A DNA stretch of 64,000 nucleotides from Deltaproteobacteria bacterium. GTDB lineage: Bacteria; Bdellovibrionota_B; Oligoflexia; Oligoflexales; Bog-1112. This document shows, piece by piece, positions 1 to 64,000 of the stretch; within the stretch, counting starts at the first letter, position 1, and the number at the start of each line of letters is the position of its first letter. The DNA lies in NCBI GenBank assembly GCA_947466225.1, contig CANIBL010000008.1, positions 1,779 to 65,778 on the forward strand. The letters are read 5' to 3'. The notes beneath the pieces were generated by a model that was given only the letters and a program-made list of their open reading frames with translations, searched no databases and was not told where the DNA came from. A program made the translations under genes and the position numbers.

Positions 1-1
1 T

Positions 2-1726
2 CGAACCGATACTTGGGAACAAGATCCGACAGAAATCATCAATGCCAATATCTGTCTACAAGATTTCTTGGTAACCCCTTCTAGCGGAGTCTTTTATACT
101 GGTTCTACCTGTAACGCTACAGCTGGTAGTAACAATAGTGGATACTTTCGCTATATTTCTCCTGGCAATACCAACATTCTCGAAATTGCCCGAGGCTGGT
201 GGAACTATACGTACAACGCTCGGGTAAAAGCTACATCCGACACATCTACTTCTGATTCTGCGGTTTTCTTTGGGCCTGATCCGACAGATTCTACTTCTGC
301 CTCTTGGAATACCGCATGTCTTTTTAACTTTGACCCGACTGGTACGACGCCTCAAGCTCGTATTTCTAAGGTTATTACCTGTGGGAATAACATTTGGGAT
401 TGGATGGAACTACGCAGAGCCGAAGACGTCGCAGCTGTTGCGGATGGTGGATTGGGATTTGGATATGGCTTCAATAATTACACGGGTACAGACCAAAATT
501 TCACACCATCAGCTGCATGGAGAACCGAATACCAACGACGATGTGAAACTTCCGATGAAGTCTTTGCAGGAGGGGGAAGTCAAATCAGCCAAATTCAACA
601 ATCCTCCACCGGTGATATTTATGTAATCGGTAACATTCGGAAAAAAGTCGGAGGATCCTTATCCTGTGATTTGGAAATCCGGGGCCCGTATTGCAAATTG
701 AATGGCGTCCCCATTTTATCTGGTAGCAGCACCGTCGATAATTCCACTGTTGCGGTTACTTCTTCTACTACTTGTACCATTGTGGGGGGAACCTGGGTAG
801 ACAACGGTATGTGTGATTGGGGTAATGTGGATAATATTAATGCTTGTTTGGGCACGCAAAACACATGGAGCGGATCTGCCTGTACAGATAACAGCACAAG
901 CCCGGCAACGCCTCTACCGCAATTCACCAGCTCCTCTGATTGTGTAAATACCGGAAACAGCCGTCGATGGAACTGGGGCAACGACTCTTATCGAAATGTC
1001 ACGAACGAATTTTGCTTGGCAGCAGAGACGGGATCCAAACTAAGTTTCCGCAAATGGGATGATGCTTCCAACCACTTTACCAAAACACCAAGTAGCGGAA
1101 ATACCGTGTACAATACGAGTACCTATGCAAGCAAATTTATTATCAACAACTTTTCTTGTACAGCAGATTCCACATCAGGCGCCTCTTCTGGAGGGGATCC
1201 TTGGACCCAAGAGTTTCAAGCGTTGGCAAAAGTAGATGCAACGAAAAAAACACTTTCTCTTTTATCCAAAAAGACCGAACAAGCCATCAATCTATGGGTG
1301 ATTCAAGATGTGCCCTACTATTCTTCTTATGATAACTCTCTCGGGCAATACTTGTTGAACAAAGTGGTCGCAGCGCCTGCTCTTTGCGTGGATACTTCAA
1401 TCGATGCATCGAGTGATTGTACTGGAGCAGGGAAAAGTTGGGATGCTAGCTATCGAGGATGTCTCCTAGCTACCCATACGGCACAATCTACTTGTGAAAC
1501 AGCCGGATTTTCTTGGGTGGTGAATGCACCCAAGATTGGGTTGTCGGGATTTGAAACCTATGCGTTGTCGCAAAGTACAAAGGACGGAAATCTTTTGGTG
1601 AACGGGCTCGACTTCTCTAGTAATGCATACAAGTTTGGTAACGTAGATCTCGAGACGGGCACCATTGCACTCGATACAGGTGTTACGGGGATTGTACAAA
1701 CGGTGGTGATTTTTAATAAGAAGTAA
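2..1726 (+). CDS. Large secreted/surface Cys-, Ser-, Thr-, Asn-rich repeat protein, 5-prime truncated by window edge
   Basis: Reading frame is open from nt 2 (no stop before the listed ATG at 68), so the gene starts upstream of the window. No TM segments. Repeated Cys-bracketed modules with conserved G..W (CTIVGGTWVDNGMC, CLGTQNTWSGSAC, CTGAGKSWDASYRGC). No family recognised. Confidence 0.6.
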   Translation, partial: RTDTWEQDPTEIINANICLQDFLVTPSSGVFYTGSTCNATAGSNNSGYFRYISPGNTNILEIARGWWNYTYNARVKATSDTSTSDSAVFFGPDPTDSTSASWNTACLFNFDPTGTTPQARISKVITCGNNIWDWMELRRAEDVAAVADGGLGFGYGFNNYTGTDQNFTPSAAWRTEYQRRCETSDEVFAGGGSQISQIQQSSTGDIYVIGNIRKKVGGSLSCDLEIRGPYCKLNGVPILSGSSTVDNSTVAVTSSTTCTIVGGTWVDNGMCDWGNVDNINACLGTQNTWSGSACTDNSTSPATPLPQFTSSSDCVNTGNSRRWNWGNDSYRNVTNEFCLAAETGSKLSFRKWDDASNHFTKTPSSGNTVYNTSTYASKFIINNFSCTADSTSGASSGGDPWTQEFQALAKVDATKKTLSLLSKKTEQAINLWVIQDVPYYSSYDNSLGQYLLNKVVAAPALCVDTSIDASSDCTGAGKSWDASYRGCLLATHTAQSTCETAGFSWVVNAPKIGLSGFETYALSQSTKDGNLLVNGLDFSSNAYKFGNVDLETGTIALDTGVTGIVQTVVIFNKK

Positions 1727-1764
1727 GTTTTTTGGGGAGCCACCTGCCGAGTTTCGCCAACCCC
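1727..1764. repeat. Degenerate copy of REP-like palindromic element (family 1) between convergent genes
   Basis: ttttttggggagccacctgccgagtttcgccaacccc; core differs at about 4 of 19 positions from the GAACCAGCTGCGCAGTTTC consensus seen elsewhere in the window. Confidence 0.35.
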
Positions 1765-1782
1765 CTTCTTGTTGGGAGGATG

Positions 1783-2400
1783 TTACATCCCAAATGGATG
1801 CTGGGGATGAGTAAGAACGGTTGTGTCTCTCATCCCCTTCAGGGCTTTTGTATAAGCAAGCAGTACGTGTAAGGTAAAGTCGACACGACTTCGAATGTAG
1901 GTGTCCCTCTCATCTGCTGGCAGATTGAAATCTTGCAATTTCCCCTCTACGTCTCGGATCACTACTTGTTCTGGAATATAACAAATTCGATTGTTCTTGA
2001 AGCTACTGGTTCGAAGCTCGATAAGAGGGGCTAGCCCTCCCACTCCACTTGAAATACCAATTAACAAAGCGGGTTTGTGCGCCAGATCTTTTGGGCTACA
2101 AAACTGCAGAAAATTTTTCACCCCACCGGGGGTCATGCCATTCCATTCAGGGATAACAAAAACAAAGGCGTCGGCTCGTTGGAGTTGGGCGGAAAATGGT
2201 GCCCACTTTCCTTGAAGGGCAGAGCCAGCTTGGTATATAGATTCATCCCATAAGGGGAGGCTAACTTCAGTAGGACGAATTACCTCCGTTGTCAGAGACT
2301 CATGGGGAAAGAGTTGCTGCAATTGGTGGGCAATAAAGTGGGATACCCGCTCACTGTTCGAGGCAGTTCGGTTGCTACCACATAAAATGGCAATATGCAT
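1783..2400 (-). CDS. NAD(P)H-dependent FMN reductase family (flavodoxin-like) oxidoreductase
   Basis: Likely start is the ATG at 2400 (MHIAILCGSNRTASNS...), with GGAG about 11 nt upstream. IPEWNG motif typical of the FMN_red family. The 61 upstream codons of the listed ORF look non-coding. Confidence 0.7.
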   Translation of the reverse strand: MHIAILCGSNRTASNSERVSHFIAHQLQQLFPHESLTTEVIRPTEVSLPLWDESIYQAGSALQGKWAPFSAQLQRADAFVFVIPEWNGMTPGGVKNFLQFCSPKDLAHKPALLIGISSGVGGLAPLIELRTSSFKNNRICYIPEQVVIRDVEGKLQDFNLPADERDTYIRSRVDFTLHVLLAYTKALKGMRDTTVLTHPQHPFGM

Positions 2401-2643
2401 AACGGGGGGCTCCAGTAGGTGTAACGAGGGTGAACGAGTGTGTCCCCTTTTGCCATACAAAGTCGCTACCGTCATACCCAGTCCCGGCCTCAGCCATGTG
2501 GACATCCCCCTTGATTCTAGGAGATCCCCCGGCGCTCCCTTTCGGCCGCTGGGGATGACGGGCAGCACCGACATCTGTAGCAATGCGTACCATCAGGGAT
2601 CTAAGAATTATATAAGAACCAATCCATTTTGTGGTGGTGGTAC

Positions 2644-2671
2644 TTGACAGGGGGGGATGGATGTCTATGAT
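2644..2671 (+). promoter_or_regulatory. Sigma70-like promoter candidate for the phoU-like/pit pair
   Basis: TTGACA (2644-2649), 16-nt spacer, TATGAT (2666-2671), about 90 nt upstream of the ATG at 2762. Confidence 0.4.
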
Positions 2672-2761
2672 GGCCCTCTTTCTTGTGGCCTGGGGCCCAA
2701 ACCTGCTACGATGTGTGGACTCTCCCTACCCAAGATGCGGCCGTGCAACAAAGGAACTTAG

Positions 2762-3388
2762 ATGTTTAGTCGCTTGATTCCAAAAGAATTCGGTTTTTTC
2801 GACATGATGAACTCCATGAGCGCCATTATCACAGAGGCTGCCAGGGTGTTCCAAGCCTTAATCGAGCAACCGGCTCAACGAGAAACGCTCTCCCAGCAGC
2901 TCAAAGAGCTGGAGCATCAGGCTGATGCTGTGACGCACACCACCATTGAGATGCTGCATAAAGCCTTTATTACCCCATTAGATCGGGATGATATCTTCGA
3001 ATTGATCAAAGGCCTTGATTGCATCATCGACTTGATGGATGCCTGCGGACAACGGATGTTTCTCTACGACATTGGAGAGGCTCCCCAAGAGCTGAAAAAG
3101 ATGGCAGAGGTCACCTTGCGAGCGACCCAGCATGTGCAAACCGCCATAAAGGGCCTTGCCAACCTAAAAAACATGCAAGGTATTCGACAAGCTTGTATTT
3201 CTATCAACCAAGCCGAAAACGAAGCAGATCAAATTTTACGAACTGCGCTGGCCCAGCTGTTAACCTATGAGCCAGATATCCGCAAGGTTATAAAATTGAA
3301 GGAAATTTTTGAATTCACAGAGTCGGTTACCGATCGATGTGAAGATGTGGCGAGCCTGGTAGAAGGCATTCTTATGGATTATGCATAG
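2762..3388 (+). CDS. DUF47 / PhoU-like phosphate transport accessory protein
   Basis: About 208 aa, all-helical. N-terminus MFSRLIPKE..FF is typical of the DUF47 (YkaA-like) family. Sits immediately upstream of a PiT transporter, the conserved pairing. Confidence 0.8.
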   Translation: MFSRLIPKEFGFFDMMNSMSAIITEAARVFQALIEQPAQRETLSQQLKELEHQADAVTHTTIEMLHKAFITPLDRDDIFELIKGLDCIIDLMDACGQRMFLYDIGEAPQELKKMAEVTLRATQHVQTAIKGLANLKNMQGIRQACISINQAENEADQILRTALAQLLTYEPDIRKVIKLKEIFEFTESVTDRCEDVASLVEGILMDYA

Positions 3389-3412
3389 CCCTGCGACACA
3401 AAGGAAGACGGT

Positions 3413-4420
3413 ATGGATTCCAGCCTCTTATTCATTGCATTTGTTGTCGGTCTTGCCCTCATTTTTGACTTCATGAATGGGTTTCACGACGCGGCTAACT
3501 CTATTGCAACCATTGTATCCACGCGGGTATTGCGTCCCTTTCCCGCAGTAGCCTGGGCTGCTTTTTTTAACTTCATCGCTTTTCTCTTCTTTGGTCTTCA
3601 TGTCGCCAATACCTTAGGGAAAGGCATCATCGATCCTGCTGTTGTAGATCCCATGCTGATTGCCAGTGCCCTGATGGGGGCGATCATTTGGAATATCATC
3701 ACATGGTATTTTGGGATTCCCTCAAGCTCTTCCCATGCCTTAATTGGGGGGTTATGCGGCACCGCTATTATGAAAGCAGGCGTCAATAGCTTGGCCTTTC
3801 AAGGGCTTGCCAAAATTGGAGCCTCCATCGTACTGTCCCCTGTGCTCGGATTTATCCTCGCCTATATCTTGATGGTCATCATCATTCGACTGTTTTTCCA
3901 CTCTCCAGCCAACCGAGTCAATCTCTGGTTTCGTCGCATGCAGCTGGTCTCAGCTTCTCTCTACAGTTTGGGCCATGGAGGCAATGATGCGCAAAAAACC
4001 ATGGGAATTATCGCCATTTTGCTCTATTCTTCGGGTCACTTGAAGGGGGAGTTTTCCATCCCGCTATGGGTTGTGCTAGCTTGTCAGGGAGCAATGGGCT
4101 TGGGTACTCTCTTTGGGGGCTGGCGCATCGTAAAAACCATGGGCATGCGCATCACCGAGCTCAAGCCGGTCGGGGGATTTTGCGCAGAAACGGGCGGCGC
4201 GATCACCTTGTTTCTGGCGACTGCGATCGGAATTCCCGTTTCTACCACCCATACGATTACCGGATCGATCATGGGAGCCGGCGCTGTCACACGACTCTCC
4301 AGCGTACGATGGGGCATTGCCCGACGTATCGTATGGGCCTGGGTGTTGACCATTCCCGCAAGTGCTGCAATTTCCGCTCTGTGTGGGTGGGTGTTGCAAC
4401 GGGTGATGGCGAGCTTATAG
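3413..4420 (+). CDS. pit: Inorganic phosphate transporter, PiT family
   Basis: Polytopic membrane protein with the PiT signature GFHDAANSIAT near the N-terminus and the repeated GGNDAQK / THTITGSIMG motifs. Confidence 0.9.
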   Translation: MDSSLLFIAFVVGLALIFDFMNGFHDAANSIATIVSTRVLRPFPAVAWAAFFNFIAFLFFGLHVANTLGKGIIDPAVVDPMLIASALMGAIIWNIITWYFGIPSSSSHALIGGLCGTAIMKAGVNSLAFQGLAKIGASIVLSPVLGFILAYILMVIIIRLFFHSPANRVNLWFRRMQLVSASLYSLGHGGNDAQKTMGIIAILLYSSGHLKGEFSIPLWVVLACQGAMGLGTLFGGWRIVKTMGMRITELKPVGGFCAETGGAITLFLATAIGIPVSTTHTITGSIMGAGAVTRLSSVRWGIARRIVWAWVLTIPASAAISALCGWVLQRVMASL

Positions 4421-4436
4421 ATACCGCAGTGTGGAA

Positions 4437-4482
4437 GTTTTTTACTGGGGCACCAGCTGCACAGCTAGTGCCCCAGTAAAAA
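4437..4482. repeat. REP-like palindromic element (family 1), terminator-like hairpin after pit
   Basis: ttttttactggggcac / gtgccccagtaaaaaa is a perfect 16-bp stem around cagctgcacagcta. T-run on one side and A-run on the other, so it could terminate in both directions. Confidence 0.7.
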
Positions 4483-4511
4483 ACTTATTCTAGGCATATA
4501 AAGAGACTACG

Positions 4512-6416
4512 ATGATTCGCTTCCAGCATATTTCCAAATACTACGGCCAACGGGCCATTCTCACCGATGAGAGCTTTCATTTTCCCCAAGGCGAGCGCGT
4601 AGCGTTGGTCGGCGATAATGGAGCTGGTAAAACTACCCTGCTTAACATCCTGTCTGGCATTGAAACTCCAGACGGCGGGGATTTGATCCAACCCAAGGAT
4701 CTCGTCGTGGGTTTTTTGCCTCAGGAGCCAAATCCAAATCCGGAAGATACCGTACTCATGGAGTGCGAGAGCAGTGCGAAAAAAATCGTACAACTTCGAC
4801 ACCGCTTGGATCAACTTGTGCTCACGCTCGAGACAGATCATCGCCCTGAAATACTCCAGCAGTATGAAGAAACTGAGTCCACTTTCCGCTTGGCTGGTGG
4901 GTATGAGCTGCAAAGTCGCGCAGAGAAAATTCTACAGGGCCTTGGTTTCAAAGAAGAGACCTGGGACAAGTCTCCTTGCGATTTATCCGGGGGCTGGCGC
5001 ATGCGCCTTGAACTGGCGAAGCTTTTCTTGCAAGAGCCGGGTTTCTTGATTCTCGATGAACCGACCAACCACTTGGACTTACCGAGTCTGATCTGGATGG
5101 AGCGATACTTGGTACAATTTCCCGGTACCCTCGTATTCGTATCTCACGATCGCGAGCTTATCAACCGCTTGGCCACGAGTTTGTTGCACCTACAAGGCGG
5201 TAGAATTACCCACTATGTGGGCAACTATGACAAATTTGTAGCCCTACAAGCGCTACAAATTGCGCAAGCTGAGAGCCAGTTTGAACAGATGGAGAAGAAA
5301 AAAGCCCAGCTGCAGACTTTTGTGGATCGCTTCGGTGCTAAGGCATCCAAGGCATCCCAAGCTCAATCGAAGAGCCGGGTAATTGAGAAGCTCGATCAAG
5401 AACAAGCTACCTTGCGCGTCGGGGTCACGCAAAAGAAAATGCATTTGCTCTTGCCTACGCCACCCGCCAACGATCGTATTGTCTTACAAATCGAAGGAGG
5501 GCAAATCGGCTATGCACAACCTCTATGTACGCCTATTGAGGCTCTGATTGAGCGAGGACAAAAAGTTGCCATCGTTGGGGCGAACGGAGTGGGAAAATCC
5601 ACCCTTCTCAAAACCATTGGAAAGAAAATTCCTTCTCTTGGAGGCAAATTCCTCCTAAGCCAACGGTCTGTAATCGCCTACTTTGCCCAAGAGCAGCTGG
5701 ATGTATTGAATCCAGATGAAACCGTATTGGAGAATCTTCTATATCAAGCGCCCATCGGAGAACCCCTGGCGCGCCGTATTTTGGGAAGCCTGCTCTTCCA
5801 AGGCGGAGATGTATTCAAGAAAGTGGGCATTTTATCCGGGGGAGAAAAGAGCCGCGTTGGCCTGGCCTGTGTACTGGCCCAGCAAGCGAACTTGCTGCTT
5901 CTCGATGAACCGACCAACCACTTGGATATGGGCAGCATCGAACGATTGGCGGAGTCACTGCAAGCCTATACAGGCACCATGCTCGTGGTAAGTCACAACC
6001 GATTCTTTATTAACGCCCTTTGTTCTCATCTTCTCATCATCACCGGCGAAGGAGAATGTGTATTCTTTACCGGGACCATGGATGAGTATGAGGACTACTG
6101 TGAAAAAGAAGGGCGCACGTCTCTCTTTGCCTCAGACTCTAACGCTGAAAAGAAGGGGAAAACGGTACGCGCTGCTGCACAGCCAGTGACATCTACCGCC
6201 TCAGCAGCACAACGAAAGAAAGATCTTGTCAAAGTAGAGGAACAGATGCAGGAGTGGGAAAGGAAAGTGCAGCACTTACAGCGGGAGATGGAGTCTCTAG
6301 ATCCAAGTGACTACCAAGCGCTGGGTGCTATACAAACCACCATACAAGAAGCACGCCAGAAAATGACCAGCCTGGAACAAACCTGGCTGGAACTTTCTAC
6401 CCACCTAGATAGTTGA
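4512..6416 (+). CDS. ABC-F family ATPase (two ABC domains, no TM; Uup/YheS-like)
   Basis: Two Walker A motifs (GDNGAGKTT, GANGVGKST), two LSGG signatures (LSGGWRMR, LSGGEKSR), a charged linker and a C-terminal coiled coil. Confidence 0.9.
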   Translation: MIRFQHISKYYGQRAILTDESFHFPQGERVALVGDNGAGKTTLLNILSGIETPDGGDLIQPKDLVVGFLPQEPNPNPEDTVLMECESSAKKIVQLRHRLDQLVLTLETDHRPEILQQYEETESTFRLAGGYELQSRAEKILQGLGFKEETWDKSPCDLSGGWRMRLELAKLFLQEPGFLILDEPTNHLDLPSLIWMERYLVQFPGTLVFVSHDRELINRLATSLLHLQGGRITHYVGNYDKFVALQALQIAQAESQFEQMEKKKAQLQTFVDRFGAKASKASQAQSKSRVIEKLDQEQATLRVGVTQKKMHLLLPTPPANDRIVLQIEGGQIGYAQPLCTPIEALIERGQKVAIVGANGVGKSTLLKTIGKKIPSLGGKFLLSQRSVIAYFAQEQLDVLNPDETVLENLLYQAPIGEPLARRILGSLLFQGGDVFKKVGILSGGEKSRVGLACVLAQQANLLLLDEPTNHLDMGSIERLAESLQAYTGTMLVVSHNRFFINALCSHLLIITGEGECVFFTGTMDEYEDYCEKEGRTSLFASDSNAEKKGKTVRAAAQPVTSTASAAQRKKDLVKVEEQMQEWERKVQHLQREMESLDPSDYQALGAIQTTIQEARQKMTSLEQTWLELSTHLDS

Positions 6417-6424
6417 GAAAGTAG

Positions 6425-7381
6425 ATGGCTATGATGCAAGCACAATCGAACTCGAACCGTATATCCTTTGCCTCTTTTGCCTCTTCTTTCTTTTGGACTG
6501 CCATCGGAACTTTTTTGGCAGCTCTTTCCATTGAAGTCTTTTTGGTTCCCAATCAGATCATTGATGGCGGTGTCGTCGGTGTCTCCATTCTTCTCAGCAA
6601 ATGGCTGGGCCGAGAATGGCTGTATCCATTTGTGTTGATCTTAAATTTACCCTTTTTGGTGTTGGCCTATCGTAACATTGGAAAGCGTCTGGTCATCCAA
6701 ATGGCCATCGCCTTGGTGCTCTTTTCCCTCCTTGGTAGTTGGATTGCCCACTCCGAATGGGCCATTTTTCAACCGTATAAAGGGGATTTGCTCGAAGTCG
6801 TGGTCCTTGGAGGCTTGATTTTGGGACTGGGCGTGGGATTGGTCATCCGTGCAGGGGGCTGTTTGGATGGAACCGAAATCCTCGGCCTTCTCTGGAACCG
6901 CACACGAGGCTACTCTGTAGGGAGTGTGGTGTTAGCCAGTAACTTGGTTATTTTTGCTGCAGCCGGCCTGTGGTTTCAAGAATGGCATCCACCGGTCCAA
7001 TCCTTGATCACCTTCTTTATCGTGATTAAAATCATGGACATGGTGATCGTGGGATTGGATGAGATGAAATCTGTCATGATATTTTCCACACGACCCAAGG
7101 AAATTAGCGCAGATATTCTGAATGAATTGGGACTGGGTCTTACGGTTCTACATGGAAGTGGCGGCTACTCCGGAGAACCCCGTCAGGTACTGTATCTCAT
7201 CGCAGAGCGACTCCAGCTTATGGACATTAAGAGCATCGTCTATCAGCACGACCCTAGCGCTTTTATTGCCATTGAAAACCTCCATGAAGTGTCGAGCAAT
7301 GGCATGGTGTCCATCGCCCGGAAAGTCCCCACATCTCACAATCGACGGCCCCAGCTCAAGATCAAGAGGAATTCCCGATGA
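6425..7381 (+). CDS. YitT family membrane protein (DUF2179 C-terminal domain)
   Basis: Five to six TM helices with an IDGGVVGVSILL motif. The soluble C-terminal domain (LTVLHGSGGYSGE...AFIAIENLHEV) is typical of YitT/DUF2179. Confidence 0.75.
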   Translation: MAMMQAQSNSNRISFASFASSFFWTAIGTFLAALSIEVFLVPNQIIDGGVVGVSILLSKWLGREWLYPFVLILNLPFLVLAYRNIGKRLVIQMAIALVLFSLLGSWIAHSEWAIFQPYKGDLLEVVVLGGLILGLGVGLVIRAGGCLDGTEILGLLWNRTRGYSVGSVVLASNLVIFAAAGLWFQEWHPPVQSLITFFIVIKIMDMVIVGLDEMKSVMIFSTRPKEISADILNELGLGLTVLHGSGGYSGEPRQVLYLIAERLQLMDIKSIVYQHDPSAFIAIENLHEVSSNGMVSIARKVPTSHNRRPQLKIKRNSR

Positions 7382-7869
7382 GCGTTGAAATGAACCACAT
7401 TCTGTCCCAGTCTGTCACGCGTAACAATGGGACGGTCACCACCCTGCAAGAATTTGCTGGTAAATCTCTCCTCATCGTCAATACGGCCAGCCAGTGTGGA
7501 TATACGCCGCAATACAAAGGGCTAGAGACCTTGTACCAATTGTACAAGGACAAAGGCTTGGTGATCTTGGGTTTTCCCTGCAACCAGTTTGGAGGGCAGG
7601 AACCAGGTACGGAAGAGGAGATCGCAGAATTTTGTACAATCAATTACAAAATTTCTTTTCCCATTTTTGCAAAAATTAATGTGAATGGAAGTGAAGCACA
7701 TCCTTTGTTTGCGTACATAACGGCACAAGCACCCGGGTTGCTCGGTACCAAAAAGATCAAATGGAATTTTACCAAATTTTTTATTAGTAAAGATGGTGCA
7801 ATCATTCGTCGGTTTGCCCCACAAGATACACCAGAAAAAATCGAAAAAGAAATTCTCCCCTATTTATAG
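7378..7869 (+). CDS. Glutathione peroxidase (Cys-type)
   Basis: NTASQCGYTPQY and LGFPCNQFGGQEPG motifs, KWNFTKF near the C-terminus. ATGA overlap with the upstream gene. Confidence 0.9.
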   Translation: MSVEMNHILSQSVTRNNGTVTTLQEFAGKSLLIVNTASQCGYTPQYKGLETLYQLYKDKGLVILGFPCNQFGGQEPGTEEEIAEFCTINYKISFPIFAKINVNGSEAHPLFAYITAQAPGLLGTKKIKWNFTKFFISKDGAIIRRFAPQDTPEKIEKEILPYL

Positions 7870-7880
7870 AAGGCACCCAG

Positions 7881-8816
7881 ATGGTTACAACTGGCACCCG
7901 AGAAATTGCACCCAACCCCTGGTGGGGCGCATTTTTGAAAGTAATGGCCTGTGTCTTTTTCTCCATTACCAATACCCTTATTCGAGGAATCTCCTCTTTC
8001 CATCATGAAGGCGGGCCGTTACCCTTTTTTGAAGTCGCATTTCTGCAAAACGTGATCGGCATGATTTGGGTTGCCCCTTGGCTTACCCGAAATGTCTTCC
8101 AAAAAAGCTTCGACCAAAAAAACATTCATGGATTGCGAGTGGCACTTTCTGTCTTGGGTGTAAGCTTTTGGTATGCCACGCTTTCTCTGATGCCAGTAGC
8201 AGAATCTGTGGCTCTTTCCTTTACTGCGCCGATCTTTGCTTTACTTGGGGCTCGCCTATTTCTTCGAGAGAGATTGGGAGGACTTCGAGGCCTTGCTATC
8301 GCTGTAAGCTTTCTAGGTGCCCTTTGCATCTCTCAAGCCAAATCGAATACTTGGGGTGGATTTGATTCTTGGTATGTATGGCTTCCCCTGCTTTCGGCTG
8401 CTTTTTTTGCCGGGACCAAATTAACCGGACGTGTATTGGCCATGAGTGGAGAGTCTGCCCGAGAAATGAGCGCGATGTTGTATCTTTTTATGGTTCCAAT
8501 TTCTCTTTTACCTGCCCTATGGGTGTGGCGTACTCCAACGGCTACGGAGTTGTTGTGGATCGTTGGTTTGGGTACCTCTTCTGTGTTTGCGAACGTCTTG
8601 CTCGCCAAATCCTATGCCTATGCAGAAGTCTCTTTTCTCTCTCCCTTTGGGTTTGCCAAGTTCTTTTGTAGCTTGATCATTGCCTATTTCATGTTCCATG
8701 AGTATCCAAAGGATGGGTACACATGGGCTGGGTTCTTCTTTATTTTGGTTAGCATCTTTCTTCTTTCGTTGGAGCAGCGATACATGCCAGCGTATTTTTC
8801 ACGGAAACCGGCATGA
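7881..8816 (+). CDS. EamA/DMT family transporter
   Basis: About 10 TM helices with the two-fold EamA repeat organisation; no finer assignment possible. Confidence 0.65.
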   Translation: MVTTGTREIAPNPWWGAFLKVMACVFFSITNTLIRGISSFHHEGGPLPFFEVAFLQNVIGMIWVAPWLTRNVFQKSFDQKNIHGLRVALSVLGVSFWYATLSLMPVAESVALSFTAPIFALLGARLFLRERLGGLRGLAIAVSFLGALCISQAKSNTWGGFDSWYVWLPLLSAAFFAGTKLTGRVLAMSGESAREMSAMLYLFMVPISLLPALWVWRTPTATELLWIVGLGTSSVFANVLLAKSYAYAEVSFLSPFGFAKFFCSLIIAYFMFHEYPKDGYTWAGFFFILVSIFLLSLEQRYMPAYFSRKPA

Positions 8817-9877
8817 GCATCGAAGGGCAAAAAACCGTTGTGGTGGGGATGTCAGGGGGGGTGGATTCTTCCGTCTCGGCTCTCTTATTGAAGCAGCAAG
8901 GCTACCGGGTCATTGGCTTGTTTATGAAGAATTGGGATGAAACCGATCCCGTCACCGGCGCTTGTACCTCGGCAGAAGACTTTTCGGATGTGGAACAAGT
9001 CTGCACCCAACTAGATATTCCCTACTATGGGATCAATTTTGTCCAAGAGTATCGGGATCTGGTATTTACGGAATTTCTTCAAGAGATACGCTTAGGATTT
9101 ACCCCCAACCCCGATATTTTGTGCAACAAATGGATCAAATTCGATGTGTTCCTACAAAAGGCCAAAGAAGTCGGCGCTGATTATATTGCCACCGGTCATT
9201 ACTGCCAAACGGATGGGACTCATCTGATCAAAGGTAAAGATCCTTTGAAGGACCAGTCCTACTTTCTACATGCCATTTCGGGACATACGCTGGAGAAGGT
9301 GCTGTTTCCCATTGGAGGTATGGAGAAAACACAAGTGCGGCGATTGGCACAAGAGCATCAGTTACCAGTCTTTAATAAGAAGGACAGTACGGGGATTTGT
9401 TTCATCGGCGAGCGAAATTTCACAAAATTTCTCAGCCAGTACATCCCCATGGAATCCGGGGAGTTTCGTACCTTGGATGAAACCGTAGTGGGCAAGCACT
9501 GTGGCGCTTGCTTTTACACCTTGGGGCAACGGCGTCATCTGGGATTGGGAGGGCCGGGTCCTCGATGGTTTGTGATTGCCAAGGATATAACGCGCAATGT
9601 CGTCTATGTAGAGAGAGGCGAGCATCCCGCGCTCTTTTCTTCTACGCTGTCTGCTGATCGCATCACATGGATCGCAGGTACCCCCCCCGTTTTTCCGTTA
9701 CAGTGCAAAGCCAAAATTCGCTATCGACAGGCCGACCAAGCTTGTACGGTAACGATGGGAGAGGCGGGACTGATACATGTCAGGTTTGATGTGCCCCAAC
9801 GCGCCATTACACCAGGGCAAGCAGTGGTTTTCTACCAAGACCAGGTTTGTTTGGGTGGTGGGGTGATTGTTCCGTAG
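8813..9877 (+). CDS. mnmA: tRNA 2-thiouridine(34) synthase MnmA
   Basis: PP-loop VVVGMSGGVDSSVSA, CNKWIKF, ATGHY and DQSYFL motifs, 354 aa. ATGA overlap with the EamA gene. Confidence 0.92.
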   Translation: MSIEGQKTVVVGMSGGVDSSVSALLLKQQGYRVIGLFMKNWDETDPVTGACTSAEDFSDVEQVCTQLDIPYYGINFVQEYRDLVFTEFLQEIRLGFTPNPDILCNKWIKFDVFLQKAKEVGADYIATGHYCQTDGTHLIKGKDPLKDQSYFLHAISGHTLEKVLFPIGGMEKTQVRRLAQEHQLPVFNKKDSTGICFIGERNFTKFLSQYIPMESGEFRTLDETVVGKHCGACFYTLGQRRHLGLGGPGPRWFVIAKDITRNVVYVERGEHPALFSSTLSADRITWIAGTPPVFPLQCKAKIRYRQADQACTVTMGEAGLIHVRFDVPQRAITPGQAVVFYQDQVCLGGGVIVP

Positions 9878-9920
9878 TTTTTTTTCTTAGCGGAAACTGC
9901 GCGGCTGATTCCGCTAAAAA
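9878..9920. repeat. REP-like palindromic element (family 1) after mnmA
   Basis: tttttttcttagcggaaactgcgcggctgattccgctaaaaa; core GGAAACTGCGCGGCTGATTCC, in the opposite orientation to the copy at 4437. Confidence 0.65.
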
Positions 9921-10012
9921 GACCTCCGCCCCCCGCCCCCAGATCACCATCCCCCCCCAAGTTGGTGTACGCTAGAGGGGAGTCATTCCCAAAAATCAGT
10001 AGGAGTTTTCGC

Positions 10013-10861
10013 ATGCGCATGAAAAGGGCCGTATACGCATTGGCTACGCTTCTGTTTCCTTGCTTTGTATACGCAAGTTATGAAACAAATTGCTATGATA
10101 GTGACGATTTTTCCCTCGATAACCAACGCATCTGCATCACACAAGATGCCGCAGATTTCCCTGAGTATGTGATCTACTATTTCCACGGACTCAACGGTTC
10201 TCCAGATGATATGGGAAAAGGCAAAATGCTTGCCTATCTGAACCAATACTGGGAAAAAGCCCTACCTGGGAAAAAACCTGTGGTCATCGGCTACAGTTTG
10301 GGTGATCGTACGAACCTCGCGCTACCCGGCCGTCTCAAAAAAGTCATGCGCGAGGTCTTTCCTCATATCGAAGCAGCCAATCTACGTGCGATACCAAAAT
10401 TTCGCACCGCACTTGGCGTCTCTATGGGGGGTTGGAATACATTCCAACTTCAAATGGAAGATGTGAACTACTTCCAAAAAACCGCTCTCCTTTGCCCCGC
10501 TCTTGCCAATATTACCCCTTGGTCCCCTAGCGATGAAGTTTCCGCATATCGCAAACGAACGGGTGCAAGTTGGTTCTATGTAAACTTGATGCTACAAGGC
10601 CTAAGTGAGTCCTATGATGGCGACGCAGAAGCATTTAAACCTTTTAATCCTTATACCCGCATGGCAGCACATAAAGGTTCTTTCGGTAATCTCTATATCG
10701 CAGCAGAAACGAAAGACGAGTTTGGGTTCCAAGAGGGGGCTGCCCATCTCATGGAAGCCGCCACTGCAGCCGGTTCCTCTGTCGAGTGGCATCTTCGTCC
10801 TGGTGGACATTGTAAGTCTCAAAAAATTGAAGAAGTCGCAGCATTTTTAACCTTGAAATAA
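10013..10861 (+). CDS. Secreted alpha/beta hydrolase (esterase family)
   Basis: Start chosen at the ATG at 10013, 7 nt after AGGAG. Signal peptide MRMKRAVYALATLLFPCFVYA. GVSMGG nucleophile elbow and a C-terminal GGH motif. Confidence 0.65.
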   Translation: MRMKRAVYALATLLFPCFVYASYETNCYDSDDFSLDNQRICITQDAADFPEYVIYYFHGLNGSPDDMGKGKMLAYLNQYWEKALPGKKPVVIGYSLGDRTNLALPGRLKKVMREVFPHIEAANLRAIPKFRTALGVSMGGWNTFQLQMEDVNYFQKTALLCPALANITPWSPSDEVSAYRKRTGASWFYVNLMLQGLSESYDGDAEAFKPFNPYTRMAAHKGSFGNLYIAAETKDEFGFQEGAAHLMEAATAAGSSVEWHLRPGGHCKSQKIEEVAAFLTLK

Positions 10862-10873
10862 TCGAGTTCCCCC

Positions 10874-12601
10874 TTGCACACTACCATTCGATCTCAATTG
10901 GGCCCCATGGTGGGGCGAAAATCTGCCACCTGGCTGCTCCTCAGCGCCCTTGCAGGTCTGGGTCTCGCAGTAGTGGAGGTTCAACTATCGGTATTCATCC
11001 AGTTGTTTCTTCACAGTATTGGTATCCCCATTCAGGTGGACCCTGGCGTGTTCTCCCTGCTGCCACGCTCAACCTCACTGAATGGCCTGCTGGGACTGCT
11101 CGTGGCAATCGGAGTGGGCCGTGCTACCTTTCAACTTTTGGTAAGCCAATCTGCCAGTATCGCCCAGGAATCTATCAGCGCCCGACTGAGATTGATCGCC
11201 CTACATGACCTCCTCTACAGTCCTCACAACCGGTACGTCTCTGCAGCAGCAACCCATACGCGCTTGGGGGAGATCTTCCCCCGCACATCCCAATTCTTCT
11301 ATCACTTGGCCCAAGGCATCCCTTTGCTCCTCGGAGCAGGGGTGATCACTCTTACGCTGTTTACGGTTTCCTTCTACTCTGCATGCTTGAGCGTCGCGGG
11401 GCTCTTTTTTCTGGCTGGCCTGCTTTGGATCCTTAACTCTCACATTCGCCCCTATGCCAATCGGGTCCCCCAAGAACAAGAAGGGCTGCTCACCGGCGTC
11501 GAACGAGTAGCACGCAACTGGCTGTTGGTGCGGATCTTGCGTACCCAAAATCGGGAGTTTGCCCAACTCTCGAACAACATCCTGAACTACGCCTCCCATG
11601 CTATCCGCGCACAGATTTTGGCTGCTTCCGGGGTTTTTATTCCCCAAATGTTGGGGGTCTGTTTGCTCGTCGGCATTTTACTCGTCAACCTCACGGTATT
11701 ACATACACCCGCTGCCCAATTGGTGGCGTTTCTCTATCTTTTCCTGCGCCTGGTGCAAACCCTGTCGCAATCTGCTGCTTTTTTGGGTGTGGCCGCTGTA
11801 CTCCGCCCCAATGCGCGGCTGACGGCCCAATATTTGGCCACATTTTCTGGGGAGACGATACAACGAGCCACGCGGCTCACAGGGGAAATTCGCGCTGTCG
11901 GGGGAAAACACATCCTCACATCTTCAGCTGATATGTGTACCCCACAAGCCCGCCCCCATACTCCGCCTGCCATTGACCTACACGATTTGACTTTCCGCTA
12001 TCAAGCCAATGGAAACCCCATATTTCAAGCATTTCAGTTGCATGTACCCGCTGGTCAACAATTGGGGATTGTCGGGGAAAGCGGCAAGGGAAAATCCACA
12101 TTACTTGCACTGATTTTGGGCATTCTCCCCCCGGAAACTGGATCGGTTACCATGGGAGGGGGTTCTGCAGAGACGTATCTTCATACCTATACAGATTTTG
12201 TGGGCTTTGTCGGCGCTGAGCCTTTCTTGATTGCAGGTACCATCGCAGACAACTTGAACTATGGTGCATCTCGTGCCTATACACCTGATGAGTATCGAGA
12301 TGCATTGCATCGAGCTAGCTTACTCTCACTGATTGAAAATTTACCCAAGGGGTTAGAGTACGTCATTCAAGAGAATGGAGAAGGGCTTTCGGCTGGTCAG
12401 AAGCAACGCCTCGCCCTTGCCCGCGCACTTTTGCGACAACCGCTTCTCTTAATCTTAGATGAATTCACAGCAAATTTAGATGCCACAACCGAACGCGAAA
12501 TTGTAACTTCTTTGGCCACACTCAAAGGGAGTTGTACCATGCTCCTGGTTTCTCACCGTCCCGAAGCACTCGCCTATACCGATGTGCGCATCGAGTTGTA
12601 A
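10874..12601 (+). CDS. ABC exporter, fused permease/ATPase (MsbA-like type)
   Basis: N-terminal 6-TM domain, Walker A GESGKGKST, LSAGQKQR signature, Walker B LLILDE. The start is uncertain (TTG at 10874 or ATG at 10907). Confidence 0.8.
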   Translation: MHTTIRSQLGPMVGRKSATWLLLSALAGLGLAVVEVQLSVFIQLFLHSIGIPIQVDPGVFSLLPRSTSLNGLLGLLVAIGVGRATFQLLVSQSASIAQESISARLRLIALHDLLYSPHNRYVSAAATHTRLGEIFPRTSQFFYHLAQGIPLLLGAGVITLTLFTVSFYSACLSVAGLFFLAGLLWILNSHIRPYANRVPQEQEGLLTGVERVARNWLLVRILRTQNREFAQLSNNILNYASHAIRAQILAASGVFIPQMLGVCLLVGILLVNLTVLHTPAAQLVAFLYLFLRLVQTLSQSAAFLGVAAVLRPNARLTAQYLATFSGETIQRATRLTGEIRAVGGKHILTSSADMCTPQARPHTPPAIDLHDLTFRYQANGNPIFQAFQLHVPAGQQLGIVGESGKGKSTLLALILGILPPETGSVTMGGGSAETYLHTYTDFVGFVGAEPFLIAGTIADNLNYGASRAYTPDEYRDALHRASLLSLIENLPKGLEYVIQENGEGLSAGQKQRLALARALLRQPLLLILDEFTANLDATTEREIVTSLATLKGSCTMLLVSHRPEALAYTDVRIEL

Positions 12602-12611
12602 TGTAATAGGC

Positions 12612-12660
12612 TTTTTTTTCTTTTTTTTCGAAACCAGCCGCGCAGTTTCGGAAAGAAAAA
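12612..12660. repeat. REP-like palindromic element (family 1) between convergent genes
   Basis: ttttttttcgaaaccagccgcgcagtttcggaaagaaaaa; core AACCAGCCGCGCAGTTTC. Confidence 0.65.
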
Positions 12661-12667
12661 GAAAGCA

Positions 12668-14455
12668 TCATCCATACAGCAATTGAATTTCTTTTTTATA
12701 GTGTTGTTCAATGATGGGGCGTTTAATTTTTTGTGTGGGAGTCAGCTCACCTTCGGCTTCGCAAAATCCTGCATCCAAAATACAAAATCGCTTCAACGTT
12801 TGTACACGGGCTAACCCAGCATTGATATGTTGAATCTCTGCCTCAAAGTAGGCATATAAAATCGGACAGTGCGCCAATTCTAACCGAGAGTTGGCTTTAC
12901 TACCTCGTTGCCCCGCTTGCACGCGCGCCATTTCCACATCGAGGGTAATCAACAAACTAAGATGCTTGCGTTGATCTCCAATTACCACTGCATGCTCGAT
13001 ACCAGGGATCTTGCTTACTTGGCTTTCGATCATCTCCGGAGAAATATTCTCTCCCCCTGCTGTAATGATCAAATTTTTCTTTCGACCCTCAATGCACAAA
13101 AATCCCTCTGCATCTAAACTACCCAAATCCCCTGAATGAAGCCATCCATCTTCATCAAGAGGAAATGAATCCGTATCATACAAATACCCCATACAAACAT
13201 GAGGGCCTCGCATGAGAACCTCTCCATCCGATGCAATTTGCACTTCTGTACCCGGAATTGGTTTACCTGCATATCCCGGTTTGTATATACCCGGAACAGA
13301 TACTGTGGTTGGACCCGTGCACTCACTCATGCCATATATTTCATACAACGGCAGATTGAGTCCAAGAAAAAACTGTAGGGTATCTTGTCGAATGGGCGCT
13401 GCCCCTGTTACCGGCAAACGGCATCGATCCAGCCCCAAACTGCGCTTGACTTTTCCATATACCAATCGTTCCATGAGGGAAAACAAAAGCGAAGTAGGTT
13501 GGCCTGCCTGATAAAGTACTGCCTCCTGTTGCCCAATTTTTTGTGCCAGTGCGAATAGTTTTCGTTTCCATATTGGAGCTTGTTGCACCTGAAACGTAAT
13601 TTTGTTTTGAATTTTTTCCCATACTCTTGGGACACCAATAAAAAAAGTGGGCCGTACCAAACCAAGGGCCTGTGGCAATTGGGATAAGCTTTCGGCAAAC
13701 ACCACTTGAGCCCCAGAAAGAATCGGGCCATATAACGAATTGATTTGTTCCGCAATGTGACTCAACGGTAAATACGAAAGCACCACATCTTGGGCCTCCA
13801 AGCGAAAGCTCATCTCCATAGCCGTATGCGTTGTCCACAACAAGTTATGGTGGGATAGCATCACAGCCTTGGGATTTGCGGTAGTTCCCGAGGTATACAC
13901 CAATGTAGCCAAATCTCCGGGTTTTTGTGCGTCCATAGCTGCTTGCAAGTGGGAGCCGGGAATCGAAGTGCCTGTTTGTAAAAATGTCGCCCATGATACA
14001 CAAGCAGGTCCTGCAGGTTCTTGCACGGGCTCTATTTGCACAACATGAAGTCCACTAGGTCGCCCACCAACTTGACTGCGAAAGGCATCCGATTCAACCA
14101 CCAAAACCTTTGCTTCACTATGTTGCAAAAGATAGGCAATCTGTTCGGCAGAAGAGGTTGGGTAAATGCCGAAAGGAACATGACCGGCCAAAATACTGCC
14201 CAAGTTTGCTACCAGCCATTCCGATCGATTGCTGCCCAAAATCCCGATTCGGGATCCATGCGGTAACGAATAGGCATGCAAGGCTTTGGCAAATGCACAA
14301 CATTGGTCCCAATATACGCGCCAGGATTGGGTATGTACGCTACCCAATCGAATTTGTCCCAAGGCTGGAGCTGAAGACATATGCAAGGCAATCTCACGAA
14401 AAGCGTGGGGGATCGTATACTGCATGGCTGGTCTCATTTTTGGAATTTTTTCCAC
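12668..14455 (-). CDS. AMP-dependent (long-chain) acyl-CoA synthetase
   Basis: AMP-binding signature LVYTSGTTANPKAVMLSH, plus TGD and GEL.PT.K.KR C-terminal motifs; 595 aa. Confidence 0.85.
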   Translation of the reverse strand: MEKIPKMRPAMQYTIPHAFREIALHMSSAPALGQIRLGSVHTQSWRVYWDQCCAFAKALHAYSLPHGSRIGILGSNRSEWLVANLGSILAGHVPFGIYPTSSAEQIAYLLQHSEAKVLVVESDAFRSQVGGRPSGLHVVQIEPVQEPAGPACVSWATFLQTGTSIPGSHLQAAMDAQKPGDLATLVYTSGTTANPKAVMLSHHNLLWTTHTAMEMSFRLEAQDVVLSYLPLSHIAEQINSLYGPILSGAQVVFAESLSQLPQALGLVRPTFFIGVPRVWEKIQNKITFQVQQAPIWKRKLFALAQKIGQQEAVLYQAGQPTSLLFSLMERLVYGKVKRSLGLDRCRLPVTGAAPIRQDTLQFFLGLNLPLYEIYGMSECTGPTTVSVPGIYKPGYAGKPIPGTEVQIASDGEVLMRGPHVCMGYLYDTDSFPLDEDGWLHSGDLGSLDAEGFLCIEGRKKNLIITAGGENISPEMIESQVSKIPGIEHAVVIGDQRKHLSLLITLDVEMARVQAGQRGSKANSRLELAHCPILYAYFEAEIQHINAGLARVQTLKRFCILDAGFCEAEGELTPTQKIKRPIIEQHYKKEIQLLYG

Positions 14456-14525
14456 TGTAGCAAATTTTGTACAGGTTTACATCTCTTTCAAAGGAGTGCC
14501 TTCCCCCCTCCTATGAAATAAAAAA

Positions 14526-15260
14526 TTACTCCACCACAACATCCACCACAGCCAAAGCAAACATCCCCGTCAATCTACCCCGCGCGGTCACGACAATCGT
14601 TTGAGGCCCTGATTTCATGTCGGTACTGGTAGTAGAGATATTGCGACGATTGGAAATACTACCACTCGAAGTAAACCATCCTATACGATAGTCTTCTGCA
14701 TTTCGGCCCGTAATCTTAGCCTGCAAATCCAGATTTTGCCCGGATACTGTTTGGCCATTTTTCAAATTGGTGATTACCACATTGTGAGTCTGCCACGAAT
14801 AGGCTGGATGCGTGGGATGAAATAATACCAAACTCCCCACAATGGATTCCCCTTTTCCATCAGAAGTGAGATATAACCCATAATCAAAGGTAGAAAAGCC
14901 AGGATCTATGGGTATGGTTGCGGCAGAAATCAATGGATCCAGAGCGTAAGATCCACTAATTTGGTGCAGATCCAATGCTCCATATGATGTCACAGTATCT
15001 ACAGTTGGTGTCACACCCGGTTGCAAAGGATTTCGCATTTTCGGATCTGTATATGGTGAAAACGTGAGGGTTTTTCCCTTTGGTGTCATGGCATAAAAGA
15101 CAAAATTCACACTCGGCGCCAATGAGGCGAGACTCGGTGTGGCTAAAACCCCAATCGCTCGCAGATTGACAATGTCTTCCTGTCGGTCCAGCTCTTCTCT
15201 GGAACACTGTAAGCAAAAAGCCAGGATGCCAAATAAAGAAAGGGCGCGTAGATTTTTCAT
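14526..15260 (-). CDS. Hypothetical secreted/lipoprotein, co-transcribed with the TonB-dependent receptor
   Basis: Signal peptide MKNLRALSLFGILAFCLQC (Cys-containing lipobox-like end). 4-nt overlap with the upstream receptor gene. No family recognised. Confidence 0.5.
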   Translation of the reverse strand: MKNLRALSLFGILAFCLQCSREELDRQEDIVNLRAIGVLATPSLASLAPSVNFVFYAMTPKGKTLTFSPYTDPKMRNPLQPGVTPTVDTVTSYGALDLHQISGSYALDPLISAATIPIDPGFSTFDYGLYLTSDGKGESIVGSLVLFHPTHPAYSWQTHNVVITNLKNGQTVSGQNLDLQAKITGRNAEDYRIGWFTSSGSISNRRNISTTSTDMKSGPQTIVVTARGRLTGMFALAVVDVVVE

Positions 15261-17464
15261 AATATCGCTCGCAGTTCAACATACGGAATAAAAGGAATGC
15301 TTTTCACTGGTTCAGTTTGACTGTAATCATAATTGTAGGAAATATTGGTCACATTCTTCCCTAAGGCAAAGTTCTCTACCCCAAGTCGCAGCTTAAATGT
15401 CCATCGGTCATACAAAATGTCTCGATTGGCAAATACCGACATATTGCGCGTCAATGGTAGCCGAGCCGAATTCTTATCTGTGCTAGCGTAGCGAGGCGTA
15501 TACTTGTCGAAATTGGTATTATATACGGAACTAGCTACGGGCGTGTAGGCATTGCCGGATTGAAAGAGATACCGTCCACCAAAGGACCAATTGGTGGAAA
15601 CTCGATAGTCACCTACTAAATGAAAGATATGATTTTGATCATACGGGCTTGGGTATAGATCTCCCGCTGCATTGTCTCGAACCCGATTGAGGGACCAGGT
15701 ATAGGCTATCCAGCCAAACAGCCGATTGGTGAGATTGCGACGCAGGAAGACCTCAAACCCTCGGGAAACCCCACTCCCATCGTTATTATAGCCCGTGATT
15801 GCATCTGCTTCCACCATACGCAAAAATCGCTTATAGAAAACTTGAATATCTGTTTCCCATTGCTCGTTCCATTTGGTCTCAACGCCTAGCACATAATGCA
15901 TACACTGCAGGTATCGTAACTGAGAGTTTCCGAATACCTCGTCGGTTTGATACGGTTGTGGGAGCTCTGAATATTGTCCGACTGCACCCTTCATTGCAAC
16001 TTTTGGCGAGATTTCCCAGCGCAGATTCAAACGAGGGTCTACCCCACTTCGACCATTGGCTTCTGCATGAAATCCTCGAGCTCCTGGGGCCAATACCCAG
16101 TCTCCCAATCTCCATTCCATGCCCACCCAGACCGCTTCTTTATGGGAGAATACCGTAGCGGCCCGATCTAATTTTGGGGCCGTCTCAATGTCATAGAAGG
16201 GATCTTTGTTTGCGGGAGGACGCGGCACCAACAGATTCAATACTGTTCGTGACCATGTTCCATCGATTCCGGTAAACAATTTAAAATTTCGATCTTTTCG
16301 ATATGTCAATTCAAGCGGAACATTGATATTGGCAGAATTGATGTCGATGTTGTTTCCGAGGAAATCCACGCTTTGTCGATATTGCAGCCAGTTAGGCGTG
16401 GTATTCATCGACCATTGGCCATTCAAGCTTTTTTTCCGGTTTACGGAAAGATCTGTTTCTACTGTCAGAAAATCTACATTTGACTTTCCGGTTTCATCCA
16501 AGGATTCTGCGCTCGGAAATGCGGCTTTGATCCCATCATAGGCATAGAGAAAGAATACCTTGTAATGCCCATCTTCGGTCTTTTTGACATACTCCAAATT
16601 TCCATCCCCAAAATAGGGTACCACTGTAAGGTCTTCTTTCCCTTTGTTGGCTTTCTTCAAAACAGGAGGAATGATGTATTCCAAAAAACTTTTTCGATAG
16701 GAAGCCGCAACAAATTGATCCTCTCCAATGGGCTGTGCATGATATAGAGACCCAAAAAACGGCACGTTTACGCGCACCTCTGATATAGAGCGATCGGGAA
16801 TTTCACTTTTGGTATTGATCGTCAGGACACCACCGGTGGCGTCGCCATATTGAGGGCCAAATCCCCCATTGGAAAATACAACATCTTCCACGGCATTATC
16901 CGGTAAAATAGACAATCCACCAGCAAATCCCCCAATAGGGTGAAAGATCAACGGCAAATAAACCTGATCCATATAATACAAAGAATCTGAGGGGCCGGAT
17001 CCTCGCACCACCCATCGACTGTCAAACCCAAACACTTGCACCCCCGGAAGATATTTGGGCACTTGCGCCGGGTCTGCATTGGGGACAATTTTTTGGATTT
17101 CTTTGATAGAAATGCGTTTTTGTGAGACCTCTACACGGGGGGCACCCTTTACCGTTACCGTCTCCTCTGAATCCAGGATGGGTGTCAAATATATCGCTTG
17201 AATCTCTTCTGAGGAAATCTTTATGGTTTCAGTGGCATATCCTGCATGCTGAACGGTACAAGTCCCAGCCTTCGAATCAGACAGAGCACAACTGCCTGTT
17301 TTATCTGTATAACAAGTGGTAGGTCCCACCTTCACTTCTGCACGAACAAGAGGTTTTCCCGAACCCTTTTCTAAAATGGTGATGGATTTTGCCGACATAT
17401 GGCTTGTCAGGAAAAGAGTACTACCGAGTAAAAAAAAGGCTCGCATCATGGGAAAATCCTGCAA
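15257..17464 (-). CDS. TonB-dependent receptor-like outer membrane protein with N-terminal carboxypeptidase-regulatory-like domain
   Basis: Signal peptide, an N-terminal small beta-sandwich pattern (ILEKGSGKPLVRAEVKV...TDKTGSC), a plug-like segment, then about 550 aa of alternating beta-strand sequence. Divergently paired with tonB. Confidence 0.7.
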   Translation of the reverse strand: MQDFPMMRAFFLLGSTLFLTSHMSAKSITILEKGSGKPLVRAEVKVGPTTCYTDKTGSCALSDSKAGTCTVQHAGYATETIKISSEEIQAIYLTPILDSEETVTVKGAPRVEVSQKRISIKEIQKIVPNADPAQVPKYLPGVQVFGFDSRWVVRGSGPSDSLYYMDQVYLPLIFHPIGGFAGGLSILPDNAVEDVVFSNGGFGPQYGDATGGVLTINTKSEIPDRSISEVRVNVPFFGSLYHAQPIGEDQFVAASYRKSFLEYIIPPVLKKANKGKEDLTVVPYFGDGNLEYVKKTEDGHYKVFFLYAYDGIKAAFPSAESLDETGKSNVDFLTVETDLSVNRKKSLNGQWSMNTTPNWLQYRQSVDFLGNNIDINSANINVPLELTYRKDRNFKLFTGIDGTWSRTVLNLLVPRPPANKDPFYDIETAPKLDRAATVFSHKEAVWVGMEWRLGDWVLAPGARGFHAEANGRSGVDPRLNLRWEISPKVAMKGAVGQYSELPQPYQTDEVFGNSQLRYLQCMHYVLGVETKWNEQWETDIQVFYKRFLRMVEADAITGYNNDGSGVSRGFEVFLRRNLTNRLFGWIAYTWSLNRVRDNAAGDLYPSPYDQNHIFHLVGDYRVSTNWSFGGRYLFQSGNAYTPVASSVYNTNFDKYTPRYASTDKNSARLPLTRNMSVFANRDILYDRWTFKLRLGVENFALGKNVTNISYNYDYSQTEPVKSIPFIPYVELRAIL

Positions 17465-17536
17465 TACTTTTCACGAGGAAACTCCGATAGAATATACAAT
17501 GAGGGTCTACATGAAAATAGGAAATCATCTAGAATT

Positions 17537-18229
17537 ATGATAAAAAATAGTGGTTATGTGTTAGTTTCTCTTGGGTTCCATCTTTTTGTGCTATGGAATA
17601 TTGCCTCATTTTCTCACAGTTCTGTGGTGCCGCCAGAAAAGTTGAGCATCAAGATTACCCCGGTAGAGGTTCCTCCTACACCGGTAGTGTCCCCCCTGCC
17701 ACCACCACCACCACCACCACCACCACCACCACCAAGAAAAACAGTTTCGAAGAAGTTACCGAAAAAACCAAAGCATCGGGTTGCTACAGAGCGACGAGTG
17801 CCCCATGCAAATCCGCAGGCAAAACCTGTGCAAGGCCTCAGCAAAGATAGCTTTGTGAAAGACGGGAAGAGCACCTTTCAAGCCCCAGTTGGCAACACCC
17901 TGCTCACATCTGATGCAGGTATTCGCAAGTCAGAGGTAGGGGCCTTACAAGCGGATCTCTCCCAACGTGCACACCGAGTGTCCTTGGTAAAGCCAGAGTA
18001 TACAGAACAAGCGCTGCAAGCCGGGCTCGAAGGACAATTTGTCGCAGATGTATACGTGGATGAGACCGGACATGTGGGAGAGGTCGCGCTACAAAAAAAA
18101 GTGGGCTATGGCATGGATGCAAAGCTAGAAGCTGCAGCTAAAAGCGCTCGCTACGAACCTCGAAAAGATTCCCTGGGACGAGCCATCGGTGGATGGGATC
18201 GAATTGTCTTTCAGTTGGTATTGCCTTGA
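17537..18229 (+). CDS. tonB: Energy transducer TonB
   Basis: N-terminal TM anchor, Pro-rich spacer including P12, K/P-rich segment, and a C-terminal TonB domain (PEYTEQALQAGLEGQFVADVYVDETGHV...). Confidence 0.85.
   Translation: MIKNSGYVLVSLGFHLFVLWNIASFSHSSVVPPEKLSIKITPVEVPPTPVVSPLPPPPPPPPPPPPRKTVSKKLPKKPKHRVATERRVPHANPQAKPVQGLSKDSFVKDGKSTFQAPVGNTLLTSDAGIRKSEVGALQADLSQRAHRVSLVKPEYTEQALQAGLEGQFVADVYVDETGHVGEVALQKKVGYGMDAKLEAAAKSARYEPRKDSLGRAIGGWDRIVFQLVLP
17699..17734 (+). repeat. (CCA)12 trinucleotide tract encoding Pro12 in tonB
   Basis: Twelve uninterrupted in-frame CCA codons, counted directly. Confidence 0.95.
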
Positions 18230-18295
18230 TTTTCTCCATCCTGTCGTTACGCGGTAAAGTTATCTATACCCGTCATCTCCACGACCTTTGGTCGC

Positions 18296-18362
18296 GTCGG
18301 GGATCCCCCTCGATCGTAGGAGATGCCCATACGGCCGAGGCGGCTTGGGCATGACGAAGGAG
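18296..18362. repeat. Family-2 intergenic repeat (GGGGATCCCC...GATCGT...TGGGCATGACG)
   Basis: tcggggatccccctcgatcgtaggagatgcccatacggccgaggcggcttgggcatgacgaa. Related copies at 46476-46520, 54281-54320 and 62371-62412. Confidence 0.5.
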
Positions 18363-18377
18363 AACAGTTGAAACAGG

Positions 18378-18776
18378 CTACAGCGGCATTACCCCCTCTA
18401 TCCTCCCAATCACTTCCTGCAAGGCATCTTCCATAATTGAAACTTCCCACACATCTCCCTTTAGATGGAGTTGGAGTTTCTTAATCCAATTCACCGTATT
18501 TGATACAAATTGGGTCCAATTCTCATACTCTGTATCATGAAATAGATGGGTGAGGTGTTCTTTCCATGCTGTTTCTGGCTGGGCCAACAGATTTACCAAT
18601 CGGTTGAGCTTGCGTGTATCTGCTTCGTCCTCCCAATCTCCCGATACACGGAACGGAAAATTTTCTACGTCTTCTTTGTGCAACCACAGCTTAGCATCCT
18701 TCTTCAACTCCAATACGATGTAGTCAGAAGGGGAGGCTCCATGAAACCCATCCGGTCGTTTCCAAATTACGTTCAT
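18378..18776 (-). CDS. Hypothetical protein (132 aa), coupled to mltG
   Basis: 4-nt overlap with the mltG stop; acidic, Trp-rich; no family recognised. Confidence 0.45.
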   Translation of the reverse strand: MNVIWKRPDGFHGASPSDYIVLELKKDAKLWLHKEDVENFPFRVSGDWEDEADTRKLNRLVNLLAQPETAWKEHLTHLFHDTEYENWTQFVSNTVNWIKKLQLHLKGDVWEVSIMEDALQEVIGRIEGVMPL

Positions 18777-19858
18777 TTTATATCCTTTTTCTTGCCGGTG
18801 GAGATGCCCGTCTCTCCATTCCGTAGTCTTTGTCTTTGGCGTTTTTGTTCTTGTACCAAGGTTTTCACATGTTGATTGTGTTCATGCAACGTTCGACTAA
18901 ATACATGCCGCTTTGAACCATCTGGAATCAACACATAGTACAACCATCCCTCTTTTGTTGGATGTAACACTGCAGCGAGAGAACTGGTACTGGGGGAGCA
19001 AATCGGGGTAGGGGGTAAACCGATATGAACTCGCGTATTGTAGAGATTTTCTCGATTATGCAAGGCAGCTGTAGTAATAGTTGTCCCTTCCGGCATACCA
19101 TATAATAACGTCGCATCGATACCGAGAGAGATTTTTCGTTGATACCGAGTCCAAATGACTTCGGAAATTTGGGGTTTTTCTGCTTCAACAAAAGCCTCGT
19201 GCTCAATAAGAGAGGCCATATTCACCGCTTGCACCAAGGTAAGACCCAAAGCTTCTATCTGTGCGCCATAGTCTTCTGGTAATCGCGAAAAAAATTCCCC
19301 CACCATGCGAGATAACGCCTGTGTTTCTGTTGGGAGTTGATCATAAAATCGATAGGTAGCAGGATACAAAAATCCTTCAAGGGAAGTAGCCTCAATGCCA
19401 AGGCTTCGAATAAAAGTCGGATCAGAGGCGATGCCTGTTTGTACAATTCCCAGTCCTTCCATGCGCGCCAAAATCTGGGCTGCAGCATATCCCTCCGGAA
19501 TGGAAAACTCCAACACAAGCGGATGATAGGTACGTCCCTGTTGCATATCTTCCAACAAAGCATCGAGACTCATCCCAGGGAGTACACGATAAGGTCCGGC
19601 TTGAAATTTGCGAAAATTCTTATAGATCCTTACATAGAGCGTGATCCAAAACCCACGGGACACCAATCCCTGAATTTCTGCTTCTATCGCAAGCGCAGAT
19701 AACCCCATTCCCGGCCTCAAGGTAACCAGCGTTTCCTTCTCCTGCAGCATTGGGGCATGGGCCCAACGTTGCAGTACTTGCTGGGCATAAAAAATTCCCC
19801 CCAATCCTGCCAAGGCAAGACAGAGGATCAGCCATCGAATGAATCGCGCTCGTTGCAT
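18773..19858 (-). CDS. mltG: Endolytic murein transglycosylase MltG (YceG-like)
   Basis: N-terminal TM anchor. YceG pattern (FLYPATYRF, ASLIEHEA, LYNTRVHIGLPPTPICSPS). Unusual basic C-terminal tail (QKRQRQRLRNG...KKKDIK). Confidence 0.85.
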   Translation of the reverse strand: MQRARFIRWLILCLALAGLGGIFYAQQVLQRWAHAPMLQEKETLVTLRPGMGLSALAIEAEIQGLVSRGFWITLYVRIYKNFRKFQAGPYRVLPGMSLDALLEDMQQGRTYHPLVLEFSIPEGYAAAQILARMEGLGIVQTGIASDPTFIRSLGIEATSLEGFLYPATYRFYDQLPTETQALSRMVGEFFSRLPEDYGAQIEALGLTLVQAVNMASLIEHEAFVEAEKPQISEVIWTRYQRKISLGIDATLLYGMPEGTTITTAALHNRENLYNTRVHIGLPPTPICSPSTSSLAAVLHPTKEGWLYYVLIPDGSKRHVFSRTLHEHNQHVKTLVQEQKRQRQRLRNGETGISTGKKKDIK

Positions 19859-19895
19859 ATACTACCTTCGTTGGGTCGTATGTAGATGTGACCTT

Positions 19896-20843
19896 CTACT
19901 GCCGCAGAAAATACGCCACAATCACCTTTCGCAAAATCTCAGCTGCCAGCTTACCGGTACACCCCGTTGGGTCATAACAAGGGGCAAACTCTACTAGCTC
20001 AAATGCTCGCAGGTAAGGGGATGCAAGACAGAGGTCCAATAAGGGAAAAAACTGGTTCGGAAACAGCCCCAATCCTTGGGGTGCGCTGACACCGGGCGCT
20101 ACGCTTGCATGTATAACATCCAAGCAAAAAGAGAGGTACAGATTTTGTGTCCTGCGAAGCTTTTCTTGTAGGTGCTGCCGCACATGCTCTGGATCTTGTA
20201 TGCAGGTCTCTGCCCGCATCACATCGGTCTTGCTTGCGGCTGCCCGCGCAAAAAGTGTCTGCGTGTTGCTCGACGGTTGAATCCCGACACACGAGTACGA
20301 AAAAGTGCGATTCGCAGCCTCGCATGCCTCTGCCATTTGCGTGAAAGGCGTGCCTGATGTACCCCGTCCTGCCTCTACGGGGCGAAGATCTAGATGCGCA
20401 TCAAAGTTCACAATCTCGAGAGGATCTACGCCATGGGAAGCAATCCCTTGATAGGTACCCCAAGCAGTTTCATGCCCGCCTCCCATAATCAAGGGGAAGC
20501 CGCCTGCGTCTAGGATGCCTTTTACCACTTCCCCAAGTTCTGCTTGGGCTGCCTCCAGATCATCCCCCACACATGAAATATCCCCCAAGTCCAAGATCTG
20601 AGCAGAGGGTGGAAGTGTCACACACAGGTTTGCCATATAGGTACGCAAGGCTGCAGGTCCTTGTGCAGCACCGGGGCGTCCGAGATTGCGCACCACCCCT
20701 GCATCTACAGCAAACCCAACCAAACAGAGTGACCCTGATGTCACAGATTCTACGCCGCATATAGGTTGTACATGTTGGAAGAGGCGCTCTTTCTTCGCCG
20801 TGTCGAGACGTCCCTTCCATGGAGTAGCGGATATAAGTGGCAT
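19896..20843 (-). CDS. Arginase-family hydrolase, formimidoylglutamase (HutG)-like
   Basis: Ureohydrolase metal-ligand motifs GGGHETAWG, FDAHLDLR and SFCLDV. No other hut genes in the window. Confidence 0.7.
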   Translation of the reverse strand: MPLISATPWKGRLDTAKKERLFQHVQPICGVESVTSGSLCLVGFAVDAGVVRNLGRPGAAQGPAALRTYMANLCVTLPPSAQILDLGDISCVGDDLEAAQAELGEVVKGILDAGGFPLIMGGGHETAWGTYQGIASHGVDPLEIVNFDAHLDLRPVEAGRGTSGTPFTQMAEACEAANRTFSYSCVGIQPSSNTQTLFARAAASKTDVMRAETCIQDPEHVRQHLQEKLRRTQNLYLSFCLDVIHASVAPGVSAPQGLGLFPNQFFPLLDLCLASPYLRAFELVEFAPCYDPTGCTGKLAAEILRKVIVAYFLRQ

Positions 20844-20932
20844 ATGTCTTCCTATATCAAGAGGTTCTGTTTTTCCCGTGGAAGATTTTTTCCCTACCAG
20901 AAATTTTAATTGGCTGACCAGTCAAATATCAG

Positions 20933-20962
20933 TTGACGCCGATCTTTTTTCTCCATTACAAG
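20933..20962 (+). promoter_or_regulatory. Promoter-like block upstream of small secreted protein gene (copy A)
   Basis: TTGACG, 18-nt spacer, TACAAG. The about 45-nt block is nearly identical to the one at 21614, better conserved than its flanks. Confidence 0.35.
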
Positions 20963-20993
20963 AACCTACCATTCAAACAACGGAGGAGAAAAT

Positions 20994-21326
20994 ATGAAAA
21001 AGTATGTGGCGATGTGGGTAGCAATGTTGGGACTTTCCTACCATGCGATGGCTTGCGATGATTATGCACATGGCGCGCCGGCACCGGAAGGGCCTGTCTA
21101 TACAGGTGGTGCATGTACAGATGCAGATGAAGTGGCGCATTTTGCGCAACATGCAAGAGCAAAGCTCCAGAAAGAAGCAGCCGAGCAAGGCATCACAGTC
21201 GAAGAGCTACGCAAGCAGTACTCCCTTGCGGCGCGTCTTGCGGCCTCCCGCGCATCAGCGACTCGCATGGGGCTCGGCTGTGGGGATGCATTTGTACGAG
21301 ACCCAGCTGCGCTTAACCTTAAGTAA
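20994..21326 (+). CDS. Small secreted protein (110 aa), paralog A
   Basis: GGAGGAG RBS. Signal peptide MKKYVAMWVAMLGLSYHAMA is shared with the ORF at 21675. The mature part is unrelated to its paralog. Confidence 0.6.
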   Translation: MKKYVAMWVAMLGLSYHAMACDDYAHGAPAPEGPVYTGGACTDADEVAHFAQHARAKLQKEAAEQGITVEELRKQYSLAARLAASRASATRMGLGCGDAFVRDPAALNLK

Positions 21327-21351
21327 CCAATCGAAATTCAAGGTTGGAACG

Positions 21352-21394
21352 TTTTTTACTGGGGAACCTTCGCAGATGGTGCCCCAGTAAAAAA
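21352..21394. repeat. REP-like palindromic element (family 1)
   Basis: ttttttactggggaaccttcgcagatggtgccccagtaaaaaa. Confidence 0.65.
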
Positions 21395-21449
21395 TTTTCA
21401 ACATTATCCCTAGCGACATGCCCGATTTTACGCCGCGCACTGGTTGTGC

Positions 21450-21521
21450 ATATTGAAAGAGCCTCCGCCTGCATCGCTGTTCTGGGAAGAACCTTCCATG
21501 GAGCTGCGGACACAAATGACA
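21450..21521 (-). pseudogene. Relic of the hutG 5-prime end carried along by a local duplication
   Basis: Reverse-strand translation MSFVSAAPWKVLPRT resembles the HutG N-terminus MPLISATPWKGRLDT. DNA homology to 20770-20843 fades after about 15 codons, and no arginase domain follows. Confidence 0.4.
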
Positions 21522-21613
21522 TATGTCTACCTATATCAATAGGTTCTCGTTTTTCCTTGGCGGAGGCCTTTTTCCACAAAGAATTCCTGTTGGTTCATGT
21601 AGGCGAATATTAG

Positions 21614-21643
21614 TTGACGCCGGTCTTTTTTCTCCATTACAAG
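21614..21643 (+). promoter_or_regulatory. Promoter-like block upstream of small secreted protein gene (copy B)
   Basis: Same TTGACG-N18-TACAAG block as at 20933. Confidence 0.35.
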
Positions 21644-21674
21644 AACCTACCATTCAATCGGCGGAGGAAAAAGT

Positions 21675-22007
21675 ATGAAAAAGCATATGGCAATTTGTGC
21701 AGCGGTGTTGGGACTTTCTTATCATGCAATGGCCAGTGAAAAATCTGCTCAGAGTGTGAATGAAAAAGCTGCTGTATCTAAAGGTACAACGGCAGAACGA
21801 GTAGAACTACGTACTGCAGCTGACAGTCAAAATTCTACAGTTGAACAGTTTCGTCAAGCTACAGGTATAGTCAACTATCCAGCTGGAGATGGGCGTCCCA
21901 CATTTACAGAGCAAAAAGAAGCTATGTTGTTAGATAGAACTCTCAACTCTGTGTGGGGTGAGAGAGAGGCACGATATGATGAGAGATTTGGTGCAAGATT
22001 CTTCTAA
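21675..22007 (+). CDS. Small secreted protein (110 aa), paralog B
   Basis: GGAGGA RBS. Signal peptide MKKHMAICAAVLGLSYHAMA. The mature domain differs from paralog A. Confidence 0.6.
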   Translation: MKKHMAICAAVLGLSYHAMASEKSAQSVNEKAAVSKGTTAERVELRTAADSQNSTVEQFRQATGIVNYPAGDGRPTFTEQKEAMLLDRTLNSVWGEREARYDERFGARFF

Positions 22008-22027
22008 CCCCCCAAGAGGTTTCTCCC

Positions 22028-22981
22028 ATGATGCACCGCATTGCGCTTTTTGTCTTCGTCTGTGCTGTAACATACCTCGGTGCCGCACAACCTGCTGTAG
22101 CTCCGCTCCGGATTGGCCTGTTGTACAGCGGAGATAGCTTTGCCGTTGCCCATGCTTTCGACAGCGGACTCTTTGCTCAGCATGGAGTTACAGTTGAGCT
22201 CATCCCCTTTACCAGCGCCTTTGAGCGAGACAATGCCTTGCTTGCGGGCCAAATCGACGGGGCCAATGGGGACCTTATCGGTGCATCCCTGATGCGAAAT
22301 CGCGACGAAAAAATCCGCATCACAGCACTCACCTTGGGCGATGATCCTTCCTTACGCCTATGTGGCCTTGTAGTGTCCAATACAAGCCAATATAAATCCC
22401 CCCAGGATCTCAAGGGCAAAACCTTGGCTATTTCACCCAATACCACCATCGAGTATTTGGCTGATCGTATTCTCCAAGCCAATGGTGTAGCTCCAACTTC
22501 GATGGTGCATACCCAAATTCCCAATCTCCAGTTGCGAATGAGTATGCTGCAGCAGAAGAAACTGGATGCGGCCCTGCTACCAGAACCTCTGGCTTCTATG
22601 GCCGTGCTACAAGGGGGTAAAATCCTCCTCGACAACCGCACGCTACCCTATGCCCATGCTATTCTTGTCTTTCGTAAAGATGTGATCGAGACAAAAACTG
22701 ATTCTGTGCAACGGTTTCATACTGCCATATGGGCTGGCATCCATACGATCAATCAAAATCCCCAAGCCTATCGCCAAGCGATTGCCATGCGATGCAAGGT
22801 ACCCGACGCCATTAAAGAGCCGGACTTTCTCTACCGATTTTCACCTCCCCAGTTGCCGTCTCTTGCGTTATACCAAGATGTGCAATCTTGGCTCCAAGAG
22901 AAAAAGAGTATGAAAGCACCGATTGCTTATGACTCCATCATGGACCCACGCTTTCTCCCTGCAGCCCCCCATGCTCCTTGA
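22028..22981 (+). CDS. ABC transporter periplasmic substrate-binding protein (NMT1/SsuA/TauA-like)
   Basis: Signal peptide, type-2 periplasmic binding-protein pattern, and operon context with NitT/TauT-type ATPase and permease genes. Confidence 0.65.
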   Translation: MMHRIALFVFVCAVTYLGAAQPAVAPLRIGLLYSGDSFAVAHAFDSGLFAQHGVTVELIPFTSAFERDNALLAGQIDGANGDLIGASLMRNRDEKIRITALTLGDDPSLRLCGLVVSNTSQYKSPQDLKGKTLAISPNTTIEYLADRILQANGVAPTSMVHTQIPNLQLRMSMLQQKKLDAALLPEPLASMAVLQGGKILLDNRTLPYAHAILVFRKDVIETKTDSVQRFHTAIWAGIHTINQNPQAYRQAIAMRCKVPDAIKEPDFLYRFSPPQLPSLALYQDVQSWLQEKKSMKAPIAYDSIMDPRFLPAAPHAP

Positions 22982-23690
22982 GGCCCGCAACATAGGCCTG
23001 CTCTATGGTACAGAGCCTGTACTCCGGGATCTCTCTTTCTCTCTGCAGCAAGGTAAAACCTACGCCTGTGTCGGCCCCTCTGGTTGCGGTAAAACATCCT
23101 TAGTACATCTTCTGGCCGGCTTGATTCCCCTTTCTGTAGGTGAAATTCAAACGAACTTTACATGCGCCCATCCCATCAGCGTAATGCTGCAGCAATATGG
23201 GCTCTTCCCCTGGAAGCGCGTAGAAGAAAATATCGAGCTCGGATATACGTTGCTCAATCCTTCGGCTCCATTCCCGACAGAGCTTGTTCATAAACTGGGC
23301 CTGGAACCTAGCCTGCATAAGTGGCCGCGAGAGCTCAGTGGAGGTCAGCAGCAACGGGTTGCCCTGGCCCGCGCCTTGGCTCAACATCCCGAAATTCTGC
23401 TTCTCGATGAACCCTTCTCCGCTCTCGATTGCCAAACCCGAGAGTCCTTACAGGATCTGCTCAAACAGCTACAACAAGAGCGTGGCTTTACCTTTCTCCT
23501 CGTCACCCATGACATGGCAGAAGCCGCCTATCTAGCGGAAGAAATTTGGATTATGCCGCCCTCTGTAGAAGGTGTGATACAACGTTGCGAAAACCCTCAT
23601 ATGCACAGTCAAGATTTTCGTACCTCACGTGAGTACTTTGATATGTGCAGCATCCTGCGCACCCAGATACGCACGGATCGTGTGACATGA
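22971..23690 (+). CDS. ABC transporter ATP-binding protein (NitT/TauT family)
   Basis: Start at the ATG at 22971 (MLLEARNIG...), overlapping the upstream stop. Walker A GPSGCGKTS, LSGGQQQRVALARAL, Walker B ILLLDEP. Confidence 0.85.
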   Translation: MLLEARNIGLLYGTEPVLRDLSFSLQQGKTYACVGPSGCGKTSLVHLLAGLIPLSVGEIQTNFTCAHPISVMLQQYGLFPWKRVEENIELGYTLLNPSAPFPTELVHKLGLEPSLHKWPRELSGGQQQRVALARALAQHPEILLLDEPFSALDCQTRESLQDLLKQLQQERGFTFLLVTHDMAEAAYLAEEIWIMPPSVEGVIQRCENPHMHSQDFRTSREYFDMCSILRTQIRTDRVT

Positions 23691-24406
23691 ATCTACTCAC
23701 AGCTCTCTTCATATTGTGCAGCGCATGGGAAGTGATGGCACGCCTAGCGGATGCCGTCTTTTTTCCTCCGTGCAGCGCCTGTCTCTTTGCTTTTGATGGG
23801 GCTACTTATATCGCGTTATTGGGGCATGTGGGGATCAGTCTCTGTCGGGTGTTTGCTGGACTTAGCTTGGGAGGAGTTCTAGGAGCTGCTATGGGGCTTT
23901 ATCTGGGGCAACATCCACGAGCCGATAGAGTGGCAGCCCCGTTTCTTTTTCTCACGTATCCCTTTCCTAAAGTGGTACTGATCCCACTCTTGCTGTTTGC
24001 CTTCGGCCCAGGGGAGCTATCTAAATTGATGCTACTTGCGATTTTTAGCTTTTACCAACTCGTCGTGATAGGACGAGATGCGGCGAAGTCAGTACCGGCA
24101 AATTATTTGCTTGCCTTTCGCACCTTGAGTCAAAATCAACTCGCACTGTATCAACACGTGATCCTACCCGCTTGTATGCCACAGCTCCTCTCAGGTTTGC
24201 GCATCAGCCTTGGCACCTGTTTGGCTCTTCTCTTTTTTACTGAAACATACGCGACGCAACAAGGCATTGGCTATGCCATTTGGGATGCCTTTTCCCAGTT
24301 TGATTATCCCCGGGTTTATCTGGCTTCGTGTCTACTTTGTGGCTGCAGCTGGGGATTATATGCAGGAATTTCTTGGATAGAAGGCCGGGTTTTAAGCTGG
24401 ATGTAA
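23687..24406 (+). CDS. ABC transporter permease (NitT/TauT family)
   Basis: ATGA overlap with the ATPase gene; 6 TM helices; EAA-like loop region. Confidence 0.75.
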   Translation: MNLLTALFILCSAWEVMARLADAVFFPPCSACLFAFDGATYIALLGHVGISLCRVFAGLSLGGVLGAAMGLYLGQHPRADRVAAPFLFLTYPFPKVVLIPLLLFAFGPGELSKLMLLAIFSFYQLVVIGRDAAKSVPANYLLAFRTLSQNQLALYQHVILPACMPQLLSGLRISLGTCLALLFFTETYATQQGIGYAIWDAFSQFDYPRVYLASCLLCGCSWGLYAGISWIEGRVLSWM

Positions 24407-24420
24407 TTCGATGTAATGGG

Positions 24421-24471
24421 TTTTTCTTTTTTCTTTGCAAAAACTACGCAGTTGGTTCCGCAAAGAAAAAA
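24421..24471. repeat. REP-like palindromic element (family 1) between convergent genes
   Basis: tttttcttttttctttgcaaaaactacgcagttggttccgcaaagaaaaaa. Confidence 0.65.
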
Positions 24472-24472
24472 C

Positions 24473-25423
24473 TTACCCATGCTCGGGCAAAGAGATGATC
24501 TTCCCCGCAGCACTCTGCTGACTGGCAAGATGCAACACGAAAGTGGTAAGCGTAAGAAATTGGCTCTCCGATACGTGAGTCCAGCTAATCCCGGCTTGGC
24601 CATCCCCCAAAAAAACTCTCTCCACTCTACCTGAAAGAGAGATAAACTCCCCTTGTTCCTTGGGTAAAAAAGGCCCTACCGGTACATGCAAGCGGAGTTG
24701 ATCCCGCAGATGAAATGTCACACCTGTGCCGCCTTCGAGTAACGCGCCGTGCACACTGAGGTTGGTGATTGTAGCTGCTTTCATCTCCGGCGTTTGTAAG
24801 GAAGTAAATCGAACCGAAATATTGGTAGAGAAGCGCCGGCTTCTACGCGCTTCTCGTACATCCAATACTTTATCGATACGTTGCTCAATTTCTTTCACGG
24901 TAGAGTTGCGAAATACCACGTATTGATCTACTTCCTGAAATGGCAGCAATACTTTACCGTAGGCTTCCACCAATACTTCTTCGTTTTCCGTTAGAAACAA
25001 CACAGGAATGGGGGTATCTGGGTTCTTGGCTTTTACTTTTTTGACCCATTCGAGTGTCTCTTCTATCGGCCCTACTTTGTCATGCAATACTACCAACATC
25101 AGCTGTCGATTCAAAACTCGTTGCATATCCCCATTGTGATGCACGGTAAGGACAGATAGAGAGGAAAATTTTTTCTCTAAGTAGGTTACGAGTGCTTTCT
25201 GCAAAGCGAAATCAAACTGGTCACTTACTGCCAACAGGACATATTTTTTCCGCTTTTTATTGCTGGCATAGGGAGGCTCTTGCAAGGCGGTTACATTTCG
25301 AACACTCGTAGACTTCTCTTCTTGCAGCACGGCCATATTGCCTCCAAGTACATGTACGAGCGAAGAGGATCCCCCGACGCGCCCTTTGCTAGCTAGGGAT
25401 GACGATATTGTAATGCCCGTCAT
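24473..25423 (-). CDS. PilZ domain protein with N-terminal receiver-like domain
   Basis: C-terminal PilZ c-di-GMP motifs RRSRR ... NLSVHGALL. The N-terminal alpha/beta region resembles a degenerate receiver. The start is uncertain (ATG at 25423 or 25336). Confidence 0.65.
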   Translation of the reverse strand: MTGITISSSLASKGRVGGSSSLVHVLGGNMAVLQEEKSTSVRNVTALQEPPYASNKKRKKYVLLAVSDQFDFALQKALVTYLEKKFSSLSVLTVHHNGDMQRVLNRQLMLVVLHDKVGPIEETLEWVKKVKAKNPDTPIPVLFLTENEEVLVEAYGKVLLPFQEVDQYVVFRNSTVKEIEQRIDKVLDVREARRSRRFSTNISVRFTSLQTPEMKAATITNLSVHGALLEGGTGVTFHLRDQLRLHVPVGPFLPKEQGEFISLSGRVERVFLGDGQAGISWTHVSESQFLTLTTFVLHLASQQSAAGKIISLPEHG

Positions 25424-25452
25424 GCCGAGGCCAAGGACCGTATGGGCATCTC

Positions 25453-26790
25453 CTAACGAAAGGGAGTAGCTGTATCAGCGCTAGCTTGTAGCGATAGCGG
25501 CACAACCAAATCACCTGCTTGAATCTGCGCACGAGAAGCTGTACCGCGTATTGTGCCTCGCCCCCCTGTTGCATCTACTGACTCTACCGTCCACTCTGCA
25601 ATTTTCCCATAGGTCTTGCGACGCCCTACCACATCGCTTTGAAGACCGAGAACCGAAAAAGTTTGCCCGGTATGAAGGGGCGTTTTGGTATGAATCTGTG
25701 CTACATGAGAGGCATCTTCATAGCGTACGATGGTGCCGATATGGGCTGTGGATTTTGCTGGATACATCTTCTCTACCTGCATATCCGGTACCGCTACAAA
25801 TTGGGTATGAAAGTCCGGGCTACCTGCATGTTGTAAGGCAACCTGCAGTAGGTCCTCTTTTTCTCCTGGGAACCAATATACACAGGTCCCCGTTGTATCC
25901 GTTTTCCCTACAGCTTCTCCATTCACTTGTACCGTCACACCCGACACACCCTTTTTCTCGGAAGAACTGTCATAGGCATGGACTTCCAATCGATACCCCT
26001 TTTTGGCTTTTGTCACCTTTGCAGGTTTTTGTGCCACCACCATTGGTTTGGATTTTTTCATCTCTTTCCCAGGAGAAACAGATGCTGTCTCGAGTGCGTG
26101 TACAGGCGTCAGAGAGTGCGGATCTATAATCAAAAGCGGCTCTGGATGGGCCAATGGAATGGGCACCGGCTCCAAGCGGACTTCCTCTGTGGAAGTGGGG
26201 ACGGCGCTGGAGACTGGAGGGGGCGATGCCATTTTTGAAGCTGCTGCGACTGAGGGTACTTGTACAGGTTTTGCTTCTGTGACAGGAGGGGCCGTCACTG
26301 CGGGGGGCGCACTCACAGGCTCGGGTTTTTTCTCCACGACAATCGGTGCTGAGGGTGCCACAATCGACACTGCCACAACGGGTGTAGATGGTGGAGGTGC
26401 AACCGGGGTCGTAGCGACAGCCGGTGTTATAGATCCTGCTAGCACAGGTGGAGAGATCGGTTGCATTTTGGGCAATGCATAGAGCGTGACCGTCAGCAGA
26501 ATTTCTGAGGGCGTTTGAGGGGTAATCTCCACGCGCTCAGTATAAGGCGCATAGTAGGCTTGTCGATCCTCTTTACCCGCTGTGATTTTGGGCTGTGCGC
26601 CAAAAGAGAAAGGCAACGTTGTGACAAAAAATCCACTGGCATCGGTTTCCCCGAGGGATTTGTCATCAAGATGGATCCATGCTTTGGATACCTCCTTACC
26701 CTGGTTGTCTTGCACAAAAAACCGAAGCCGGTACGATTTGCTTGGGGTACAAGCCCAGCACAGAAACAAAAAGAGAGGAATCCGTTTCAT
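25453..26790 (-). CDS. Lipoprotein with Pro/Ala/Val-rich linker and two carboxypeptidase-regulatory-like beta-sandwich segments
   Basis: MKRIPLFLFLCWAC signal/lipobox-like N-terminus, with the start at 26790 giving an ATGA overlap with the upstream gene. About 120-aa PAV-rich low-complexity centre. Confidence 0.55.
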   Translation of the reverse strand: MKRIPLFLFLCWACTPSKSYRLRFFVQDNQGKEVSKAWIHLDDKSLGETDASGFFVTTLPFSFGAQPKITAGKEDRQAYYAPYTERVEITPQTPSEILLTVTLYALPKMQPISPPVLAGSITPAVATTPVAPPPSTPVVAVSIVAPSAPIVVEKKPEPVSAPPAVTAPPVTEAKPVQVPSVAAASKMASPPPVSSAVPTSTEEVRLEPVPIPLAHPEPLLIIDPHSLTPVHALETASVSPGKEMKKSKPMVVAQKPAKVTKAKKGYRLEVHAYDSSSEKKGVSGVTVQVNGEAVGKTDTTGTCVYWFPGEKEDLLQVALQHAGSPDFHTQFVAVPDMQVEKMYPAKSTAHIGTIVRYEDASHVAQIHTKTPLHTGQTFSVLGLQSDVVGRRKTYGKIAEWTVESVDATGGRGTIRGTASRAQIQAGDLVVPLSLQASADTATPFR

Positions 26791-27395
26791 TTGCATGTTT
26801 TCCTACTGCATGATTGATTCGATACCCATGCGACCGATTGACTCTCTGGCAGCCACACGAGGGATCGTTTTTTTTCTTTCTTCAAAACAAAAAATACCCG
26901 CCCTGCTGGAATCACCAACGGTACAATCGCTTGGTCTGGATACGACATCAGGGAACGCCCTGGCGTTACAACCAAGGCCTCCAGGGCACGCGTATCCACG
27001 GTAAAGGAACCCGTCTGGGTAGAAAGTGGGGCTAGAGACTGTTGATGCACCCACCCAGCCCGACCCGTATCTCCCTGAAAGACTTTTACCCACTTTCGAT
27101 AGTGGTCCAGCACCAAAACCCGATCCCCAGTTTCGAGCAAGACCCCCTGTAGAGGGAACTGGCTACCGGGTCCCTCTCGCATCTCGGCGGCAGGTTGCGT
27201 CACGTGGCTGAAGGATAGCAGAGAGTTGGGAATTTGTAATAGAGTAGATTCTTTCTGATTTTCCGCCCCCAAGGCAATCGGTATCACCGTTCGAGGTTGT
27301 ACCGATTGAACGGAAAGAATGGGGAGGGATTTTGGGGCGGAGGAGGTCCAAGGGATACAACCCACCATACTGAAGAGAATCACAATCCAACTCAT
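26787..27395 (-). CDS. Secreted bacterial SH3 domain protein
   Basis: Signal peptide. SH3b-like segment AEMREGPGSQFPLQGVLLETGDRVLVLDHYRKWVKVFQGDTGRAGWVHQQSL. Confidence 0.55.
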   Translation of the reverse strand: MSWIVILFSMVGCIPWTSSAPKSLPILSVQSVQPRTVIPIALGAENQKESTLLQIPNSLLSFSHVTQPAAEMREGPGSQFPLQGVLLETGDRVLVLDHYRKWVKVFQGDTGRAGWVHQQSLAPLSTQTGSFTVDTRALEALVVTPGRSLMSYPDQAIVPLVIPAGRVFFVLKKEKKRSLVWLPESQSVAWVSNQSCSRKTCK

Positions 27396-27509
27396 ACGGC
27401 CTCCGGATAAGTAAAACCTTCACATCATGTGATTTTATCACTATTATACGAAACGTTTTCGTTTTCCGGGAGAAAGCTCCCGTCTTCTTTCTTCCAAAGT
27501 GGACATTGT

Positions 27510-28646
27510 ATGTTGGTTGCTGCAAATCAAGGCGCTGTACTACGAGTTGGCATTCTCCGCACCAGCAGTATTGGAGACGTGGTGTTGGCCAGTGCGTGTC
27601 TCACGTTACTCGATCAACTGCAGCTACCGGTAGAAGCCGTCTGGCTGGGTCGAAACCCCGCCTTGCAACTCCTACGGGATGCATACCCCAACTTGCCCTT
27701 CATTGAAGTGGCAAAAGATCCGTCCATTCCAGATTTGGTTGAACAACTACAAGGCACCAGTTTTTTGGTAGATTTGCAGGGAAATTGGCGATCGCGACTA
27801 TTGGCTCGAGCCTTTAAGAAGGCATATGGGAAACCGACCTATCACGCACCGAAGGCCCAGTTTCAGCGCAACCGTATGATCTTAGAAGGACGTATGCTGG
27901 GCCGCCGGCGCCCCCTTTCCGAGCGAGCTCTCGCACCGGAGCAAACCCAGTTCCAAACCATGGTGCAAACCTTACGCACCGCTTTGCTACGTCACGCCCC
28001 CGCCAATGCACATCCGCAAATCGAGAGTCTCCACCAAGCAGTACCTCGTCTCCCTTTGCCCCCTCTGCCACCAAACACGGTGTGGGAAAGGGACTTACAG
28101 CAAGGAATCTGGCTGGCGGTGGCCCCCGGGGCTTCCTTCGCCACGAAACGCGCACCAGAGTCTCTCTTCATCGAAAGCTTGGCCTTGGCCCAGCAGAAGT
28201 ACTACGATGCAGCTGGCTCTGGAGCTGCGACCTTGGGTCTTGTCTTTTTGGGCGATGCCACCGATCGAGTCTGTGCCCAGGCCATATCTGATGCGCTGGC
28301 GTGGCGAGACCCCATTTTGAATCTGTGCGGTACCTTGTCCCTCACGGAAACCGCACGGGCCCTGCATCGATGCCGGATACTTCTGAGTAATGACTCCTCC
28401 CTCGGGCACATTGCAGAGGCTTGTGACACCCCGGTTGCCGTTCTCTTCGGTCCTACCGTGGAGGGATTTGGTTTTGCCCCTCATCTACCCCAAAGTCGGG
28501 CCTTTTCTGTCCCCATCGGATGCCGACCTTGTTCCAAGCATGGAAAAGCCCCATGCCGCTTTGGGGATCGTCTCTGCTTCGCCCAAATTTCACGCCCCAT
28601 TGTAGCGGAATTTTTGGCCCACACTCTACTTACGAGGCCCATATAA
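27510..28646 (+). CDS. Glycosyltransferase family 9 (LPS heptosyltransferase-like)
   Basis: Start at the ATG at 27510. N-terminal LRVGILRTSSIGDVVLASACL is typical of GT9. C-terminal LLSNDSSLGHIAEA motif. Confidence 0.75.
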   Translation: MLVAANQGAVLRVGILRTSSIGDVVLASACLTLLDQLQLPVEAVWLGRNPALQLLRDAYPNLPFIEVAKDPSIPDLVEQLQGTSFLVDLQGNWRSRLLARAFKKAYGKPTYHAPKAQFQRNRMILEGRMLGRRRPLSERALAPEQTQFQTMVQTLRTALLRHAPANAHPQIESLHQAVPRLPLPPLPPNTVWERDLQQGIWLAVAPGASFATKRAPESLFIESLALAQQKYYDAAGSGAATLGLVFLGDATDRVCAQAISDALAWRDPILNLCGTLSLTETARALHRCRILLSNDSSLGHIAEACDTPVAVLFGPTVEGFGFAPHLPQSRAFSVPIGCRPCSKHGKAPCRFGDRLCFAQISRPIVAEFLAHTLLTRPI

Positions 28647-38252: not shown

Positions 38253-38600
38253 TTAGAACGTCGTAAACCAAGGGAACCAACCACTTCTTCTCCCGTGTCC
38301 ACCGCCAGAATATCCACTACGGCGCCAACCACCCCATCCCCAGCCGCGTCCATGTCCACTGTGACCGTAGCCACCGCTGTGACCGTAGCCATCGCTGTGA
38401 CCGTAGCCATCGCTGTGACCGTACCCACCGCTGTGACCACCACCGGGATGGACGCCCATCTCGCGATTTACTACAGACTCACGGGCTCCAGCGCGAACGC
38501 TTTCGATAGAAACGGAAGGAATTGTTGATGCCACTGGTGCTGCCCATGCCAATGGGGCAAAACTAAGTGCGGCGACCACAACGAGACGCGACGTTCTCAT
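38253..38600 (-). CDS. Secreted Gly/His/Tyr-rich repeat protein
   Basis: ATG at 38600 preceded by GGAG. Signal peptide MRTSRLVVVAALSFAPLAWA. (GYGHS[DG]) x5 followed by a GWGWGGWRR...WFPWFTTF tail. Confidence 0.6.
   Translation of the reverse strand: MRTSRLVVVAALSFAPLAWAAPVASTIPSVSIESVRAGARESVVNREMGVHPGGGHSGGYGHSDGYGHSDGYGHSGGYGHSGHGRGWGWGGWRRSGYSGGGHGRRSGWFPWFTTF
38358..38448. repeat. 18-bp tandem repeat x about 5 (encodes GYGHSD/G)
   Basis: gctgtgaccgtagcc[a/c][t/c]c units read directly. Confidence 0.85.
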
Positions 38601-38695
38601 ACGGACTCCATACAAAAAATGGAAATAATTTCTACTTCCGTTGTATGGGGGATTTTTTGTATAAGCAAATGATTTTTTTATAAGAATTAGAAACT

Positions 38696-40369
38696 CTACT
38701 GGAGCTCAACCCGCAGGATTTTACCCCCTAATTGAGTTTCAATCTCGCGGGTAAAAGGATGGGTACGGGCTGCTTGTTCAACATCGGCGCGAAACTGGGC
38801 CTGGGCTTTTTCCTTTTGATCCAGCAAAGATTCGCTTGGGGGTGCTGGTGCTGTATGAAGAGAGGCGGTGAAGGTACCGCTGAAACGAAACAGAGATCGA
38901 AATTGCTCTTCGATTTTCTTTTGCGTTTCTTTTTGTAGCAGCGCAGACGCGATCATGCTGGCAGGCTCCACGGCAACTGAGATCTGAGTTGGCGAATATT
39001 CAAGTACGTAGACCTCTTCTAACTTACGGGCTTGCAACGGCTGGTGTTTCTTCCACGCTTCAATCAACCCCTGCCACGTATCTGGGAAGGTAGCGGGAAT
39101 ATCACTAGATCGCGGGGGATCCCCGACGATCCCTTCAGTCGCTGTGGATAGCGGGGTAACTCGTGTTGAAGCGGTTGATGATGCGCCCACTGGAGATGAT
39201 GGGGTAACATTTGTTGAAGCTACCAATACTCCAGTTGGAGATTCCAACAAAGACTCAATGGTAGGAAACCCTGGATCCATACACCATTCCAGGCAATAGT
39301 TTTCTACCACATATCGATCCATTTCCGATCCATCTAGCTCTTCCCGGCATTTCATGAAAGTGCGGAATAAACGATTAACCTCAAAAGGCGCTGCTTTTGC
39401 ACCCCAACTTTGTAAGTACTGCAACTCTTGCTCATTGCACATCAGTTGCCGCAAAAGCTCAGAGGAAGACACACCAGTAAGGTGTTGTAACAAAGAAGCA
39501 TTGCGAATTTGTCGCAACAACTCTTCGATCACATCCCCATACTCATCGGTATTGGCATCGACTTTTTGCAAAATTTCGATACAAGTGCGGCCGTTCTTTT
39601 CTTGGAGCGCTTGCAAGAGAGAGAAGTAAAATTGCAAAGATACATGGGGCAACAGTTCGGCTACAGCTGTAGGGGTAATGCAACCATCTCCCAACGCAAT
39701 GGTTTGATCCAGGAGTGTGAGTGCATCTCGCAATGAGCCTCGTCCTCCACGGGCAATGTCGAATACACTATCCACATCAAAGGGAATATTTTCTTGTCGC
39801 AAAATCGATTGCAACCGGTCGCTTACCGTTGCGGTATCAATTTTTTTCAAATGAAAAATTTGGCAGCGACCCAACACGGTATCTGGGATTTTGCTTAATT
39901 CTGTAGTGGCAAAGAGGAACACCACATGGGGTGGTGGCTCCTCTAGAGATTTGAGTAATGCATTGAAAGCACTGATCGAGAGCATGTGTACTTCATCGAG
40001 AATATAGATCTTGAAACGAGACCGTTGCGGTACATAATGCAAGGTTTCTTGCAAGCGACGTACTTCATCGACTCCATTATTTGAGGCTCCATCGATCTCG
40101 ACGACATCTTCATGGGAACCACGTGCGATGAGTTTGCAACTTTCACAAGTAGAACAAGGGACCGGAGTCGGACCGTTTTCACAATTAAGGGCCTTGGCAT
40201 ATAAACGGGCAAAGGTAGTTTTGCCCACGCCACGGATACCGGATAGAATCAAGGCGTGGGGCTCACGTTTGAGTTGAATCGCACGCGTCAGTATCTCAGT
40301 GGTGGTCTCTTGACCGACTAGTTCTGCAAATGTTTGCGGGCGGTATTTGCGGGCCAATGGTTGGTACAT
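38696..40369 (-). CDS. dnaX: DNA polymerase III subunit gamma/tau
   Basis: Walker A GIRGVGKTT, Zn module CENGPTPVPCSTCESC, DEVHMLS box, SRC-like motif; 557 aa. Confidence 0.92.
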   Translation of the reverse strand: MYQPLARKYRPQTFAELVGQETTTEILTRAIQLKREPHALILSGIRGVGKTTFARLYAKALNCENGPTPVPCSTCESCKLIARGSHEDVVEIDGASNNGVDEVRRLQETLHYVPQRSRFKIYILDEVHMLSISAFNALLKSLEEPPPHVVFLFATTELSKIPDTVLGRCQIFHLKKIDTATVSDRLQSILRQENIPFDVDSVFDIARGGRGSLRDALTLLDQTIALGDGCITPTAVAELLPHVSLQFYFSLLQALQEKNGRTCIEILQKVDANTDEYGDVIEELLRQIRNASLLQHLTGVSSSELLRQLMCNEQELQYLQSWGAKAAPFEVNRLFRTFMKCREELDGSEMDRYVVENYCLEWCMDPGFPTIESLLESPTGVLVASTNVTPSSPVGASSTASTRVTPLSTATEGIVGDPPRSSDIPATFPDTWQGLIEAWKKHQPLQARKLEEVYVLEYSPTQISVAVEPASMIASALLQKETQKKIEEQFRSLFRFSGTFTASLHTAPAPPSESLLDQKEKAQAQFRADVEQAARTHPFTREIETQLGGKILRVELQ

Positions 40370-40396
40370 ACAGATTTCCTAAAAAACGCGGTGTGC

Positions 40397-40514
40397 TTTT
40401 TTTACTGAGGAACCAGCTGCCTGTGTCTCCTTCTAGGAGTCTTCCCTAAACTTTCGTTTCTCTCCCAGCTCTTGCAAGGAGGTGGGGAAACTGCGCAGCT
40501 GGTTCCATAAAAAG
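40397..40514. mobile_element. MITE-like long form (118 bp) of the family-1 repeat
   Basis: Ends GGAACCAGCTGCC / GCGCAGCTGGTTCC are inverted. The right arm ttgcaaggaggtggggaaactgcgcagctggttcc matches both arms of the 223-bp element at 46358. No coding capacity. Confidence 0.55.
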
Positions 40515-40527
40515 AACATAGCGTAAA

Positions 40528-40660
40528 AAACAAAAGCGCATGGTGATAGACAGAGTACCCAAATACCTGATGCATCCACTACCGTTGCTGCCTTCCGACC
40601 CTGGCGGAATTCGCGGGGCATCATCACCTGGGCTCTGCCTACCACCATACGCTTCTGCGC
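40528..40660 (-). ncRNA. ffs: Signal recognition particle RNA (small, 4.5S type)
   Basis: Reverse strand reads ...ccgccagggtcGGAAggcagcaacgg..., the domain-IV apex with a GGAA tetraloop and conserved GGCAGCA 3-prime strand. A long closing helix pairs cagaagcgtatggtggtaggcagagccc with gggtactctgtctatcaccatgcgcttttg, followed by a U-run. Sits upstream of dnaX, a common synteny. Ends are +/-10 nt. Confidence 0.8.
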
Positions 40661-40951
40661 ATGACCTCCCCACCGTATAGCGTAAAATGCCCCACGAGAA
40701 AAGCATAAACATAGAGAAGCCCGGAAGGTTTTGCCCAGCCTGGGTCTACCGCCCCTTTTTCTCATAACCGCCGACCCCGCTCCCCCATGGGTTTGTACTT
40801 CTGCTTGGCTAGGCACTTTTTACAAGGCAAAAATGAGAGGTTCTGGCAGATTGTTCCGCTGGGATAGAGCGTGGGAATATAGAAGAAGCAATGCTAACGT
40901 TTCGATTTTGCTGCGCACAGGGTGAAAATTCGTTTTTGGAAAAGGCGTACT

Positions 40952-42175
40952 ATGAAAGTGGAAGTTCGCGTCCCCGCTGTGGGGGAGTCGGTACAAGAGG
41001 GCATGATTGAGTCCTGGCACAAGTCAGAGGGCGCCTCTATAGCGGCGGATGAGGTTCTACTTGCGCTGGAAACAGACAAGGCGACCATGGATATTGCGTC
41101 CCCAGCTACAGGGGTACTCCATATCCTCGTTCCAGCCGGTACTGTGGTGAAAGTCGGGCAAGTACTCGCCACGATTGACACAGCAGCTCATGAACAGGCG
41201 AGCCCAATGCCCGTTGCTTCAGCCATAGCCTCCCCAGCCACAGCCCCTGTGTCTGCAGCTTATGGATTGGAACCTGGCCCCGCTGTGCGCAGAGTAGCCG
41301 CCGAACACCAACTCGACCTTACAAAAATCCCCGGCTCAGGAAAAAACGGTCGCGTCACCAAAGCCGACGCCCTTTCCGCCGTAGCAGCGCCTACTTCCGC
41401 CTCGTCTCCTGCCGTAGCACTTCCTACTCCGCCGACACCTGCCTCTGCAGCGATTCTTGGCGGAGGGCGCGAGCGTAGAGAAGAACGCAAGCCCATGTCG
41501 ATGTTGCGTCGCCGTATTGCAGAGCGATTGATTGAAGCACAGCAGACCGCCGCGATTTTGACGACCTTCAATGAAGTCGATATGACCCAAATTTTGGCCT
41601 TGCGCAAAAACTACCAAGATTTGTTCCAAAAAGCCTACGGACTGAAACTTGGGTTTATGGGGTTCTTTGTAAAGGCAAGTGTTACTGCACTCAAAGCTTT
41701 TCCTGCCGTGAACGCTTATATTTCGGGTACTGATGTGTGTTACCACAACTACTGCGATATCGGGGTTGCGGTATCCACGGAGAAAGGGCTCATGGTACCG
41801 GTGCTACGCGATGTAGACCTTAAATCCATTGCCCAAATTGAACAAGATATCGCCGCATTCTCTGTGAAAGCACGGGAAAATAAAATTTCTCTCGACGACT
41901 TAAATGGGGGAACCTTTACCGTTTCCAACGGAGGAGTCTTCGGCTCTTTACTTTCTACCCCCATCTTAAATCCGCCTCAAAGTGCAATTTTGGGTATGCA
42001 TAAAACCCAACTACGCCCCATGGTGATGCCGGATGGTACCATCGAAGCCCGCCCCATGATGTACCTGGCCATGTCCTATGACCATCGCATCATCGATGGA
42101 AAAGAAGCAGTCGGATTTCTTGTAAAGATCAAAGAAGTGTTGGAAGACCCAGCTCGTCTGGTGTTGGAGGTATAG
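40952..42175 (+). CDS. sucB: Dihydrolipoyllysine-residue succinyltransferase (2-oxoglutarate dehydrogenase E2)
   Basis: Start at the ATG at 40952 ([14 protein letters not shown]). Lipoyl motif [11 protein letters not shown]3-binding domain ([15 protein letters not shown]), catalytic DHRIIDG. Confidence 0.92.
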
Positions 42176-42176
42176 C

Positions 42177-43580
42177 GTGAGTACAGTTTCCTACGATCTT
42201 CTCGTAATTGGTGGGGGGCCGGGTGGGTACGTCGCCGCTATTCGCGCTGCACAACTGGGTCTTAAAACTGCGTGCATCGAGTTGGCCCCTACATTGGGTG
42301 GCACCTGCCTCAATGTGGGCTGCATTCCATCCAAGGCGCTGCTCGAATCCAGTCACCACTTTTGGCGCGCTCAATATGAGTTTGCCGAGCATGGCATTAC
42401 ATGTGGTAAAATTCAGCTCGACCTAGAAAGGATGCTCCACCGCAAAGACGAAGTAGTAAAAGGCATCACAGCCGGTATTGCGTTTCTCTTTCAAAAAAAC
42501 AAGGTGGACTGGATTCGCGGCACAGGATCCTTGGTCGAAGCCGGTGTGGTAGAAGTGCAGCCCCCGTCTGGCGCGCCTATGCGATATCATGCACGTCAGA
42601 TTTTACTTGCTACCGGCAGTCGTCCCATTGAGATTCCCATTGCAAAATTTGACCACACCCACATCGTAAACTCCACTGATGCCTTGCAGTTTACCCAAGT
42701 ACCGAAGCATCTCATCGTAATCGGAGGCGGTGTGATTGGCTTGGAACTCGGCAGCGTTTGGGGCCGGCTCGGTGCCAAGGTTACGGTGGTAGAAGCCTTG
42801 GATGGCATTCTGGGGGTAACCGACACCCAAACTGCAAGCTTTCTCCAAAAACAGTTACTCAAGCAGGGGATGACCTTTCACCTCGCTACCAAATTGGAAC
42901 AAGCGACGGTAAAAGGTAACACTGTGATCGCACGATGCAAAAAAGGTACAGAGTCGATTGAGATAGAGGGCGATAAGCTACTGGTCGCTGTAGGGCGCCG
43001 TGCCTATACCCATGGATTGGGATTGGACAAACTGGGCATCGCCCTTGATCCAGCTGGACGCATCCCTGTAGATGCTCATTTTGCCACTGCAGTTCCTGGT
43101 GTCTTTGCAATCGGGGATGTGATCGCCGGTCCGATGTTGGCACATAAGGCGGAAGAAGAAGGCGTTGCGGTTGCCGAATTCTTGGCTGGTAAAAATGGCC
43201 ATGTGAACTACGAAGCTTTGCCCAGCATCATCTATACCTGGCCTGAAGTCGCAACTGTGGGCAAGAGCGAAGAACAGCTGAAGAAGGAAGGGATTCCCTA
43301 TCGAGTGGGGAAATTTTACTTCAAAGCCAATGGGCGCGCCAAAGCCATGGGAGATGCCGAAGGCGTGGCCAAGCTTCTGGCCCATCGAGATACCGACCGT
43401 TTGCTAGGTGCTCATCTTGTGGGGCCATGGGCCTCAGAGATGATTGCAGAAATTGCCATGGCCTTTGAGTTTGGGGCGAGTGCAGAAGATGTAGCGCGTG
43501 CCGTGCATGCCCATCCGACACTTGCGGAGATTTGGAAGGAAGCAGCATTGGCTGTGGATCAGCGAAGCCTGCATAGTTAA
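42177..43580 (+). CDS. lpdA: Dihydrolipoyl dehydrogenase (E3)
   Basis: FAD motif GGGPGGYVAA, redox-active disulfide GGTCLNVGCIPSK, NAD motif GGGVIGLE, C-terminal HAHPT. Confidence 0.92.
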   Translation: MSTVSYDLLVIGGGPGGYVAAIRAAQLGLKTACIELAPTLGGTCLNVGCIPSKALLESSHHFWRAQYEFAEHGITCGKIQLDLERMLHRKDEVVKGITAGIAFLFQKNKVDWIRGTGSLVEAGVVEVQPPSGAPMRYHARQILLATGSRPIEIPIAKFDHTHIVNSTDALQFTQVPKHLIVIGGGVIGLELGSVWGRLGAKVTVVEALDGILGVTDTQTASFLQKQLLKQGMTFHLATKLEQATVKGNTVIARCKKGTESIEIEGDKLLVAVGRRAYTHGLGLDKLGIALDPAGRIPVDAHFATAVPGVFAIGDVIAGPMLAHKAEEEGVAVAEFLAGKNGHVNYEALPSIIYTWPEVATVGKSEEQLKKEGIPYRVGKFYFKANGRAKAMGDAEGVAKLLAHRDTDRLLGAHLVGPWASEMIAEIAMAFEFGASAEDVARAVHAHPTLAEIWKEAALAVDQRSLHS

Positions 43581-43591
43581 GGAAGTCTACC

Positions 43592-46357
43592 ATGACAGAC
43601 CGTTTTAGTTTTGCCCACGGCTCCAATACGACGTATGTGGAGGCCTTGTATCAAGTGTTTTTACAAGATCCTACTGAGGTGGATCCTTCTTGGCAGGCCT
43701 TTTTCGCAGGCTATCAATTAGCACTTCAACCCGGCGCCGGAGGTGCGAGTATATCGGAAGATAACTCCACGGGATTGCTGCATGCCAAGGTAGAAGCCTT
43801 TATCAATGCATACCGCAGATTGGGTCATCTCTATGCGTGGCTGAATCCATTGGAAACCGCAAAACCCGTTCCTGTAGACTTGCAACCAGCTGCCCATGGA
43901 CTGGCAGATGTAGCGCCAACCGCACAATTTCATACTTCCAACTTCTTCTCTCAATCGCCCATGTCTTTTCAGGATATTTTCGACAAACTACAAGCTACCT
44001 ATTGCGGTTCGATCGGCGCTGATTTTCGCGATATAAACAATATTGAAGCCATCACTTGGCTCCAATCTGAAATGGAATCCTGCACCAATCGACCCTCGGT
44101 ACCTGTAGCACTGCAAAAGCGTATTGCAGAAAAACTGGCCCAAGCTGAGGGCCTTGAACGTTTTTTGCAAACCCGATTCTTGGGACAAAAACGATTTTCG
44201 GTCGAAGGGCTTGATACTCTTTTACCTCTACTGGATATCTTGATTGATCAAGCGGCTCAACAAGGTGCCCAAGAAGTATGCATGGGGATGGCCCATCGAG
44301 GTCGTCTCAATGTGTTGTGCAACATCATGGAAAAGCCCTATGAACTATTGATTCAAGAGTTTGAAGGCAGTGGATTCAATCCATTCAATATCGATGGAGA
44401 TGTGAAGTACCACAAGGGATTTGCCAAAGAAGTGGAAACCTTTAGTCAAAAAAGGATGCGTCTCTACCTCTCCCCAAATCCCAGTCATTTGGAGTTTGTG
44501 AATCCGGTTGTGGAAGGATTTGTGCGATGCCGACAAGAGCTCCAAGGAAATGCCGCTGCGATTGTACCGGTATTGCTTCATGGAGATGCGGCATTTATCG
44601 GACAAGGTGTTGTACCAGAAACCTTGAATTTATCCCAACTAGACGGATATGCAACCCAGGGTACGATCCACATCATCACCAACAATCAAATCGGATTTAC
44701 TACCAATCCAACGGATTCCCGCTCCTGTCCGTACAGCTCTGATATCGCAAAAACAGTCCATGCTCCTGTATTTCATGTGAATGCAAATGATGCGGAAGCG
44801 GTAGCGTGGGTTGCCATTTTGGCCGTGAAGTTTCGACAAAAATTTCAACGAGATGTGGTGATCGATCTGATCGGATATCGACGATATGGCCACAATGAAA
44901 CCGATGAACCAGCGTTCACCCAACCGGTGATGTACCAACAAATCAAATCCATGCCCACGGTCTTTTCTCTCTACACCACTGCGCTCTTGGAAAAGGGCGT
45001 GCTGACAAAAACCGAGGTTAGCCAGCTTGAGAGTCAGGTGCGAGAAACCTTGCAAGCGGCGCATCAAAAAGTAAAAGAGGGAAAGGTAGAAGCTGCAGCT
45101 TATCCCTCGAGTTTCGACAACATCTTTACCAAGCACACTATTTCTCGCGCAGAAATACTAGCGGAGATAAAAACTGCGCTTCCCAAGGCACGCCTCCAAT
45201 CCCTGGCAACTCAATTGGTACGTCCTCCCACAGGTTTTATGCTGCATCCCAAAATTGAAAAGTTGCTACAATCTCGCGCTGACATGGCACAAGGAACCGG
45301 CGCCCTCGACTGGGGGTTTGCTGAACTAGTCGCCTTTGGTTCCTTGGCACAAGATGGTGTGCGCGTCCGCTTGTCTGGACAGGATTGCAAACGCGGTACC
45401 TTCAGCAGTCGACATGGAGTATGGTTTGATGCCCAGACCAACCAAGCCTTTGAACCCCTCAATCATATTGAGGCCAAAGGTACCGTGCAAATTATTAACA
45501 GTCCACTCTCCGAGCAAGGATGCTTGGGATTTGAATTTGGATATTCCCTGGCAGATCCCAATGCCTTAGTACTATGGGAAGCCCAATTTGGGGACTTCGT
45601 CAACGGAGCCCAGGTTATTATCGACCAGTTTTTAGTAGCCAGTGAAGCCAAATGGAACCAAAAAAGTGGGCTGGTGTTACTGTTGCCCCATGGCTATGAA
45701 GGCATGGGACCGGAGCACTCCAGCGCAAGGCCCGAACGCTTTTTGCAATTGTGCGGCAATCTCAACATTCAAGTATGCAATGTGACGACACCAGCTCAAC
45801 TCTTTCACCTCCTACGTCGACAGATGGGTCGCACGTTTCGTAAACCTCTAATTTTGCTTACCCCAAAAAGCTTGCTGCGACATCCAAGTGTGGTCTCCAA
45901 CTGGTCGGCATTTACCACCGGGACTTTTTGTGAAATCTTGGATGATACGACGATTCAAAAGAAGAAAAAAGTCGAACGACTCCTTCTTTGCACAGGGAAG
46001 ATCTATTATGAACTTTGTGAAGCACGCGCACTCTCTCCAGAGTGTGTGGAGACTCTTCCGATCTTGCGCTTTGAACAGCTGTATCCATTTCCAAAAGAAC
46101 GCTTTCAAGAACTCATGATCCAATATCCCAACGTAAAATCCTGGACATGGGTACAAGAAGAACCCCAAAACATGGGATTCTGGAATTTTATGGCGCCGCG
46201 ATTGCGGCCCCTACTGGGGGATCGAGAGCTGGAGTATATCGGTCGAAAAGCATCTGGGTCTACAGCAGAAGGATCCGCAAAGTCCCATCAAGTGGAACAG
46301 CAACGCATTGTACAAGAGGCTTTGTCTCATGTGTGTGGCTGGCGTCCAACTCGATAG
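43592..46357 (+). CDS. sucA: 2-oxoglutarate dehydrogenase E1 component
   Basis: 921 aa. Conserved FEGSGFN.....GDVKYH, LHGDAAF.GQGVV, and GYRR.GHNE.DEP motifs. Confidence 0.92.
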   Translation: MTDRFSFAHGSNTTYVEALYQVFLQDPTEVDPSWQAFFAGYQLALQPGAGGASISEDNSTGLLHAKVEAFINAYRRLGHLYAWLNPLETAKPVPVDLQPAAHGLADVAPTAQFHTSNFFSQSPMSFQDIFDKLQATYCGSIGADFRDINNIEAITWLQSEMESCTNRPSVPVALQKRIAEKLAQAEGLERFLQTRFLGQKRFSVEGLDTLLPLLDILIDQAAQQGAQEVCMGMAHRGRLNVLCNIMEKPYELLIQEFEGSGFNPFNIDGDVKYHKGFAKEVETFSQKRMRLYLSPNPSHLEFVNPVVEGFVRCRQELQGNAAAIVPVLLHGDAAFIGQGVVPETLNLSQLDGYATQGTIHIITNNQIGFTTNPTDSRSCPYSSDIAKTVHAPVFHVNANDAEAVAWVAILAVKFRQKFQRDVVIDLIGYRRYGHNETDEPAFTQPVMYQQIKSMPTVFSLYTTALLEKGVLTKTEVSQLESQVRETLQAAHQKVKEGKVEAAAYPSSFDNIFTKHTISRAEILAEIKTALPKARLQSLATQLVRPPTGFMLHPKIEKLLQSRADMAQGTGALDWGFAELVAFGSLAQDGVRVRLSGQDCKRGTFSSRHGVWFDAQTNQAFEPLNHIEAKGTVQIINSPLSEQGCLGFEFGYSLADPNALVLWEAQFGDFVNGAQVIIDQFLVASEAKWNQKSGLVLLLPHGYEGMGPEHSSARPERFLQLCGNLNIQVCNVTTPAQLFHLLRRQMGRTFRKPLILLTPKSLLRHPSVVSNWSAFTTGTFCEILDDTTIQKKKKVERLLLCTGKIYYELCEARALSPECVETLPILRFEQLYPFPKERFQELMIQYPNVKSWTWVQEEPQNMGFWNFMAPRLRPLLGDRELEYIGRKASGSTAEGSAKSHQVEQQRIVQEALSHVCGWRPTR

Positions 46358-46580
46358 TTTTTTTTGTGGAACCAGCTACCCAGTTTCCACACCTCCTTGC
46401 CGGGCAGGGGAGAAAACCGAGAGTAGAGGGTCCAGGACCGAAGCATTGTTTGCGATTTTGATAGGTGGGGGGATCCGATCGTCGCGCCGGCCTTGGGCAT
46501 CTCTCTGCTTTCTCTTGTTACCCGTGTCTACCACCCCTAGCAAGGAGGTGCGGAAACTGCGCAGCTGGTTCCGTAAAAAA
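46358..46580. mobile_element. MITE-like full-length form (223 bp) of the family-1 repeat with about 40-bp terminal inverted repeats
   Basis: Left arm tttttgtggaaccagctacccagtttccacacctccttgc; right arm gcaaggaggtgcggaaactgcgcagctggttccgtaaaaaa. They are reverse complements with about 4 mismatches. The interior contains the family-2 motif ggggggatccgatcgt...ccttgggcat. No ORF of its own. Confidence 0.6.
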
Positions 46581-46597
46581 CCCAAAAAAACAAAAAG

Positions 46598-47503
46598 TTA
46601 CCCACCCATTTGATTCGACTGGGGCATCCTCTCAATTTTTTTTGCCAGCTCCCATAGATGGGGATACTTCTCACTTGCTGCACCAGCAAAAACTTCATTT
46701 TCTGTTCTTTGCTTCCGCACCGTCTGCTCGTACATCAAACTCGGTATATTCGCTCGTTTGGAGATGAGGCTGATCAGCCCTTCGTAGAGCTTGTCTTCTG
46801 ACTGAGCCCACTCTTGCCACCACTCTTGCCCCAATTGATAGCCTTCTGCAAATACCTGCGCCAACACATCCATTCGGTCCAGTAACTCACCACATGTCTT
46901 CAGTTGTTGAGCCGCCGTAAGGGAACCAATAATCAATTCATAGAGCCACCGCACCCGTTGCTCACGCACCATCTGTGGTACCCAGTGGAAAAAATGAGGG
47001 TCTACATGTTCCCACTCTACTTCAACGACAGTCTTTTCCTCCTGCGAGAAAAATGGCCCCCATATCAAACGAAATTGTGAGGTGGTGCTACGGAAAAATC
47101 CTGGAGTGGGTTCTTGTAAATCATGTTCGCAGGTGGCGATTCTCCATGCAAACTTTGGATGTTGAGAGAAAAACTGTGCCAGTTTTTTCTCCATTCCACC
47201 ATGTGTCAAGCATAGAATGGGAATACCAGCTGGTAGGTAGTGAATATGTCTAGCTAAAATACCAATTATATCGAAAGATTGCACCGTCACCACCGCAGCG
47301 CTAACATGGAAAATTTCTATCTGGGGTAAGGCTTTTACTTCGAGGGACTCAGATCGGCCCCATGCCTCTAAGCGCGTAAAAGGATTCTGATCTCGCTTTC
47401 TGCCAAGTAAAAGAGTCCTAATGCCTCGCTCTTTCCAATAGCTAGCTAACAGCGCCCCTTCAGGGGTATTACCGAGGATAAGGATGGTGGTAGAAGACAC
47501 CAT
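46598..47503 (-). CDS. Ketopantoate reductase (ApbA/PanE)-like protein with degenerate dinucleotide-binding motif
   Basis: N-terminal beta-alpha-beta ILILGNTPEGALLA in place of GxGxxG; overall length and C-terminal helical domain fit the family. Weak call. Confidence 0.35.
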   Translation of the reverse strand: MVSSTTILILGNTPEGALLASYWKERGIRTLLLGRKRDQNPFTRLEAWGRSESLEVKALPQIEIFHVSAAVVTVQSFDIIGILARHIHYLPAGIPILCLTHGGMEKKLAQFFSQHPKFAWRIATCEHDLQEPTPGFFRSTTSQFRLIWGPFFSQEEKTVVEVEWEHVDPHFFHWVPQMVREQRVRWLYELIIGSLTAAQQLKTCGELLDRMDVLAQVFAEGYQLGQEWWQEWAQSEDKLYEGLISLISKRANIPSLMYEQTVRKQRTENEVFAGAASEKYPHLWELAKKIERMPQSNQMGG

Positions 47504-47519
47504 GAACCCCCCAGTTTTA

Positions 47520-47897
47520 TTAGGTTTTAATTTGGTTTTCGTCCCACGTATAGTATCGCGGCAAACTCTTGGCTTTTCGAATCAACAAAGATTGTTGATT
47601 TTTTAAATATTGCACCACATTTCGATTTTTTGGATCGGTTTTTAGCTGCTCCATTTCTTGTTGAATATCATTGATTTTTTCTACGTCATTTTCCTTGGCA
47701 TAGATTTCATCTAATACGGTATTGAATTTCGTTTTTTCTTGCTCGCTCAACCCGGTGGTATTGCCATATCGATGGTACTTATTAACCGTCATGGGCTCCG
47801 TATCGACCACCACCGTACCATCTTCCTTTTTTTGCACCACTACACCAGGCTCTGTATAAATACCTGACTTTGGAACCAAATCTCCAATCTGTGCCAC
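47520..47897 (-). CDS. Hypothetical protein, flagellar-locus paralog 2 (125 aa)
   Basis: Paralogous to the ORF at 47929-48321 (shared pattern H-R-[HY]-G...G[IL]S.E[DQ]...FN..[ML]D...; Q.[EQ][IM].[EQ]L..[DN]P...[VH]V.YL). Last gene of the fliD-fliS string. Confidence 0.5.
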   Translation of the reverse strand: MAQIGDLVPKSGIYTEPGVVVQKKEDGTVVVDTEPMTVNKYHRYGNTTGLSEQEKTKFNTVLDEIYAKENDVEKINDIQQEMEQLKTDPKNRNVVQYLKNQQSLLIRKAKSLPRYYTWDENQIKT

Positions 47898-47928
47898 GAT
47901 AGATCTCCTTATGGGTTAGCCTCGTTGC

Positions 47929-48321
47929 TTACTTCTGAGCAACGGAGGGATCTTGTGCGGAAAGTACATATGACGTTGGGGTAATGTTATGGGTATCCAT
48001 AATATGAAACAATTCCGACCTCAAATAGTGCACAACATGTTGCTTTTGTGCACTTGGGTTTTGCTCCAGTTCTCCGATCTGTGTTTGCAAAGCATGCACT
48101 TGAGCCTTGGGATCCTCCAACCGTTGAACCCCATCCATAATTTGGTTGAAAGACGCTCGGTCCTCGGGAGAAATACCCTTGAGATAGCCATGTCGATGGG
48201 CTTGCTGTACAGCACTGAGATCTGTTTCGATCTCTACTCGACCCGGTTGTGTCGTGGAGGGTTGGATCACACCAGGACGACCAGTACGGGTAAAAGCTGG
48301 ATCCCCGATTCCAATGGACAT
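47929..48321 (-). CDS. Hypothetical protein, flagellar-locus paralog 1 (130 aa)
   Basis: See the paralog at 47520. Occupies the position usually held by fliT downstream of fliS. Confidence 0.5.
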   Translation of the reverse strand: MSIGIGDPAFTRTGRPGVIQPSTTQPGRVEIETDLSAVQQAHRHGYLKGISPEDRASFNQIMDGVQRLEDPKAQVHALQTQIGELEQNPSAQKQHVVHYLRSELFHIMDTHNITPTSYVLSAQDPSVAQK

Positions 48322-48417
48322 ACGCAGCCTCCCTCTTGGATGATGGGCTATCTTTATGCTACCAAGGGGAAGAGCAAGGGGGCAATGAGGGAAGAGGGGC
48401 AGAAGCTACCTAGGGGG

Positions 48418-48442
48418 GTTTTACTGGGGAACCAGTAAAAAA
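48418..48442. repeat. Minimal REP-like hairpin (family 1, truncated) downstream of fliS
   Basis: ttttactggggaaccagtaaaaaaa. Confidence 0.5.
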
Positions 48443-48443
48443 A

Positions 48444-48878
48444 TTAGGTTTTAATTTGAACTTTATCTTGCTGTTGTACCGCACCAACAGGAGACAAGAC
48501 CCCATCTGGTCGAGGATTTTCGATGATATCCTTCCACGCACTATACAAGGTAGCGAGCAATCCTTCTACTTGACGTAAGCATTCAACCCGATTGTCAATA
48601 TTGCCCTCGATCAACTTGTCGATCATAAAGATATACAAATTTTCCAAATCCGCGGCAAGCTCACCTCCGACTTTAAAATTCAGGGTGGCCATCAGTTCCG
48701 AGATAATCGCAGTGGCTCGACTGATGGTACGCCCTTTCTCTGCAATTCGCTTTTCCTCCATGGCGACAATGGCTTGCTTTACAAAGCGAATGGCACCTTC
48801 ATATAAAAGGAGCAAAATTTGCTCGCGACTGGCAGTGGTGACGGCAGTTCTTTGGTACTGATGATACGGATTGCTCAT
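48444..48878 (-). CDS. fliS: Flagellar export chaperone FliS
   Basis: 144 aa four-helix protein. N-terminal Y.Q......S.EQILLLLYEGAIRF is typical of FliS. Directly follows fliD. Confidence 0.88.
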   Translation of the reverse strand: MSNPYHQYQRTAVTTASREQILLLLYEGAIRFVKQAIVAMEEKRIAEKGRTISRATAIISELMATLNFKVGGELAADLENLYIFMIDKLIEGNIDNRVECLRQVEGLLATLYSAWKDIIENPRPDGVLSPVGAVQQQDKVQIKT

Positions 48879-48898
48879 TGCGGCCTCTCGCTAGGGAG

Positions 48899-50251
48899 TT
48901 ACGCGCCGCCTCCATTGCCTCCGGAGAATCTGGCCTTCAGATAGTCACTTTGGCCTTGCAGTCCCGATAGGGTCGACTCCAGAGCAGAAAATTTTCTGCG
49001 GATGGACATCTCTTTCTCTTGCAGCAGACGCTCTCGTCGTTCTATCTCCTGGTCCTGGTTCTTGATGACTTGCTCCAAGCCCCGTTGCCGGTTTTTGAGC
49101 GCCCCTGAACCCGCATCCTCCAGTTCTCGAACCTTCTGACTCAGAATCTCTGCAAGCCCTACGGTATTGCGATCTCGAATGAACAAGTTGGCGACACCCT
49201 CATAGTTCTCGGACAATGCCGCCTTCACTTTAGCTTCATCCATAACGAGTTCACCGGTTTTCGGATTGCTGGTGATCCCGATTTCCGCAATGGTACTGTA
49301 CTTATTTCCACTTTTTGCCATTGTAGTAAGCGAAGACTGTAACTGCCGCATCACCATTTTAAGGGAGTAGTCTCCAGCCAAATTTCCAAATTTTCCCGTG
49401 TCAGGATCTTTTGTATATTGCTGCTGCACAAATCCCATAATTTTGTTGTAGTTGGTAACAAAAGCTTTGATGCCTTCCAGGGTGGCTTCAGCATCGTGCA
49501 CAATGTTGACCTGCACCCGAGTACCAGGTTCAGACCGCCTCACGTTGAAGGTGACATTGTCCACCAACCCATCTAGGTTATTGGTCGAATTGGTTACAGG
49601 TACATCTTCAAATAGCACATCCAAGTTACGACCCACGACTTGCTCTTTAAACTCCAAATCTGTGGTATCTGGATCGATGGTGATTTTGGATTCTTTCCCT
49701 GATTCTTCACTTACCACCAGCAACCGAAACGCATCCGGTTGGTAGCGGGTATTCACCACCATGGCGCGTACCCCAATGTCAGCATCATTGATCTGGCTTG
49801 CCACCTGCTCCAAGGTGGAGTTGGGTTCAATCGTCACTTCTTTAGACCCGTGCTTTTCCGTGTCCACCAACATGTACCCAAATCCCACCGGGGTTTTATC
49901 CCGATCCGGGAACCCATAGGCCAATTGCTTATCGGACCTAGCCAAGGAACGTACTTCAAACTCATAGGACCCGAGTAAAGCACCAGGGGCTACGGTACCA
50001 TCAAGGATATCTGGATGTGAGGAGTCAAGTTTCAGTTTATAAAAAGCCTGTCGGGTTTTGAGTCCGCTCAAACTACCCTCTAATTCATGAAGTAGACTGG
50101 AAAATTTGTCGATTCCAGCCTTCTCCTGTACGATCATTTCTTTTCGTTTTTTGGCAGTATTGAGAGGGATTTTTTGCGCGTCAACGAGCTTCTCCACCAT
50201 ATTGGGGTCGACCCCTGCAGCTTTTAATCCTGGTGAAAACTTGATTCCCAC
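48899..50251 (-). CDS. fliD: Flagellar filament capping protein FliD
   Basis: GTG start. N-terminal FliD pattern (GLKAAGVD...VEKLV.A...P) and C-terminal coiled-coil FliD_C pattern (RKFSALESTLSGLQGQSDYL); 450 aa. Confidence 0.85.
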   Translation of the reverse strand: MGIKFSPGLKAAGVDPNMVEKLVDAQKIPLNTAKKRKEMIVQEKAGIDKFSSLLHELEGSLSGLKTRQAFYKLKLDSSHPDILDGTVAPGALLGSYEFEVRSLARSDKQLAYGFPDRDKTPVGFGYMLVDTEKHGSKEVTIEPNSTLEQVASQINDADIGVRAMVVNTRYQPDAFRLLVVSEESGKESKITIDPDTTDLEFKEQVVGRNLDVLFEDVPVTNSTNNLDGLVDNVTFNVRRSEPGTRVQVNIVHDAEATLEGIKAFVTNYNKIMGFVQQQYTKDPDTGKFGNLAGDYSLKMVMRQLQSSLTTMAKSGNKYSTIAEIGITSNPKTGELVMDEAKVKAALSENYEGVANLFIRDRNTVGLAEILSQKVRELEDAGSGALKNRQRGLEQVIKNQDQEIERRERLLQEKEMSIRRKFSALESTLSGLQGQSDYLKARFSGGNGGGA

Positions 50252-50313
50252 GAGTGGCTCTCTTTATGCTGAGAGGAGGGGGGGTGTCATCCCCCAATCC
50301 CTTTTACTTGTGA

Positions 50314-51225
50314 GTGACTATGCTACAGATCCTGCCAGTAACCCCAGAACTACAACTCTCCCGCAATGCGCTCTTGCAACGTGCCTTGCGAAGCGAATCT
50401 CCACAAACGTACTCCATCGAAGCGGAGTATCCCCTGGTTCTACCCTTGGACAAATCAGAGTATAGCTTTTGCGGGATCTTGCCCGACTCTCCTCGACAGG
50501 TACTGGTCCATGCCAATTTTTTACCTCGTACGTTGGATACCCAAATCGGGCCCATCCAAGTGGGGTTCATTGGAAATGTTGCCACTGATGAAACCGTGCG
50601 AGGCCAGGGATGGATGCGCCACCTCTTTTCGTTCTTGGCAAACCATGCTCGCAATCATGATATGGCTGCCCTCATTTTGTGGAGTGACCTACCCTTATTC
50701 TATCACAAACTGGGTTATACCCCCTTTGGGTCTGAGCGACGATTCCAGTACCGTTTGGAGGCCCCAGCACAATGGAATGGGGAAATTATAGTGGAAGAAA
50801 CTCCTAACGCGGCAGTTTTTGCCCAGTTGGACACCCTTCGTCCTGCTGTTCCCCTCACCTACCAACGTACACAGGCTGAATGGGGTCAACTACTGCTAAT
50901 CCCAGACTCGATTCTCCTACTTGCTATATCAGCTGGCGAGATCGAAGGTTTTTGCATACTGGGAAAAGGCTATGACATGATTGGGGTGGTGCATGAGTGG
51001 GGGGCGAGGCAACCCGCTATCTTGGAAAAGCTCTTACAGCATATTTTAGCCAAAACAGGCTGGCAAAAGTTGACTCTGTTAGTTCCACCAAAACTGGATA
51101 CAAAGTGGGAACAATGGTTGGATGGACAGGAATATAGTCTACATCCAGTTGGGCTGATGCAAGCTCTTACCCCTCAAGCCAAGATCTTGGAAACCGCTTT
51201 TTTTTGGGGGATGGATGGGATTTGA
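50314..51225 (+). CDS. GNAT family N-acetyltransferase
   Basis: Acetyl-CoA binding motif A: IGNVATDETVRGQGWMRHLF (Q/R-x-x-G-x-G/A). Confidence 0.7.
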   Translation: MTMLQILPVTPELQLSRNALLQRALRSESPQTYSIEAEYPLVLPLDKSEYSFCGILPDSPRQVLVHANFLPRTLDTQIGPIQVGFIGNVATDETVRGQGWMRHLFSFLANHARNHDMAALILWSDLPLFYHKLGYTPFGSERRFQYRLEAPAQWNGEIIVEETPNAAVFAQLDTLRPAVPLTYQRTQAEWGQLLLIPDSILLLAISAGEIEGFCILGKGYDMIGVVHEWGARQPAILEKLLQHILAKTGWQKLTLLVPPKLDTKWEQWLDGQEYSLHPVGLMQALTPQAKILETAFFWGMDGI

Positions 51226-51231
51226 GTTTAT

Positions 51232-51276
51232 TTTTACCTGGGGAAACTGCCCAGCTGGTTCCCAAGATAAAAAAAT
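51232..51276. repeat. REP-like palindromic element (family 1)
   Basis: tttttacctggggaaactgcccagctggttcccaagataaaaaaa. Confidence 0.65.
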
Positions 51277-51323
51277 ATAACATCACGTTATACTAGCCAT
51301 AGCCTCTCAAAAAAGGAGATTGT

Positions 51324-51719
51324 ATGCGCAGTGTATTCCACACTACCTGTTTGGTGCTCAGCCTATCCGCTTGTGGTGGCAACCAAACGTCTACAACCGA
51401 TACCCCGAGCCCTACAACCCCACAAAAAAGCAGCGCGACTTCTTCCTCTTCAACCTCGACTTCTACCACTACGACAACTTCAGTACCGGCATTCACCGAT
51501 ATTCAAAACGACATTCTAAATGTCTCCTGCGTCAACTGTCATACAGCCTTTAGTAGTTATGATGGAATTTCCATGTATGTTGTCGCAGGAGACTCTGCTT
51601 CCAGCTCACTCTACACCATGATCACCTCCGGCCGGATGCCACAAGGGGGAACAGCACTTTCCACCGACTTACAAGATAAATTGAAGGCCTGGATCGATGC
51701 AGGAGCTAAAAATGACTGA
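51324..51719 (+). CDS. Lipoprotein with Ser/Thr-rich linker and a mono-heme c-type (PSCyt1-like) domain
   Basis: Lipobox LSLSAC, poly-S/T linker. FTDIQNDILNVSCVNCH...SSLYTMITSGRMPQGG...LKAWIDAGA fits the planctomycete-type cytochrome c domain pattern (CxxCH ... MP). Confidence 0.65.
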   Translation: MRSVFHTTCLVLSLSACGGNQTSTTDTPSPTTPQKSSATSSSSTSTSTTTTTSVPAFTDIQNDILNVSCVNCHTAFSSYDGISMYVVAGDSASSSLYTMITSGRMPQGGTALSTDLQDKLKAWIDAGAKND

Positions 51720-52845
51720 ATCTAGTATCCGTCCTCCCCAGCGACCCAAGGTCGCATCGGGGATCTCCTTCAGTATATGGTTTGCAACCTTGGGATTCAC
51801 AACTTCCCTGTATGCCTTTCCCGAAATGGTGCGATATGGATATGCCAATTGCAGCAGCTGCCATGTAAGCCCAAGTGGAGGGGGGGTTACCACCGAGTAT
51901 GGCAAGCGCATCTCGGAAGATGTGCTCTCGACCTGGGCGCGAGAAGGGGAGTCTAACTTCTTACACAATACAGTACCCACCCCTAGCTGGCTCGCCATCG
52001 GGGGAGATGTACGAGAGCTCCGCTATCGCACGCAACAAGCCGGCGCAACACTGGATCGCACCTTTCTCATGCAAGCCGATGGAGAGTTGGCCTATGTATC
52101 TCCGACCCTTTCTGTAGATGGTACGTGGGGCATGTACGATGGAAATCACGAATTTCGACGCCACTATATCAAATACATGCCAACGCCCAATTGGAGTCTA
52201 CGCGTAGGGAAATTTATGCCAGCCTACGGCATTATGACCCCAGAGCACGAGCTCTCGACCCGAAGAGGAAGTGGATTCAACCAGGGGACCGAAACCTACA
52301 ATGCCGAGATCGGATTTTTGCATGAAAAAGGGGAGATCATCTATACCCAGATCACCAAGTATGACAGCCGAGACAACCTCCATGAAGCTGCCGGTAGTTT
52401 GCGGGTTGCAGCCTATGTACACAAACGCTCCCAAGTGGGATGGAGCTTTTACGCAGGGCTCACGCCAGATACCGCACGCCATCACATTCTCTCCGGACCC
52501 TTTGTGATTTGGGGGATTACGCCTCGCTTGTACTATATGCTGGATACGTCGCTACAGAAGTACTACTCCAACTGGAGAGAATTTATGTACAAGTATCCCG
52601 GGTTAGTCCTGTACAACCGTTTGGGATATGAGTTCTATAAGGGGATGCATGTCTCACTTGCAGGAGATTTTCAGTCCCAGCAACTGGGCAAGCCGAATAT
52701 GGAGTCTGCGACCTTTGGGCCTGCGTTCCATTTTTATCCACGACCTCACTTTGAAATTAGTGCCACCTGGATGAAGCAGCAAATTCGCGCCATATCCACC
52801 AGCTGGCAGGACATGGGCAATTTGATGCTGCACTATTACTTTTAA
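51712..52845 (+). CDS. Predicted outer-membrane beta-barrel protein with an N-terminal CxxCH motif
   Basis: ATG at 51712, 7 nt after AGGAG, overlapping the upstream stop (ATGACTGA). Signal peptide. YANCSSCHVSPSGGG about 25 aa into the mature chain. Alternating beta-strand pattern. C-terminal beta-signal-like LMLHYYF. Confidence 0.55.
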   Translation: MTESSIRPPQRPKVASGISFSIWFATLGFTTSLYAFPEMVRYGYANCSSCHVSPSGGGVTTEYGKRISEDVLSTWAREGESNFLHNTVPTPSWLAIGGDVRELRYRTQQAGATLDRTFLMQADGELAYVSPTLSVDGTWGMYDGNHEFRRHYIKYMPTPNWSLRVGKFMPAYGIMTPEHELSTRRGSGFNQGTETYNAEIGFLHEKGEIIYTQITKYDSRDNLHEAAGSLRVAAYVHKRSQVGWSFYAGLTPDTARHHILSGPFVIWGITPRLYYMLDTSLQKYYSNWREFMYKYPGLVLYNRLGYEFYKGMHVSLAGDFQSQQLGKPNMESATFGPAFHFYPRPHFEISATWMKQQIRAISTSWQDMGNLMLHYYF

Positions 52846-53412
52846 GGCGACAGCTCTATTGCGCCTGGAGGTATGCCCCAAGATCAGCTACGAGCGCAAA
52901 AGAAGCCTTGCGTGCAGAGAGGAAGTCGTTGGTTAATCTAGCGAGCTCCGCTAGGAAAGTCTGATCTGGGGAAGCGGCAAGGGGGATGTGTGCGCTAGCA
53001 AGTCTAGCTATAATGGCCTCTTCGGAAGAGATGCCAACCCTCGGTGTGCCTACTGCCTCCGCGGCAATACCCTGGGCGATCTTTAATATCCTTCAACTCA
53101 ATAGTGCCACTGCAACTTCACCATATGGTCGTTGAAACCGCCGTCTACTGGCGAGGGCTTTTCATACAATAGCGGGACTCCTCCCTCTCTGCCGTCTCAC
53201 CACGACCACCACAAGCACAGCTACACCAAGTTCCCGCCATATAGATGGCCCTCCCCATTGGGGTTTGCTTGAGCCAGAGTTTTGGGAAGAGATCCACAGT
53301 GTAACGCAAATTCCGCCACCGGCAGTGAGCATCAAATTCCGGGCTTTCTATTGGGAGAAATCATGAGGTAAGGTGCAAATAAGACTAAAATCCACAAAAT
53401 AAAGAGGATGTT

Positions 53413-54273
53413 ATGAAAAAATGCCTCCACCTGTGCGTGGGACTGTTTCTCAGCCAAAGTGTGTCTGCTGGGTACCTACTCGAGTCCCAGCATCGCCCTG
53501 CCATTCCGCGGCATGTTTATGTATGGGCAAACCCACAACAAATTCAAACCTGGATGCAGATCTATCACGAGCAAGGCCAATTCCCCCTCGATCTGCTACA
53601 AAAAGACCCCAATTTTGCCCCTCACATCGTGGGAAAAAATCCTGAACTGCGTCATGCTCACGGCATCCAAACCTGGTCCCATCCGGTAACGGGGATGATG
53701 GCAACTCCGACAGAAACCCTCTCGGGTGCGACCAGCTATATACACGACATCAATGGCACGATGATCCCCCAAGGCGACACCAGCTATGCACCAGCTCATG
53801 TATATGGAAATCGCTTACTGCGAATCACCCTCAACCTTTCTCGTGCTAAAGCAGCCTATGTGGGATCTTTTTCGACTGAGACCCACTTGCTCTTTCCCCT
53901 TCACAAAATTTTCTTTATGAAAACGCGACTGGAAAAGGAACTACGCGATGGCGCCAATGTAATTTACCATGAGTATCGTAGAGGATATGAACGACCACTA
54001 TTGAAGGAGTGGGTGATTCTACAGAGCAACATCATTGAATCTGCCACAGCAGATCCTGCTGTACTGCGTCCTGTTTTGGTACCTTACTTGCAAAAAATCG
54101 ACAATGCCATTCGCTCTCATTCAGTGGAACCTGTCTTTACACCCGAGGAGTCTCACTGCTACTTTAACGGGTATTATACGAATACCAGCATCATTCCTTT
54201 TGTCATCGACACCTTCCAAGATGTGCATAAAATCCAAAAATATGTATTGCCAGCTTTGAATCAATATCGGTAG
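53413..54273 (+). CDS. Hypothetical secreted protein (286 aa)
   Basis: Signal peptide MKKCLHLCVGLFLSQSVSA; AGAGGA RBS; no family recognised. Confidence 0.5.
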   Translation: MKKCLHLCVGLFLSQSVSAGYLLESQHRPAIPRHVYVWANPQQIQTWMQIYHEQGQFPLDLLQKDPNFAPHIVGKNPELRHAHGIQTWSHPVTGMMATPTETLSGATSYIHDINGTMIPQGDTSYAPAHVYGNRLLRITLNLSRAKAAYVGSFSTETHLLFPLHKIFFMKTRLEKELRDGANVIYHEYRRGYERPLLKEWVILQSNIIESATADPAVLRPVLVPYLQKIDNAIRSHSVEPVFTPEESHCYFNGYYTNTSIIPFVIDTFQDVHKIQKYVLPALNQYR

Positions 54274-54280
54274 CTTCATC

Positions 54281-54320
54281 GAGGGGGATTCCCCTCGATC
54301 GTGAGAAATACCCAACGTAC
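54281..54320. repeat. Family-2 intergenic repeat copy (palindrome CGAGGGGGATTCCCCTCG + GATCGT)
   Basis: gagggggattcccctcgatcgtgagaaatacccaacgtac aligns with 18298-18335. Confidence 0.5.
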
Positions 54321-55039
54321 TAGAATCCCAGACGTGTCATTTCGGTAGTCAATGCTCGGTAGTCTGCATCCATGCTACGGATACTGTCTACTTGGCATTG
54401 GCCTTGGCGTTGTTCTGTACGTTGGCCTTGGCGTTGTTCTGTACATTGACCTTGACGTTGTTCTGTGCGTTGGCCTTGACGTTGTTCTGTACGTTGGCCT
54501 TGGCGTTGTTCTGTACATTGACCTTGACGTTGTTCTGTGCGTTGGCCTTGACGTTGTTCTGTACATTGACCTTGACGTTGTTCTGTACGTTGGCCTTGAC
54601 GTTGTTCTGTACATTGGCCTTGACGTTGTTCTGTACGTTGGCCTTGACGTTGTTCTGTACGTTGGCCTTGATCTTGGCCTCTAGAATCTCCGGTTAAAGA
54701 GGCATAGGCAGCCACAACCGCTTGATAGGCAGTTTCAATGTTGGCACGTTCTTGTTGACGTTGGCTCTTTTTTTGTGCAGCGCCGCTTTGAGACAACACT
54801 TCTCGCAAATTGCCTACAGCTTGGTTAAACTCCGTTCCTTCTTCTGTAGAGTGTGTCAAATTGCCTGAAAGCTCGATGGCACGTCGATAGGTATCGGTGG
54901 CTTGTGCAGATGTACCATTGAAACTACTGCTAGTACCCGTGCTAAAGGTGTTTCTCATGGATTGCATAAATGGTCTTGCTGACAAAACAGGCGCCATGAA
55001 CAAAGAAGCACACATAACTGTACGTAGAGCGACTCGCAT
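54320..55039 (-). CDS. Secreted protein with eleven GQ[RC]TEQRQ octapeptide repeats
   Basis: Start at MRVALRTVMCASLFMAPVLSA (signal peptide). Helical N-domain, then a repeat array with R/C alternation. Short C-terminal tail. Confidence 0.6.
   Translation of the reverse strand: MRVALRTVMCASLFMAPVLSARPFMQSMRNTFSTGTSSSFNGTSAQATDTYRRAIELSGNLTHSTEEGTEFNQAVGNLREVLSQSGAAQKKSQRQQERANIETAYQAVVAAYASLTGDSRGQDQGQRTEQRQGQRTEQRQGQCTEQRQGQRTEQRQGQCTEQRQGQRTEQRQGQCTEQRQGQRTEQRQGQRTEQRQGQCTEQRQGQRTEQRQGQCQVDSIRSMDADYRALTTEMTRLGF
54398..54661. repeat. 24-bp tandem repeat, 11 full units (plus partial flanks)
   Basis: Units ttg[g/a]ccttg[g/a]cgttgttctgt[a/g]c[g/a], counted one by one. Units 2-3 are identical to units 5-6 (72-bp higher-order periodicity). 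Confidence 0.95.
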
Positions 55040-55237
55040 ACTTACTCCTAACAAAAAAAATGGTGAACTTTCATGAACCGTATCTTATTTCTATCTTGAT
55101 TGTAAATGGTGTTTTTTGTGTTTTCATAAAAATATGATCTGGTTACCGCCGACAAAGGAAAGAAAATCTGCTGGGCCCTTCCGAAATTTTGAGATACAAT
55201 TCGTCCTTATCTGAAGGAGACCGTAGGAGTTTTTACG

Positions 55238-55507
55238 ATGGCGAAGAAGTTATTTGTTGGTGGGCTTAGCTGGAACACAGACGACAATCTATTGCGAGAG
55301 TCGTTTGGCAAATTTGGCATTGTGGCAGACGCACGGGTAATCTTAGATCGAGATACGGGACGCTCTCGTGGATTCGGTTTTGTTACCTTTGACGACGACA
55401 ATGCGGCCAAGAGCGCCATCGCTACAATGGATGGTAGCAAATTGGATGGGCGCAACATTCGAGTAAATGAAGCGCAAGAACGCCCCCCTCGTCAGGGTGG
55501 CTTCTAA
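55238..55507 (+). CDS. RNA-binding protein, single RRM domain
   Basis: RNP-2 KLFVGGL and RNP-1 RGFGFVTF motifs; 89 aa. Confidence 0.9.
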   Translation: MAKKLFVGGLSWNTDDNLLRESFGKFGIVADARVILDRDTGRSRGFGFVTFDDDNAAKSAIATMDGSKLDGRNIRVNEAQERPPRQGGF

Positions 55508-55529
55508 AAACGCCGATAAGAAGGCCCTT

Positions 55530-56147
55530 TCAAGGGGCCTTTTTTTTTCTCTCCCGTAAGACCTCCTGCAAACGATCTTGCATGTGAGAAACCCACTCTG
55601 TGAAAAGAGTCAATTCAAAATCTTGTATCTCTCTTTTGATTTCAGTGGACAGACCCAATTTTTGTTTCATTTGTTCCATCTCATCCAAATGCCCAACCTC
55701 TTCTCGCAAGATACTTTGCAACGAAAAAGGCGCTCCGTAGGCGGCCAATACCTCTTCATAACAGGTGTATAACCAGGTGGCGCGTTTTTCAATGTAATAG
55801 GTCGTCAAGACATAGCATCCTTCTCGTGTGGCAACAGAAGATTCGCTAGATAAACAACGGGCAATAAAAAGCTCCAACCGATCAAGATACCGTCGACGTC
55901 GACCATCTAACCAAGGAGACGACATCGGCACGCCCAATTTGCATGCCTGCTTCTGGAAAAAATAAGCATGACGCGCTTCCTCTGCCGCATGTTGAAGAAG
56001 GGATAGATCTGTATTGGAGCGGGTCTGGTATCGCATAATCTTCTTGGCACCACAATTCTCCAACTCGCTCAAGGCAGCTAGAAATCCCGCCTGTAAACGC
56101 GAGTCTTGTACGATATGTGTGAGTACCTCTTTTAGTTCAACGTCCAT
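55530..56147 (-). CDS. Ferritin-like di-iron carboxylate protein, translationally coupled to bioA
   Basis: Four-helix pattern with E (SELENCGAKK), ExxH (AAEEARH), E (CYEEVL) and ExxH (REEVGH). The ATG lies 16 nt inside the bioA 3-prime end, with GGAGG 5 nt upstream. Confidence 0.55.
   Translation of the reverse strand: MDVELKEVLTHIVQDSRLQAGFLAALSELENCGAKKIMRYQTRSNTDLSLLQHAAEEARHAYFFQKQACKLGVPMSSPWLDGRRRRYLDRLELFIARCLSSESSVATREGCYVLTTYYIEKRATWLYTCYEEVLAAYGAPFSLQSILREEVGHLDEMEQMKQKLGLSTEIKREIQDFELTLFTEWVSHMQDRLQEVLRERKKKAP

Positions 56148-64000: not shown

Follow-up and report, generated by a model that had tools for sequence, protein, structure and literature searches.

A putative BioE-type di-iron oxygenase encoded after bioD and bioA in an Oligoflexia-like bacterium

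BioE and related routes to the pimeloyl moiety

BioE was described in December 2025 as a ferritin-like non-heme di-iron oxygenase of Elizabethkingia and Chryseobacterium which, with O2 and a reductant, cuts C14–C18 acyl-CoA or acyl-ACP at C7–C8 to yield pimeloyl-CoA or pimeloyl-ACP and a Cn-7 acid (PMC12704756). It complements an E. coli ΔbioH strain only aerobically, the E. meningoseptica enzyme (EmBioE) depends on E26, E53, H56, E125, E155 and H158, and the published locus is bioL/bioEFD/bioBA (PMC12704756). The family was then extended to Flavobacteriaceae, Chitinophagaceae, Sphingobacteriaceae, Flectobacillaceae, Burkholderiaceae and Chlamydiaceae, with a distribution search set at >40% identity and >85% coverage to EmBioE (PMC12915131). 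CpBioE of Chlamydia psittaci is monomeric and ACP-specific, with E41, E68, H71, E140, E170 and H173 as essential ligands; EmBioE and CpBioE thus differ in oligomeric state and carrier preference (PMC12915131). Mutagenesis showed that the acyl-pocket residues L22, Y117, I124 and L131 of EmBioE are necessary (PMC12704756, PMC12915131), and the corresponding set in CpBioE comprises W33, L37, L40, I48, L105, V135, T136, I139, L146, Y147 and Y150 (PMC12915131). Substitution of F24 in EmBioE also blocked activity.

An O2-dependent C7–C8 cleavage of long acyl-ACP to pimeloyl-ACP has been proposed for BioI (CYP107H1) of Bacillus subtilis as well (PMC12704756); BioI is, however, a heme P450, unrelated in fold and cofactor. 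The closest solved structure according to the BioE authors is that of cADO, which shares with BioE the ferritin-like di-iron oxygenase superfamily and fatty-chain substrates, but catalyses C1 deformylation and has no bio-gene context.

Here we analysed a window of 64,000 nucleotides from a Bdellovibrionota/Oligoflexia-like organism (GCA_947466225.1, contig CANIBL010000008.1). Its ORF at 55530–56147 very probably encodes a divergent BioE ortholog, that is, a predicted pimeloyl-forming di-iron oxygenase that would start biotin synthesis. An earlier note on this DNA had proposed that the ORF product is an uncharacterised di-iron oxygenase supplying the pimeloyl moiety by a BioI-like C–C cleavage. 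Homology to EmBioE, the ligands, the pocket and the operon all support the functional part of this idea, since the reaction has been demonstrated for the homologs EmBioE, CiBioE and CpBioE (PMC12704756, PMC12915131). The description as uncharacterised no longer holds, as the family has meanwhile been named and characterised.

The coupled bioD-bioA-bioE genes

The three genes lie on the same strand in the order bioD-bioA-bioE (Table 1). The assignment of bioA is secured by two equivalog models, TIGR00508 (505 bits, cut-off 405) and NF004624 (494.9 bits, cut-off 494), and that of bioD by TIGR00347 (119 bits, cut-off 83). The starts of bioD and bioA used here differ from the longest-ORF coordinates. 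Most likely bioD begins at ATG 58041, because the gene call on the source scaffold gives 205 aa and the E. coli BioD alignment begins there, and bioA most likely begins at ATG 57427; the scaffold calls concur for all three genes (205, 431 and 205 aa).

Table 1. Features of the putative biotin operon, in window coordinates
Feature	Coordinates	Strand	Basis
bioE homolog, 205-aa ferritin-like di-iron oxygenase (predicted)	55530..56147	-	ORF with ATG start, homology, predicted ligands
bioA, adenosylmethionine-8-amino-7-oxononanoate transaminase, 431 aa from ATG 57427	56132..57427	-	TIGR00508 and gene call
bioD, dethiobiotin synthase, 205 aa from ATG 58041	57424..58041	-	TIGR00347, E. coli BioD alignment, gene call
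GGAGG Shine-Dalgarno of bioE, within the 3' end of bioA	56152..56156	-	read from sequence
ATGA common to bioD stop and bioA start	57424..57427	-	read from sequence
GC-rich hairpin between convergent bioE and RRM-protein genes	55518..55544	.	terminator-like site, 12 pairs, called on + strand
95-bp intergenic region 5' of bioD, shared with divergent 516-aa gene; presumed promoter region	58042..58136	-	inferred

The bioE ATG (56147–56145) lies 16 nt inside bioA, as the earlier note had stated, and bioA ends in TAA at 56134–56132; the note's figure of 5 nt between GGAGG and the start codon needs correction, as the spacer is 4 nt long (CAAG). The ATGA overlap of bioD and bioA that it described is present, read as 57427–57424. 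We describe bioE as translationally coupled to bioD-bioA. Upstream of bioD neither a consensus promoter nor a known bio operator was found, and the divergent 516-aa gene there (58137–59687) has no Pfam match.

At the other end, the hairpin likely serves as a terminator for both directions, and would mark the end of the bio transcript. It overlaps the final 15 nt of bioE, so the C-terminal KKKAP tail of the protein derives from the stem and the T-run; the C-termini of close homologs differ from this tail. The convergent gene (55238–55507, +) encodes an 89-aa RRM-domain RNA-binding protein (PF00076, E 1e-22). Beyond it lies a 244-aa ORF without Pfam match (54320–55054, -), in which a 24-nt unit is repeated 11.4 times at 54398–54671 with 91% identity, encoding approximately (GQRTEQRQ)n with some units reading GQCTEQRQ. 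The sole Rfam match of the window is a bacterial small SRP RNA (RF00169, 61.7 bits; 40545–40640, -), and flagellar and LPS genes are present on the scaffold. The source is a metagenome scaffold of 66.6 kb whose 2-oxoglutarate dehydrogenase E1 is, among named proteins, nearest (55–57% identity) to those of Bdellovibrionota and Oligoflexales MAGs and of Pseudobacteriovorax; the host resembles an uncultured member of the Bdellovibrionota/Oligoflexia.

With E. coli queries, tblastn found no match to BioB, BioF, BioC or BioH in the window. Pfam and NCBIfam scans for rival pimeloyl genes took in 43 further ORFs and revealed no P450, BioW, KAS III or MocR protein; the absence of known pimeloyl genes noted earlier thus stands for every window ORF that reaches 180 aa. 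Two candidates were considered and rejected. The sole class I SAM methyltransferase found in the window (31545–32495, +) scored 24 bits against a BioC cut-off of 185, and a putative esterase (35442–36554, +), considered as BioH, matched no NCBIfam model; both lie ~20 kb away from the bio genes. A FadD-like long-chain fatty-acid-CoA ligase (12668–14455, -; FadD11 model E 7e-112, under the cut-off) could supply acyl-CoA, and is likewise unlinked to the bio genes. The regulator BioL of the E. meningoseptica locus is missing too: tblastn with EmBioL matched nothing in the window or in 80 homolog loci, and no window ORF of 180 aa or more encodes a GntR/MocR protein. A BioE need not be accompanied by BioL, because the Chlamydia BioE cluster also lacks it (PMC12915131). 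The closest relative (L001/L088) retains bioB-bioF-bioD-bioA-bioE while the window has no bioB and bioF; the bio operon seems to have been split in the window organism, where the divergent 516-aa gene lies 5' of bioD.

Relationship of the window protein to characterised BioE enzymes

To compare the window protein with the published enzymes we derived EmBioE and CpBioE fragments by translating the primers for mutagenesis and cloning that Table S2 of PMC12915131 lists. These align in register with the window protein at 49% (EmBioE) and 57% (CpBioE) identity, values which refer to conserved cores, and together they span every ligand motif. The CpbioE primers of that table fall into two sets encoding different BioE-like sequences, AYILVTYAIELRASELYP and YVLVTSAIEMRAAELYPIYHDILK, and residue 106 is given as D106 in the legend of Fig. 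S9 and the plasmid table of PMC12915131 but as H106 in both name and sequence of the primer. Care is needed when using the published numbering of Cp residues.

A search with profile A2 retrieved a 209-aa E. meningoseptica protein (P0207) beginning with MKSIIDIII, which contains all EmBioE primer-encoded fragments. Its locus has a divergent GntR+aminotransferase gene (BioL), then E-bioF-bioD, then bioB-bioA, as published, and these fragments and the locus together confirm that P0207 is the E. meningoseptica BioE. The window ORF product aligns with it at 35% identity over 197 residues (E 2e-30, ~94% coverage), and profile-profile comparison of the window and EmBioE families (hhalign) gives a probability of 100% and E 2.1e-60 over 200 columns. 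With 35% identity the protein stays under the >40% used in PMC12915131, which explains why the lineage is missing from the published distribution of BioE; that cut-off is a search setting and not a biochemical definition. Like the enzymes of E. meningoseptica (BBD33_16475) and Chryseobacterium indologenes (PMC12704756), which are ferritin-like di-iron oxygenases of ~205–210 aa, the window protein combines the E/ExxH/E/ExxH set and the acyl-pocket residues with clustering of its gene with late biotin genes.

The ligand set that the earlier note had read in the 205-aa ORF is borne out: E30, E57 and H60 (in HAAEEARH), E120, and E150 and H153 (in REEVGH). These six residues align with E26/E53/H56/E125/E155/H158 of EmBioE and with E41/E68/H71/E140/E170/H173 of CpBioE. 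All are invariant in an alignment of 14 sequences, and 157 of 161 representatives of the family keep them; of the remaining four, two are truncated sequences. The spacings of 27 and 30 residues within the two ligand pairs are the same in EmBioE and the window protein. The middle spacing is 63 residues against 72 in EmBioE, because the window clade has an α2–α3 connector shorter by 9 residues.

Most residues of the acyl pocket match as well. L22, Y117, I124 and L131 of EmBioE correspond to L26, Y112, I119 and L126 of the window protein, and I48, T136, I139, L146, Y147 and Y150 of CpBioE to I37, T116, I119, L126, Y127 and Y130; L37, L40 and L105 of CpBioE are also conserved, so that identical residues occupy the pocket at L26, L29, I37, L88, Y112, T116, I119, L126, Y127 and Y130. 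The two differences from CpBioE, W33 to F22 and V135 to T115, are conservative and common in the family. K46/K47/I48 of CpBioE, an enzyme compared here as primer-derived fragments, correspond to K35/K36/I37 of the window protein.

Residues in contact with the carrier are less conserved in the window protein than those of the pocket. K32 and R87 of EmBioE correspond to K36 and R85; R31 is replaced by K35, F24 by E28, Q88 by R86 and H91 by D89. These positions vary across the family, with Y, L, F, M or E at position 28. The window protein hence differs from EmBioE in its CoA-contact residues, in E28 for F24 and in the shortened connector, as well as in the locus order (bioD-bioA-bioE against bioE-bioF-bioD), in the absence of the MocR regulator BioL, and in its host, which is Bdellovibrionota/Oligoflexia-like and not a member of the Weeksellaceae. 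CpBioE is encoded, like the window protein, in a bio cluster without BioL (PMC12915131).

General profile libraries are silent about this protein. No Pfam model reached its cut-off on the 205-aa ORF and NCBIfam release 20 gave no match; AurF (PF11583), a model with a cut-off of 29.6 bits, scored 13.5 bits (E 0.042), and we dismissed this match as superfamily-level noise. The AlphaFold2 model, built from profile A1 (the window ORF and 13 homologs, 14 sequences), is all-helical with pLDDT 91.3 and pTM 0.87, and places one element of the ligand set on each of the long helices 16–39, 48–70, 104–136 and 144–163. Foldseek found no significant match to this model in the PDB: the best was 3dde, a heme-oxygenase-like DUF (E 0.16, TM 0.55), with ferritins, Dps and R2lox ranking next. 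When PDB sequences were searched with a profile, the only matches were marginal ones to the designed Due Ferri (E 0.002), RNR R2 (0.11) and cADO (0.14–0.3), all of them ferritin-like di-iron proteins. The 3dde match led us to consider a heme-oxygenase-like di-iron fold. We did not adopt it, because a four-helix E/ExxH/E/ExxH arrangement is ferritin-like and the sequence-profile matches are all to ferritin-like proteins. It is thus the motif, the helix pattern and the homology to BioE that carry the ferritin-like assignment, with no significant structural match.

Distribution, genomic context and alternative readings

Among 5.8 billion proteins, a word-indexed search recovered just 13 homologs of the ORF, none of them named, and profile A1, run against 1.84 billion representatives, found 727 clusters at 50% identity, of which 286 lay below E 1e-30. 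The profile also picked up at least 486 relatives in the species genomes of GTDB. The majority belong to Bacteroidota, in the families named by the BioE papers, and the others include MAGs labelled Parachlamydiaceae, Bacteriovoracaceae, Oligoflexales, Holophagae, Comamonadaceae and 'Deltaproteobacteria'. One database entry stands apart: a 1911-aa 'gingipain domain-containing' protein from the assembly of the freshwater mussel Potamilus streckersoni (P0054, KAK3582292.1) has a BioE-like N-terminus (E 3e-52) and probably stems from bacterial (Bacteroidota-like) contamination or from fusion of gene models.

We surveyed 80 loci of species-representative genomes (L001–L080) by tblastn with bio proteins of E. 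coli, the window and Elizabethkingia. bioA lies directly upstream on the same strand in 49 loci, 25 of which have the complete bioB-F-D-A-E order; bioF is directly upstream in one, and in 30 (~38%) there is no bio gene in the 10-kb flank. Homologs without linkage to bio genes, which the earlier note had named as evidence against a role in biotin synthesis, do therefore exist, alongside the 49 that follow bioA. In the 10-kb flanks of these loci we found no homolog of BioC, BioH or BioL and no gene for BioW, a P450 or KAS III. In the closest relative (P0005/L001, 67% identity) the order is bioB-bioF-bioD-bioA-bioE with an equal 16-nt overlap of bioA and bioE, a Parachlamydiaceae homolog is found in the B-F-D-A-E order, and the deep-branching homologs P0013 and P0012 also come after bioA. 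At the P0013 locus an alpha/beta hydrolase gene (Hydrolase_4; L091 3432–4379, +) lies directly 3' of bioD-bioA-bioE. The neighbours of the 30 standalone bioE loci (for example L007, L015, L019, L038 and L039) include no common partner. The homolog P0010 is not bio-linked, and its flanking genes (L094 3862–5580, -, and 7181–8722, +) encode an AMP-binding (C-terminal)/PP-binding/thioesterase protein and a FadL-like (Toluene_X) outer-membrane fatty-acid transporter.

The window protein, P0001–P0007 and L001 form a deep clade in a neighbour-joining tree, and in this tree the clade falls outside the Bacteroidota/Chlamydiae group that holds the characterised BioE enzymes. The Bdellovibrionota/Oligoflexia lineage is mentioned in neither PMC12704756 nor PMC12915131. 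It is possible, and we suggest it tentatively, that the window clade represents a distinct early-branching BioE subtype with a remodelled carrier surface (Glu at the Phe24 position, an Arg-rich shortened α2–α3 connector and Asp for His91) and perhaps another specificity, and that BioE extends far beyond seven families.

What speaks against reading the window protein as BioE is the 35% identity, the deep branch, E28 for F24, R86/D89, the shorter connector, the absence of bioF and bioB from the window and the 30 unlinked loci out of 80. Several of these features would fit a protein of the BioE family that is functionally shifted, with di-iron/O2 chemistry still performed on an acyl chain but with another carrier, strictly ACP or a dedicated one, another chain length or another product feeding BioF. 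The deep branching of the clade, the replacement of the essential F24, the Arg-rich stretch R83–R86, D89 for H91 and the 9-aa shortening of the connector that bears these carrier residues all point in this direction, and oligomeric state and carrier preference already set EmBioE apart from CpBioE (PMC12915131). However, the ligands and the acyl pocket are conserved, the position after bioA is the same in Bacteroidota and Parachlamydiaceae, and position 28 is variable family-wide, so we regard such a shift as unlikely.

Far less probable is that the protein is a ferritin- or rubrerythrin-like accessory of the biotin enzymes (one that, for example, donates or stores iron or scavenges peroxide) rather than a pimeloyl synthase. 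Some database sources do call members of the family 'rubrerythrin' or 'bacterioferritin', the weak Foldseek matches include ferritins and Dps, and BsaP is a known auxiliary protein for BioB (PMC12704756). Yet the window protein is homologous over its full length to an enzyme for which pimeloyl-forming activity has been demonstrated, retains the hydrophobic pocket residues, has no rubredoxin domain and no significant ferritin-type profile match, and is encoded in an operon from which bioB is absent. The least credible reading is a coincidental adjacency of bioA and an unrelated cADO-, AurF- or MiaE-like di-iron oxygenase, for which one could cite the weak AurF (E 0.042) and cADO (E 0.14–0.3) matches, the ~38% of homolog loci that are not bio-linked and the one homolog beside FadL-like transporter and AMP-binding/PP-binding/thioesterase genes, but the AurF and cADO matches are far below the family cut-offs, the gene order after bioA is kept across several phyla and the 16-nt overlap within the clade, and the counts over 80 loci argue strongly against it.

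As a BioE ortholog, then, the window protein probably uses O2 to make pimeloyl-ACP or pimeloyl-CoA out of long-chain acyl thioesters. On the model of EmBioE and CpBioE, it would bind long-chain (C14–C18) acyl-ACP or acyl-CoA, consume O2 and an external reductant, and oxidatively cleave the C7–C8 bond to release pimeloyl-ACP/CoA and a free Cn-7 fatty acid. This resembles the cleavage proposed for BioI; no P450 gene turned up in the window. BioF, which would be encoded elsewhere in the genome, would condense the pimeloyl thioester with alanine, and the co-transcribed, translationally coupled BioA and BioD would perform the two steps after BioF. BioE may be the organism's sole pimeloyl route.

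Because the chemistry and the role of BioE are already published, no new question is opened here. What is new is modest: the lineage, the clade-specific changes of the carrier surface and evidence for a family much larger than reported. The comparison allows a function to be assigned to a gene that Pfam and NCBIfam models leave 'hypothetical' and extends the BioE route to a lineage unnamed in the founding papers; with a large family, mostly found directly after bioA, it should also be useful for building an annotation model. If the window clade is indeed a distinct subtype, its carrier or chain-length specificity could differ and the BioE route, at 727 clusters, would be far wider than the seven reported families. 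The divergent carrier-contact residues offer a natural variant for studying the choice of BioE between ACP and CoA, and for the organism itself the putative BioE would explain how the pimeloyl starter of biotin could be made without BioC and BioH.
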